A stretch of DNA of 64,000 nt, taken from assembly GCA_026936335.1 (NCBI GenBank), contig JAPMXV010000008.1, positions 1 to 64,000 of the forward strand. The letters run 5' to 3'. The position numbers and the translations under genes were made by a program. Under the pieces are notes generated by a model. It did not search any database. It had not been told where the DNA came from and saw nothing but the letters and a program-made list of their open reading frames with translations. Shown piece after piece: positions 1 to 64,000 of the stretch. This DNA is from Mantamonas sphyraenae STR306 (taxonomy: Eukaryota; Protista; CRuMs). The first letter of the stretch is position 1. Each line of letters opens with the position of its first letter.

Positions 1-183
1 CCTAACCCTAACCCTAACCCTAACCCTAACCTAACCCTAACCCTAACCTAACCTAACCCTAACCCTAACCTAAACTAACCCTAACCCTAACCCTAACCCT
101 AACCCTAACCCTAACCCTAACCCTAACCCTAACCCTAACCCTAATCCTAACCCTAACCCTAACCCTAACCCTAACCTTAACCC
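1..183. repeat. Telomeric repeat (CCCTAA)n, i.e. TTAGGG type, with a few variant units
   Basis: About 30 tandem CCCTAA units at the very start of the window, C-rich strand 5'. A few CCTAA, AACTAA, TCCTAA and CCTTAA variants. Confidence 0.99.
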
Positions 184-282
184 AGAATAGCTTAGAGAAA
201 GTCAAACCCAGAATAGCTTAGAGAAAGCCAAACCCAGAACAGCTTAGAGAAAGCCAAACCCAGAATAACTTAGAGAAAGCCA
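179..282. repeat. Telomere-associated 26-bp tandem repeat, 4 copies (AACCCAGAATAGCTTAGAGAAAGCCA)
   Basis: Units at 179, 205, 231 and 257, each within one substitution of the consensus, directly abutting the telomere. Confidence 0.97.
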
Positions 283-663
283 CAACCTGGGTGACGATGG
301 GACAGCTGGATGGCCACTGGTCGTCGCGCTCCCTCCTTATCTACGACGTAGAGGGGACTGATATGCGGTGTGATCATGTGTATTGTGTGCTAGACGGTGT
401 GTTGGTGTGTGTATGGGTGCGGATGGACATGGATAAGGCGTCAGCGATGCTCCTTTCACAGCTTAGAAAATGTTAAACCTTGTTTGGGTACCGGACGTCC
501 GCGAAGCCACTGATCGCGCCCCCCACTGCTGTACAGGGGTGAGAGCGACTGATTTGCCATGTGATCACGTGTGTCCTGTGTTTAGACAGTGTGTGGATGT
601 CCACATGGGAGTGGATGGACATGCATACGGCGTCGGGGGGTGTCTTTCTATAGCTTAGAAAAC
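283..663. repeat. Diverged ~190-bp subtelomeric tandem repeat, 2 copies
   Basis: Collinear shared blocks gccactg / gactgat..gtgatca.gtgt / tagac.gtgtgt / ggatggacatg.ata.ggcgtc / ctttc..agcttagaaaa in 283-470 and 471-663. Confidence 0.85.
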
Positions 664-1096
664 ACCGAAACCAGAATGCGCATGTTAAAGGAGCGTGCAC
701 TGGCGCCCGTGGGCGTTCTGGATGCCTGAAAAAGGCGTCCATGCGCCGTTGGCATGGCAGAAACGGCGTCGGACCGCGTCTGGAAGCACAGAGAGCGGCG
801 GCGTCGCTTAAACTTAAACCCGGCTCCATATAAACCCTGTGTCCTGGATAACTTGAATCCGGTCTATGTCGTGTGAGTTGTGCTTTTGTCAGCTGGCGGT
901 GTGGCTGAGTCGGGTGGTGACGTGGGGCAGTGGGCAGTGGGTGGGAGTGGAAATGTCGCTGGTGAGTGGCCGTCGTCTTGCAACGCCGCGCAGTCAGCAC
1001 TGCCCATCCGCCTTCAACCAAAATATCACCAACACCCACAACACCCTCCACCAGTCCAACACAATCCACATACACTCCAGTATCACAGCCACCACC

Positions 1097-4000
1097 ATGG
1101 ACAACGACCACTCGAGCACTCCGAAGCAACAACACACACCCAACACCCACCCAGCGTGCGTTCTGCCTTCCACTCCGTTTTCTGACTGCCCACTTCTCCC
1201 GCTGCCATGCCTCCTCCATGCCTCTGATGCATCCCCGCACTCCTCCCCTGCATCTCCACTTCCCCATCACCCCCGTTGCTGCCTTCTCCGCTCTTCTTCG
1301 ATCCCCTCTCCCCTGTCACTGCCCTCCCCGTCGCCAGTTTCCCGGTCTGCCAATCTCCTCCGTTTTTCCCTCTTTGCTCGTTCCGGCCTCCCTTCACCCC
1401 CGCCTCTACCCTGACGGCGTCCATTCCGCCTTCCGCTCACCATTTCCACCTCGCCCTGCCCCTCCCCGTCCCCCCACAGCTACGCGTACATGGTCCCTCC
1501 CATGGCTGCCCAGCCGTTTCCGAACATGCTGCCCGTTTCAGGCGTACAAAACCCGTACCAGCACCCACAACCACCCATCATCTGGGTCCCTGTCACCACC
1601 CACTCCCAGCAGCACTACGCGTATCCACATCACGGCCATTCTTACTACGCCTACCCTCCTCCGCCGCCTCCTCAGCCGCGACAAACCGCCCAGGTGCACT
1701 TCGCTCAGCCTCCGTCGCACCCTCCGCCTGCTCAACCCACCATCAACCACAACCGCGTCCCCAAACGCATCAGCCCTGCGTTTGTCGGCATCACACGGAC
1801 CACATCCACCACCACATCGTCGTCCTCCTCCCACCAGGCCACACGGCAGACTGGAGACAGCGACGACGACGACGCAGACCAGGACACAGCCACACATGAC
1901 ACCGGCGACGTGGAGGACCTGATGTTCCTGAACTTCGGCCATCGTGAACCACGTTCAATCTCCAGCAACTCAGAGTGGATGACCAGCTCAGGGATGGAGG
2001 CGTACGAAAAAAGATGGAGAGGCAAACGACGCATCCCAGCAGCACGTGGACGGCGAGTTGGAATCTCAGGGCCCACTCACCTTTGCAGACACTGTTGATG
2101 CCATGGATGAGGAGTACATGCCGCAAGACGACAGCGACGATGACACAGACGACATGGAACAGGAGGACTTGGACGAATGGCAACCGAGACGCACAAGTCG
2201 AGGCCACAGACGAGGCAGAGACCACAACAGCCGACGTACTGTTTCACAACAGACGAAAGGCAGCGGACAGCGCAGGCGCAGGGTCACGGCTTGCAGTGGC
2301 ACCGAGACAGGAACGTCGAGCACACGGGCAACGAGGGCCAAGAACGGAGACAAAGGCGCACAGAAGAAAGCAAGCGTGAACATGACGAACAAGTTGCCAG
2401 ATGGTGTTGAGCGCAAAGGGTGGACAATTGGATACTGTGACGAGCGTAGCCGCAGCAACAAGAAGGAGCACACGGCACTGCTGAAGCACATGCACACTCT
2501 GGCCAACGAGCATCCCCTCGACCATATCTCAGACCTCATGACCCAGCAGGCGCGTGTTGTGGTCTGCCATGGCACCCTGTTGACGCTGGTCCGACAGATT
2601 CAGCTCGCTCTGGGCAACATTCCTCTCTCCCAGGGAGATATGGCCTTCTGCCTTACCCTTCTCGGCCGTGACATGGATCAACGCACGTGCAGAACTGCCA
2701 TCAACAACGCTGGTCTGGACATGGGTGTGACAAAGGCTGGGTTGAAGGTGTGCTGGCTGGAGGAGCCACACGACCACGGCGACCCCAACTACGCCCTCCT
2801 CCACCTGCTCATGGCAGAGTTGGACACTCTCGGCAACAGAACCCATCCCACCACCTGGAAGGAGCACGAGAAAACTCAGCTGTGGCTGCAGAAAGCACGA
2901 CGCCCTGCTGACAACGACAGCGACCCACACTGGACACAATGCGACTACGACCACCAACTCACCACCACCATGGTGGACAATTGGCACCCTGAGTCCGTGC
3001 GCAGTGGCTGGGCAACGCACAATCCCAACGACGAGCGTGGCAGCTGCACTGCGCGGGAGTTCCGGACGCTGCTGGCACACATGAAGGCACGTGCAGCCAA
3101 GCACCCTCGCCATCAGCACTCACACGAGCACCAGGCACTGCGTGAACTGGTCAAAAACGGCAGCATGAACTCCCTGGTGCGACACATCATCCTGGCGCTG
3201 GGCAACGTTGGCGTGCCGCCTGTCGACCTGGCCTTCTTTGTCCGCCTCCTCAGGCCACACATCACCTACCTGCAGGTCGTGACTGCCATCAGCGCCACCC
3301 TCACTCGTGGCGTCACCTCCCTTTCCCTCAAGATCACCTGGCTCGACAACCCCAAACCCAGCGACGCCACTCTGCACACCCTCCTCCACACCCTCATCGA
3401 CCGCATCACACCCCACATCACCACCCGTCCCATCACATGCGACGCCGTCAACACCCTCGACATCCCCGAGCTTGTTCTGCACGAGCCTACAGAGGAGGAG
3501 ATGCTGGCTGTGGAGGATGGACTGCCAGATGGCGTTATGCGCAGTGGCTGGACGTCCTGGCGCAAGAGCGAGCGCAGCCACAGCAACAAGAAGGAGCACA
3601 CGGCACTGCTGAACCACATGCACAACCTGGCCAACGAGCATCCCATCGACGACATCCCTGACCTCATGAGCCTGCAGGCGCGTGTTGTGATCTGCCATGG
3701 CACCCTGAACACGCTGGTCCGACAGATTCAGCTCGTTCTGGGCAACATTCCCCTCTCCCAGGGCGACATGGCCTTCTGCCTCACCCTCCTCGGCCGTGAA
3801 GTGGATCAACAGGGGTGCAGAAAATCCATCAGTAACGCTGGTCTGGCCATGGGTGTGACGAAGGCTGGGTCGAAGGTGTGCTGGCTGGAGGAACCACACG
3901 ACCACGGCGACCCCAACTACGCCCTCCTCCACCTGCTGATCACAGAGATGGACACTCTGGGTGCCAGGCCCCATCCCACCACCTGGAAGGAGCACAAGGA

Positions 4001-4667
4001 GACCCAGCTGTGGCTGCAGAAAGCACGACGCCCTGCTGACAACGACAGCGACCCACACTGGACACAATGCGACTACGACCACCAACTCACCACCACCATG
4101 GTGGACAATTGGCTCCCTGAGTCCGTGCGCAGCGGCTGGAACATTGCTAATCACGGCGACGAGCGTAGCAGCTGCACGGCGCGGGAGTTCCAGACGCTGC
4201 TGGCACACATGAAGACACGCGCAGCCAAGCACCCTCGCCATCAGCACACACACGAGCACCAGGCACTGCATGAGCTGATCAACACCGGCAATCTGAACTC
4301 CCTGGTGCGACACATCATCCTGGCGCTGGGCAACATTAGCGTGCCGCCTGTCGACCTGGCCTTCTGTGTCCGCCTCCTCAGGCCACGCCTCACCTACAAG
4401 CAGGTGGTTGGTGCCATCAGCGCCACCCTCACCCGCGGCGTCACCTCCCTCTCCCTCAAGATCGCCTGGCTCGACAACCCCCAACCCAGCGACGCCACAC
4501 TGCACACCCTCCTCCACACCCTCATCGACCGCATCACACCCCACATCACCACCCGTCCCACCACCGTCGATGCCGTCAACGCCTACCCCATCCCCTCGTT
4601 CACCCTGCCCAAGCGCAAAGACCCTTCCTCCTCCTCCTCCTCCTCCAAACGCCAACGCCTTGAATGA
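1097..4667 (+). CDS. Subtelomeric hypothetical nuclear protein: Pro-rich and acidic N-terminus, four tandem ~185-aa winged-helix-like modules (ABAB), C-terminal bipartite NLS-like motif
   Basis: ATG 1097 in gccaccaccATGG context. A phase-2 intron at 1156-1479 (GTGCGT...CACAG) joins in frame to ORF 1490-2098. An apparent +1 shift at the A6 run 2007-2012 leads into the 873-aa ORF. Internal duplication with a 1128-nt period. C-terminus KRKDP-(S)n-KRQRLE. The 2046-4667 part is secure; the 5' exons are inferred. Confidence 0.75.
2390..4590 (+). repeat. Intragenic direct repeat, 2 x 1128 bp (376 aa)
   Basis: agcaacaagaaggagcacacggcactgctgaa occurs at 2454 and 3582, with long near-identical stretches throughout. 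Confidence 0.97.
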
Positions 4668-4805
4668 ACCACCCATTCACATGCAAAGCCTCCAGCCCAC
4701 CCTCCCCTCCCCACCCAACCTTCCCACCTCCGATCAAGTCCATCTTCTTCGCCCCGCCGACAACAACGACAATCGGGTCGTTGCGCCTGCGTGCACAGAC
4801 CTACT

Positions 4806-7800
4806 ATGTCGATGCCTGCCGTCGTCAGTGTCAAAGTCGAGGACCGCTTCTTCGAGGTGTCGACGGTGGAGGGAATGACGGTGGGGCACATTCTGAAATC
4901 TGTGGCCCAAATGTACAAGGTGGAAACGGGCGAAGAGGTGGAATTGGTCAGGTTGGAATGGCATCAGATACTGGCCAACGACACCACAGTTGAGAAGTTG
5001 CAAAGTGCATCTCTCATCCAAGAAGGCGAGCCCTTTGATGCCATCAGTACGTTGTTCGGGCCTCGTTGGCCGAGTTTTCCTGATTGCGGTTTTCCTGATG
5101 ATTGCTGAGTTTCCTGATTGCCGAGTTTTCCTGATTGCTCGAATCCGCCCAGCCTCTCACACGCCATCATAACCCACCCCGAACACAGGAACTAGGCGAG
5201 GGGCGAACAACACACAAGATGGAGGTGGAGGTGAGTGTGTGGTGGTCGTGGGAGGGCGTCACGTCAGACACGTCAGCGGAATGGGCCGAATTGGCGGGAA
5301 GCGTGATCACTCACCCGTCACACCGGTTCTGATGCTCTCCACGCACACAGTGGGGTCTTCAACGGGTTCCACTGAGTCTCAGCAAGGGAAAGGAGCAGGT
5401 AGGTCGTGCGAGGGACCCAGTCATCCCTTGCTACGTAAACGAGCACCTTCCGCCCCTCTCACACGCCATGATGACCCACCCCGAACACAGAAACTGGGCG
5501 AGGGGCGAACAACACAAACGATGGAGAGAGAGATGAGTTGCTGAAAGGTGAGACGATGCTGGCAAGTGCCAAGACGGAGCTGGCGAGTGCTGAGACGAAG
5601 CTGGCGAGTGCTGAGACGAAGCTGGCGAGTGCTGAGACGGAGCTGAACAATGCGTACACTGCCCTGGAGGAGTCTCCAAATGAGCAGAGACTGCAAGGTC
5701 GTGTGAAACGTGCAGAGAATGCATGCACGAGGGCAGAAACGCTGGCGAACGCCGCAGCACAAGAAGTGCTGACCATTTCCGGGATCGTGAATGATCTGAG
5801 GAAGAGGGTACACAAGCACCAACTGGGAAACACTCCCCAGAGCCGCAGTTATCATGCCGCACCAGGTGAGTTCCATTTTCCCTGTGCCCAGCACTATCCC
5901 GGCCCTCTCACACGCCGCCACGACCCACCACGGCCACAGGAACTGAACGAGGAGCGAGCAACGTACAAGGGGATTGGGGAGGTGAGTGTGTGGTGGGTGT
6001 AGGAGGGTGTCACGTCAGCGAATTGGGCGGAATTGGCCCGGAAGCGTGATCACCCACACGCTCACACCGGTTCTGATGCACTCCACGCACACAGAAGGGC
6101 CATCAACACGTTTCACTGAAGGTGGCAATGGGAAACGACCAGGTAGGTCGTGCGTGGGACCCACTCATCCAGCACGCGTCAGCATCCTTTGCTGGTGCAG
6201 TCCCCGGCCCACTCACACGCCACTACCACTCACCACGGCTACAGAAACTGGGCAAGGAGCGAGTAACGCACAAGAGAAATGGGGAGGTGAGTGTGTGGCG
6301 GTCGTGGGAGGGTGTCACGCCAGGCACGTCATCGCAGGAGCGCTCACACCGGCCCTGCGTCTTCTTGCTGATTCCACATTCCACATGAACAGAGCGCACA
6401 GTACCGACCACGTTCGTGGACATGAAACGCATGCTGGAGGAACTGGGAATGGAATTGCGTGATGATTTTGTTCGCCCATGGGCAGGGACTCTCGGACTGC
6501 TGGAATCGCCTACCAAGGAGTGGATTGGGCGGGATGACTACGAGAGGCAGTTCCGCCACTTCCTGAGCATGAACAAGAATGACCTGCGGGAACCGCGGAT
6601 GGGTGTGTTTTCTGCGGTCACTGTGCCTGGATCGGGGAAAACGCGACTTCTGCTTGAGCTTCCGTCGGTGCTTGAGACTGTGCTGAAGAAGTCCGTGCTT
6701 GTGTTCCACGTGTCGTACAACTGCGGAAACAGTGCCACAACCGAAAGCAACCGATCCATAGATGAGCTGGAGACGATTTTTGCCCTGCGAATGCTCATGG
6801 GCTGGACAACCACCAAGGTGCTCACGAGTTCACTTGCGAACAAGGTGCTGCAGCAGTACCGGATCTGCATTGAAGATGTCGTCACCGTGGGTTTGGAGAA
6901 ACTAGGTGTCGAGGACGCGTGGGTGCTGGTGACGATTGACGAGAGCCAGGATTTGCGCAAGACGAAAGTTGGACAGGAAAAGGAACATGCACTGAAGATC
7001 ATCACGGACAAGCTTTCGGGCGTCCACCAAGTATTGAACTACAGGCTTGTTTTTGCAGTCGCTGGCTTGGTGCATGCTGCCAAGCAGCTGGCTGTGAAAT
7101 CAAGCGGAGGAGGGGATTTCCCTTTCCACATGAAGTGGTTCACTGGTGCCATGTTCCAGCAGTTGGCCACAGCTCTCAGCATTGACATCGATTTGGATAA
7201 GTGCAACCGCCTGTCCGTCATGCTTGGTGGGTCTCCGCTGGCAATGATTCGATTTTGCAATCGGGCAAAGGAGAACAACGCCGAGTTCAAGGAAGCTCTG
7301 GAACGTGATCAGCATGATGACCTCCGGAGATTGGCGCAAGATGCCATCAGAAGTCTCGCCAGGAAGTGGCACTCATCCTTCGACGAAGACAACTCAAACA
7401 AACTGCTTTCCGGGGAGCTGTTCAACCTGCCCCTGAATGAGCTGGAGAAAGAGCACCCAGATGCTGAAAACAATGGGCTTGTCACCAAGCGAGGTGGCTG
7501 TTTCAGTGTGGACGGGACCTTGGTGGCGTTGACGACCGACTGGACACGCACTTGGCACATGGACGCTGTTGTGCTCCGTGACGGGCCCGGGTTTGAAGAA
7601 TTTTGTGCCAAGTTTGTGGCCCTCAAGCTGTACCTGGGTCAGTACCGGTGCAATGAGAACGGGACAATGCCGTACTGGAAAATTTGGAATAGCGGGGCAA
7701 GCGTGCCACTCAGAACGGCTGATTTTCAAATCAGAACGAATCTGGGTGGCGATTACCTCATCCCGGTGGCGATGAAGCACCGATTCCCTCGGGGCAGCGA

Positions 7801-8581
7801 TTATGACACGAAGCAAATCGAGGTCGACAAGATGGACGCCGAGGTCGACGATATTGACATGAAAGCCAGTCTGAAAAAGATGAAAGAAGGTGAAACAAGG
7901 TATGTCAAAGATGCGTTCAAATCTACACAGCCGCAAGTCAATCGTGTGTACATCAACGGAAGGGGTGCGCCCTTTGCAGATGTTTTCACGTTTTTTCAAG
8001 TTGCTGGAGACCAGGACCATCTGCTGATGGAGTGTATCCAGTGCAAGCACTACGCACAGAGCACTTCATTGAATGAGCTCCACTGTTGGGATGAGTTTCT
8101 CAAGGTGGACTCGGCCAGGGAGCAGATTGCGCAGCTTGGACGTCGCATGGGGGCAACGCAGATCAGCGTTGTTCTGGGCATTGTGACGACAACCGGGAAA
8201 CACCAAGCACTCTCGTTTGGAGAGAGGCTGAAAATGGCGATGATGGATGCTGTGATGGCTCTGAACACAGAACCCCGACACAAACCACTCGTGGCCAACA
8301 TGGGGATGAAGCATCGGGATCTGCAGAAAGAGTTGGCGGAGTGGCAGCACACGGTGGTGGTGCAGGGGGGAGTGACAGTCAAGATGTGCGGTCTGTTTGT
8401 GGTCGGGTACGAGCAGTTGAGGGGATTCTTTGGTGACAATGCGTTGGGACCTCTGTCCAACATCGAGTTTCCGGTGACAGGGAACGATGAGCATTCCGAT
8501 GTTGGGTCATCTGCCAGTTTCCGGGGGGCACCCTCGCGTGAAGAATATGATGAGGAGGTGGTGGTGGTGGAGGTTGAATGA
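4806..8581 (+). CDS. Crinkler/CR-type effector: Ubl header, micro-exon linker, coiled coil, P-loop NTPase and REase-fold nuclease. Inferred exons 4806-5046, 5189-5230, 5351-5398, 5491-5865, 5940-5981, 6095-6142, 6245-6286, 6393-8581
   Basis: Ubl-like pattern VSVKVEDRFFEV...MTVGHILKSVA...ILANDTTV. Walker A VPGSGKT and Walker B VLVTIDESQ. REase-like FEEF...NGRGAPFADVF...IQCKHY. All seven introns are GT-AG and phase 1, and the spliced product is one open frame. Confidence 0.8.
5072..5138. repeat. Minisatellite, ~16-bp unit (GAGTTTTCCTGATTGC), 4 copies, in intron 1 of the CR effector
   Basis: Direct reading: tttcctgat recurs four times. Confidence 0.85.
5150..6352 (+). repeat. ~305-bp exon/intron module repeated in tandem (2 full and 2 partial copies)
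   Basis: ctcacacgcc..c..gacccacc...cag at 5156, 5458, 5906 and 6212. gaagcgtgatcac...cacaccggttctgatgc.ctccacgcacacag at ~5298 and ~6041. caggtaggtcgtgcg at 5396 and 6140. Confidence 0.92.
5560..5645 (+). repeat. 21-nt coding tandem repeat, 4 copies, encoding heptads LASA(E/K)T(K/E)
   Basis: ctggcgagtgctgagacgaag repeated, with translation LASAKTE-LASAETK-LASAETK-LASAETE. Confidence 0.95.
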
Positions 8582-8622
8582 AATGGGGACAATTTGTTCA
8601 GCTGATGCAAGGGTGCTGCCCT

Positions 8623-9080
8623 TGTGCAGCCATGCACCCTCAACATCAGCACACACACACGAGCACGATGCACTGCGAAAGCTGATCAACAACGGTAACC
8701 TGCACTCCCTGGTGCGCCACATCATCCTGGCGCTGGGCAACGTTGGCGTGCCGCCTGTCGACCTGGCGTTCTTTGCCCGCCTCCTCAGACAACACCTCAC
8801 CTACAAGCAGGTGCAAGGTACCATCAAGAACACCCTCACCCGCGGCGTCACCTCCCTCTCCCTCAAGATCGCCTGGCTCGACAACCCCAAACCCAGCGAC
8901 GCCACACTGCACACCCTCCTCCACACCCTCATCGACCGCATCACACCCCACATCACCACCCGCCCCACCACCTCCGCACTCGTCAACGCCTACCCCATCC
9001 CCTCCTTCACCCTCCCCAAGCGCAAAGACCCTTCCTCCTCCTCCTCCTCCTCCTCCAAACGCCAACGCCTCGAATGAACC
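8623..9080 (+). pseudogene. 5'-truncated extra copy of the C-terminal B module and NLS of the 1097-4667 gene
   Basis: Near-identical to ~4220-4670, including the stop context gaatgaacc. It has no own N-terminus, and a +2 (CA) expansion at ~8650-8660 breaks frame with the upstream homologous codons. Confidence 0.85.
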
Positions 9081-9113
9081 CTTTCATTCTCCCCCCCCCC
9101 CGCCGCCTCTACC

Positions 9114-10442
9114 TCAAAGCTCACCCATCCCACTCAACACCTTCTCCACCATCTCGCCGTCCACTTCCCCCATCAACTTCCCTTGAAACATCCCCTGCGC
9201 GCCACCACCCTTCCCACCAATCAACTCCGCCAACGCCTTTGCCACATCCCTTGTCAACTTCTCCTGCGGCCCAGCCATCACGTACACCCCACTTGGCCCT
9301 CCGCCCCCACTTCCACCCTTGCCCTTTCCTTTTCCTCCCCCAGCCTGCTCATCCGAAATCCCCAAAACGCACACATCGCCTCGCGCACGCACAGCCCACG
9401 CAAACTCCTTCAAAAACTCCATGCTCGCCCCAGGCCGGTTCAAAAACACAGGCTCCCCGCTCTCGACGTCGTACCCTGCAGCAAGACTTTGCGCCAGCTC
9501 CGCTGCCAACGCCTTTGCCTTTTTCGCCTCGTCTCGCGCGCTCTGCTGCGCCTTGCCCACCAGCTCCACAATGTTCTCATTGCTTGTCGACAACATAGCA
9601 CGCAACGCCGCCTCGCGATCCAGCATCGCCTGCATGCGTTTCAGCACGCGTTGGCCGGCGACAAAGAACACGCGCACGCCTCCACGCGCCTTTTCCCATC
9701 CCAGGATCTTCAGGGCCAGCAGCGCGCCTGTTGTCTCTACGTGTGTCCCACAGCACGCGCAGTCGTCCACGCCCTCAATCACCACGTGGCGGTACGCGCC
9801 GTGCATGTTCGCCTTGCCCGTTTCTCCCTCCCCACCCTCTTCCACGATCGCCTGCACACTCCTTGCTTCCGCAATCACTGCGTTCACTCGTGTTTCTACC
9901 TCTGCCAGCGCCTCCTCGCTCACCTCCTTCACGTCGAGCTCCACGTCGCACTCGTTTGTGCCCAGGTTCCAGCTTGTCGTTTCCCACCCTTGCAGCTCGC
10001 GACAAACAGCACTCAGCAGATGCTGTGCACTATGCTGTTGAGTGTGGTCCACCCTGCGCTCTACGTCCACCGCCATCTGCACCACGCTTCCCTCCTCCAG
10101 CGGCCCATCCGCCAGATGAACAACAACCCCGTCCACACGCCCGCACCACATCAACTGCACCCCTCCAGCCGTCCCAAAGTCGGATGGCTGTCCTCCGCCC
10201 TCTGGAAACAGAACCGTGTCGTCAAAGCGCACCATCCAGCCTGGCTTGGCCCCTGCAAAGCGCGTGCCCTTCCAGCAATCCTCCATCTTCTTCTTCAGCA
10301 CCTTGTGCTCGCTCTTCTTCTTGTCAAACTTCCACGGCTCACACCCCACGACGGTCGCCTCGTACTCCCACTGGCGTGGTTTCAACTGTGCCAACACAAG
10401 CCCTTCTGCGGCCGCGTCCTGGTCTTCATTCACACTCGACAT
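9114..10442 (-). CDS. AARSD1: Alanyl-tRNA editing protein (AlaX/AARSD1 family)
   Basis: DTVLFPEGGGQPSD, the Zn-binding HSAQH (HxxxH) and CCGTH (CxGxH) motifs, and a C-terminal DHHA1-like GGKGGG. Confidence 0.92.
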   Translation of the reverse strand: MSSVNEDQDAAAEGLVLAQLKPRQWEYEATVVGCEPWKFDKKKSEHKVLKKKMEDCWKGTRFAGAKPGWMVRFDDTVLFPEGGGQPSDFGTAGGVQLMWCGRVDGVVVHLADGPLEEGSVVQMAVDVERRVDHTQQHSAQHLLSAVCRELQGWETTSWNLGTNECDVELDVKEVSEEALAEVETRVNAVIAEARSVQAIVEEGGEGETGKANMHGAYRHVVIEGVDDCACCGTHVETTGALLALKILGWEKARGGVRVFFVAGQRVLKRMQAMLDREAALRAMLSTSNENIVELVGKAQQSARDEAKKAKALAAELAQSLAAGYDVESGEPVFLNRPGASMEFLKEFAWAVRARGDVCVLGISDEQAGGGKGKGKGGSGGGGPSGVYVMAGPQEKLTRDVAKALAELIGGKGGGAQGMFQGKLMGEVDGEMVEKVLSGMGEL

Positions 10443-10518
10443 TTGCTCTGCGATTTCCTTGCCACCCAAGCGCTTGTGATGTCACACCTCTCCTCCTTCA
10501 TTCCTCCATCTTCCATCA

Positions 10519-13500
10519 TCACGCGTGCACTGCTCCCTCCCTCACGACAAACTCCTCTACCTGCCCGCTCCATCGCTCCTGCCCGTCCACGTGTCCCGCG
10601 CCAATCACAACTGTGGCCTTGCCCACGCTTGCCTTCTCCGAAAACGCCACGGGCCACGCGCCCACCTGCTTGCCGTCCACCTCCACGCTCATCACACCCT
10701 TGCTTCCTTCACTTGGCACATACACCACGCGAAGCGTGTACTCCGCTTGCTTCTTCAGCGTCACGCCCGTCATCACGTACTGGCCCTTTGTACGCTGGCC
10801 GCACTGCATGCCGACCGCCATGTGGCCTCGATAGAAGCCCATGAACGGCCCTCCACAGCCACCCAGCGTAAACAGCGACTCCCATCCAGCAACGCCAAAC
10901 GCTCGCCCTGTCTTGACCTTCACGTCCACCGTAAAGCCGTACTCCAGCACCAGGCCCTTCATCGACACTGCGTCGCGAGCTGCCTTGAACAGACCACTCG
11001 TGTCCAGCCCCTTGGCAAGTGCAAATCCGTTGCCGTGCGTCTTCAACTGCACGCCGGGCCACACCGATGCACCGCTTGCCGCGTTGGTTTCCTCCTTTCC
11101 TCCCTTCCATGCCACTGCACTGCCCACGTCGTGACCATTCACTTGCGCCCATGCCTTCTGCGCCACAGTCGAACCAGCGATACGAAGCTGCACGCGCGCC
11201 CCTTCACCAGGCGCACGTCCTTCACAGCCGCTCCGTTCACCAACACCTGGCCACCTGCGTTCACACGCACGCCCAACGCGCCCTTTGACACAATGGTCTC
11301 GGCACCCGACCATTTCAGGTCGCTTTCCACCGTTTCGCCGTACGCACTCGCACGTGCGTCAGCCACCAGCACGGGTGTGTGCACTCCCGACCAAAGCGAC
11401 GCCTTGTTCACATGCACGCCCGCGCTGCCCACTGTGACGGCACTCAGCGCAGCCTTGCCGGTCAGCTCCACATCGCTCACGCCGCGTCGCACACCGTTCA
11501 CAAAAACGTGTGCCTTGCCACCTGCAAACACCACGCTCAGCTCGTAGCGACTCTTGGTGCGCAGCTGCACATCCGTCGTTGCCACCTTGCCGCACGCAAT
11601 GCCCACAACCACTGCGCCATCGTGCATCGCCACCATCGCTCCACCACATCCATACGCCACAAGGTTCGCCTTGCCCTTCACAGACGCACCCGTGGTCACG
11701 TCCACACTCACAGTCACGCCCTGCTTGCGCACCGCATCCCACTCCACAGTATCCACGTTGGCTCCGCCCAGCTCGGCCCCAGGCCCTTCCGCAGGCACGC
11801 GCAGTCCGACCTTGGCTTCCTTTGGCGCCTTGCCCTTGCAGCGCAGTGCCTCTCGGCCGTCCATGTACACAACCACGTCTCCGCCTGCGCCATACAGCGC
11901 ATCCACACGCACGGGCGCAGCAGCCACAAGTTGCAGCTGTCCAGCCTTGCCGTTGCATCCAGGCACAGGCCAGCTCTTCTCGCCACGCAAGCCGGTCCAC
12001 GTCGCCGTGGCTCCGCGCTCTCCAGCGTCGCCTGCCTGCTCACGTACGTAAGACACGCCTGCACGCCACGTGGCGCTGTGCACCTGCACCGCCTCGTTCG
12101 CTCCGCTGGCCTTGACACGCGCTCTCGTTGCGTCCAGCGTCTGCGCGAGGTCAAGCACGCTGCTGTGTGCACCGTCCATCTCGAGCACAACCTTGCTCTG
12201 GCTCACACTCAGCGACAGCGTCACACGAGTGTTGGCCAGCACGGGTGCACGCGACGCAATTGTCTTGCCTGCAACACGCACCGCCCACATGCCCTCCTTC
12301 GACACAGTCAAGTCCACAGGCGACTCTTTCATCAGCGACCACGTCTTGGACGCCGCCGCGATGTCACGCACAGTCACATCCACCTCCAGCTCGCTACCAA
12401 AGCGAGCATCCACCAGACTGTCCAGCGTGCGCACCGCCTCCAACTTCTGGTTGGGCCACACGGGCGACAGCACCACACCGCGCGCGTATGTCAACGAGTA
12501 CACATGCCCGTGGAACAGCTCACGGCCGTCCAAGTGCCCTGCACCCACAACTGCGTCGCGGCCCTTGTGCTGACGCACCCACGCGCCAAAGTCCTTCTCC
12601 ACACGACGGTACACTTCGTCGCCATTGACAAGCACCAGCAGCAGACCCGTGCGAGCGTACCACACCGCACGAAGCTCGGCGCGAGTGCCCGGACGCATCG
12701 TCACGCCCGTCGACACCATGCGCTTGCACTGCACGCCAAAGCGCACGTCCATGTTGTACACGCCAAACATGGGGCTGTTGCAATCGAAGCTGCCCACACT
12801 CTGCCACCTGTGGCTGCGCATCGGCATGCGCACGTCCGCCACAACCGTGAATCCTTCGTCGGAGCCGCACACCTCCGCCACACTCAGCGCCGTGCGCCTC
12901 TTCTCCATTACCGCGGCTGTCTTGGCTCCCTTCAAGTGCACAAAGCGTTCGCCTCCGCCAGTCACACCTGCACTCAGCTGCACCTGTGACACACCGGCCA
13001 CCTTGGCTGCATCCAGCCATCCAGAAGACGGCGCTGCAAACTCCAGCTTCTGCGGCGTCTTGGTCACATCCACACCGGACATGCGCATGGTCAGCGTGTT
13101 GCCAAACAACACTGCTTCCACCACGGCCTCTACACCCTTGGGGACCACCAGATGTGTTGCCACGCGGCCTCCGCCGCGCACTCCCACCGACAGGCCCGGC
13201 GCCTCCGTAGGTCCACTCTCCATGTACGGCATTCCTTCCGAACCCACAATGCGCACCGCTTCACCGCCACGCACGCGTGCACGCAGCACAAAGCCCACCG
13301 GGCGGGCACCAAAACGCTCCAGCAGCGACTCTGCCCTGCTTCCGGGCACCAGTGCACGCTGCACCTCAAACGCACGCACGTACGGGTACATGCGCAGCAT
13401 GTGAACCACACCGTGCCACGTCTCGCGCCCGTTTGCATATCCTGCACCCGCCACAACGCGCACGTGTTTGCGCGAGTCAAACTTCACGGCGCGGCACGCC

Positions 13501-16500
13501 ACAAACTTGCCCTGCAAGCGGAAGCAGTACTTGCCTGCGTAGAAACTGACCTGCAGGTGGTAGCGACCACCATATTGCAGCACGGTGCCCGTGTGCGGCG
13601 TCTGTCGCGAATCGCACTGCACACCCACACGAAGCTCGTGCCGCCCACCTCCCATCGTACGCATACCAATCAGAGGCGAGCCGCACTCGCCGCCAAGGAA
13701 CACTTCCCACGCCTCGCTGCCGTCACCCACAGTCACATACGCCTCCACGCTGAATCCGTACGTTGCCGACGCAAGCGCGTGCATGTCCACCTTCTTTGCC
13801 CACTCTCGGATCGCGCCGGCCTTGCTGTTGCTCTCCATCAGCGCATACTCTGTGTGCTCCTTCACCGTCTCTGCGCGCTCGCCTCCGCTCACGCGCACCC
13901 ACGTCACCTTGCCGTCCAGCGAGTGGCCAATCTGCACATCACCGCTGCTGCTTGCGCTCCCTGCTGCAAGGGTGCCCTTCACCACGCCAACCAGCTGCTC
14001 GTTCACAAACACACGCGTGGCGCCGTCGCGGTACGAAAACACCATGCGGTAGCGCGCAAGCGGCTGCAGCACAAAGCCCAGGCTCACTCTGCTTTCCTTC
14101 TTGCAGCTCAGGCCCATGACCACCTCCCCTTCCTTCTCCACGCTCACGTACAGTCCGCCGCATCCACGCGAGTACTGCAGCAGGTATCCCGTCTTGCGCG
14201 TTACCTGCTCGCCCGTGCGCACGTCCATGCTTACAGACATGCCCAGTTTGCTCGCCAGCAGCGTCTTGGTGGACACCCATCCGTCCGTCTTGCCACCTGT
14301 CGCCGAACGCACGACACCGCCGTCGCTGCGCACAGTGCCCTCGTGCAGTGTCCACTCGCTCCACGACACTCGCAAAGGCACGACCAGGCCGCTGCTCACA
14401 TACGCACGCAACACCGCCTTGCCCGTGCTCACCTGCGCATCCTCCAGCGGACTCTTGACACCAACAGACACGCTCTCTCGCAGTTCGTCGTTCACGTACA
14501 CGGCCGCCGTTTGCTGCGCCCCATCCACCAACACATCCAACCACGCTCGTCCTGTCATCACGGGCTCCCGTGTGCACGACTCGCTCTCACGCGCGCCGCG
14601 GACGCACACGTGTCCATGCGACGACGCGCGCACACGCAGACCCTTGCTCTCCACAAACGTACCCTCGCCGCTCACTTCGGCAGACACTGTGAAGCGTGCG
14701 CCAACGCCTGTCACACGCGTTGAGCGTGTCCCAGACGTGCTCAGCTCCTTCTGCACGTGCGCTTCCATCGTCTCCACGCCCGAACGCACAGCCAACGACT
14801 GAATGCGTCCTCGGAACGCGTCGCTTCCCACGTACACGCGCGCCAGCGTACCAGGCACAAGCGCACGCAGATTCAGCGGAGATCCGTGCACGTGGCGAGC
14901 GTTTGCAAACACATGCACACGTGCCGTCGGTTTCGACAGCACCACCTTCAGCGTCACCGTCTCGCCATCCACCTTCCAGCGCATCGCCTCCGATCCAACC
15001 ATCAACTGGCCGTCCTGCAGATACACACGCGGCAATACGCCAGACGGGTCTTCCAGCAGCATCTGGCGACCCTTGGTCACTCCGCTCTCTGCATGCATGC
15101 CCGCAAGCTGCATCTCGATCGTTGCTCCCTCTGGCGCAAATCGCGCTCCCAGGCGCACGTTGCGATACTCCACGCGCTCACGGGCTCCAATCGGTTCCGT
15201 CACGCGCAGCGCCGTCAGCGGAGGCAGAGGGATCTGTTCGCCACTGCCCAGCGACGCCGCAAAGATGTCCCCGCCACGGAATCGCTCTTCGCCCTTCACA
15301 TTGCTTCCAAAGGCAATCTTGTCCAGGCCCGCGCTGGCCTCGTTCAGTCCTTGCAGCTGGATCGACCCGCCAAGCTGTGCGCCGTTCACAAAAACCCGCG
15401 CCACGTCGTCCTTGACCACCACATCCAGCTCAAACGCAATGATGTTTGGCAGGTGGGCATGCAGCACCTCTGGCGCACTCTTGCACTGTGTAAAGACACG
15501 CAGCGTGTGCGCGTAGATGCCCACCGCCAGGCCCTTGCACGGCAGAGACATCAGCGTGTTCCACCCACCGTCTGATGACTTGACAAAGTGGGCGTGGAAC
15601 GTCACCGCCCCGTTGCCCGCCTTGCGCATCGACTCCCACGACGGCATCGCCATCACAGCGTGCTCTCCGTGGCTCAGCTTCTTGCCCAGTGTCACGCCCG
15701 TCCACGCAGGCGCCCTTCGCACGCCTGCAAACAGCTCCACTTGTGTAGCTGCACTCTTCACCTCCACCTTGCCCAGCTGGAAAGTGTGTGGCGTCGCAAC
15801 CACACGCTTCACCGCCACGTTGTCCACCGTGCGCATCTTGCGCCCGTTCAGGAACGATGTCACGGTCGCATGCTTCTTGCTCTGCGGTACCTTTACGTGC
15901 ACTGCCAGCGATTCCTGGACGCCCGCGCGTGCATACACACCCAAGCGCACCAGATCGCTCTCGGCGCCGCACTGCAGGCCAAGCACGTACTCGTTGTCCA
16001 ACACGCCCAGCTGCACCGCGCCACACTCTTCGCCACGCACCACGCTCGCAATGCCCTCCTTCGCGTCCGCCACGACGGTCGCCTCCATGCTCCACCCGCC
16101 CAATGAGCGCGTCAAACGCGCCGTATCGGTTACCACGCTTGCCCCGGACGCCAAAACGCTGTTCTCCACAGTCGTGCTCGACCCTTCTTGAATCTCGACG
16201 CTGTGCAGCGTGCCCAAGAAGCGCTCGCTGTTGCCTTCCAGGCTAGACCCAAGCACCACACGGTCGGCCTGCGTCATGGACGACATCGACAAGCCCTTGG
16301 GCGTCGCAAACGTGTTGCCTGCTCGGCGGTGGTCCACGTACACGGTCCATTCGTTGGCCGCGGCATCGTACGTCAGCGTCATGCGCGTGTTCTTCTTCGG
16401 GTGCACTCCAGTCGCGTGTACCGCACCGCACTGCGTACCCACAACAAGCTCGCCTCGTCGCAGCGCGACCATCAGCGACTTGCACGGGCCGGCAAGCAGC

Positions 16501-19500
16501 ACTTGCCACGCAGGCTGTCCGCCGTCACGCAAACTCAGCGTAAACGTCATCCCAAAGCCAACCTTGCTGCGCAGGATGGCACGCAGCGCATCCCACGCCT
16601 TGCCCTGCAGCGTCTGCACGCCCACTGGGCTCCACGCAAGGCGACGCGATTCCTTGGGCACAATCATGCCCCTGCTCACGCGTCCTTCCTCGACCACACC
16701 TGAAAACTGGCCACCCACAGTGACCGTCTCGCCCGCATGGTGCGCCGCACTGCCCTCGGGCAGCGTGCCCTCGTCCATCAGCCATCCGTTGACAAACCAG
16801 TACACGCGCTGTCCGCCATGCACCACATCCACCTTGGCCACCGTCTTTGCCGCCAGCTTGCCCGCCATGCCGTGCATCACGTTGCCCACCTCCTTCTCCT
16901 TGCACGCCACGCTCACGTACGGCTTGCCACGCACAAATCCGCCCACCAGCGAGCCACATGCACCGCCAAACAGCTTTTCCTTTGCCTTTTCCTCGTTGCC
17001 CATGCGCACAACAAACGTGTACGTAAGGCCCTTGCGCAGCTTGCCGTGCAAAGCCACGCGCAACGACTTGCCTGCGGCCACCCTTGGCACATCCACGTGT
17101 GATTTCTGTTTGCGCACGTACCTGTACCGCGCCTCCATGTGCACCCTGTCCACCTGACCGCTAAACCTGTGCGCTCCGCTGTCCGCGCCCGCGCCGAGCA
17201 GCAGCGTTGTGCCACGCCAGCCACGCACATCAACATGCACGCGCTGCACACGTTCGCTGTTTCCGTCCAACTCCACGTCCACTGCGCCGCCAAAGCCGCG
17301 CAGTGTCACCGTGTGTGTCGTGTCCGGCAGCAGGCGAAGGTGCGGCACCTCGCTCGGTGCACCTCCGGCACACCCATTGCCCACAAGCACCCGGTTGCCA
17401 CGCAGTGCCACAAGCACACCCATGGCGCATCCGGGCACGCCCACAATCGTCTGCACTGCGTCTCCTTTGCATGCGCCGCTCTCGATGCGCACAGACATCG
17501 TCCAGCCGTACACAGAGGACACGGCCGTTTCCAATGCACTCTTCACCTTCAGGTTGCGATACATGCCCGCCTTCTTCAGTGCCTTGCGGACAGTCCATTT
17601 CTCTTTCTGAGGCACGTGTGCGCGCAACGCACCGCCGAGCCACAGCGAGTGGATGGTGCCTCCAAATGCTTGCGTGTCGCTCCCACTGGTGCGTCGCACG
17701 CCGCCCACCACAATGGACTTGTCGCATGCCCACGGCTTTGGCGAAAACCCGCTTGTCTTGCGCCACAACACGCGGCCGTTCAGAGCCAGCGTCACCTGTC
17801 CGCCAAATGCGTCGACTTGCACAAGCACGCGCTTGCCAGCAGGCACAGGCACGCCCTCAAACAGCGCCGCGTCCGACTTGCCGTCGCTCACACGCCACAC
17901 GCCGTTCAACAACAAAAAGTGCGGAAACACGCAACCCGGCCCGCTCAGAAGAAACTGCTCGCCATGCAACTTGCTCGGCACAGTCACGTCTGCAACAATC
18001 GACCATCCCTGCAGTGTGTTCAGGCCGCGCAACAGCAGCGCCACGTTGTTCTGCACATGCCTGTGTTTCAGCGCGCTGCCCTTCTTCACGAACCAAGCTC
18101 CGCGTGCATTGCCCGGCTCAAGCGCACGTGCAAACACGGCAAACTCTTCCACGTCGCCCTGGAACAGCGCGCCCTTCAGGTACGCCTCTCCTCCGCCGAT
18201 TGTGAAGCGCGACGTGTCGCCAAGGCGCAGGTTGAGCACCGTAGTGCCCACCCGTTGCCTGTTCACGTACGCCGTCACGTGTCCTCCGTAATACACAAGG
18301 TCCACAGACACGCGCGCGCCGTGCAAAGACAGCAACTTGCCCATGTCCATGCCCTTCAGCGCACGCACCGTCCCGCATGTGCTGCCAAACTCCATCACGC
18401 CTCTACGCATCTGCACAAGCAAGTTGCCGCACTTTTCGGCGGCGACAACAATCATCGCCTGCTCCTTTGTGTAGCTCGCTTTGTCCTTCGGCAGCGTCAG
18501 GGTCATTTGCACCGTCATGCCATACACGCTTGTCGCCAGCGAGTGCGTGTCCACCTGCGGCGTGCGCGTAGGCGATCCGGACTTGACGCGCTCGTCCAGC
18601 TTCCATGCACTGCCCAGCGGCGGTGAAAACACTCCACGCCACACCTGGCCGCTGTGTACCTGCGACGACACCGACGGCCTGTACGTACTGGTGACAAACT
18701 TCTCCGACAGCACAGACGTGTATCGCAGCTGGTCGTTCACATACACGTACAGCGTGTGGTCCTTGTACACCAGTGTCACAAGTACACGCTGGTCCCATGC
18801 CACACGCGCCCCACTGCTCTTCATCTGCTTGCACGCAACGCCGGCTTCCCACACGCCCTCGGCATTCACGCCCAATGCAAGCGTGCCACACGGTCCTCCC
18901 AACACAGACACGGCGCTGCCCACCATGCCACGTGGCGTCACGTCCACCTCTGCGGTGAAGCCGTACTCTGTGCCCACGTACTTGCTCATCTGCACCGAAC
19001 CCATGCCTGCCTTCAGCACAACCATCGTGTCCGCAGGGCTGTGCTTCCCGTCTGCAAAGTGCACATCCAGCACCTTGCCCGACCACACATGTGCGCCCTG
19101 CGTGTTTGATGCACCCACTACGAGCGTGCCTGTGCGCGCCAGTCCGAGCGTCGACACGGAGAAGCGCGCTTCGGAACGTCCGTCCAGGAACAGCTCGGCC
19201 ACGCCGTTTTGATACACAATCGTCACACGGTACACCGTCGACCCGCGCACATCCACGCCCGACGAAACCATGTCCGAGCACGTCAGTCCAAACGCAAGCG
19301 TGCCCTGCTCGATGCCCATCTGAGGCATGCCGCAGCTCGTGCCGCTAAACACCATCTGCGTGCCCTTGGACACATCGTGGCTGAAGCCCGTGCGCACACG
19401 CACCGTCACCGTGAATCCTTCCACGCCGCCAAAGTACGTGTCCACATCCAGTGCCTTTGCCACGCGGTGGAACTTGCCCGTCGCCACGCTCGTTCCCAAC

Positions 19501-22500
19501 TGCCATGGCACGCAAACGCTCACCTGACACGGTTCACGCTTCTCCGTCTCACCACACGCACGTCCGCCGTGTGCGGCCTCCACCAAAATGCGACGTGTGC
19601 TGATCAGCTCGCCCTTGCCGCAGCTGCGCGAGCACTTTTGCGTCGCCCACTCGCCCATCTTGCAATCTACCGGACACGGCTTCTTGTTGCACACCTCGTT
19701 GCGTACAAGCGCACCGCAGCCTTTGCCGGCGCCCACAGCAGGCACAATCACCTTGCGCACCATGCGCTGCACGCCACCGCCGCACGCTTTGTTGCACTCG
19801 CCTACGGGCTTCCAATGGCTCGCACGGCAGTCTTGCTTGTGCGGCGGATGCACACCGGTGCTCACGCGCACCTGCTCCACCCACGGGTGCATCACCTCGG
19901 TCGCATCGGCACGCAGACGCGCCCATCCGTCCCCAAGGAACACGGCCGCTTGCTTGTGCCCACCCACGTACACCTGCGCCATCCCGTGGGCGTAGGTCAA
20001 CACAATCGTCTTGCGTTGACTCAGTGCACGCACGCCGTTTTCGATGCGCACGCCGGGGCGCCTGCAACGCTTCGTCAGCTCCAATGCGTTGCCCACCACA
20101 TGCACGTCCAACGTGTCGCACGTCGCGCCGTGCATCAGTGTGTGCTTTCCGGCACTCACCGACTTGAGTGTCATGTGCAGCGTGTATCCAGACGGGCTGC
20201 TGGCAAGGGTGTCCAGAGCCACGTGCGTGCGACGCACCCAATCCGTAACACGCTGCTCCGCGTTGTACTCCCACTGGCGCACCGGCACCTCCATGCCCTG
20301 CCTCACACACACGCGTCGCAGCACACCGCCCCAAGGCGACGCTCCTCCGCCCTCTGATCCAAAGATGACGTCCCGCGCATCGCGAGGCAGCTCCAGCAGC
20401 TTTGTGCCCTTCACCCACGCACCCGCCACGCGTCCGCCGTCCACAAACACGGCCATGCGCTGAGCTGCACGGTCAAACACAAACGACAATGTGTACGTGC
20501 GTCGTGCCTGCAGCGCCACGCCCAGATCCTGGATCGCGCCGCAATTGATGCCGGCCACAAGGCGGCCTTCGCGCGTGCCCATAAACACCTGGCCACACCC
20601 TCCGCTCACCACCGTCTGCCATCCACGCATCGTGTTGCCCGTTTTCACAGACGCCGTGATTGTGAAGCCACGCTGGTCGTGCCACAGACCCGTCGAGTCC
20701 ACCTCGTTCCATGTTTTGCGCTGCCCGCACAGTGGGCGCATGGGCGCATGCACTCCTGTTTGGATGTCCGACGAAACCACGCCGCCCTTCCACCTGCCCT
20801 GGCCTCGCTCGTTGCCTGCTCCCACCACCAGATAGTGCGAGTTGTACATCAGCTTGCCAAGGTCCCCAACCTCCTTCTCTCCCACCGGTTCGCCGTCCAC
20901 AAACACACGCAGTGTGCCGCTGGCGTACGTCAAAACAATGTGGGCTCGCGTGTGTGCGCTCAGGCGCGCACGTGTCACAAGGCGCACGCCACGGCAGCGA
21001 ACATCCACGTACAGCTGCATGGCCGCCGTCGTGTACACTTCCAGCGTTCCGCAGTCGCCTCCAAACACAGACTGTGAATCACCTCGTGCTTCGGCAACAT
21101 CCACGAGCGCAGACAAGGTGAACCCACGCGCGCCAAATCCGCGCCAAGGGTACCCTGTCCGCGTCACGCGCACGTACCCACCGCGCTTCAGCGCCTTGGC
21201 CACCAACGGCCAATGGGCATGTGGCACGGCGGCGCCCAACATCAAACGCGCATGAGACACGCTACCGTGCCACTTCCACGACGTGCCCGATGTCCCCGCG
21301 GATCCAAGGAACGGTCGCGACACAGCCGTGCTGGCCGAGCGCTGCCGCAGCGCAGCCACAGCCACGCGTGCACCGTCCACAAACAGCACCGCCTTGGTCT
21401 GGGTCACCTGAAGAGTCAGTTGCACACGCTTGCCCCACGGCACCGCGTACGCAAACATCGTCGCCGACGAGTGGCCCGGCACGTCATACCCGAGTTTGCC
21501 GTGGCGCACATAAAAGTGCGGCACCCCGCGCCCGCCAGCCAGGATCGCCTGGCCCGACAGTGTGCGTCCGGAGAACTGCACTTCCGCCTCAAACGTAAAG
21601 CCTTCGCTCGTGTACGCCGACCAGTCGATCGCAGTGCGCACGTGCAAAGGACGACCCGGACGCGCAGACTCGCCGCGTGGCGTCAGCACTTGCGACACGC
21701 CACCCAAACTCCCGCACGCGGGCTCCACGTCCATCAGGTCGTGCAGAGCACCGCGTGTCAGCTCCTGGCCCGCATACACCTGCAAGCCAGCCACCACGCC
21801 ACGTCCAGAGCCACCCATCACCCACGGCGAAAAGCAACCCAAGGCCTGAGCACCAATGTTGGTCTTGGCGCTGCACACCTCCTTGCCGTTCACGTAACCG
21901 CGTGTACCACGAGGTCCAATCACAACCGCAAGGTGGTGGAACTTCTTTGGCGACAGATGGCCCGTCGAGCATCCCGGTGCAAGCTGCACCTCGCTCCCGC
22001 GCTGGTGGATGTGCACTCCACAGCGCGCCACGAGCGTGCCCTTGTCCACACGTGCCGTCGGTCTGAACCACAGCGCCACGGTGCCCGTGCTCCCTGTCGC
22101 GGCCGTCGTCCACTTGTTCCCCAGCTTTCGGCCCTCGTGGGCACTCGCACAACGGCGCATCAGCGTCGTCGGACTCGCCAGCACGGTCATCTCCAGCACA
22201 GACTCTGCGTCACCTCCGTTCTTGGCCGCCTCCGCCACATACTTGCCTCCGGCCACGCGCACGTTTCGTGCACCGTGGCCCAGACTCAGACGCACGCTCG
22301 ATGGAGACACAACCTCCGCCTCCATCACGCTCGCCTCGCTCGGCGCACCTCCCGTTGCTGCCATCTCCCCCTTGGCCCCTGCACGCACCACGCCGCCTGT
22401 CTTTTCGTCCACAAGCACAAACCGCTTCGACGAATGGCCCACCATCCGCACACGCAGGGCACGCGCTCCGGCAAGTGCCGTCTTTGCAAGCAGACTGCGC

Positions 22501-25500
22501 AGTCGCACGCGCTGTCCGTGACGCAAATCCACAGTGCGCCTGTGCACGCGCAGGGTGTTGGCAGGGTGCAAATGGTCCCTACCGTCGCCCATCATCACGC
22601 CTGCATGGTTGTTTTGCAGCCAGCGCCCTGTGCTCGTCGAGCGCAGGCCAACGTGCTGCACGCCTACGCGTCGCACCTCCACCACAGTGCCCTGTGCGCC
22701 ACACTCGCTCTCGCTCGTGCGCAGTTCCAGACCCTTGTGCAACGCCAGCACCTTGCCGCTCGCAGCCACCAGGCACACCTGGTTCTCCGCCGCTTTGTGC
22801 ACACGCACACGTACCATCGACTGAGGCTCCATCCTGCCCTCCGCATCCTGCTTCACCACCCCGCTCTCGCCCACCACGAAAAAGAGGCCTCCGTGCGACA
22901 GCGCCACTTCATCTCCGTCGAAAAGGGCGTTGAACCAACGCTTGCCTGCCTGGATGCACTTTGCAGCCTCGCCCGTCTCCGCATGGCACACCGCGCCGCG
23001 CTCGCAGTCGCTGCTGCGCATGCACTCGCTTCCCGTGCGGAATCCGGCCTTCGGACGGCACACCTTGGCTTTGCGCGCCTCGCTGCGCCACACGCAACGT
23101 GCGCTTTCGCACATGGCGTTGTTTGTGCACGGGCGCATGTCTGCCTTGGCGCAGCGGTACTCGCCCTTGCTGTGGGGCGACGGCAAGCACCTCGTGCCAC
23201 GCACGCAATGGTGACCCTGTTGCGGGTGGCAGCTGCTCCCTGCCGCAAATCCTCCTTCCGGCAAGCACACGCGGCTCTTCGACGTGGCTCGGTTCGACGC
23301 ACACACAAAGCCCAGACAATCAAGGTCCTTGGAGCAGCTGTCGTATGCCTCCTTGCGCTTGCGGAACATCGACCTGTCACCGCGCACCGCCTTCATCACG
23401 TCGTTGAAGATCAGATGCGCCACGTGGAACACATCCTTCGCGAGGTGTCGCAGACGCACACGGAAAATCTGTTGGTACTGCCACAGACGGTCGCCCATCG
23501 AGATGTCCACGCCTGTGCGGAAGCCCACCGCAGTGTTTGCAATCCCTTCCAGCACTCCCTCGAATTCAAACTTGCGCAGAGCGATCACAGGCAGCGCAAA
23601 CGTCTTCTTCAGCGTCTCCTCAATCTTGCGCTGCAGGCCGTCGATGATCTTCCGCTGCGCAAGAACAGCCGCGCCCGTCGCCATCTTGTGTGCCGTGCGC
23701 GCCGCTTCCTCTGCCTTCCGCTGCGCACGCGCCAGGAATCGGTTCTTGGCGCTTTCCAGATCCCGCACGCGTGCACGCACCCAGTTGCGGAACTCCCTCC
23801 ACAGCGGACCACCCAGTCGCTTCAGCACCTTGATGATCGCTCCACCCACACGTCGTGCCTTCTTGTAGATCTCGCGCGGGTCCAGGGTCTCCTTCACCTT
23901 GCGCACCACCTTGCGCACAGTGCGCCTCACCCATCGCCCAACGGCTCCCCATCGCTCTCCTTCCTCGTCCGCAACCTCCAACAGCCACTTGTTGCGTGTC
24001 TCTTCGTCCACACTCACCAGACGTGCAAGCGCCTCCTTCTGCTCATCGCTCACTGCTCCGGCTCGCTTGGTCTGTCCAAACGCGTTCAGATGCTTCAGCA
24101 CAGCCAGCCGCTCGCCAGAGTCGGCCATCAGCTCCACGTGCTGCGTGTACTTGGCACGGCGCATCGCACGCGTGTGCTTCAGCGCCTCATCAAATGCATC
24201 CCGCATCGCAGGCAGGTGGTAGTGCGTCGCCGCGTGCATCTCTGCCTCGGCGCGGCTCGGGCCCGTGCCTGTTTCTTCGACATCCTCACTCTCTTCGCCC
24301 GTACACGCCCCGCCTGCGTACTCGCGCACCTTGCAAGCCATGCGTGCGTCACGTGCGGTCGCAGCGTATGCACTGTCCAGTCCCAACCCAAGCTCCTTCG
24401 CATACGATACCTCGTCCATCACAGGCGACTCCTCTTCATCCTCCAAGATGCCTCCCACGTCAAACTTCTTGATGAACGCCTTGACGCGCTGGTACGCACG
24501 CTCCGCCTCCTCCTTCAGTCGCCTCACCGTCGCAAGCGTCGCACGGTACACGCGGTCCAGGTTGCGCTTGATCATCTCAATCGTGTGGCGTGCGTTGCTC
24601 AGCATGCGCTTCGCCACTGCCACTGCCTTTTTGATTGCATCCACAAACTTCTGCAGCATGCCTCCGATCGACTGCTGCAGCTTGTCGCGTCCGGCCGTTG
24701 TCACAGCCGCGCGTGCTCGCAAGCTCTTCATCTTCGCCAACTGGCCCTTGCTTTCCACCTGAACGCGAGCCTGCAGCAGGTCAAAGTCAAACACACGCCC
24801 CTCCAGGTCGAACGACACGCCGCTGTCGTCCACAGACAGATGCACGCTTCCACGTACACCCAGCACATCTGCGCGACCGTTCACAAGCAGCGACCCTGCG
24901 CTTCCGTCTCCAGGGCCCACAATCTTCAGCTGCGGGCCTCCGAAGCGGCTGTTGCCTGCCAGGTAAAAGATGCCCTTCTTACCCAGCGCACTCAGCTCGC
25001 CGTGCAGCATCGGCGGACGCACGCCCACCGTCAGAGCGACCTTTTGTCCAAACAGATTCGCTTCCACCATGGCTCGCTTCTCGTTCATGTCGATGCGTGC
25101 CTTGGCGCCTGTCATCAGCATGCTCGCGGCACGCACACGCAGTTCCACGTGGCCGCGCACAAAGAATTGCTTCTTGTCCAGGCGGCCCTCCACTTGGCCT
25201 CGGATGTCCAGGCCAAGTCGCTCGTAGTCAAACAGGTGCACCTGGCCCTCGATGTGCAGTCCCTCCACGTTGCTCGCAAGCACAGATCCGTACACCACCA
25301 CGCGCTTGCCCATCGTCACTCGCAGCAACCCTTGTGTGCGCAGCAGCACCGGCTTGTCCTTCACCAGACGCACCTTGGACGCACCCTCTGCAAGCGCCTC
25401 CAGGTGGAACGGCGCCTTTGGGTTGCCCAATCGTCCGTACAGACGGAATCCGGCTCCAGCCTCGAACCCCTTGGTTGCCATCGCTCCAATGCCCAGCTGA

Positions 25501-28500
25501 ACGTCAAACTTGGCCACGCTTGGGATCTCAAAGCGTCCCAACGCCATAATCACCGTGCCCCACTCCTTGGCAGACTCGGAAGCCCCTTCTGCGTCCGGCA
25601 CCGCGTTCAGCAGCCGGATGCGCTGGTCCACGGGCAACTTCTGGAACTCGTCCCAGAACGCACCCGTATGCTCCAGCTTGCCAGCGGCCATCTCCAGAAA
25701 CTCCTTCACATTCAGTGCGGCAAACGTCGCCCTGCCCAGATCCCACTGCAGGAACTGGAACGGGATCATGGCTGTGCGCAGGCGCAGTGGCACCATCTGC
25801 ACAAGACCCGACACAGACATGCGCTTCAGCGTGTTGGCCACCTTGGCCACCAGCTGGTACGTGTCCAGCGACAGCAGCGGTCCGTTGTCCCCCGGCTGCT
25901 GCATCAGTTGGTACGGGCCCAAAAAGTTGGGCAGCCGCCAGTACGTGTTGCGGATGGCCGCCTTGAACCCAATCTGTCCAGGCAGTTTCTCCGGCATCAA
26001 CGCCTTGCGGTCCGTAAAGAAGCGGATCAGCGCAGGCGCAACCTGCAGCAGCGCCGCAGGATCCACCGTCGGCAGCGGAAACTCCGTGCCCATTCGTCCG
26101 CCGTAGTCAAACATGTGCACCTCCCAGATGTCGATGCGCTTGTGGAACGCAGGAATCGGGATGGGGAACGCCGCCTGGTACAGCCAAAAGATCCACAGGT
26201 CGTCCATCTCCAGCGTGTACTGCTGGTTCGTCGCCGTAAGCGACCAGCATCCGGGATGCGGGAACGGACGTTGGCACTCGCTGCTCTTCAAGTCTTTGCT
26301 CGGCTTGAAGTGGAACATGTAGCTCGGGATGATTTCAGGCAGCATAAACATGTCAAAGTCCAGCGATGTGCGACTGAGCAGCGCCTGGCCCCACAGCACC
26401 TCGCCGATACCCACGTGTCGCAGCGTCAGGCCCAAAAGACCGCCCATTTCGACGGAAAGATGACCTTCAGCGGACGGTCCTTCAGGTGCACGTCAAAGAT
26501 CAGGCTGGTGTCCACGACGCCAAACGCAATGTCAAACTGCACCCGGTTCGGCACCTCGATCTTCAAGTAGTGCTGGATGCGCTTCGGCATCTGGCTCAAG
26601 CTCACTCGTTTCAGCACCGTATCACACGCGTCCTTGAGAGGCTTGGGCACCTGGAATGCAGGGTTGATGCGCTGACCGATCATCTGCACCAAATCCAGCA
26701 GCGCCGCGCCAAAGTTGTCCGTGTTCTTGGTCAGATCAAACTCCAGCAGGGGCACCTTGTCCGGGATCTGATCGATCAGTCCGGCATCCTCGTGCTGCTG
26801 CAGCTTCAGTGCCTGGCGCAGAATGTCCTTCAGCAAGTACGTGGGCACGCTCAAGTCCTTCAGCCACAGGCCGCCCTTGGCCACCAGCTTCATCGTCTTG
26901 ACGTCCACCGACAGCACGGGGTTCTGGAAGCGCACGTCAAACAGATTCTTCACGTGCACACGCAGCCACTCCGACCCATCCTCCGCCGTGAACGGCTGCA
27001 CAAACGAGAACGGCGAAGTAAGCGGCTTGATGAAAAAGCCGTCCACTTGGTTCAGGCCCACCTGCAGCTGGAGCAGCGAGTCGGCCTTGCCCGTAAACGT
27101 GCGCACAGGCGCAAAGATCGGCTTGCACGTCACTGCGCCGTCCTTGCACCACGTCTGTCCCGGCGTGCAGCATCCGGAATAGTCCATGGGCGACTTGCCG
27201 TCGCTGCGCTCCACCGTAAACACGTAGTTCATCTTGCTCGGCAAGCCCAACCCGACCGTCACCGAAAAGCCGAAGCGCGTCTTGCGCCCCTGCTTCGTCA
27301 GCGAAATCTTGCCCTCCACAATCGACAGCGCCACCTTGCCAATCGGCAACGACGTCGTGCCCATCGGAATGTCCGGGATGTCCACTTCCAGGAAGCCATC
27401 CTGAGGGGTCACCTTGAACTCCAGGCCACTCTTCTTCAGCGAGCCCGTCATCACCAGCTTCACAGGCAGCAGTCGCTTGATCCAGCCCTTGGTGCCCGTG
27501 ATGGCCGTGTAACCTTGCACAATCAGCGCAAAGCCGTCTGCCTTGGTGCGGCTCACCGTCACGTGGTCGAATCCCAGCTCCATCTTGGGGGTTGGCTTGA
27601 ACACGCCGTCCGGCATGATGGGGAAACTGATGGGCTGGCACTGGCTCTTTCCCGCGGCGTCCTTGCGACACTCCAGCACAAAGCGCTGTTCCGTTCCCTT
27701 GTTGGCCGATTCGATCGACACGCTGATCGGCAGCTTTGTCTTGAGGAGCTGCAGATCCAGCGTGGCCCATCCCGACACCGACCAGTCGCCCTTTGCACGC
27801 TTGCCGCCGCTCTTGGACTTCAGCGGCTGCGTGTACTTGACGCTGATGCGGTCTCCCGTGACCACCAGGGTCTCGGGGATGTTCAGCAGGCGCAGGTTCT
27901 TTCCAGCAACCACAAAGTCGTACACCACTGCCGCACCCGCAGCTTTGCGGTTGCGCGGCATCGTGACAGTCAGGTTTGCGTTCAGCTCCACTTGCATCAC
28001 CTGCAGCACAGCAGAGCCCCACACCGTCCACGTGGGCTTACCCGGCGGCCGAGAAAACTTGAGCGAGATCTTCTTCAAATTCAGGTCGTTGCTGACCTTG
28101 AGCGACGCACCGATGCCCAGGGTCACCACAGGCTTGGCCGTCTTGTTGGCGCGCACCACGTCGATGCTCAGGGACGACGAGACGACCCAGTCGTACGACA
28201 CGGTGACCTTGGCCGCCGCGTTGACAGCGGCCGCGCCCGTGGTCGAGTCCCACGTGATCTGCACGGTTGTCAGCTCGACGTCGGGCACGCCCTTGGGCAG
28301 ATCGGCGCCAGCCTTGCCAATGGCAAAGGCCACAAGGTTGGTCAACTTGATGTTCTGAGCAGTCGCCACGACATGGACGGGCGGCCGCTTGGGAAGGCTG
28401 TTGGTACTTTGGATGTTGACCTTGATCTTGGCCTGCAGTGCGCCCACCAGCACACGCTTGCCCACGGTGATTTGCTTGCCTGCAAGCGTGTAGCTCTGCT

Positions 28501-30820
28501 GCGGCGTGCATGGCTCATCCATGGTGATGCACAGGCTGGCCGACGCCTTTCCTGCACGTGTGTCCATCGACGCCGGACCGCATTGTGTCAGCGACTGCAG
28601 GCGTGCGCCGGTGTCGACCGTGCGCAGCTTCAGCTTGCCGTTGGGGGAGTGCAGCTGCACAAACGGCACGCCCCACACGGACACGTGCTTCTCCGCAGTG
28701 TGCATCGACGACGCAGACAGGTCCAGCACGTTGTTGTCCCCTGCAAGCGGCACGCCTCCTGCAAACCAGCCTCCCACCGACGTGGTGGCCGTAAACGTGC
28801 GTGCGTGCACAACCACGCCGTGGAATCCCTGGTAGGGACGCCCCAGGTCCGCCTTGACCAGGGTTTGCTGCGGCGGGTTGCCCGAAGCAAACAGGCCTGT
28901 CGCCTTGACGTCCTCTGCGCTACGTCCAATCACGTACGCGATCGAGTCGACGTCCAGCAGACCGCCGCATCCCTTGACGAGAGCGACGTTGGCCAGGCTC
29001 GTCTCGGCCATGGACGCCACAAACACCACGTCTTTCGACTTTGGTGCAAAGTTGACCCACACGGTAAAGTCCACCGCGGCAGTGGAGCGGAATCCGAACG
29101 CCGACGACAGTTTGGGCAACAGTGTGTTGTCCGTTTGTGACGCCGTGAACCGGAAGGTGAGTCCTGCCAGCGCTGTCAGTGTGCGGTTCATAGCAGACAG
29201 CTCGGTGGTGCCCGGATGGTACACCACCTCCACGCCCGTGTGCGTGTCCATGGCCATGCCTGTGGGCTTGGTGAAGCCCAGCATGGCGTCTGCCCCAGCT
29301 TGCGGCATTGCCTCGCGAGCCACAAGATCGGCAGCAACTGCCTTTTTGTTGCACGTCCTGTCGAGCGCATCGAAAGGCCTGCAGGCGTCATCAGCAGCAC
29401 AAACGGGAAACGTGATGCCTGGGAGTGCACCTGAGCCACACCTCGCAAGTCGAACGACGCGCCTGTGCCCGTGGGCGGCACGTTGACCACCACGTCCAGG
29501 TGAACAACATCAAGATGTGGTGCTCCAAATTCCGGCTTGTCTGTTGGCACATACCGTCGGAGAGAAAGCCCACCAATGTGAGCACGGGACTCCCATTTCA
29601 CACTCACTCACTCCAGATTCTCAGCAATAAAACTTACCAGCTCGTGCAGCGAGGCAAACACTTGAAGTTTGCGGACAACGGGCCGCAGCACGCAATGTGA
29701 GCTTAGCCTCGGGAAGCGTTTTTTGCGCAGCACCCACAGCACTGAGGGTGGCGGAACCGCTGCTCGAGGTCAGCTGGGCCGTGTCTTGGTGAACGGACAG
29801 ACGAACACCCTGCGCAAGCGTGATGCGAAGCTGAGCGGTTTCGATGGTGTGCGCAGAGTTCAGTTCGACCGTGCAGGCCTTGCCCTGCTGACAGGTGAGG
29901 TCTGCCGGCAGGCCATGCACCTTCATGCCACCGGCAAGGCGGACATCAAGTGCCTCCACGGTACCGTGGCCGTCCAAACGCATGGACAAGTCCACACGGG
30001 TGCTTTTGGAAGTCGAGAGCACGGCTTCCACTTTCTTGTTCAGCATGCGCGGGCCTCCCAGGGTTTGCAGCAGAGCGACTCCGCCTCCTGCGGAGGATGC
30101 CTTGAAGGACACCACACCCGAAGGAGCCAGATGCATGTTTATGCGCACCTCCTGGCCAGCCAGCGTCGCTACGCCGTCGATATGCACCGCATTGCCGCTC
30201 GGCTGGACTTTGTCGCGCGCAACACGTTCAACAAGCAAACGTTGTTGCGTGCGCATTGCCCAGCTTGGCATGCCATGCTTATGCAACCATGCCACAGGCA
30301 TGTTCCACGACCCTTTCAGTACATCCAGGGCATCCAGGGCGTGCTGCAGCACCGCGTCTGTGCGTGGGCGGTGTGGACGTGTCAGCGGAATCCTGGAGAC
30401 AACACTGCTCCAATATTCAAGTCCCCGAGGAGCCACACTTTTCCATGTGCACAGACCCTGCAGGACGACACAGACATGCAGATCGCATGGAACACTCCCA
30501 TGCACACATATACAGACACATACCACCACTCATGGGGCTCAAATGCGCCCGTGGCACAATTGAGCCATGAGAGGGGCTGTGGCACGTTTTTCGCAACAAA
30601 AAATCAAACGACTCCGCCACGTACGCTGGGACTTGAGGGGCGCAGCCACATCAAAGTCATGCAGGATGGACGCACTATTGTCGCCATCCACAGAAACAGA
30701 TACTGCAGAGCCAAACGTGCTCAGCAGCGAGAATATAGTCACAATTGTGATTACGTCGAAAATTCGCCCGCTCGCGTTCTTCCGCGCGCGGACAAGGTCA
30801 ACTCGTGTGTTCTCCCTCAT
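10519..30820 (-). CDS. Giant (~6,700 aa) putative secreted protein: hydrophobic leader, beta-rich region, amphipathic coiled coil, Cys-rich repeats, fascin-like beta-trefoil, about 24 LamG/ConA-like repeats and 2 TSP1 domains. Interrupted by several frameshifts and 1-2 introns
   Basis: Same-strand overlapping ORFs (30539-30820, 30382-30585, 29621-30529, 29188-29607, 26426-29323, 11139-26447, 10519-11313) have matching codon style and join by 1-nt shifts. TSP1 motifs W..C...CGGG.Q.R. LamG motifs TVALWF, HHLAVV, YVNG/FVDG. The 5' 1.5 kb is least certain. Confidence 0.75.
19511..19830 (-). other. Two thrombospondin type-1 (spondin-like) domains within the giant protein
   Basis: CRASHWKPVGECNKACGGGVQRMVRK...CNKKPCPVDCKMGEWATQKCSRSCGKGELISTRRI...C. 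Confidence 0.92.
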
Positions 30821-30883
30821 TGTCGTGTCAATGAAGCAGATGGAACAAAAGTTGAGCGTTGGTGAATTTTTTCAATGCCTCCG

Positions 30884-32627
30884 TCAGTGCGCTTCCTCGG
30901 CACGCGGGATGTCGCTCGGCTCCATGTCCTGGATGTCCGTAATCACACCCTTGATCACCTCCAGGCACTCATCCATTTGCTCCTCGGTAATCACCAGCGG
31001 CGGTGCAAACCGAATGGTTGTCTCGTGTGTGGGCTTGCACAGCAGGCCGCGCTCGCGAAGCAACAGGCACACGTTCCACGCGCTGTGCTTGAACTCCGGA
31101 TCAAACTCCACAGCGTTCAGCAACCCTTTGCCTCGCACGTCCACAATAAACGAGTTGGCCTCCTTCAGCTCGTTCATCGCCGCACGGAACTTCTCGCCCA
31201 TCGCCTCCGCATTCTCTGCCAGCTTTTCGTCCTTCAGGATCTGCAGAGCCTCCATGGCAATGGCAGACGCCATCGGGTTGCCTCCGTACGTCGACCCGTG
31301 GATGCCTGGCTCCACGTACTGCATCACCTTGTCGTCCGCAAGCACAACGCTCACAGGGTACATGCCGCCACTGATTGCCTTTGCCAGCAGCACCATGTCC
31401 GGCCGCACGCCAACGTGGTCACACGCAAGCATCTTGCCCGTGCGGCACAGACCCGTCTGGATCTCGTCTGCAATCAGAAGCACGTTGTACTCCTCGCAAA
31501 GCTTCGCCACCCCCGGCAGGTAGTCGTCGTCTGGCACGATGATTCCGGCCTCGCCCTGGATAGGCTCCACCAGGAATCCTGCGATGCGGTCGCCATGGGC
31601 CTCAAACACCTTCTTCACTCCCTCCAGATCGTTGTATGCCAGCTGGTATCCGCTGTGCGGGCATCGCGGGCCGAACGAGTCTGTAAACGGCGCAAACCCG
31701 GGATGCCTGCAATCCACGTCTGTGCTTCCACTCACAATGGTGATGGTGTCCGTGGAACGCTCCCGACACATTCACCACAATTGCTTCGCCATCCTTGATC
31801 CCCTTGCTCTTGTAGCCCCACAGACGCGCCAACTTCAGCGCCGTCTCCACGCTCTCGGCACCGCCGCTCGACGGCAGCACACGGTCGTAGCCAAAGAACT
31901 CTGTCACGTACTTTGCAAACTCACCGTAGCGGTAGTTATAGAACGCCCGCGACGACAGCGTGCACCTGTTCTCCCGCAGTCCCATCAACACACACACACG
32001 TGTCAGCTCCTCCTCCCTCCATCCCTCCCTACCACCCTACCTCCCTCCCTTTCCCCTTCTCTATCCCTCTCCGATTGCCCGTTCTTCTCCCCCTGTTCGT
32101 CATCAAATGCACACACGCTGCCCCGTGGTCCGTGGTCCACGCAATAACATCCCACAAAATATCCCTCCGGCCCTCTTTCCCCGCCCTACCCACACCCGCA
32201 CGCCTCTCTCCACGCCCACCTACTTGGTCATCTGATCCTGCATCACTTTGACCAGCCTGGGGTGGCAATGGCCTGCGTCCTGCATGTGTCAGCCGCTCCG
32301 CACCGCTTCGGCGGCTAAAATTCCGCTTTTCCACAAACGGCAAACCACCAGGCGCCCTCTCCCTTTGTTCCGCCCCGCTCTCGGCCGCCACCCACCCCTC
32401 CACTCACCTTGGTTCACCGCGCTGTACGCAGACAGAAAGTCGTAGAATCGTTCGCCCTCCGCGTTCCAAACATGCACTCCTTCAGCCTTGACAAACACCA
32501 CCGGCAGCGGGTGGTAGTTGTTTGCGCTGTACTTTGCTTCCAGTGCCATCGTCTCCTCCGACGAGATCAACGTCTCGCCCGTCACCTCCTCCATCTTCTG
32601 CTTGTTCATTTCTTCGCTGCTGCTCAT
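30884..32627 (-). CDS. OAT: Ornithine aminotransferase (class III PLP), 2 introns, apparent 2-nt deletion at ~31748
   Basis: [20 protein letters not shown]|[30 protein letters not shown] lysine in [17 protein letters not shown]. Exons 32408-32627, 32224-32272, 30884-31965. Confidence 0.95.
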
Positions 32628-32711
32628 CGTTGGCTGTGTGCTTGAGTTGAATGTTGCTGTGCGCTGCCCGGCGCAACCAATCCCACCCCAACCCCCCCTT
32701 CCACCCGCCGC

Positions 32712-34025
32712 ATGTCCACCGCCTACAACGCCAAACTCGAAGCCCTCAAGACGGCCGTTCCAGACCCACCCACCCCTGGTGACGCAAACGAGATGCAGCT
32801 CGTGGCTGCCTCCGACTTTGCACGTGATCCCTCCATCACCTTTCTCAACCACGGCTCCTACGGCTCCAACCCGCGCTGGGTCTCTCAACAGCACCATGAC
32901 CTCGAAGACCTCATTGAGTTTGAACCCGACGAGTTTGTCCGCCGCACCTACCCGCAATGGTACGACGACGTCGTCCAAGAGCTTGCCACCTGGCTCAACG
33001 CCCCTTCTCCCGACTCCCTCGGTCTCTTCCAGTCCTCCATGGCCGCCCTCAACGCCGTCCTGTTTTCCTTTGAGTTCCAGCCGGGTGACCAGATTGTCGT
33101 CAGCAATCTCCTTTACGGCAAGCTCGAGGGCACCCTCGCCTGGCTCGTGCCCGAAACCGGCGTTGACCTCGTCGTCGTCCATGTCGATGTCCCACTTCCC
33201 TCCACAGACGTCCTCCTCACAGACATTGCCTCTGCCATCACAGAAAACACCCGTCTCGTCATCTGGGACCTCATCACCTCCTCCACCGCCCTTCGCTTCC
33301 CCGTCGAAGACATCTGTGCCCTCTGCAACGACCGCAACGTGCCCATCCTTGTCGACGCCGCCCACGGCATCGGTCAGGTCGCCATTGACCTCTGCGCATG
33401 GAAGCCCACGTTTCTCAACACAAATGTCCACAAATGGGGCTTCGCTAAGCGAGGCTGCACCGTCCTCTTTGTCGACGACGCCTGGGCCGACCGTGTCAAG
33501 CCTCTCACTCTCTGGACACGCCCCAAGGACGACAACCTCCCTCTGTCCATGTATGATCGCTTCAAGAAGCAGGGCGTTGTCCCGTTTAGCCACTACCTCA
33601 GTGCCTCCTTTGGCTACCGCTGGCACACCGCCGCCGGCGGCCAGGCCCTCATCGACCACTGCCTCTCCCTTTGCCAGTGGGCAACTGCCTACCTCTGCGA
33701 CCTTTGGGGTACTTCCTGCCTCCAGGATCCACCCCAGTGCTTCATGTCCTGCATCCGCTGCCCCATCCCAAACGACGGCTCCTTTGCCGCCACACAGGCC
33801 ATCTGGGACGACCTCCTCCACCAGCATGGCATCGAAGTGGCCGTCCTCGCCCACGAGGACATCATCTACATCCGCATCTCCGTCAACGTGTACAACTCCA
33901 AGGACGAATATCGCCGCCTTGGCGACGCCGTCCTCCAACTTGCCAGCGCCAACTCCTCCTACACCGCCGATGATGGCTCCAGCAGCAGCAGCGACAAACA
34001 CGACAAAGTGCGCACAGAGAGTTGA
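32712..34025 (+). CDS. Class V PLP-dependent enzyme (isopenicillin N epimerase / L-cysteine desulfhydrase / Egt2-like)
   Basis: [25 protein letters not shown] (PLP Lys), RISVNVYN. Confidence 0.88.
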
Positions 34026-34070
34026 TGGACACATCCGAATGCATGCTGTTGTTGATGTTGATTTCCTCCG

Positions 34071-36977
34071 TCAATTCTCGTCCTCGCTCAAATCCGCCTC
34101 ACTCTCCACATCCTCTTCCTGCAGTTGACCCACACGTCCGTTGCTGGGCGGAGACAGCGTGTCCATCTCCAGCGACGAGCTGCTCCCCTGTGCCTTGACC
34201 TTCTTCTTCTTCTTCTCCTCGTTAAGCTCGTCGTCCTGAGCCTTGCGTGACTCCAAAGCACGCAGCGCATCCTCCTCTGCAATCTCCTTGCGCACCGCCT
34301 CCAACCTGCTGCTCGCCTGCAGATCCTCCATGCCGCCCGACATGCTCACCGAAATGCGCTTGCTGCTCCTGTTGTTCTTCTTGCGTGTGCTCGGGCTCAA
34401 CGTCATGCGACCACTCTCCTCGTCATCGTCCTCCACATACACCTGCATCGTGGTCACCACCGTCGAGTGCGTGCGGTTGCGCTTCTCTTGCTCCTTGCGC
34501 TCCTTCTTTGTCAGGTGCCGCTGCCCGCTCTGCTTCAGCTTGCGTGCAATTTCCGGCAGCTGGTCGTCGTCCGCGTTGATCGCTCCCGTGCGCAGCAAGA
34601 TGCTTTGCAGAACCGTCTCTTGGTTGTTGCCCAACGCACGCTCACGCATTTGACGCTCTCGTTGCATCTCCAGCAGGTCCACGCCCGTCTTTGTGCTGAT
34701 CTGGTTCATCTCGTACAGCTTCTGCTCGGGCGTCACCTTGACCGTACGCGACCAGCGCGTCTCGTTCAGCTGCAGCCGGTACACACGCTTGCGTGCCGCC
34801 TGCTCCTCATTGCTGGTCCACCAGGGCTTCTGGATGTTGTGCTCCTTTCGGATGGCGTCCAACTCCTTGCCCAAGATCGGCAGGCGCACCTCGTACGTCT
34901 CGCGGTTCGAGAAGTTGTTGAATGCCTCCACATACAACGTAGTCAGCAGGTTCGTGATGATCAGCACCACAATCATGTTGAATGTCACAAAGTACCACGA
35001 CGCGTTGCGCGACTGCGTCGCCGCCATCGTGTCGTACATGATGTACTGCCAGTTCGACTTGGTGGCCATCTGGAACAGCAGGATGAATGTCTGCCACGGC
35101 GTGTTGAACGTCACAAAGCTGTACGACACGTTCGAGATGTTGATCTCGTCAAACGTTCCCGAAAACAGCTCCATGCCAATGATCATGTAGATGTAAAACA
35201 CAACCAGCAGCAGTGTGCCCAACGAAAACAGCGTCTGCAGCACATAGCGGAACGTGCGCACAAATTCCTGCAAGCGTTTGATCAGCGAAATGAAACGCAT
35301 CGTCACCGTCGAGCGGAACACCTGGATGCCGCCAATCACAGCGCGCACGTCGTCAAAGAACAGCAGGAACTGCACGAGGAACGACACCATCACCAGCACC
35401 ACGTCAAACACCTGCCACGGATCCTTCCACAGGCCGTTGCCAAAGGCGATGTAGCGCGCAGCAATCTCCACCACGTAGATCATGGTCAGCACAAAGAAAA
35501 GCGTCTCCAATGTGGCCACCTCGGCACGCGTCTGGTTCACGCGGAACTGACCCACAATCAGCACGGAGCAGCACGTCAGCAGCACCAGCACGTACTTGAA
35601 GTACCTGTGCTTCATCACCTTGCGCAGACGAGGCACAACCTTGTACCGCATAAAGTCACCCTTCACGTGGCCCAAGTGTCGCTCTGCGTCATCTGTGTCG
35701 TCCGAGTCGTTTGCGTCGAACTGGATGTTCAGAATCAGCATGTCCGTCAGCTCAAAGAACTCCAGCACAGAGATCGGCTCGTCGTCCGGGTGCGAGTAGT
35801 TGAATACCCAGATGATCACGTCCATGTTTGGAGGCTGAATCATGTCCAGCAGCTTCAGGAAGTAGTGCCTCGGGATCTTGCCTTGGCGGTTCACATCCAG
35901 AATGATAAACGCAGCCAGAATTGCAATGCGCTCCTTCACACGATGGGTCGTCGCCTTCTTTGCACGCTCCTCCTTGAACGCACTAAACATGACGGCCACC
36001 ACCTGCGACAGGAAGAAGTACACCGCAATCACCACATACGTGATGAAAAACACGGCGTAGCCCGGGTTGCTGTTCATCGCTCCGTAGATCACAAACGGAT
36101 AGGTGTTGAGCGACAGCAGCGTGTACAGGGTCAGCATCGACGCGATGAAATCGTCAAAGTTCTCTGCCGGCCGCGTCTCGCCGTTCGTCTTGATCTGGTT
36201 GCGGAGGATCTGCACGCCCAGCACGGCGTACATGATCACGAAAATCAGGATGACCAAGGCCAAATCCTTGAGGCGCGGAATTGTCTTGGCAATGGTGTTG
36301 TAGGCTCGGCGCGTGGTGCGCGAACGTGCAACCAGCAGCAGCGGCCGCAGGAAGCGCGAAAACCGAAACACAGACGAGCTGGAGCCAACGGCCACCAGCA
36401 CGTCAAGCACGTTGATGATCACAAGCACCGCATAGCCCAGATTCCATACTTTCTTCGTAAAGCCCTTGAATCCTGCGTGCGTCACACGCAGCGACAGGTC
36501 CATGATGTAAATCAGCACAATCACAAGTTCCACCCACACCAGCTGCAACAAGGACGACCTGGTCAGTGCATGTGTCCCATTTCCCTCTCGCTGCCCCCCT
36601 CCCCTCTCTCTCTCTCTCTGTGTTTCCCAATCGTCCCTCCTTGTGGCTCAACGTACGTCATTTGGCGCTGCTGCGCTCCACGTCTTTGTCGGCTCGCCAA
36701 AGATGAGCAGCAGGTGCGTGCAAATCACCGCAATGAGGATGTGATGATACCACCAGTTGTTGATGATGGCAAAGGCACTGTGTGCGCCGTGTTGTCGTTG
36801 TGTGTCAGCACCGTCACGTGCACCCTCCGCTCTCCACGCCTGCCGCCTGCCTGTTTTGGCAACTCACTTCATGGAATGCGTGTTGGTAGGGTGGATGTAA
36901 AACTCGCGTCCCAGGATCGAGTCGTTGATGTACGATGCCGCAAGACGCAGGCGGATGTCCTCCTGTGGGTATTGTGC

Positions 36978-37011
<34 letters not shown>

Positions 37012-37706
37012 CCAGTCACAGCCCAGCGCGTGTTAGCTTCTCACCCTGCCTTTCACGACTCCAGAAGCCTCCCACCCCACTCTCTTAGCCAGGCCCCTCA
37101 CGCCACCTACATCCAGTTTCTGCATCGTTGCATTGTTCAACTGCCGTTGCAGCGACGAGCGCTCCTCCTTGCTGCGCTTCTGTGCCTCCTTCTTCTTCTT
37201 CTTGTCCTTCTGTGGAGCGAGCAGGTTTTTTGCGCGCGGCCGCAAAGCCAGATGTCAGCGATCTCCGCCCTCCGTTTCCCTCGCAGCTCCTCCACCCGTT
37301 CTGCGCCTCACACGTCCTCCCACATCCATCCACGGCCTGCGTATCTCCCTCGCCCAACGCCTCCATGCACCCTCCAAGCCATTCCAGGCCAAACACATGC
37401 ACACTGCGCCGCCAAACACGCTATCCGAACTCGCCGCAAAAAAACAAAGTCCCGTTCCACCCGCTCGTCGTGCCCCTTCTGCGCACGCCCATGCCATCCC
37501 CACACCCATCCACGCCCACACACCGTGTGCTGTGTGGTCCTTGCACACACTCCTCCCTCCTATGTTTCGCACCGCCCGTCCCTTTAGCTCTCACCCACGC
37601 GCCAGCTTACCTTTCCTCCGCTGGCCTCCTTGCCCGTTTGCTGTCCGCTTGTGGCTCCTGCCATCGCTGTGCTCTGTCCCGTACTGTTGCGACGAAACTG
37701 CGACAT
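34071..37706 (-). CDS. Two-pore channel (TPC) family cation channel, several 5' introns
   Basis: Two 6-TM repeats. S4 RFSRFLRPL. Pore loops LLSLNTYP and MATKSNWQ. EF-hand-like linker LDVNRQGKI. Inferred first exons 37611-37706 and 37111-37209. Confidence 0.88.
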
Positions 37707-38005
37707 GGGTATCTGTGTGTTCCGCCAGCCCCCCATGGGTCCTTGTGTCAGTCACTCGCCCTCCCACGCCCGCTGTACAGCCTTGAGGCTCTCCCTTTTG
37801 CTCTGAGCTCCGAGAGCTCCATGCGCGCATGTTGCCCACGGCGTGCCCAATACCCCCTCCGTGTGCACCCGGGCTACACTGCACCATCGCCATCCATGTG
37901 TTTCCTCGCCACACTCATCTCTGGTTGCCACCCCCATCCTCTTTCACCCACCTACGGCTGGAAACGTTTGCCTCCGCGTGCGGCTGCAGCCCAACTCTCT
38001 CGTCC

Positions 38006-39030
38006 ATGTCCTCCTCACGCAACAGCAGGCTGGCAGACTTTCCCTCCTTCCTGGGCATGCAGCACCCGCCCGAAGTCAAACGCAGCGCCCTGCTCATCCA
38101 CAAAGTCAGCGTCAAGGGCTACCAGCGCTGCCTCCAATGGGCCGCCTCCTACTTCAACTCCACCTACCTCCAGGATGACGACGACGTCCAGCAGCAGGAG
38201 CTTGCTCTCAAGCAACGCCTCGCTGAGTCGTCTGCAGACACGCAGGCCGACATCGACGACCGCACCTCCCTTGTCCAGCAGCGTGAACAGGCTGCCTTTG
38301 ACTCCCTCCAAACCTTTGTCCTTGACAATCAGGTCGAAAAGCCCAACGTGGCCATTGGTATCAAGTACAAAAAGAAGCCCCTGGACGAAACCGACGTTCA
38401 GGTGCTCGCCGTGGCCACCTTTCAAACCCTTCGGTGTGTTACGCCGCCCTGTTTCCCCGACGCCTGCCCTCTCGATTTCGCTCGCTGACCCTTGCCTTCC
38501 GCACGCCCCACCGCTCCATTCCAGCGCTGCTGTCCGCTCCAAATCCAAGCTGGACGTCATTGCCTACCAGCTTCAGGAGGACTACCACTTTCCAGAGGAC
38601 CATGTACAGAGCCTGCTCGCCGTCCTCAAATCCCTGTATGATAATCCCTGTGTGATTTGCCTCCTTTGCCCCTTTCCACGTCATTGCTGACCCTCTCTCC
38701 CTCGCCCTTTGCCCTCGCTTACCCCCGCATTGCAGTCGCAAGAGCTTTGGCACACAGTCCCTGGACAACAAGATCCACTATCCGTACCTGGAGCATCTCA
38801 AGTGGCGTGTGGACGTCACCATCTCGTCGGGGACCCTTGCACGCGTGCTCAAGCCCTCCATCAGCATGGAGATGACCCTCGACGACGGTTCCATCAAACG
38901 CTTCGAACTCACGCCGGAAAAGTTCCAAGATCTTCGCTACCAGGTCGCCAAGGTCCTGCAAAACATGCAGCGCATCGAACGCCATCCCATTCTCCAGGTT
39001 GTCGATGCATCCGTGGATGCGGGACTTTGA
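38006..39030 (+). CDS. COMMD5: COMM domain protein 5, 2 introns
   Basis: N-terminal SFLGMQHPPEV and COMM domain LKWRVDVTISSGTLARVLKPSISMEMTLDDG...KFQDLRYQVAKVL. Confidence 0.9.
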
Positions 39031-39144
39031 CACACACCAACAGCAAAACAAAAACATGCACACACCACACACACAAACACAAGGCACACAAGGCATCTCT
39101 GCTCCATTCCTCTTGCTTGGGAGGTGGGACACGTCGCGATTCCG

Positions 39145-39488
39145 TCATTCCGTGATCGTGTCCACACGCCGCACTCGCACAAGTCCCGAGTGCGCTCCCA
39201 TGGCCATCCACCCAAACCCTGTCGCATTGGGATTGAATGCCACTGAGCCCATTCCGCTCTCGTATCGGTACCTCTGCGTCCGCTCCTTGCGTCCGCTGCT
39301 GCCCGGTTTCAGCTTGGAATACGCTGTTCCGCCCTCGATTCTCATTGTGCGCGCATTGGCTGCACTCACAAGCTCACTGTCCAGATGTTCCACCACCGCG
39401 CCTCCATCCAGAATCTCCATTTGCAGGATGGCGCGCTCGGAAGACCCCATCGCGTCACCGTCTTCCTCCATGCTGCTGCTACTGCTAC

Positions 39489-39523
<35 letters not shown>

Positions 39524-42209
39524 CTGGACAAACTCTCTGCCGTTTCGCCAAGGTTGGTGTAGTGAACCACCTCCCACGACTCCTCCGCCACACCGGCGGC
39601 AATCTTCTTGAGCAGCACTTGGCCGTCACCGCCGCACGATGCCACGAACGAGTACTTGTCGCCCTCGACCACATCCACACTGTGCACAATGTTCTCATGG
39701 TAGCCCACGACCACACTCCTGTCTGCACCCTTCTTCCGTTTGGTGCCTCCGCTGCTCCCCTCATTGCTCGGGTTCAGCTCCAACATGCGCACTGCCCCAG
39801 GGTCAGAGGCAAACACCAGCTTCGATGCTTTGGGTGCCCATTGAGCCGGGCCACAGGTCGGATATACTCCAACCACTGTGTTGCCAAACACGGGCTGCAT
39901 CGGATCCCGGGCGTCCCACAGGAGCACTCGCCCATCCCCACCACACGACGCCACCAGCTGCTCGTTCTGAGGACACACTGTCACATCCCGCACGTATCCA
40001 TTGTGGCCGGCAAACGTGATGTCCGGCCGCGTGATCACCGTCGTCTCTGTCTGCTCCCCGTTCCCGTCCAGCGTCTCCAGACCCGCGTGTGGCAGCTTCC
40101 ACCCGTACACATGGCCACAGTCCGTCCCTCCAATGATGTACATGTAGCCCTGGAAGCCCATCCAGCACATGCTCGTGATCACCTGCTTCCCACTCACTCG
40201 CACTTCCGCCGCCGCCTTGCACGCGTACACCACTGCCGTCCACTCTCGTCGCTTTTCGTCACTTTCATCTCCTCCCTGTTCCCCTCTTCCACCATCCAAC
40301 CCGGCACTCGTTCGCCCACTGCGTCCACCTCCACTACGCTGCGCGCGTTTGCTCTTTGGCCGCCCCACACTGCTCTCCTGCACTCCCGCAATCTGTTCGC
40401 GGTCATTCGGCACCGCATACAGTCTCACCACCCCATCCGAACACAAGCAAGCCAGCACGCCCATCATCGGACGCGTCGCAAACTCATTCACCGTCTCCCC
40501 GTCCATTTCCTTCCCGTTCAGCAGTGTGTACCGCGATTCCAGCCCATACGGGCACCACGCAAGCTGTCTCACGCACCCGTGTTCCAGTTCCAACATGCAC
40601 ATCAGCGTTGGATCCGGCACTGTCATCCGCCGCCTGTGTGCATGAGCGGAGCCCGTGTCAGTTTGTCACTTCGTCAGTTCCACCTCTCTCTCTCCATCCC
40701 TCCATCCCTCCATCCCTCCAGCTGAGCACGTACCCACTCATATCTGCTCGCAGGCGACCAAAGTCCCACACGTGCACATAGTGGCGCGTGGTGCCGTGGT
40801 CATACAAACTCAGGTAGGTGTGCTGGGGATTGTCCACAGCCACAGCCAGCACGTCCGACTCGGCATCCTCCGCATACACCGCTCCGTCACGCTGGTCTGT
40901 GCACAGCCACGACATGGAGCGCACTGCGCCACCCACGTTCATCACCACGTCGTATGCTGCCTTGGAGCTTGCGTGGCCGCTGCTCACCGCAAGTGGTTCC
41001 AGATGCTGCATGGACGACACGTCGCCCAGCTTGCCCGGCCCACTCTTGGCACTGTACCGCCGTGCAGACAGTCGAAACGCCAACGTGCTTCCGCCCTCAC
41101 TGTCTTCATCCGCCACGCTTCGCGACGACAACACACGCGGAGCAAACAGAGCTCCGTACTTGATCAGATGCACGCCCGCATCGTGCCTCCGCGAGTTGCT
41201 CATTCCCCTATGTTCCACCGCACCACGTCACCCCGCGTGTCAATGATCCCATGGCACAAGTCCAACGTATGCATGCGCACCCCTCCACCCCATGGCTGCC
41301 ATGCAACCTCGCACACGAAAAACGCAGGAAAAAACGCACCTCTCGTGGTCGACAACCGTCACCTCTTGGATGTTTCGCGAGCGCCTCTGGATCTGCAACC
41401 GGCCATCGACCGTTGTTTGCATGCGTACCATGCAGTCCCCACACCCATCCCGTGTCAGCTTCCCATTACCAAGTCCCCACCCGCTCGTCTCCCCTCGTGC
41501 CTCTGACATCCTGCACTGCGCGCATTTTTGTCCCCGCACGAGCTCCCCTATTTTCAACCCATCTGGCCACACACAACCCTCCGCCACCCATGCATCCACT
41601 TACACGTGCACTCCGTTCCACGCTCTTGCCACTCCCACTCAGGTTGATCTTCTCTCCGCCTCCGTACTTGCGAGAAAACTTTTCGCTCTTTTTGGGCCGC
41701 CCGCGACGCCGCTTGCCACGCCCTCGCCCTGCGCTGCTCGTCGTCGTCTCCTCCGTTCCATCCGAACTCACAGAGCCCGGCGTCGCCAGTTCTCCCGTCC
41801 CTACTCCCTCACCCACCACCTGTGCTTTGCTGTGTGGCTCCAAAGACCCTCCACTCGCCGACGACCGCCGTCTGCGTTTGCGCAAGCCGCCTGCAAGTGG
41901 CACAACTTTTGCCACCCCACCTTTTCCCACAGCACTCGCCTGCGGACGGTTCAGAAACCCTTCCAGCGTCGCCCTCTCGTGTGCACTGATCTCATTCGAT
42001 CGTCCTCCTCCTCGTCTCGTCCCGTAATTATTGCTGCTCGCCTCACTGCCTGCCCCTCCACGTCCGATGCTGTTCTGCGAGCTGGCCCGGGACAACGATT
42101 CGTCTTCCTCCACTGCCCACTGCAACTCTGCGTCCTCAACCAACGCCTCTGTCATCGCCTCAGACGCATTCTGCGCCGCTTTGCGACTTGGACGGGCGTT
42201 CCGACTCAT
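39145..42209 (-). CDS. WD40 protein with AT-hook, TFIIIC subunit GTF3C2/Tfc6-like, about 3 introns
   Basis: AT-hook RRGRPKK, NVGGAVRSMSWL, LAWCP, GVLACLCSDGVVRLYAVP, C-terminal VAFNPN...WMAMGAHSGLVRV. Confidence 0.7.
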
Positions 42210-42292
42210 GCGTATGGGTGGAGCGCTACGACAAGTGAAGGTGTGGCAGCACACGCGCCCCACACTGCAATCCATCATCCCGCTCACTCAGC

Positions 42293-43931
42293 ATGGTTCG
42301 CATCGATGAAACCCTGCTTCGCAAACGTGCAGAACACAACGATGGCATTCTCGCAGACCTGCAGGAGATTGCCCTCCACCAGCAGGAGATCGAGCGCATC
42401 GAGAACCTCGACACCTACTGCCGCCATCTCAAGATCCTTTATCTGCAAAACAACCTCATCAATCGCATTGGTGAGTCTGTGTGTGCAGTATCTGCGTGGC
42501 TCTGCCTGCACCCAATTGCACACACACGTCTCTCGGCGTGCCGATCCGTCTGCCCGCCAACGGAACGAAACTGACGCCCCTTCCACACGCACCCTCGCCG
42601 CTGTCCTTCCGCCTCGGCAGAGAACCTCCATCGCCTCAAGCAGCTGGAATACCTCAACCTTGCCCTGAACAACCTGCGCAAGGTCGAGGGCCTCGAAAAG
42701 TGTGAAATGCTCACCAAGTTGGATCTCACCGCCAACTTCATCCAAGATCCGCGCTCCCTCGAGTCCCTGGCCGACAACGAGAACCTCAAAGACCTGTGCG
42801 TGCGGCCCCTTCCAATCACCCCGCTCTCTGCTCCCACCACGTGTGCTTTCCCATTTTGCTCACCTGCTTCCCCGTCCTCCACACAGCTACCTGGTGGGCA
42901 ACCCCTGCGAAAAGATCGACTTTCTCCGCCTGTACATCATCGGCGTCCTGCCACAGCTCCACTCGCTCGACGGCGAAGTCATCAAACGCATAGAACGACT
43001 GCAGGCAGAGGCACGTGTTGAGGAGCTGAGAGCCGCCCTGGACGCCATGGCGGAGGAGCACGGCTGGCAAGAGGACGGCAGCGCCCTGGTGCCCGAGGAA
43101 GGCGTCGACGAGGAATACTCGCCCGAGATGCGCACGCGAATGTACAAAGAAATGGCCGAGAAGAGGGACGAGGACGAAATCAAGAAGCGGCTGGAGGCCG
43201 AACGCAAAAAGGAGGCGGAGGAGGAGGAGCGCCAGAAGCGCCTGTTCAAAGACGACGGCCAGATCCGCCAGATGAACCAGGGCAAGTACCCATTCAAGCT
43301 GTATGAGGACGATGTGGACCACAACGTGATCCTGGAGGTCGAGCTGTCGCGCTTTCTCGACACGAGCTACATCGACGTTGACATCCAGCCCACGTATGTG
43401 CGTGTCACCGTCAAAGACAAAATCATGCAGCTTCTCCTGCCTGCAGAGGTGCTGTGTGACGCAAGCAAGGCCCAGCGTGAACAGTTTTCAGGCAAGCTGG
43501 TGCTGACCATGCCCAAGGCAGACCCCAAGGAGCTGCCCTTCCAGGCGCAGCGCAACGCAGAGGAGCGCGAACGTAGGAAACAGGCAAACACAGAGTTTGG
43601 CAACGTCAATGGCACTCGACAGCTCGCAGAGGCCAAGCACAAGACTCCTGGCTTTGGCAAAGACTACATTGGCCTTGACGATGTTGCCAACATTGTCGAC
43701 CAGAGTGCTTCTGCCTCCTCCTCCTCCTCCTCCTCCTCGTCATCATCATCATCGTCCGCCCTTTCATCACCAACCACGGCCACACCGGCTGACGGGGATG
43801 GTGATGCAAACAACAGCAACGAAACGGCGGACGCCAAATCACGCGGTGTGGCTGTGCAACGCACGTTTGCTCGCCACAAACAAGTCAGCAAAGACTTTGT
43901 GGATGACGATGATGTACCACCACTGGAATAG
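42293..43931 (+). CDS. DNAAF11: Dynein axonemal assembly factor 11 (LRRC6/TilB), introns 42471-42620 and 42796-42887
   Basis: [48 protein letters not shown]-like [18 protein letters not shown], terminal DDDDVPPLE. Confidence 0.96.
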
Positions 43932-43990
43932 ATGACCTGCTCAACCCTTGCCCAACCCACGCCAACCCCACTGCATTCCATCACACACCC

Positions 43991-46900
43991 ATGGCTCAAC
44001 TTGTGGCACACGTCGCAGAGTCGATGCTCAAGGAGGGTGTCCCCGCACAGACCCACCGGGACCTGGTGGTTGCGTTGTATGCAGCCATGCACCCGCTGGA
44101 CGGCAACGCCTTGGTGTGGACCCACTTTGGCGGCTGTGCGCGCACTCTACACCCCATCCTCGCAGATATCCTGGACATTATGGACATGGAAGGACTGTGT
44201 GCCCTGGACAAGGAGGATGTGCCACACGTGCGCGAGCAGTTTGCAGAGCAGCTGGGTGGCGAGGGCGCGCCCATGTCCACCGTGACTCCCACAGCCTGGC
44301 AGCAGCTTCTCGAACGCAATGGCATGTTGGAACGCTTTTTCCTGCCCCAGTTTGAAGTGTATGCGGCATCGCCGTGGCAGCCATTGTTCTATTCACTCGT
44401 GCTGCTGCTCGTGTACAAGAGCGAGAACGGCCTCGACGTCTCCGAGCTCCTGTGCACCACCATCAGCTGGCCCAGCAAATCCAACCCACAGCAACGACAC
44501 AGTGAGACACTGGTGGCCACTCTGGTGGGTCATATGACCGCATGGATGGCCAAGCGCACCTCTGTCTTTCAACAGATCATGCAGGCCGACTTTCTCAGCG
44601 CCTGCGTGCAGTGCTACGACCGTCCACCCGTCATGAAGACGGTGTGGCAGCTGGTGGACCAATCCTGTCTGCTCACACAGCTTGATGGGGCAAATGCATC
44701 GCTGCTGCAGTGGCAGCTGGAGGACGACGGGGCTTGGGAGGCTCTGGACAGCCGTCGGGGCAAGGTTGATGCCAAGAGCAGGCTGTTGGAACACCTGATG
44801 GCAAGCACCTACAACACAGCCACCTACTACATGGACCAGTGGGAGACACGTGCCCACGAGGTGGACCATGGCCAGTACAGCATGGCCATCTCCTCCACCT
44901 TGCGTTTGCTCATCGATCTTACCTCCCAACTGCCCACAGGCCAATATGTGGCCTGGCTCCTTTTCCACTGGCACCCCAAGCAACGAGCAGGCCACTTCTT
45001 CTTCCTCGACTGCCTCTTTGATTATGTGCACACGCTGATGGCCAACCCACAGGCCATTCTGCCCTCCCTGCGTCGCATCCTCTCCATGCTCATGCGTCTG
45101 CAAGCAAACGTGGTCTTCTTCCTGCGTCCTGCTGGCTCAGACACCCATCTGGAGCAGGTGGACACTGCTCGCATTCGACAGGCCCTCAGCCAAGAGTACC
45201 GCGAAGCCATGGGTCTGCGTTCTCCGTTTCCCGATGAAACATACATTGGGGACCTGTGGCTTGGCAATCTGTACCTGCCTCGCATCAACATCCACTTCCT
45301 GGACATGCGCGACTACATCGAGCGCAACTACGCCCTCTTCAAGGCCAATGTGGCCACTCAGATGCGCGACAACCACGTCAACGACCCCGAGGGTGTCAAC
45401 CGATACCCTCTTTTGCATGCAGACGTGTCCGATAGACCCATTCGAGGCCACACAGACCGCTTCCTGTGCAAGTTGTTCTTGGAGCAGGAGGACGACCTGC
45501 CGCTTGTCTACCGCGACGTGCGTGCCCTCGAGGCAGACAACGAAGGCGCCGACGAGGAGGATGACATCCCATCCATCCTCTTTGTGGAGATGTTGGACGA
45601 AGAGGGCCATCCCATGGTCTTTCGCGGGTGCCAATTCTGGAAACGCGGCCAACCGGAACCGCTGCCCAATCGCCAGGGCCACCGGCGTCCCTTGCTGGTG
45701 TACGTCGATGCCACGTTTGTGGAATGGTACACCCAGGACTACTTGCACCCACCGCAGCTGACCCATGTGTACCTCCTCGATCCGGCCATGTGTGCGTACA
45801 CACATGTGCTCGCCTGTGTGGCCGACATCCTGTCTGAGGGACCCAGTGCAGGAGGCAAGCAGGCCTCTTCCTCCTCCTCTTCATCATCATCGTCATCATC
45901 GTCGTCGTCAAAGGCATACAAGCCAGAGGCGTTTGGGAACGAGGCTGAGTTCAAAGCCAAAGACACGTTTGATACGTTCTCACGCATGCTACTGCTTGGA
46001 CACGCCAGTCCGGAAGATATGCGCACAGTGCAGCTGTCGCAACCGGGTGGGTTCTTTCCGTCGCGCGTGGACATGGGCTGCGTGTTTCGCAACCACGTGG
46101 AGCTACTCGAGGCACTTGTGGCCCTGGACAACCACAACTTTGAGGTGGTGGCCGATGCAAACTACCGTCGTTACGTGTGTGTGGAGTACCGTCACAGTGC
46201 CATGGAGGCCAGCGGAAGGGAGGGCGGACGGATGAACGACACCATGGATTCAGAGGGGTTGCACGCAGAATGGGACAGCGAAGACGAGGTGCTGGACGGC
46301 GAGCAGCACTCACGCAAGCAGATCGACCTGGATGAACACAACTCGGAGGTTGCACTGTACACGGCACAGCAGGCAGCTGTGTTTTCCGCCATGTTCCACC
46401 GCATCACCCTTATCATCGGGCCCCCAGGCACTGGCAAGACGGAAACCACGAGTCGGATGGCACGCGTGTTGTACCGCAACCTGTGTGTGGGCGACACTCG
46501 CAGTGACCGACGCAGCGAACGACTGCGCACCCCATTGAGTCCTCCAAGCAACAGGCAACGATGGCAACGGATGGTCATTGTGACGCACAGCAACCTGGCA
46601 TTGGATCAGCTCGTGGAGAAGCTTCTGGACAGCAACGACATGGCTCGACCCATCCATGGACTGGATCCCAGCGACAACGAGCTTGCAGGTGGACACGTGG
46701 ATGTCCCTGGCATTCTTCGCCTCGGCAGCCGCAGCAGTAGCACAGCCGTGCAAGAGTGCACCAGCAGAGGCATTGTACGCACCCTCAAACGCAGGCGCCG
46801 GGCGCTGGTCGAATGGTGTCAGGCTGCCATGGAGGAAGTGGGCCACAGCGAAGCGGCAGCTTTGTGTGCACAGCTGCGTGACACCCACGCAGACAACAGC

Positions 46901-48688
46901 AGCACCAAAGCCATCGAGGACATGCATCTGCCTGCCGATCTGCCCCAAGAAGTGCTCTATGGGTGGACCATGCTGTCCCAAGTGTATGCACTGCTGAGTT
47001 TGGCCCCGTACGAGCAAGAACGTGCGTTGCTGCAGGATGCGCGTGTGCTGGCCATGACCTGTTCCGGCGCGGCCATGAAGCGCAGGGCTCTGGCGGACAT
47101 CCAATTCGACATTCTCATCATCGAAGAAGCAGGCAAGATCCTGGAGACGGAAACGCTGGTGCTGATGAGCAAAAAGGCCCAACGCGTCATCCTCATCGGC
47201 GACGACCAGCAGTTGACGCCGCTGGTGCGTGACAGCACCCTTCGCAGCAGTTCCAACTACGAGCAGAGCATGTTTAGGAGGCTGCAGCGCATGGGTGTGC
47301 GTCCCATCATGTTGGATAGGCAAGGTCGTGCTCGCAGCGAGATCTGCGACCTGTACCGCTTCCGATACCCGGGATTGCAGGATCTGCCGCAGGTGCACGA
47401 TCCCACACACGAACGGTTCGGAGATGACATCTTGCCTGGGTTGGAACACACGACACTCATGGTGGATGTGGATGCACAGGCACACCAAACGAAGCGGAAG
47501 AACAGCAACAAAGGCGGCAGGGTGGAAACCAACGAGGATGAGGCCATCATGGTGCTCAAGTTTGCCCAGTATCTGGTGCACCATGGCGTCCCTGCCCAAT
47601 GGATCAGTGTGTTGACGCCGTATCGAGCACAACGGGCGTTGCTGGCGAGCATGTTTGCCAAGGCCAAACACGACGGGGTCCGTGTACCCCGCATTGCCAC
47701 AGTGGCCACCACTGACGAATTCCAGGGCATGCAGAACGAAGTCATTCTGCTTTCAATGGTCACCACTGCCACAAACGTCAGTGCACACCTGCGCGACACG
47801 CGTCGCATGACCGTGGCCACTTCCCGCTCCAGGCGTGCCTTTGTCGTCTTTGCCAACCGTCGCAGCTTTGCCAACTCGCTCGAGTGGCAACCCTTGCTCA
47901 ACATGTGGCCTACGGGACCTCTCGTGGTCGACAGGGGCGATGGGCAGGCAGCAGAGATTGCCGGGGTGTGGGATTGGGAAAACGTGGCCCCGTTTGCGCA
48001 GGGATCAGCATCATCCTCGTCATCATCTTCGGGAGCTTCCAAGGGAGGCAAGACCAAGACAAAGACAAAGACCAAGAGCAACATGTCGTCGTCAACGTCT
48101 GCAGCACAACTGGGCGGACGGGATGGAACGAAAAAGGGAACAGGGGATGGAGAGATGGATGAGGCATTGTCGCAGTTGAGTGCCGATCTAGGCTCATTGG
48201 AGATCCATGACGCGGCTGTCAAGGCTTGGGTGGATGGAGAGGATGAGGAAGAGGAGACGGCGCAGACACAGCAGGCCCAAAAGAGCGGCCACAACACACG
48301 CACGCAGCGGAAGACGAGTGGACAGGCAAAGGGCAAGGGCAATTCGACGAAAGGCAGACGCAGTCGTAGCAACAGTGCAAGCACAAGTGGCAGTGGCAAG
48401 AAGCAGCAGCAGCAGACAGAACAGACGGAGCAGCAGCAGCAGCAGCGACCGCCTCGCAAACCACGCGACAAACACGCTGCCCTGACACGAGAGGCAGAGC
48501 GCATGGGACGTGGCAGTTCGTCCTCGTCCTCCTCCAGCAGCAGCGACACCACCACCACCACCAATGCAAAGTCCACCAAGAACACAACCAGCATCCCGAG
48601 CAAACCCAGACGACACAACAGCAAGCAAGACAAGAAGCAAGCAGAAAGCAGCGCATCGTCAGTTCAACAGTGGTTGGATGAAGATTGA
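43991..48688 (+). CDS. SF1 Upf1-like RNA helicase, Aquarius/IBP160-related (divergent)
   Basis: GPPGTGKT, THSNLALDQL, IEEAGKILETET, LIGDDQQL, QGRAR. Aquarius-like N-terminal motifs LIDLTSQLPT and LPRINIHFLDMRDYIERNYALF. Confidence 0.85.
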   Translation: MAQLVAHVAESMLKEGVPAQTHRDLVVALYAAMHPLDGNALVWTHFGGCARTLHPILADILDIMDMEGLCALDKEDVPHVREQFAEQLGGEGAPMSTVTPTAWQQLLERNGMLERFFLPQFEVYAASPWQPLFYSLVLLLVYKSENGLDVSELLCTTISWPSKSNPQQRHSETLVATLVGHMTAWMAKRTSVFQQIMQADFLSACVQCYDRPPVMKTVWQLVDQSCLLTQLDGANASLLQWQLEDDGAWEALDSRRGKVDAKSRLLEHLMASTYNTATYYMDQWETRAHEVDHGQYSMAISSTLRLLIDLTSQLPTGQYVAWLLFHWHPKQRAGHFFFLDCLFDYVHTLMANPQAILPSLRRILSMLMRLQANVVFFLRPAGSDTHLEQVDTARIRQALSQEYREAMGLRSPFPDETYIGDLWLGNLYLPRINIHFLDMRDYIERNYALFKANVATQMRDNHVNDPEGVNRYPLLHADVSDRPIRGHTDRFLCKLFLEQEDDLPLVYRDVRALEADNEGADEEDDIPSILFVEMLDEEGHPMVFRGCQFWKRGQPEPLPNRQGHRRPLLVYVDATFVEWYTQDYLHPPQLTHVYLLDPAMCAYTHVLACVADILSEGPSAGGKQASSSSSSSSSSSSSSSKAYKPEAFGNEAEFKAKDTFDTFSRMLLLGHASPEDMRTVQLSQPGGFFPSRVDMGCVFRNHVELLEALVALDNHNFEVVADANYRRYVCVEYRHSAMEASGREGGRMNDTMDSEGLHAEWDSEDEVLDGEQHSRKQIDLDEHNSEVALYTAQQAAVFSAMFHRITLIIGPPGTGKTETTSRMARVLYRNLCVGDTRSDRRSERLRTPLSPPSNRQRWQRMVIVTHSNLALDQLVEKLLDSNDMARPIHGLDPSDNELAGGHVDVPGILRLGSRSSSTAVQECTSRGIVRTLKRRRRALVEWCQAAMEEVGHSEAAALCAQLRDTHADNSSTKAIEDMHLPADLPQEVLYGWTMLSQVYALLSLAPYEQERALLQDARVLAMTCSGAAMKRRALADIQFDILIIEEAGKILETETLVLMSKKAQRVILIGDDQQLTPLVRDSTLRSSSNYEQSMFRRLQRMGVRPIMLDRQGRARSEICDLYRFRYPGLQDLPQVHDPTHERFGDDILPGLEHTTLMVDVDAQAHQTKRKNSNKGGRVETNEDEAIMVLKFAQYLVHHGVPAQWISVLTPYRAQRALLASMFAKAKHDGVRVPRIATVATTDEFQGMQNEVILLSMVTTATNVSAHLRDTRRMTVATSRSRRAFVVFANRRSFANSLEWQPLLNMWPTGPLVVDRGDGQAAEIAGVWDWENVAPFAQGSASSSSSSSGASKGGKTKTKTKTKSNMSSSTSAAQLGGRDGTKKGTGDGEMDEALSQLSADLGSLEIHDAAVKAWVDGEDEEEETAQTQQAQKSGHNTRTQRKTSGQAKGKGNSTKGRRSRSNSASTSGSGKKQQQQTEQTEQQQQQRPPRKPRDKHAALTREAERMGRGSSSSSSSSSSDTTTTTNAKSTKNTTSIPSKPRRHNSKQDKKQAESSASSVQQWLDED

Positions 48689-48711
48689 ATGTGTCCACTC
48701 CCCGCAATCGC

Positions 48712-50277
48712 TCACAACAGCGCCGCACGCAACGTCGTGCTTGATCCAGAAAGAATCTTTGCTTGCACATACTCTCCAGCTCGGATTTCTGTGCCGTCAT
48801 GCCTCCATCGAGGGACAATGACTTTCTTGAACGTGTCTGTCTTGCCCACCAGCTCCTCTTCCGAGCGTCGGCTGAGGCCTTCCACGAGAACGTCGTGTGT
48901 GCTGCCAATTTCTGCCTGATTCTTTGCGTGTGCGTGTCTGTGGTACACCTCGATGAGTTCTTGCAGCCTGCGCTTCTTGATGTCTTCCTCCACGTCGTCC
49001 TGCAGTCGCCGGTGTGCATGTGTGCGCTCTCGCATGCTGTAGGCAAACAGAAAGGCGTGCTCAAACTTCACCTCCTCCATCAGCTCCACACTCTGCCGAT
49101 GGTCCTCTTCGGTCTCGCCACAGAAGCCAGCAATCATATCGGTGCTCAATGCAACCCCAGGCACCTGGTCACGGATGTTGTGCACCAGCTCAAGGTACGC
49201 CTCGCGCGAATAGCCCCTGCGCATGCTGTCCAACACGGCGGTGGAGCCTGACTGTGCAGGCACGTGCAGGCTCTTGCACACGTTGGGTCGTTCTTTGACC
49301 AGTTGCAACAGCTCCATGGGATAGTCCTTCGGATGGGGTGAGGTGAAACGCAGGCGCACGTCGTCCGGCACCGCTGTGCTGATGCGAAACAGCAACTCTG
49401 CAAACCGTGCGCCTCCCTCCTTGCGTTTGTAAATGGTGTTGAATTGGGGTGAGGACAGACCCGAATGGGAGACATGAGTGCTGCTGCTGCTGAGGTCGGC
49501 ATACGAATTGACGTTCTGTCCCAACAGCGTGATCTCCTTGAATCCCTCTTCAGCCAGGGCCACACACTCGTCCACAATCGATTGCACAGGCCGACTGCGT
49601 TCCCTGCCCCGTGTGAATGGGACAATGCAGTAGCTGCACATGTTGTTGCACCCGCGCATGATGCTCACGTACGCACTCAGCCCCTGCCTGCGCACTGGTG
49701 TTACGTCTGCATACGTCTCATCCATGGACAACATGGTGTTGATCTGCTGGTCCCCTGTGTCAAAGTACGAGTTCAGCAGCCGCGGCAGGTCCCGGTAGCT
49801 GTCCGGTCCGGCCACCACTTGCACCAGCTTCTTCTCGTCCAGCAACTTGTCCTTCAGCCGAGTCGACATGCAGCCCAACAGTCCCACCACCGCATCGTGT
49901 TTCTTCAGCGCATGCAGTCGTTGCCACACCTTGGCTTCCGCGTTGTCCCGGATGGCACACGTGTTCAGCAGGATGCAATCCGCCTCCTCCACGCTCTCCG
50001 TCTCGTCAAACGTCTTGGCCAGGATGCCCTTGACAATCTCCGTGTCATTCACATTCATTTGACACCCGTACGTCTCCACCAGCACCTTGGGTCGACGTCC
50101 CAACGCCTGCGCTTCAAGGTACGGTGGCAGTTCGCTCTCCCCGGCCCCATCTCCGCCCACCAGGACGTCCTGCGCCTGCCCAGCCCCAACCTGGTCCTGA
50201 ATAAAGTGTTGCAGAGTCTTTCCATCCCGAGGCAACCTGCGTGCCCGGTGACTGACCTGAACTGTGCGTCGAAACAT
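48712..50277 (-). CDS. CDK5RAP1: tRNA methylthiotransferase (MiaB/CDK5RAP1)
   Basis: ETYGCQMNVND, NTCAIRDNAE, radical-SAM GCNNMCSYC, RFTSPHPKD and a C-terminal TRAM domain. The N-terminus resembles a mitochondrial presequence. Confidence 0.95.
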   Translation of the reverse strand: MFRRTVQVSHRARRLPRDGKTLQHFIQDQVGAGQAQDVLVGGDGAGESELPPYLEAQALGRRPKVLVETYGCQMNVNDTEIVKGILAKTFDETESVEEADCILLNTCAIRDNAEAKVWQRLHALKKHDAVVGLLGCMSTRLKDKLLDEKKLVQVVAGPDSYRDLPRLLNSYFDTGDQQINTMLSMDETYADVTPVRRQGLSAYVSIMRGCNNMCSYCIVPFTRGRERSRPVQSIVDECVALAEEGFKEITLLGQNVNSYADLSSSSTHVSHSGLSSPQFNTIYKRKEGGARFAELLFRISTAVPDDVRLRFTSPHPKDYPMELLQLVKERPNVCKSLHVPAQSGSTAVLDSMRRGYSREAYLELVHNIRDQVPGVALSTDMIAGFCGETEEDHRQSVELMEEVKFEHAFLFAYSMRERTHAHRRLQDDVEEDIKKRRLQELIEVYHRHAHAKNQAEIGSTHDVLVEGLSRRSEEELVGKTDTFKKVIVPRWRHDGTEIRAGEYVQAKILSGSSTTLRAALL

Positions 50278-50369
50278 GTGGGGTGGTTGGCCACAGCTGC
50301 GCAGGTCTTTGCGACCGACCGTGAACACAGCTGCGCGATGTGATCGGTTCACCGTTCATTGTTCCTTTG

Positions 50370-53300
50370 TCACACACTGTCCACTCGGTTGTTCACCCGT
50401 CCGCCAAAGTAAACGGTGTCTATGTCGCTCTTGAGCTGTGGGACAAAGGGTGCGTCGGTGCTGCGAATGTGATCCCAATCCACGTCCTCAAAGAACTTGT
50501 GTGCTTGGATCTCACTGAAGAAGGAGTTGCCCAGCCTATCCTCTTGGTCGCAAATGAGTTTGCTGCACAGATCCCATGCCAAGCGGGTCATCACTGGCTT
50601 GCTTCCAAGTTGCGGATGATCCAACACCTCCTCCTCATCCTCCACGACAATGGGCACCTCCAGAGTCGTCCGCCAATTCAGCACATTCTCCCGACACTCC
50701 GATGCCGTGGTTCCTGTAAATGCACAGATGCCCGTCAGCATCTCATAGATGATGCATCCGAGACTCCACCAATCCGAGCTCACGCTGCTTCCCTTGCCCA
50801 ACAACACCTCTGGTGCCATGTAGTTCAATGACCCCACAATTGATGGTGTCTTGCGTCGTGCCTCCTGCACGCGTTCGCTCAGCCTTTGAAATGTTTCTGC
50901 CTGAGCCGCGTTCACCTCCTCCTCCTCCTCTTCCACCACCGAAGTCAACGTGCTGCTGCGATCGGTGGTCTGTGAACGTGGTCGTGCCACAGGCGACCTT
51001 GCATCTCCACTGCTGTCGCCGCTGCTCCAGTACATGGGCGACCGTGTGGGCTGGTCCTGCGAACTGGTGCGCCCCGGTGCGTCCAATCCGCCACCACCTC
51101 CACCCTCCCCGTGATGATCATGTCCAGCCCCGTCGTTGGTTCCTGTGCCCTGCGCCGCCTCGCCATTGGCTGCTACGTCCAACTGCTTTGCTGTCGGCAT
51201 GCGTGGCGCCGATTGAGCGCGTGCACGCTTTCCGTACCCAAACATAGGACCAGACGACGACGACGACGACGACTGTCCTTCTGTGTTGTTGCTACTGTTC
51301 TTGTCCTGCATGCCACTTCCGTTGGCTGCTGTGCTCAGGGTGGTGTCCTGCAACTCAAAGTCGTCCACGAGGGAAGTCGTGCGTGCCAGCCCTGTATGAG
51401 GCGAGGTAAGATTGGCAGTGGTGCGTTCCAGTTCGCTCACACCTGGTTTCGACAGACCAAAGTCCACCAGCTTGATGTGACCTTTGCGGTCGATGAGGAA
51501 GTTTTCTGGTTTCAGGTCGCGGTGGATGTAGCCGAGTTCGTGGAGGTCGTTGACCGCCACAAGCATCTCTGTGGCATACTGGCGGGCGATGCTCTGGTGC
51601 AGCAGGCCCACATTGTTGAGCAAGGCACGAAAGTCACCGCCTGGCACAAACTCCATGGCCAGATAGAGGTACTGACGATCGGAGAAGGTGTACACAAGTG
51701 TGGCAATCCACGGACTCTCTGACGCAAGCACCAGCACATCCCTTTCGGTGGTCAAGTTGGTCACTTGGTTCTTGTACAGCATGTGTGTCTTTTGGATGCG
51801 CTTCAAAGCCACAACCTCGCCCGTCTCCCGTTCGCGGGCAAGGTACACCTCGCCAAATCCGCCCACGCCAATCAGTTCCAGGATCTCAAAGTTGTTCACA
51901 CTCATGTTGCGAGAACGGCGTGTGATGTCGCTATACTTGTCGAAACGGTGCATGTCCCTGCTGTACCGCACGCTGCTTTTGCGTCGCCTGTCCCTGCGCT
52001 TCAACTCCTCCACGGGCGACTTGAGCTGCAGATCCAGACGAGGAACACGTGGGGGTGGTGAGGAGGAGGAGGAGGAGGAAGATGATGACGAGGACGATGA
52101 CGAGGTGTCCACTGCTGCGGGATCGGAACGATGCCCGTCATCCACAGCGTCTCCGTTATCATCCCCATGATTGCGTGCAGTGTACCCTTGGCTACTGGTA
52201 CTTCTTGGTGTCGATGACATGTCGCCTTCACTCTCGAAACTGCTGCCCGGACGACTGGTCCTGGGCGAGTCGGCAGGCGAGTCGGATGGGCTTGTGCTCC
52301 ACATGCCCGAGGCACCCAAGAGATTGCGCTTGAGTTTGGGTGCTGCATACACACGCACCTCACCACGCTCCGAGTCGTCGTCGTCGTCGTTGTCGCCGTG
52401 GGTGTTGCCTTCGAGATCGCCCATTCTGTGTGAAAGAGTGTCCAGGGATGCACGTCGTCCGGCAAAGAAGGCTGCCCCAGTGGCAGAGGCATCGGCTGTG
52501 GTGCCATGGATGCCACCACTGGTGGCACTGCTGCCTGTGCTGCCACTGCTCCCTGTGCTCCCTGTGCTGCCCACGCTGTCCAATTGCTGCATGGTCCCGT
52601 GGCCGTGTTCAATGCGTTCCAACTCCACTCCATCAAAGTTTCCTGCCTGGAGCATATCCAGGAGGTCGCTGGTGCTGTCTGAGCTGCCCGTGTGGTGTGC
52701 GTCCAGGAAGGAGAGCATCTCCTTGCACTGCGACACTCCACGCACCGCCAGCACGTGCTGGATCCACGACTGAAGCAACACCCTGCGTTCCTCCAGAAAG
52801 TCCCGTTCCAGGTTGCCCGTCAGTTTCTTGGGTGGGAAGTAAATGCCCGTCAGCGTAAACTTCTTTTCCAGCTGGGTGCGCAGGTTGAGGAACTCTCGGT
52901 ACCGCCGCACCACCTCCCACGAGTTGTGGCCATTGTCCACAAAGATGATGTACAGAGCGTAGGAGTGGAACAGATCGGGGGAGATGTAGCTTGTTGTGAT
53001 GGCCACTTGGAACGGGAAGGGCTGGTCAAAGTCGTAGTCTGGCTGCACGAGCTCCTCCTCCTCCTCCTCCTCCTGCTCCCTTTTGGCCACATCTGCATCC
53101 TCCCCCTCGTGTGTGTCGTCTGAATCAGGCACCACAGCACCTAACGAGTCCCACATGCCTCGCAGTGTGGTCAGGATTGTGTCGGTGTAGCTGTGGAAAG
53201 GGGCGTCGGCGTCAGAGCTCAAATGGCAAACTCCACGCGCAGGCTCCAAACATGGGCGACCACACACAAAAGGCAACCAGACAGCAATGGGGGCAACATA

Positions 53301-53915
53301 CTCTGACTCTACGGGAGGCGTGTCTGTGTCTTGCACTGCATGTGTGCTTGTGGCTTCCTGGCTGGACGCATCGACAGGAGGGCTGTGAACATCGGCCAGG
53401 TCTTCACTGGTGCTGTGTGAGTAGGGCGCCTTCCGGGGCCCCTTTTTCAGCGGATGGTCGATGGAACCGCCACCCGACTCCAATCCCTGGTCCAAGCCTT
53501 GGGAGTGGGTGTGTTGGTGTGGTCCGTTTGCGTGTGGTTGTCCTTGTTGCGAGTCTGTGTCTGTTTCGTTGCTGGGTTCGTCGTCGCTTTCCCAAAGCGA
53601 GCTGAAGAAGTTGGCCACCTCGGACACCAGTGTTTCCTCCTCCAGGGGCTGTCCGGGGTCCAGCTGTCCATTGGTTTGGCCACCACCTCCTATGCTGTGT
53701 GTGGTGGTGGTGGTGGCCCCGTCCTGGCCTGGACTGCTTCCTCCTGCCTGTCCCTGTCGAGGACTGGACAGGGCGACGGGTGAAAACGCAGAGCCAGGAC
53801 GACTGGTGTCGCCCAAACGGGCAGGGCTGCTGTTGCTACTCTGGTTGCTGCCACTGCTGCTACTCCTGTGGCTCACAGTGGGTGAGGCCTCTTCAGGAGA
53901 CTCGTCGTCGTCCAT
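50370..53915 (-). CDS. AGC Ser/Thr kinase, NDR/Dbf2-like, with N-terminal PX domain. Probable in-frame intron 53191-53301
   Basis: PX motifs VVRRYREF...FPPKKL...LEERRVLLQ. Kinase motifs GVGGFGEV, VALK, MEFVPGGDFRALL, HRDLKPEN, DFG, a long insert, then SIVGSLNYMAPE. Confidence 0.9.
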   Translation of the reverse strand: MDDDESPEEASPTVSHRSSSSGSNQSSNSSPARLGDTSRPGSAFSPVALSSPRQGQAGGSSPGQDGATTTTTHSIGGGGQTNGQLDPGQPLEEETLVSEVANFFSSLWESDDEPSNETDTDSQQGQPHANGPHQHTHSQGLDQGLESGGGSIDHPLKKGPRKAPYSHSTSEDLADVHSPPVDASSQEATSTHAVQDTDTPPVESEYVAPIAVWLPFVCGRPCLEPARGVCHLSSDADAPFHSYTDTILTTLRGMWDSLGAVVPDSDDTHEGEDADVAKREQEEEEEEELVQPDYDFDQPFPFQVAITTSYISPDLFHSYALYIIFVDNGHNSWEVVRRYREFLNLRTQLEKKFTLTGIYFPPKKLTGNLERDFLEERRVLLQSWIQHVLAVRGVSQCKEMLSFLDAHHTGSSDSTSDLLDMLQAGNFDGVELERIEHGHGTMQQLDSVGSTGSTGSSGSTGSSATSGGIHGTTADASATGAAFFAGRRASLDTLSHRMGDLEGNTHGDNDDDDDSERGEVRVYAAPKLKRNLLGASGMWSTSPSDSPADSPRTSRPGSSFESEGDMSSTPRSTSSQGYTARNHGDDNGDAVDDGHRSDPAAVDTSSSSSSSSSSSSSSSPPPRVPRLDLQLKSPVEELKRRDRRRKSSVRYSRDMHRFDKYSDITRRSRNMSVNNFEILELIGVGGFGEVYLARERETGEVVALKRIQKTHMLYKNQVTNLTTERDVLVLASESPWIATLVYTFSDRQYLYLAMEFVPGGDFRALLNNVGLLHQSIARQYATEMLVAVNDLHELGYIHRDLKPENFLIDRKGHIKLVDFGLSKPGVSELERTTANLTSPHTGLARTTSLVDDFELQDTTLSTAANGSGMQDKNSSNNTEGQSSSSSSSGPMFGYGKRARAQSAPRMPTAKQLDVAANGEAAQGTGTNDGAGHDHHGEGGGGGGLDAPGRTSSQDQPTRSPMYWSSGDSSGDARSPVARPRSQTTDRSSTLTSVVEEEEEEVNAAQAETFQRLSERVQEARRKTPSIVGSLNYMAPEVLLGKGSSVSSDWWSLGCIIYEMLTGICAFTGTTASECRENVLNWRTTLEVPIVVEDEEEVLDHPQLGSKPVMTRLAWDLCSKLICDQEDRLGNSFFSEIQAHKFFEDVDWDHIRSTDAPFVPQLKSDIDTVYFGGRVNNRVDSV

Positions 53916-54013
53916 CAGGAGGGCCAGGGGGGGTCGGAAGGGGGGGGAAAGCGGGGTCGAAAGTGTGGCTGCGGCCCCGCTCGCACACAACTCAACGAGT
54001 CAGAAGAACCAAA

Positions 54014-54472
54014 ATGGCATCGTCGATGACGAGTGGAATGATGATGGCAACAGTGTTGCTGAGTGCATGCGTGCTGTTGAGCATGTGTGGGAGGGCAGAG
54101 GCGGCGGGAAAGGAGAGCAAGCGGTTCTGGGTGAACCCCGGGCCGCAAGGGTCTGAATCGCTGTCTGTGGGGGATAAGACGTGTGTATTTGGTTACCAGG
54201 TGGTGGGTGGTACCAATGAGGAGTGGGTCATGGAAGCAGAGGCAAACGCAGACGGAACGGTGACGTGTTCCGCAGGCCGACCGCGCACAAGCTACCTCAT
54301 GTTCCTCTCCTTTGAGGCAGCCGTGGAAGGAAGCACCTCGCTGAGCCAGGCCAATGTCTACGACGTCAGTGGAAGTCTGCTGCGAGACGATGCCTTTGTG
54401 GTGGACGGGAACAAGCTGACCAACAGTGGGGGGTGGCAAGGCACCATCGCTGGCATCCAGTGGCAAGGCTGA
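54014..54472 (+). CDS. MYDGF: Myeloid-derived growth factor (UPF0556) homolog
   Basis: Signal peptide, and TCVFGYQVVGGTNEEWVM...CSAGRPRTSYLMF matching the family motif C.F.Y...GGTNE.W.M...C...RP..SYL.F. Confidence 0.85.
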   Translation: MASSMTSGMMMATVLLSACVLLSMCGRAEAAGKESKRFWVNPGPQGSESLSVGDKTCVFGYQVVGGTNEEWVMEAEANADGTVTCSAGRPRTSYLMFLSFEAAVEGSTSLSQANVYDVSGSLLRDDAFVVDGNKLTNSGGWQGTIAGIQWQG

Positions 54473-54622
54473 GCTGTGCTGTGATGAGTGGGTGGGAGGA
54501 TGACGGGAATGGGTGGTGGCAACAAAGCCATGCAATCAATAATGCAAAGGTGTGTTCCCCTCACATGTGTGCTCAAATGTAGAAACACGCGGCAGTGAGC
54601 CCAGGTGGGGCCAAAGGGAAGG

Positions 54623-55798
54623 ATGACGTCTGCGGTTCGCGAGTCCGCCGAATTCATTGCGGAACATGCACGGGATGTACGTGTGAACAAAGAGGCGGTG
54701 GAAAGAGCTGCAGACACATTGGCACCGCCGTTTGCAGAGGGCCACTTTGATCCGACGAGGTGGGGCAGAGAGACGCTGCATCCAAGCACACGAGATGAGT
54801 CGACGCTGGAATGGATCTTTGTGCTGGACACGCTCAACTTCTCGTTCTTCCAGGGCCCTGAGGACAAGGAGGCATTCACCGTGGAGTACAAGGGCACACG
54901 GTACACAGGGTACTGGTCACTGTGTGCGGTGTTGAACAGAGCACTGGACAACGGTGTCCCCCTGACGGACGCCTCCTTCTACAGCTGCATGAGCCTGGAG
55001 CAGCTGGAGGAGGTGTTTGCATCAGACAGTGAGGGACAAGCATCACAGTTGGAACGCCGTCTGGCACATCTGCACGAGGTGGGTGGCATCCTGTGTGCTG
55101 AGTATGGCGGTTCGTTTCGTGGGTTTCTGCAGGCGCAAGAGACCCCACACAGCGCGGCTGCGTTGGTGGAAGCCATTGTCACGACATTCCCCTGCTTTAA
55201 TGACACCGCAGAGTGGAAGGGGGACAATGGGGAATGGAGAGAGGTGAGCTTCCACAAGAGGGCGCAGATCCTGGTGGCGGACCTGTGGGCAGCGTTCCAG
55301 GGATGGGAGTACGGGTCGTTTGACGACATCGATGCATTGACGATGTTTGCAGACTATCGTGTGCCACAGATGCTGTGTCATCTGGGCATGTTGGAGTATT
55401 CGGAGGAGTTGCAGGAGCAGTTGAAGGGAGGGGACGGGGAGGACGACGGGGCTGCATTGCCCATGGGCAGCAGGGCCGAGTGTGAGATCCGAGGGTGTTC
55501 CATCTGGTCTGTGGAACTGTTGGTGAAGGCATTGCATAGCCGTGTGGACAATGAGGGCGTGGGTGGTGAGACAGTGGAGGAGGAGGAGGAGGAGGGAGGT
55601 AGGAGGACGATGGGTGAGGAGGAGGCAGAAGCATGGCGCAATGGCAAAGTGGACATGGAATACGATGACAGGGGACGCAAGCAGACGCATATGCTCAATG
55701 CAGTGTCGGTGGACTTTTACCTTTGGTCCTATGCCAAGGAACATGCTGACGAGATGGAGCATGTGCCCATCCACAAGACACGATCGTGGTTCTACTGA
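54623..55798 (+). CDS. QNG1: Queuosine 5'-phosphate N-glycosylase/hydrolase (DUF2419)
   Basis: WIFVLDTLNFSF, YTGYWSLCA, FHKRAQILVADLW, LTMFADYRVPQ, ECEIRGCSI, DFYLW, PIHKTRSWFY. Confidence 0.95.
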   Translation: MTSAVRESAEFIAEHARDVRVNKEAVERAADTLAPPFAEGHFDPTRWGRETLHPSTRDESTLEWIFVLDTLNFSFFQGPEDKEAFTVEYKGTRYTGYWSLCAVLNRALDNGVPLTDASFYSCMSLEQLEEVFASDSEGQASQLERRLAHLHEVGGILCAEYGGSFRGFLQAQETPHSAAALVEAIVTTFPCFNDTAEWKGDNGEWREVSFHKRAQILVADLWAAFQGWEYGSFDDIDALTMFADYRVPQMLCHLGMLEYSEELQEQLKGGDGEDDGAALPMGSRAECEIRGCSIWSVELLVKALHSRVDNEGVGGETVEEEEEEGGRRTMGEEEAEAWRNGKVDMEYDDRGRKQTHMLNAVSVDFYLWSYAKEHADEMEHVPIHKTRSWFY

Positions 55799-55807
55799 CA
55801 GACCACT

Positions 55808-55832
55808 GTGTGTGTGTGTGTGTGTGTGTGTG
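55808..55832. repeat. (GT)n microsatellite (another at 36980-37009)
   Basis: Direct reading. Confidence 0.95.
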
Positions 55833-55877
55833 CGTGGATCTGGCCAACAAAACAACACACAGAACCCCACACTCTCC

Positions 55878-57693
55878 ATGTTTGCTTTTGCTCCCAAGTC
55901 CACACGAGCTGGTGTTGCTGCACGCGGTGCCATTGTCCACCGTCGAGCAATGCACACACGTCCCAGCGCTCTTCTTCATGCCATGCCCACCTCGGCCGAA
56001 GGGAGCGGCGGCGGGATGCCCGTCTCCAGCGGCGGCTCTTCTGGTGGCGAACCACAGGGGCACCAGACCACATCCATCCTGTTTAGCATCGACGGCAGCC
56101 GTGCAGGTGCTCTGGCAGACACGTTGGATGTCTTTCAGGTGGGTTGACACTCGGTTTTCCGTGCTGAGCAAAGGCCGAGAACATTCGTCATGGCTTCCGT
56201 TTGGCGTGAAATCGTGAGAACATTTTTGTGTGTGCAGCTGACACACAAGCTCTCCCTTTGCACATGGTCTTGTGTTGCCGTCCTCACAATGCCACAGCGC
56301 CATGGCATCAACATGACCAAGCTGGAGTCTCGTCCATCCCGCAATTCGAAGGAGGAGTATGAGTTTTATGCCGACGTGGTCGGATCTCCCCGCGACGAAG
56401 CCACAGCCACGTTCCTTCAGGAACTGCGTGCTCACCAGGACATCGGCACCGTGCTTGTGCTGGGCACCCAGCAGGGTAGTGATGGTAGGTGAACCCCATG
56501 GGGGCGCTGTGTGGCCATGGTATGCATGCACAGGCTGGCAACGACGTTTGAAGGGGTGGGGGCTAAGAACGAGAGGGAACTGACACCTCCAGCGGCCGTT
56601 TCATACCCCGATTGCGACCGATGGCGAATGTGTGTGCGTGTGTGTTCCATTGCACCATGGGGCCATGTGTACCACGTGTGCAGTGGTGTGGTTCCCCAGG
56701 ACCAAAACGGATCTGAATGTGTTCAACGGGCGTGTGTTGTCCGCCGGGGCCGATCTGGAATCGGACCACCCGGGGTTCAGTGACCCTGTGTACCGTGAAC
56801 GACGCCAGGTGTTGGCCAAACTGGCCGATGAGTTCCGCACCGGCGATGAGCTGCCCTACATTGACTACGACGACAACGAAAAGGCCACGTGGCGAGCCGT
56901 GTACACAAACCTGATGGAGTTGATCCCCACCCATGCCTGCAACGAATACCAGTATGTGTTGCCCCTTCTGCAACAGAACTGTGGCTATGGACCCGATCAA
57001 CCGCCCCAGCTTCGTGACATCAACCGTTTCCTGAAGGAGTGCACCGGGTTCACCATGCGTCCCGTGTCGGGGCTGCTCTCCTCCAGGGACTTTCTCAACT
57101 CCCTGGCCTTCCGTGTGTTCCAGAGCACACAGTACATCCGCCACCACAGCAAGCCACTGTACACACCCGAACCAGACATTTGCCACGAGTTGATTGGTCA
57201 CGTGCCCCTCTTTGCCGACCCCGAGTTTGCCGAGTTTTCCCAACAGATTGGTCTGGCCTCCCTGGGTGCCTCTGACGATGACATCCAGAAGCTGGCCACA
57301 TGCTATTGGTTCACTGTGGAGTTTGGTCTGTGTCGTCAGGGTGATGAGCTGCGAGCCTACGGTGCAGGCCTGCTGTCGTCCTTTGGTGAGCTGGCGTACT
57401 CTCTCAGTGACGAACCCGAGGTGTTGCCCTTTGATCCCCAGGTGGCTGGTGTCAAGGACTATCCCATCACCACGTACCAACCCACCTACTTTGTTGCAGA
57501 GAGCTTCCGTGACGCAAAGGAAAAGATGATCTCCTTTGCGGCCACCATGAACAGGCCCTTTGAGGTGCGATATGATGCCCTCACCGAGAAGGTCGAGGTC
57601 CTGGACAGCAAGGATCGTCTCGTGGCCCTTGCTCGTTCCCTCCGCAACGATGTCACTCTCCTCCAGAGTGCCCTGGCCAAGTTTTCCTCTTGA
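55878..57693 (+). CDS. PAH: Phenylalanine-4-hydroxylase with ACT domain, introns ~56139-56298 and ~56475-56684
   Basis: ACT motif INMTKLESRPS, then WFPR, DHPGFSD, GLLSSRDFL, QYIRH, PEPDICHELIGHVP, YWFTVEFGL, AYGAGLLSSFGEL. Confidence 0.93.
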
Positions 57694-57759
57694 CGACGAG
57701 TCTGAGTCACTCCACGACGCAACAAAAACCCACGATTCAACCAGTCCTTTTGTCCACAC

Positions 57760-59799
57760 ATGGATCGTCTGCAGGACAGTCCACGCACCCAGTCGTCACG
57801 GGGTGCTCGTGACCTGCATGAATCTCGGACATCGTCCACAGCGACAAACAGAACGCCCAGAGACGAATCTCCAAAACTGCGTCTCGAACGAAACGGTTCG
57901 AGCCCCACTCCAGCTCGCTCGCAGCAGGCCTGGACGGACGGACAGACGGCTGAGAGGAGGAGGAGCAGTGTCGTAAGCATTGCTTTGTCCCCCCTTAAAT
58001 TATTGGACGCCGTGACCCGCCTCGGATTGTCTCCAGGCGCCGACAACGCAACGGAGCATTCTCGCGGACCTTCCAAATCCGGACGAACTCCTTCTTCGCC
58101 GACGCTTCGCCATTCCGAATCGCGCGCCGAGCTGCACACAGCACAAACCACCGATCTTTTGGACACGTTGCGATTGACGGTGCTGCCTGTGGTTCTTCTG
58201 TCGCTGGTGATGCTCTTTCCCGTGGCGGAACCCGGCACGACGGACCACGCCAATCTGCACTTTTTTGCGTGGGGCTGGCTCGGACTTTACTGTGTCATCC
58301 TCTACGCACTGGTGTTTCTCCTCCTTTCCTTGTTGCTGCCCATGCCATCGATGTCCCTGCGGATGTTGACCACAGCAATTGGCACGGCGTGCACAGGGTC
58401 CTTGGTGCTCGGAGTCATGGAGTACACAGGGGACCCCAGCCTGATCCCATGGACCCTCCCGATCTCCATTGTGCTGTGCTGTCCCGTTGTGTTTGGTCTG
58501 TCGCTCTACGAGGCCATCCGGCTGCGCACCATGCTGCAAGAGAGACTGCTCCAGAAGGGAGTCGATCTGGAAACGGCAACCACGGTGGCCATCGAGGTGG
58601 AAGGGCGTGCAGGACATGCCGACACGTATATTGAAGTGTCAGCCCACTCCCTCCTGCAGGCTCCTGTGCGACAGTGGTTCTTCATGATGGCTGTGGGGTC
58701 GGCCATTGTCGTCAACTTTGCCACGTGCATCATATACATGACGGCGTACAATGACGCAGACGAGGACACTCAGATCCTTCTGGGATCCCTCTTTTCGGTG
58801 CTGCTGTACCCTGTGCAGACTGCAGCCATTGTGGTGGGCAACATGGTCGATGCCCAGGACAAGGAGGTGCGCTACTGCATGCAACTCATCAGCAAGTTGT
58901 CCAGCAAGCACACCAGTGCACAGTATGCTGTCAGTGTCAAGTATTTCACCATGTGGGCTGCACGTCTCTTTCAAACCCTGTACTACCGTGCCCTTTTCCT
59001 TCGCCTGAAGTCCTTCCAGGCCTTTGCCACCGTTGTCGGCACAGAAACATGCATCACCCTGTTCCTGTACGTTGTACGCCCCAGCAAATGGTGGTTTGCC
59101 AACGTCGAGTGGCGCCTGCACGAGGTTGTCCGCACGTGCACCCGATCGCGCTGGGTGGAGGAGTTTGTGTTTGGCTTCTCCAAGGAGACGATGCGTGCTC
59201 TCCCAGCGGCCAAGAAGCAGCAGCAAGCAGACAGTGCATACACCATCCAAGTGGTGGGCAGTGTCAGCGAAGAGGGCGACGTTGTTGGGGACAACATGCA
59301 CCTCCGTGACGTGGATGACGACGAGGATGACGACGAGATCGACGACGCCTTTGCTCTCGAGGCGCAACCTCACACAGCACGCACGCAGCAAGAACAGGAG
59401 CAACACAGCCTGGACGTGATGCATCGAAACCACACCTACCACGCAGTGAGGCGGTATTTCGTGTACAGCACCGCGCAGCGTGTGAGCATTCTGGTGTTCT
59501 TCGCCGAGGCACTCATCATGCGCTACACCTACAATGCCCCATTCTTTTCTTTTTCCCAGGCTGCCCTTCCTGAGCACGCCTACCTGCTTGTGCTGCAGTT
59601 TGCCGCCTTGATGGCTGCCATCGAGCTCCTGATCTCCACCGGGCTGTGGCTGCTTTTCCGCAAGGCCTATGGCCTGTGCATGTACCGTGTGGGGGCACGT
59701 GACCTCTCGGACCAGCGTCTGTACATTTTGAGTGTGCTCATGGCAGTCCATGTGGCACAAGACGTGTTGCTGGTGACCACCCAGTTTAGCTTTTCATGA
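57760..59799 (+). CDS. Uncharacterised multi-pass membrane protein (about 10-12 hydrophobic segments)
   Basis: 679-aa ORF with coding-like codon use, repeated ~20-aa hydrophobic stretches and an acidic loop. No motif recognised. Confidence 0.8.
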   Translation: MDRLQDSPRTQSSRGARDLHESRTSSTATNRTPRDESPKLRLERNGSSPTPARSQQAWTDGQTAERRRSSVVSIALSPLKLLDAVTRLGLSPGADNATEHSRGPSKSGRTPSSPTLRHSESRAELHTAQTTDLLDTLRLTVLPVVLLSLVMLFPVAEPGTTDHANLHFFAWGWLGLYCVILYALVFLLLSLLLPMPSMSLRMLTTAIGTACTGSLVLGVMEYTGDPSLIPWTLPISIVLCCPVVFGLSLYEAIRLRTMLQERLLQKGVDLETATTVAIEVEGRAGHADTYIEVSAHSLLQAPVRQWFFMMAVGSAIVVNFATCIIYMTAYNDADEDTQILLGSLFSVLLYPVQTAAIVVGNMVDAQDKEVRYCMQLISKLSSKHTSAQYAVSVKYFTMWAARLFQTLYYRALFLRLKSFQAFATVVGTETCITLFLYVVRPSKWWFANVEWRLHEVVRTCTRSRWVEEFVFGFSKETMRALPAAKKQQQADSAYTIQVVGSVSEEGDVVGDNMHLRDVDDDEDDDEIDDAFALEAQPHTARTQQEQEQHSLDVMHRNHTYHAVRRYFVYSTAQRVSILVFFAEALIMRYTYNAPFFSFSQAALPEHAYLLVLQFAALMAAIELLISTGLWLLFRKAYGLCMYRVGARDLSDQRLYILSVLMAVHVAQDVLLVTTQFSFS

Positions 59800-59801
59800 A
59801 A

Positions 59802-60954
59802 CTACACTCCAATCCATTGCTCCAGCGCAGCCTCTTCCCCCACTCGAGTCTCCACAAGCCCAGTGGCCATCTCCCAGACACGCACAACGCCGCGGGTGTC
59901 GCCCGTGGCCAGCATGCGTCCCGTGGAGGTCCATGCCAGCGTGGTGACACCATTGCCCGCCGGCAGAACAACGGTGGGTGAAGTCTTGTCTTGCAACAGG
60001 TCCCACACGTACACATTGCCATCCATGCAGGCAGCCGCGAGAACCATGGGACGAGCCGGGGACCAGGCAACGTCAAAGACATACTGCGACACAGAGGGTT
60101 CCAGGACCAACAGGGCCTCCTTCTGAAGCATGCTGTAGACACGCACATGATCGGGGGCACACGACGCAAAGAGATGGCGATGGAATGGAGAGCAGTCGAC
60201 GGCGTGCACGGGTCCACTGTGTTTGGCAAAGGTGAAGTTGACGGGAGCAGCACCAAAGCGAAAGACAAAGGCATCGGCATCATCGACAGCCTCCTTCTCG
60301 GCCGCATCGACAGCAGCCACATCGACGGCGCATTTGTACATGTGGCCATTCTCGGCGCCCATCACGTAGACGCTGGCATCCTGGGGCGAGAAGCTGAGGG
60401 CGGTGACACCGACCATGGAGTCTGCAGCGGCTGAGGAGCGTGCACCCTTGGCATTGACACGATGCCCTGTGACAGGGACCACCATGCGGTTGGCCAGACT
60501 CCAGAAGAGCATCTTGCCATCGCCACTGACAGACATGAGGTAGTACTTGCGCTTGCGGGGATCCAACACATACTCGTCGTCAGGAACCCAGGCCACACGG
60601 GTCACAGGTTCCCTGTGGGCCAACTGACCAAAGGCACTCTTGGCCACCAATGGGTCATCCACGGCACTTGTGTCGTAGACAAGCACCTCGCCGTTGAAGG
60701 TGCCCACCAGCAGCAAGGAGGGCTGCACAGGGTGTGCTGCCATGCACATCACACACGAGGGCAGTTCAATCACTGTGTCTGCCTTGTTGGCATTCATGGC
60801 GTATCGTGCTGTGTTCCATGTGGCAATGCTCGACCTGTGTGTGCACCAATCCTGGTGGTCCAGATGGCCATATCCCACTGCCACCGTGGCTCCTGTGCAA
60901 CTCCATGCCACACAACTGCATGCCAATTCCTCCTCCATGCCCATCTCTGACGAT

Positions 60955-60986
<32 letters not shown>

Positions 60987-61643
60987 TGTGCCAGCCTCCT
61001 CTTCCTCCTCCTCCCCCAGCAGAAACACACCATAACCCGATGTTCCCTTGCTCTTCCCATCTCCCCCTCCAATGCCATCAGTCCCTGTGCTTGCCTCCCG
61101 TCTGTTCTTGCCTCCCTGTGCTTCCTGCTCCTCCTGACTCTCCTCCGCCTCTTCTCCATCCAGCCGTGCCAGCTGTGCGTATGCTGACATGTCGTCGCCC
61201 CTGTGCTGCAGTCTATGTACACACGTCACACTCGTGGCCTGTTCCTCCCACGAAACATCCCAGTCTGTGGGTGGACGCCGGCAGGGAACACGGGTCAGCA
61301 AAAGCCTGGCGCCAAAAACGGCCAAAGTGGGGGGGCGGCAGGCAAAGGGTGGGCAAAACGCACTGCGAAAGGCCTGTGTGCGCAGATTGTCCTGGATCTG
61401 ACGCTCGACCATGGGCAAGACACCATAGAGGAAGCGTAGGAGGTCGTCGGAATTGTCATCGACAAAGCGGTCGAGGTGGGAGTCGTCCGTTTGCACCTGG
61501 GCATCGACCGGATCACCCGTCTGAGTGTCCGAGTCCTCCATGGGATACGCATCTGTCTGCACCTCCATCTCAGCACTCTGCTTGCCAGTGCGCCACGACG
61601 ACGCAAAGGCCATGCTCACTGTTTCGCAATCAGAGAGGTTCAT
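59802..61643 (-). CDS. DYNC2I2: Cytoplasmic dynein-2 intermediate chain WDR34, probable in-frame intron 61265-61363
   Basis: Repeated QT light-chain-binding motifs (EVQT, DTQT, QVQT), GHLDHQDWCTH, GTFNGEV, HREPVT, CSPFHRHLFAS, WSPARPMV. Confidence 0.92.
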
Positions 61644-61692
61644 GGTGGGGATGCGCTGGAGGGACCAGCGCCCTACAAACCCCCCCCTCTTC

Positions 61693-62487
61693 ATGAGCAA
61701 ACGCACAACACCCAAGGATGTGCCCTCAGGAGGAAAGACCCTACGGGAGCAAGCAGTAGCATCCTCCTCCTCCTCCTCCTCATCCTCATCGTCAGCTGGG
61801 GAGGGAAAGGGTGACAAGGCAACGCTGACCAAGCAGCAGCAGGGCAGCAAACGGAAGAAAAAGGTGCTCAAAATGGCCTTGCAGAGTGCTCGGTACGACG
61901 TATTGCAGGATCCACAGGCAGTCATGGACACACAGGCATCACAGAAGGTGTTGGAGTTGCTGCAGGGCGACTCCAAGTTGGCGGCTCTGGGAGAACGCAA
62001 GCGAAGCAACAAACGCAAGCAAAGCAATGTGTACCATGCACGCAGGAGGGCCAAGAGGGGGAGGCCAGACACACATGCACCACAGGACAGCAAGCGCCAA
62101 CGCATAGACAACAGCACTACCCAGGGAGCCCTTGCTGGCGTGGCCGTGGGGATCAATGCCGTCACGCGGCGCTTGGAGAAGGACAAGGCGGCTTTGGTTG
62201 TTTTAGCCACGCGTGTGTATCCACGTGTGATGGTGCAACACATTGCACCCCTTGCTCATCGCCACAACGTCAAGATGCTACTGCTGGACGTCGACTCGGC
62301 CCAACTTGGCGCAGCACTCGGTCTGCGTTCCGCCGCCGTCGTCGCCTTTGCCTCTGGGGACGATGCAGTGCCCGTGATCGAGCAGCTACAGCCGCTTGGA
62401 AAGCTGGTGGATGCTTTTACTGACCAGCGTCTGCGTCCCAGGTCGGTGGCACCTGTGGGCAAGGCGACAGCGGAGAATGATGCTTGA
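61693..62487 (+). CDS. L7Ae-family protein, RNase P/MRP subunit RPP38/Pop3-like
   Basis: VAVGINAVTRRLEK...MVQHIAPLA...LGAALGLRSAAVVAF, preceded by a basic N-terminal extension. Confidence 0.75.
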   Translation: MSKRTTPKDVPSGGKTLREQAVASSSSSSSSSSSAGEGKGDKATLTKQQQGSKRKKKVLKMALQSARYDVLQDPQAVMDTQASQKVLELLQGDSKLAALGERKRSNKRKQSNVYHARRRAKRGRPDTHAPQDSKRQRIDNSTTQGALAGVAVGINAVTRRLEKDKAALVVLATRVYPRVMVQHIAPLAHRHNVKMLLLDVDSAQLGAALGLRSAAVVAFASGDDAVPVIEQLQPLGKLVDAFTDQRLRPRSVAPVGKATAENDA

Positions 62488-63182
62488 ATTTTGATTCATT
62501 TGAGAATATGTGTGATCACATGGAAATGTAAATTAAGTTGTGAATCAAAAATTGTGTTCCCTCCAGTGGAGGCTTGTACACGTGTCTGTACATGGCTGCC
62601 GACGGCATGTGGTGACCATCCTGGCTCAGATTACCCTTCCCAGATGGTATCTGAATCGGGCGCAGCGCTGGTTTTGGGTCAGTGCGGACTTGAGGGCGCG
62701 CACGGAAACCCAACTCTTCGCATTCCCCCCGTTTGACTTCACACGTTCACAACAAACAGGCTTCACTACATGCTTTGTCTGTTCTTCCTCCTATCTGTGT
62801 TTGCCCTCGTCTCCGCTGACACAGGGCGAATCGTAAAGATTGCCGATTTTGTCCACAAAACTTCCGTGGGTTCTCCTGACCATTGAGCTCATCCTGGGCA
62901 TGTTTGCAGACAACCACTTTGAACCCAAGCTGATTTACACCATGAACATCATCTTTGACGAGGTTCTGTCCATCCACGCGCAGTTCCCAGCTGAAAAGAT
63001 CTGAGGACGCGAACGTTGTGCCTGCACGCCACACTACGCACTCCACGTCCACACAGATGCCTCTGAAATGGACATCCATCGCCACTCTCATGTCTTCCAC
63101 ACCAAGCATCCCCACCTTGCAGCCATCCAGAGGGAGGGAGGGAGAGAAGAGGGGACAGCTCCATTTTGCACCGAAACACAGC

Positions 63183-63803
63183 CTACTCCTCATGCTGTTC
63201 AACGTCACCCTGTGCCCGAGAGAGCTGTGCATCGTCGTCTTGGCCATCATCGACGCTTTTGTCGAGGACATCCACAAAGGCTTTGGCTACGTTTGGGGCG
63301 ACGGCCATGACACGCCCATGGCACAAGTCAAAGTCATCCGTGAGTGGATCTGTGCAAATGCCACCGGCCTCACGGACAATGACAGCACCAGCAGCACAAT
63401 CCCATGCCTTGATGGTGTACTCATAATAGCAATCAAGCCTACCACAGGCCACACTGCACATGTCCAGGGCACAGGATCCCAAACGACGCATGGCTTGGCA
63501 CTCATCCAGCACCACATTCAGGTTTCGTTTGGCCAGAGACATGTACTTGTGCTGTCTGTCGGTGGGCCATCCACATGCCACCAGACATTGCTTCAACGAA
63601 CTTGTCTCGGACGCCTGGATGCTCTTGCCATTCAGAGTGGCCCCCATGCCCTTGCGTGCCACAAACAGTTCATCCAAGATGGCATTGTACACCACTCCCA
63701 GCACAGGTTCACGTCCAACTGCAAGCCCAATCGACACACATGTCCACGGCAGACTGTGCACAAAGTTCGTGGTCCCGTCAATGGGATCCACAATCCATGT
63801 GGG
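63183..63803 (-). CDS. Inositol monophosphatase, last exon only (5' part lies upstream of an intron, at or beyond the window edge)
   Basis: PTWIVDPIDGTTNFVH, RRLGSCALDMCSVACG, WDCAAGAVIVREAGG. Confidence 0.93.
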   Translation of the reverse strand, partial: PTWIVDPIDGTTNFVHSLPWTCVSIGLAVGREPVLGVVYNAILDELFVARKGMGATLNGKSIQASETSSLKQCLVACGWPTDRQHKYMSLAKRNLNVVLDECQAMRRLGSCALDMCSVACGRLDCYYEYTIKAWDCAAGAVIVREAGGICTDPLTDDFDLCHGRVMAVAPNVAKAFVDVLDKSVDDGQDDDAQLSRAQGDVEQHEE

Positions 63804-64000
63804 CTGTGTCATGTCATGTCATCGTGCATCCCCAGCAGCCACCCCAAAGCAGAGTCCCCCGCGTTTGGGTCCCATTTCCAGTGTGTCAGTGTCTTGTGCA
63901 CACCCGAGTGACGTCATTGCGTTCACCCCACACCTGAATTCCCCTCCTATCCTACTCCATCCAACGGCTGACCTATTGCACACCCCCTCCTCCTCCTCCT

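Follow-up and report, generated by a model that had tools for sequence, protein, structure and literature searches.

Comparable gene organizations

Textbook cases of tandem exon duplication are the 54-bp exons of collagen and the PEVK exons of titin. In genes of this type, head-to-tail copies of an exon and its intron keep their length and phase and give rise to a longer repetitive or linker segment, as is also observed at the locus described here, which has a subtelomeric position in Mantamonas sphyraenae, a free-living flagellate. This locus differs from the other cases in belonging to a deep-branching CRuMs protist with mostly mono-exonic genes, in its three-exon A-B-A unit, and in the apparent fusion of one copy to a coiled-coil exon by donor loss. 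A second well-known process is the exon shuffling of phase 1-1 modules in metazoan extracellular proteins, known as Patthy's rule. Likewise, in M. sphyraenae the same header exon followed by a phase-1 intron precedes two unrelated C-termini (in the gene presented here and in the paralogue C49), but only these two contexts were found and the modules are not extracellular.

The closest analogue is found in the MEGs and SmVAL6 of Schistosoma, in which runs of very short exons with lengths divisible by three keep the frame upon removal (PMC4015677). MEG families have been linked with interactions between organisms, and in SmVAL6 a micro-exon array is combined with a gene from another family (PMC4015677, citing DeMarco et al. 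2010). In MEGs, micro-exons make up to 75% of a small secreted protein, introns are long, and skipping was shown from transcripts (PMC4015677). The Mantamonas gene, known from genomic sequence, also presents consecutive short symmetric exons (42, 48, 42, 48 and 42 nt, all phase 1-1). However, these do not form most of a small secreted protein, since they comprise 222 of ~3030 coding nt, and the five micro-exons represent ~7% of a ~1000-aa multi-domain protein. Moreover, its introns are of only 74–142 nt and no signal peptide is evident, the N-terminus being devoid of a hydrophobic one.

Another system to be considered is that of the CR (Crinkler-RHS-type) effectors, whose commonest architecture, in the redefinition of Zhang et al. 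2016, comprises a Ubl-like header, then a P-loop NTPase followed by a restriction-endonuclease-like block (PMC5289972). The same order is predicted for the Mantamonas gene, and both are multi-copy and fast-evolving, with headers and C-termini variously combined. In contrast, the Mantamonas gene has neither a PF20147 match nor the LxLFLAK and HVLVxxP motifs, and its sequence relatives occur only in Mantamonas. In oomycete CRNs, HVLVxxP is regarded as the recombination site, whereas the module boundaries are here phase-1 introns, and M. sphyraenae is a free-living bacterivore. Crinkler-like genes have been reported in free-living eukaryotes, with a different toxin domain (PMC12957317).

Predicted organization of the eight-exon gene

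In the window, that is, the whole 64,000-nt stretch of contig JAPMXV010000008.1 analysed here, positions 4806-8581 of the forward strand probably correspond to one spliced gene of eight exons (Table 1). From 5′ to 3′, the order is the Ubl header, two micro-exons of 42 and 48 nt, the 375-nt coiled-coil exon, three micro-exons of 42, 48 and 42 nt, and a 2.2-kb P-loop NTPase/nuclease-like exon. The preliminary description had already delimited the exons in 5047-6392, and all coordinates, lengths, phases and acceptor and donor motifs claimed there were reproduced. It had also remarked that this gene is intron-rich relative to its intron-poor neighbours, which agrees with the genome paper, where M. 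sphyraenae genes are described as 'mostly mono-exonic' (PMC10492846).

All seven introns are in phase 1. The header exon ends in phase 1, the six internal exons are all multiples of three and have no stops in the phase-1 frame, and a phase-1 entry is required for the last ORF to be in frame. The exons were searched, translated and folded singly, as separate exons.

Table 1. Predicted features of the eight-exon gene and its cassette (window positions).
Feature	Position	Strand	Length	Details
Cassette	4722-8623	+	~3.9 kb	At three chromosome ends only (C8, C11, C20); encloses exactly one gene model, the eight-exon gene
Exon 1	4806-5046	+	241 nt	80-aa ubiquitin-like (beta-grasp) header; ATG at 4806; phase-1 end, GTACGT donor
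Intron 1	5047-5188	+	142 nt	GTACGT donor, 8.2 bits; CTCAC branch-like motif at -30; ACAG acceptor, 9.0 bits
Micro-exon A1	5189-5230	+	42 nt	Phase 1-1; TRRGANNTQDGGG
Intron 2	5231-5350	+	120 nt	GTGAGT...CACAG; donor 10.8, acceptor 6.6 bits
Micro-exon B1	5351-5398	+	48 nt	Phase 1-1; GSSTGSTESQQGKGA
Intron 3	5399-5490	+	92 nt	GTAGGT...CACAG; donor 9.3, acceptor 9.3 bits
Exon 4 (coiled coil)	5491-5865	+	375 nt	Phase 1-1; opens with a 42-nt A-type copy (A2), donor lost
Intron 4	5866-5939	+	74 nt	GTGAGTTCC donor, 12.4 bits; acceptor 6.7 bits
Micro-exon A3	5940-5981	+	42 nt	Phase 1-1; TERGASNVQGDWG
Intron 5	5982-6094	+	113 nt	GTGAGT...CACAG; donor 10.8, acceptor 8.5 bits
Micro-exon B2	6095-6142	+	48 nt	Phase 1-1; GPSTRFTEGGNGKRP
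Intron 6	6143-6244	+	102 nt	GTAGGT...TACAG; donor 9.3, acceptor 6.6 bits
Micro-exon A4	6245-6286	+	42 nt	Phase 1-1; TGQGASNAQEKWG
Intron 7	6287-6392	+	106 nt	GTGAGT...AACAG; donor 10.8, acceptor 9.8 bits
Last exon	6393-8581	+	2.2 kb	Phase-1 entry; P-loop NTPase/nuclease-like; stop codon 8579-8581

Splice signals

Splice-site PWMs were built from 30 reference introns found in Ras-family genes of the same genome. All seven donors scored 8.2–12.4 bits (reference leave-one-out median, 10.3) and all seven acceptors 6.6–9.8 bits (reference median, 8.0), corresponding to the 98th percentile or above of GT sites and to the 95th–99.5th percentile of AG sites, respectively, although copies of a repeated array are non-independent observations of splice sites. 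Eight donor-like sites of at least 8 bits were observed in 5047-6392, against about 1.2 expected from the window-wide rate. Each exon after the first is preceded by ACAG, and the A-type and 375-nt exons are followed by GTGAGT and the B-type exons by GTAGGT. A branch-like CTSAY motif was found 13–30 nt upstream of every acceptor (reference median, about 35 nt), and the intron lengths compare with 74–483 nt in the reference introns. This species does splice micro-exons, as exons of 15, 22, 27 and 52 nt occur in its Ras-family genes, where they encode the conserved DTAGQ region. In addition, a 17-nt tandem repeat was detected by TRF at 5072-5139, within intron 1. Inverted complementarity between introns and exons (e.g., 5051-5065 versus 5197-5211) was also considered and discarded, the matches being few, short and not above chance.

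Duplication of the exon/intron array

The repeat search revealed four A-type copies (5153, 5455, 5904 and 6209) and two B-type copies (5318 and 6062). Lengths and phases are identical between copies, and sequence identity reaches 62–83% for A, 65–74% for B and 75–90% for the flanking introns. Neighbouring exons and introns are thus alike in sequence, length and phase, as expected for tandem exon duplication. The 375-nt exon had been proposed to open with a 42-nt exon copy deprived of its donor, and this was confirmed: its start matches A1 at 35/42 positions, and the former GTGAGT donor now reads ATGAGT. Within the same exon, 21-nt (heptad) repeats occupy 5549-5645.

When units 1 and 2 were compared, 71% of exon positions (92/130) and 85% of intron positions (201/236) were identical (Fisher p = 0.0015), so that the degree of conservation shifts where the exon/intron boundaries are predicted. 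One 11-nt donor window is shared without any difference by A1, A3 and A4, and another by B1 and B2. Introns better conserved than exons might also be explained if the former hosted small structured RNAs, in the manner of a snoRNA host gene, which is most improbable. Rfam returned only a chance-level mir-1249 match (E = 0.32), none of the seven introns showed a fold superior to those of its shuffled versions (z = -0.45 to -1.36), and it is in the donor, branch-point and acceptor zones that the conserved parts lie.

Copies at three chromosome ends

The 3′ end of the subtelomeric family gene matches other chromosome ends only up to about 4678-4721 and then again from 8624, and a direct repeat (4245-4544 and 8652-8951, 91% identical) flanks the intervening cassette. 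The ~305-bp A/B unit has only three near-identical copies (C8, C11 and C20), and header and C-terminal exon are the same in all of them. A genome-wide introner was ruled out, as the unit is found at three loci only, and the A-B-A array is a private expansion. The preliminary description had viewed the unit as a recombination hotspot joining different headers to different toxins, which was not borne out, since 3/3 copies share both header and C-terminus.

Among the three copies, indels in the predicted introns are of 1, 11, 1 and 6 nt, distributed in C11 as 1 nt in intron 1, an 11-nt insertion in intron 3, 1 nt in intron 5 and 6 nt in intron 7. The 11-nt insertion indicates that 5399-5490 is non-coding. 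Exon indels are all multiples of three, as with the 21-nt unit missing from the coiled-coil exon of C20, except in the coiled-coil exon of C11. The latter measures 388 nt and its frame is broken by two indels, so the full eight-exon reading is untranslatable in C11, in which the NTPase exon is nevertheless intact.

It could be argued that the array belongs to a decaying subtelomeric pseudogene, without present function, and that its tidy sites and frames are leftovers of a recent duplication. The subtelomeric location, a dN/dS of about 0.7–1.0 among C8, C11 and C20, the broken exon of C11, and the state of three other family members (C71 and C34 broken in the last exon, C69 deprived of its micro-exon acceptor) would agree with decay. 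This is nonetheless quite improbable. C8 and C20 are intact over 8/8 exons, and the 2.2-kb last exon is open in the three copies despite 74 substitutions and three in-frame indels between C8 and C11. Furthermore, divergence between units is non-uniform and tracks the exon/intron boundaries, a pattern that neutral decay would not yield.

The NTPase-exon family

The NTPase exon occurs in at least 13 subtelomeric paralogues. Ten distant paralogues lacking the header present a coiled-coil exon, a phase-1 intron, a 36-nt micro-exon, a phase-1 intron and the NTPase exon; eight C30-type copies and C6 are among those with this layout. The 9-mer GTGAGTTCC at the intron 4 donor is identical to the donor that follows the coiled-coil exon in the C30-type paralogues. 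In seven C30-type copies, variable sites amounted to 10/107 in the splice-proximal intron and 12/36 in the micro-exon (p = 0.0022), and mid-intron positions were ~83% variable, with indels. The micro-exon is always of 36 nt, its splice signals are conserved, and four of its variable sites, as read from the listed variants, are synonymous only in the phase-1 frame.

These paralogues also bear on whether the locus comprises two transcription units, namely a Ubl/coiled-coil gene followed by an independent NTPase gene starting at ATG 6422, with the acceptor at 6392 unused. Such an arrangement draws on the in-frame position of that ATG, 69 codons before the P-loop, and on the absence of a recognisable Ubl header both from the transcript-derived (Trinity) homologue ORFs of Mantamonas plastica and from the C30-type and C6 paralogues. 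It is very improbable on several grounds. First, an intron and a micro-exon precede the NTPase exon in 10/10 header-less paralogues, and the coiled-coil frame is joined to it only through two phase-1 splices. Second, C6 has no Met before the P-loop and must therefore be spliced, and at the position aligned to Met 6422 a Leu is found in M. plastica P0001, the ORF of which extends further upstream. Third, acceptor 6392 is the best of the seven, and without its use the upstream exons would reach a stop only by intron read-through. Thus, the splice-site quality, the frame logic and the structure conserved in distant paralogues sustain what had been proposed at the outset, that the duplicated array forms a linker within one multi-domain gene.

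Coding signal and inclusion of the micro-exons

Frame 0 is likewise free of stops in the micro-exons, as are the three minus-strand frames in the region of the 375-nt exon, so an open frame alone is weak evidence. Codon usage favours the three long exons (LLR, +0.22 to +0.31), and exon 4 has a single open plus-strand frame, in which it reaches +0.31. For the A/B micro-exons, codon usage counts against the model, with a mean LLR of -0.22 in the model frame versus +0.36 in frame 0. Changes between A/B copies present no third-position bias and are nearly all non-synonymous, with no sign in them of purifying selection on the A/B peptides.

The lack of codon-usage or synonymous-site support would be understandable if the A/B micro-exons were mostly skipped or were cassette exons, that is, optional or decaying pseudo-exons, resulting in header–coiled coil–NTPase or header–NTPase mRNAs. 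The splice-level diversity proposed in the preliminary description is included here, and its arithmetic is correct, as all pieces are phase 1-1 and multiples of three, so that any subset keeps the frame. Skipping would also accommodate C11, with its NTPase exon intact, if its frame-broken exon were skippable, and the resulting introns (304–527 nt) would fall within or just beyond the reference range. Even so, this reading is rather unlikely. Both sites of each micro-exon are strong and have diverged less between duplicates than the exon bodies, and in the sister subfamily the homologous micro-exon is under coding constraint and always measures 36 nt. Moreover, under intron-definition splicing, short introns should each be recognised alone. 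Since the introns are of 74–142 nt and bounded by strong sites, constitutive inclusion would be the simpler expectation, and the micro-exons would be spliced into the mature transcript.

Header, NTPase and the sharing of modules

The single-sequence AF2 model of the header reached a pLDDT of 73, and its top Foldseek matches in the PDB were nearly all UBL, though weak (E = 0.04–0.3, TM 0.5–0.67). Its feature neighbours in the Atlas were YukD, TmoB and Rad60-SLD (0.90–0.92). The Pfam search with the header and the C-terminal exon gave nothing significant, with no match to Crinkler PF20147 at E <= 0.1. The LxLFLAK motif and the HVLVxxP-ended DWL domain of the oomycete CRN N-terminus were absent from the translations of the 80-aa header and the linker, and the word-index protein search with a four-sequence header alignment returned no match.

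The last exon bears a Walker A motif (GSGKTR, 6629-6646) and a Walker B DE (6938-6943), both invariant in six family members, followed by a nuclease-like D...ExxQxK block at 7979-8047; the C-terminal P-loop NTPase module of CR effectors is thus present. Residues invariant in the family are G79, G81, K82, T83, R84, D182, E183, D529, E546, Q549 and K551. The D529...E546-x-x-Q549-x-K551 block falls on a predicted beta-beta pair, in a region whose AF2 model (pLDDT 35) is too poor for a fold search, and the PDB sequence search gave no match for the nuclease-like region. Weak AAA_16, AAA_22 and NPHP3_N matches were obtained for a paralogue and the M. plastica homologue. A phmmer search against 1.84 billion representatives recovered only M. 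plastica ORFs and one low-complexity match. The word-index search with the NTPase exon found no match and no M. sphyraenae model in protein databases, and a search for contigs encoding P0001 found no record. In the Atlas, the language-model score was 0.99 with eukaryotic clusters labelled 'Archaeal ATPase' or hypothetical, and 0.95 with clusters of the Crinkler family, the latter value serving as a lead only. The label of CR effector given in the preliminary description is plausible, and the most likely role of the predicted protein would be that of an NTP-regulated nuclease acting in Crinkler-like conflict.

The header paralogue C49 shares 39% aa identity with the header described here, and its header exon likewise stops in phase 1, at the corresponding residue and before an identical GTACGT donor. 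Its C-terminus is quite different, with CHAT-like, NB-ARC/NACHT and SH2 domains. Downstream of the first intron of C49, two acceptors (1987 and 1995) compete. The occurrence of the Ubl header on two different C-terminal architectures hints at exon shuffling. At the family level, modules are shared across phase-1 boundaries, as the header is also found in C49 and the NTPase exon is found header-less in ten paralogues, which partly rescues the modularity put forward in the preliminary description. A broader proposal would make the phase-1 introns real shuffling joints, with the header exon and micro-exons moved, duplicated or skipped across NTPase and STAND-type conflict proteins, several linker-length isoforms, and a C11 gene kept functional by skipping its frame-broken exon; this is unlikely.

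Proposed origin and biological meaning

The ancestral layout of the family would have comprised the coiled-coil exon, a phase-1 intron, one symmetric micro-exon, a phase-1 intron and the NTPase exon. A unit of micro-exons and short introns may then have been duplicated in tandem in the Ubl-headed subfamily, generating A1-B1-A2 and A3-B2-A4, and a G-to-A change in the A2 donor would have fused this copy to the coiled-coil exon. Every duplication would have lengthened a Gly/Ser/Thr/Asn-rich, presumably disordered linker with the frame kept, the duplications being frame-safe because every piece is a multiple of three between phase-1 introns. Selection would maintain the splice signals, and the exon bodies may drift or diversify.

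Judging from the genomic evidence, the five tiny frame-neutral exons very probably arose by tandem duplication and lengthen a flexible interdomain linker in this subtelomeric gene. The finding neatly illustrates an established process and involves no new mechanism. The locus also belongs to a subtelomeric NTPase/nuclease-like family of at least 13 genes, whose members will probably be split or truncated by automatic annotation, exons of 36–48 nt being easily missed. Exon shuffling is rarely documented in protists. CRuMs branches near the base of Amorphea, and this family, with its conserved micro-exons, phase-1 boundaries and a recent tandem exon/intron duplication, would provide a clean natural example, outside animals, of linker growth by exon duplication.

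Predicted gene structure and splice signals

The gene lies at the left end of contig C8, in a 25 Mb genome of 78 contigs with TTAGGG repeats at contig ends, whose genes are reported to be 'mostly mono-exonic' (PMC10492846). The exon coordinates of the preliminary description were all correct on re-check. The phase-1 frame was open in all internal exons, and the last ORF, of 2.2 kb, was in frame solely through phase-1 entry at 6393. The micro-exons, of 42 nt (A) and 48 nt (B), followed the order A1-B1-A2 / A3-B2-A4, in which A2 formed the opening 42 nt of the longer 375-nt exon, shared 35/42 positions with A1 and had a G to A change in the donor.

Coordinates of predicted features (window positions unless a contig is named)
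Feature	Location	Strand	Description
Direct repeat flanking the insert	4245-4544 / 8652-8951		300 bp, 91% identical
Insert	4722-8623		84 nt 5′ of ATG to 42 nt 3′ of stop
Acceptor-like site	4785-4798		GCCTGCGTGCACAG, 10.3 bits, ending 8 nt 5′ of ATG 4806; could mark a candidate 5′-UTR intron
Exon 1	4806-5046	+	phase-1 end, GTACGT donor
Tandem repeat, intron 1	5072-5139		about 4 copies of 17 nt; CTGAT (branch-point-like) in three
Internal exons		+	42, 48, 375, 42, 48, 42 nt; ACAG acceptor before, GTGAGT or GTAGGT donor after each
Donor-like site in 375-nt exon	5548		AAG/GTGAGA, 7.9 bits; use would give a 57-nt exon, likewise phase 1-1; matching acceptor downstream not found
Candidate 97-nt intron	29541-29637	-	GTAAGT ... 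CTCAC ... AACAG, within giant minus-strand gene
Other unit copies	C11:4.2-8.0 kb, C20:244-248 kb
C11 coiled-coil exon	about 4880-5270 of C11:1-10000		388 nt, two frame-breaking differences
C49 gene	about 1611-5042 of C49:464500-470500
NTPase family loci	C30:9135, C6:371150, C17:10480, C17:297033, C12:246548, C72:241183, C69:5324, C34:728649, C71:5462		profile search
657-aa ORF upstream of C6 family member	C6:367569-369542		His-Gly and Asp-Ser-Cys motifs at caspase-like spacing; zero Pfam matches

Searching the genome with Pfam Ras recovered many small-GTPase genes split exon by exon, and PWMs were built on 30 reference introns from 18 of these loci, placed by frame and profile continuity. The reference introns presented GT[AG]NGT donors, a branch-like CTGAC or CTCAC typically 20-50 nt 5′ of the acceptor, and an A/C-rich tail ending in ACAG. 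The seven C8 introns scored 8.2-12.4 bits at the donor (at least the 98th percentile of all window GT; reference leave-one-out median 10.3 bits) and 6.6-9.8 bits at the acceptor (95th-99.5th percentile of all AG; reference leave-one-out median 8.0 bits), had their nearest CTSAY motif 13-30 nt upstream (reference median about 35 nt) and measured 74-142 nt (reference 74-483 nt). From this comparison, CTCTCACACGCC, an element conserved 5′ of every A exon, is the predicted branch-point zone. Region 5047-6392 held 8 strong donor-like sites against about 1.2 expected.

Ras-family genes also contained genuine micro-exons of 15, 22, 27 and 52 nt in which the DTAGQ region is encoded, indicating that exons this small are manageable for the M. 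sphyraenae spliceosome. At loci on C3, C7 and C69, those of 15 and 22 nt encoded the DTAGQ / IWDIAGH switch-II motif; such micro-exons are likely overlooked by gene finders.

Divergence and copies of the repeat unit

Between units 1 and 2, exon identity was 71% versus 85% in introns (Fisher p = 0.0015), and the 11-nt donor windows were the same among duplicate exons, so that divergence shifts at the predicted exon boundaries, a pattern that a functionless repeat would not show. Third-position bias was absent from the copy-to-copy comparison of A/B exon bodies, whose codon usage was poor in the model frame (-0.22) versus frame 0 (+0.36). For the three long exons, the model frame gave scores of +0.22 to +0.31. 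The missing bias and the poor A/B codon usage are the main internal evidence against translation of these predicted exons, and we read the A/B bodies as probably young or fast-evolving linker sequence.

The ~305-bp unit occurred in the genome only on C8, C11 and C20, each time 4-8 kb from a contig end. It had been proposed that tandem exon duplication produced symmetric micro-exons and that the unit might join different headers to different C-termini. The former was supported and the latter came out negative, since all three loci shared one header type (95-96% aa identity) and one C-terminal exon (93-98%). The predicted array is an instance of a known process, tandem exon duplication, for which the Schistosoma MEGs (PMC4015677) are the nearest analogue. 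The array was nearly identical among the three copies, with indels of 1, 11, 1 and 6 nt in predicted introns and exon indels in multiples of 3, the C11 coiled-coil exon being the sole exception; dN/dS was about 0.7-1.0. In C11, the header, five micro-exons, every splice site and the NTPase exon were all intact; the broken exon is possibly skipped, translation may start internally, or this copy is possibly a young pseudogene.

Other chromosome ends matched the upstream subtelomeric family gene to about 4678-4721 and resumed at 8624. The intervening insert contained exactly this one gene, and its limits fit the gene model as a single unit.

Predicted protein and header

The header, treated like every other exon as a separate sequence, was modeled as a beta-grasp with moderate confidence and matched almost exclusively UBL domains, with weak E-values. 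The language-model neighbours of the C-terminal exon included Crinkler-family clusters (0.95). The predicted gene matches the commonest architecture of CR effectors (PMC5289972), and it is a candidate member.

In the only distant header paralogue, on C49 (39% aa identity), the header exon stopped at the residue where that of C8 stops, in phase 1 and with a GTACGT donor in both, so that the header appears common to two architectures across a phase-1 intron. Downstream, the C49 gene carried a CHAT-like segment (HYSGHG) followed by a STAND NTPase of NB-ARC/NACHT type, an EF-hand-like Cbl_N2 domain and SH2, a predicted architecture that resembles an immune-type protein. The NTPase module occurred without the header in 10 paralogues. 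Judged from these predicted architectures, modularity is at the family level, not via the repeat unit.

The NTPase family and its predicted micro-exon

A search of 1.84 billion representatives for sequences related to the C-terminal exon yielded only ORFs from the Mantamonas plastica transcriptome, which were 23-30% identical to it. A profile made from these and two weak in-genome matches, run on the genome, detected at least 13 NTPase / nuclease-like exons, a subtelomeric family with most members within about 5-20 kb of a contig end; Walker A, Walker B and the nuclease-like D...ExxQxK block were all invariant in the family. The M. plastica homologue presented several transcript isoforms (Trinity i9, i6, i2) with differing C-termini, and a 77-aa Cys/Phe-rich N-terminal extension that looks like a translated retained intron and suggests more exons upstream.

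Ten of the family members had a coiled-coil exon, a 36-nt micro-exon and an NTPase exon. In eight header-less (C30-type) copies and C6, the coiled-coil exon ended in phase 1 with a GTGAGT donor, a 65-73-nt intron preceded the micro-exon, and a 68-72-nt intron led to phase-1 entry into the NTPase exon, the frame being kept only by the double splice. Met was absent between frame opening and P-loop in the C6 NTPase exon, which is therefore unable to start a protein. The last exon was frame-broken in the C71 and C34 members, and an 8-nt deletion removed the micro-exon acceptor in that of C69.

Among seven C30-type paralogues, variable sites numbered 10/107 in splice-proximal intron versus 12/36 in the micro-exon (p = 0.0022), and about 83% of mid-intron sites varied, with indels in addition. 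The micro-exon was constant at 36 nt, coded LWEAAAxISPH, and had four variable sites that were synonymous in the phase-1 frame only, as read from the printed variants. The layout shared by the C30-type copies and C6, together with this conservation pattern, indicates that the predicted symmetric micro-exon between coiled coil and NTPase arose early in the family and has been under selection, and the A/B array of the Ubl-headed subfamily would represent an expansion of this single micro-exon theme.
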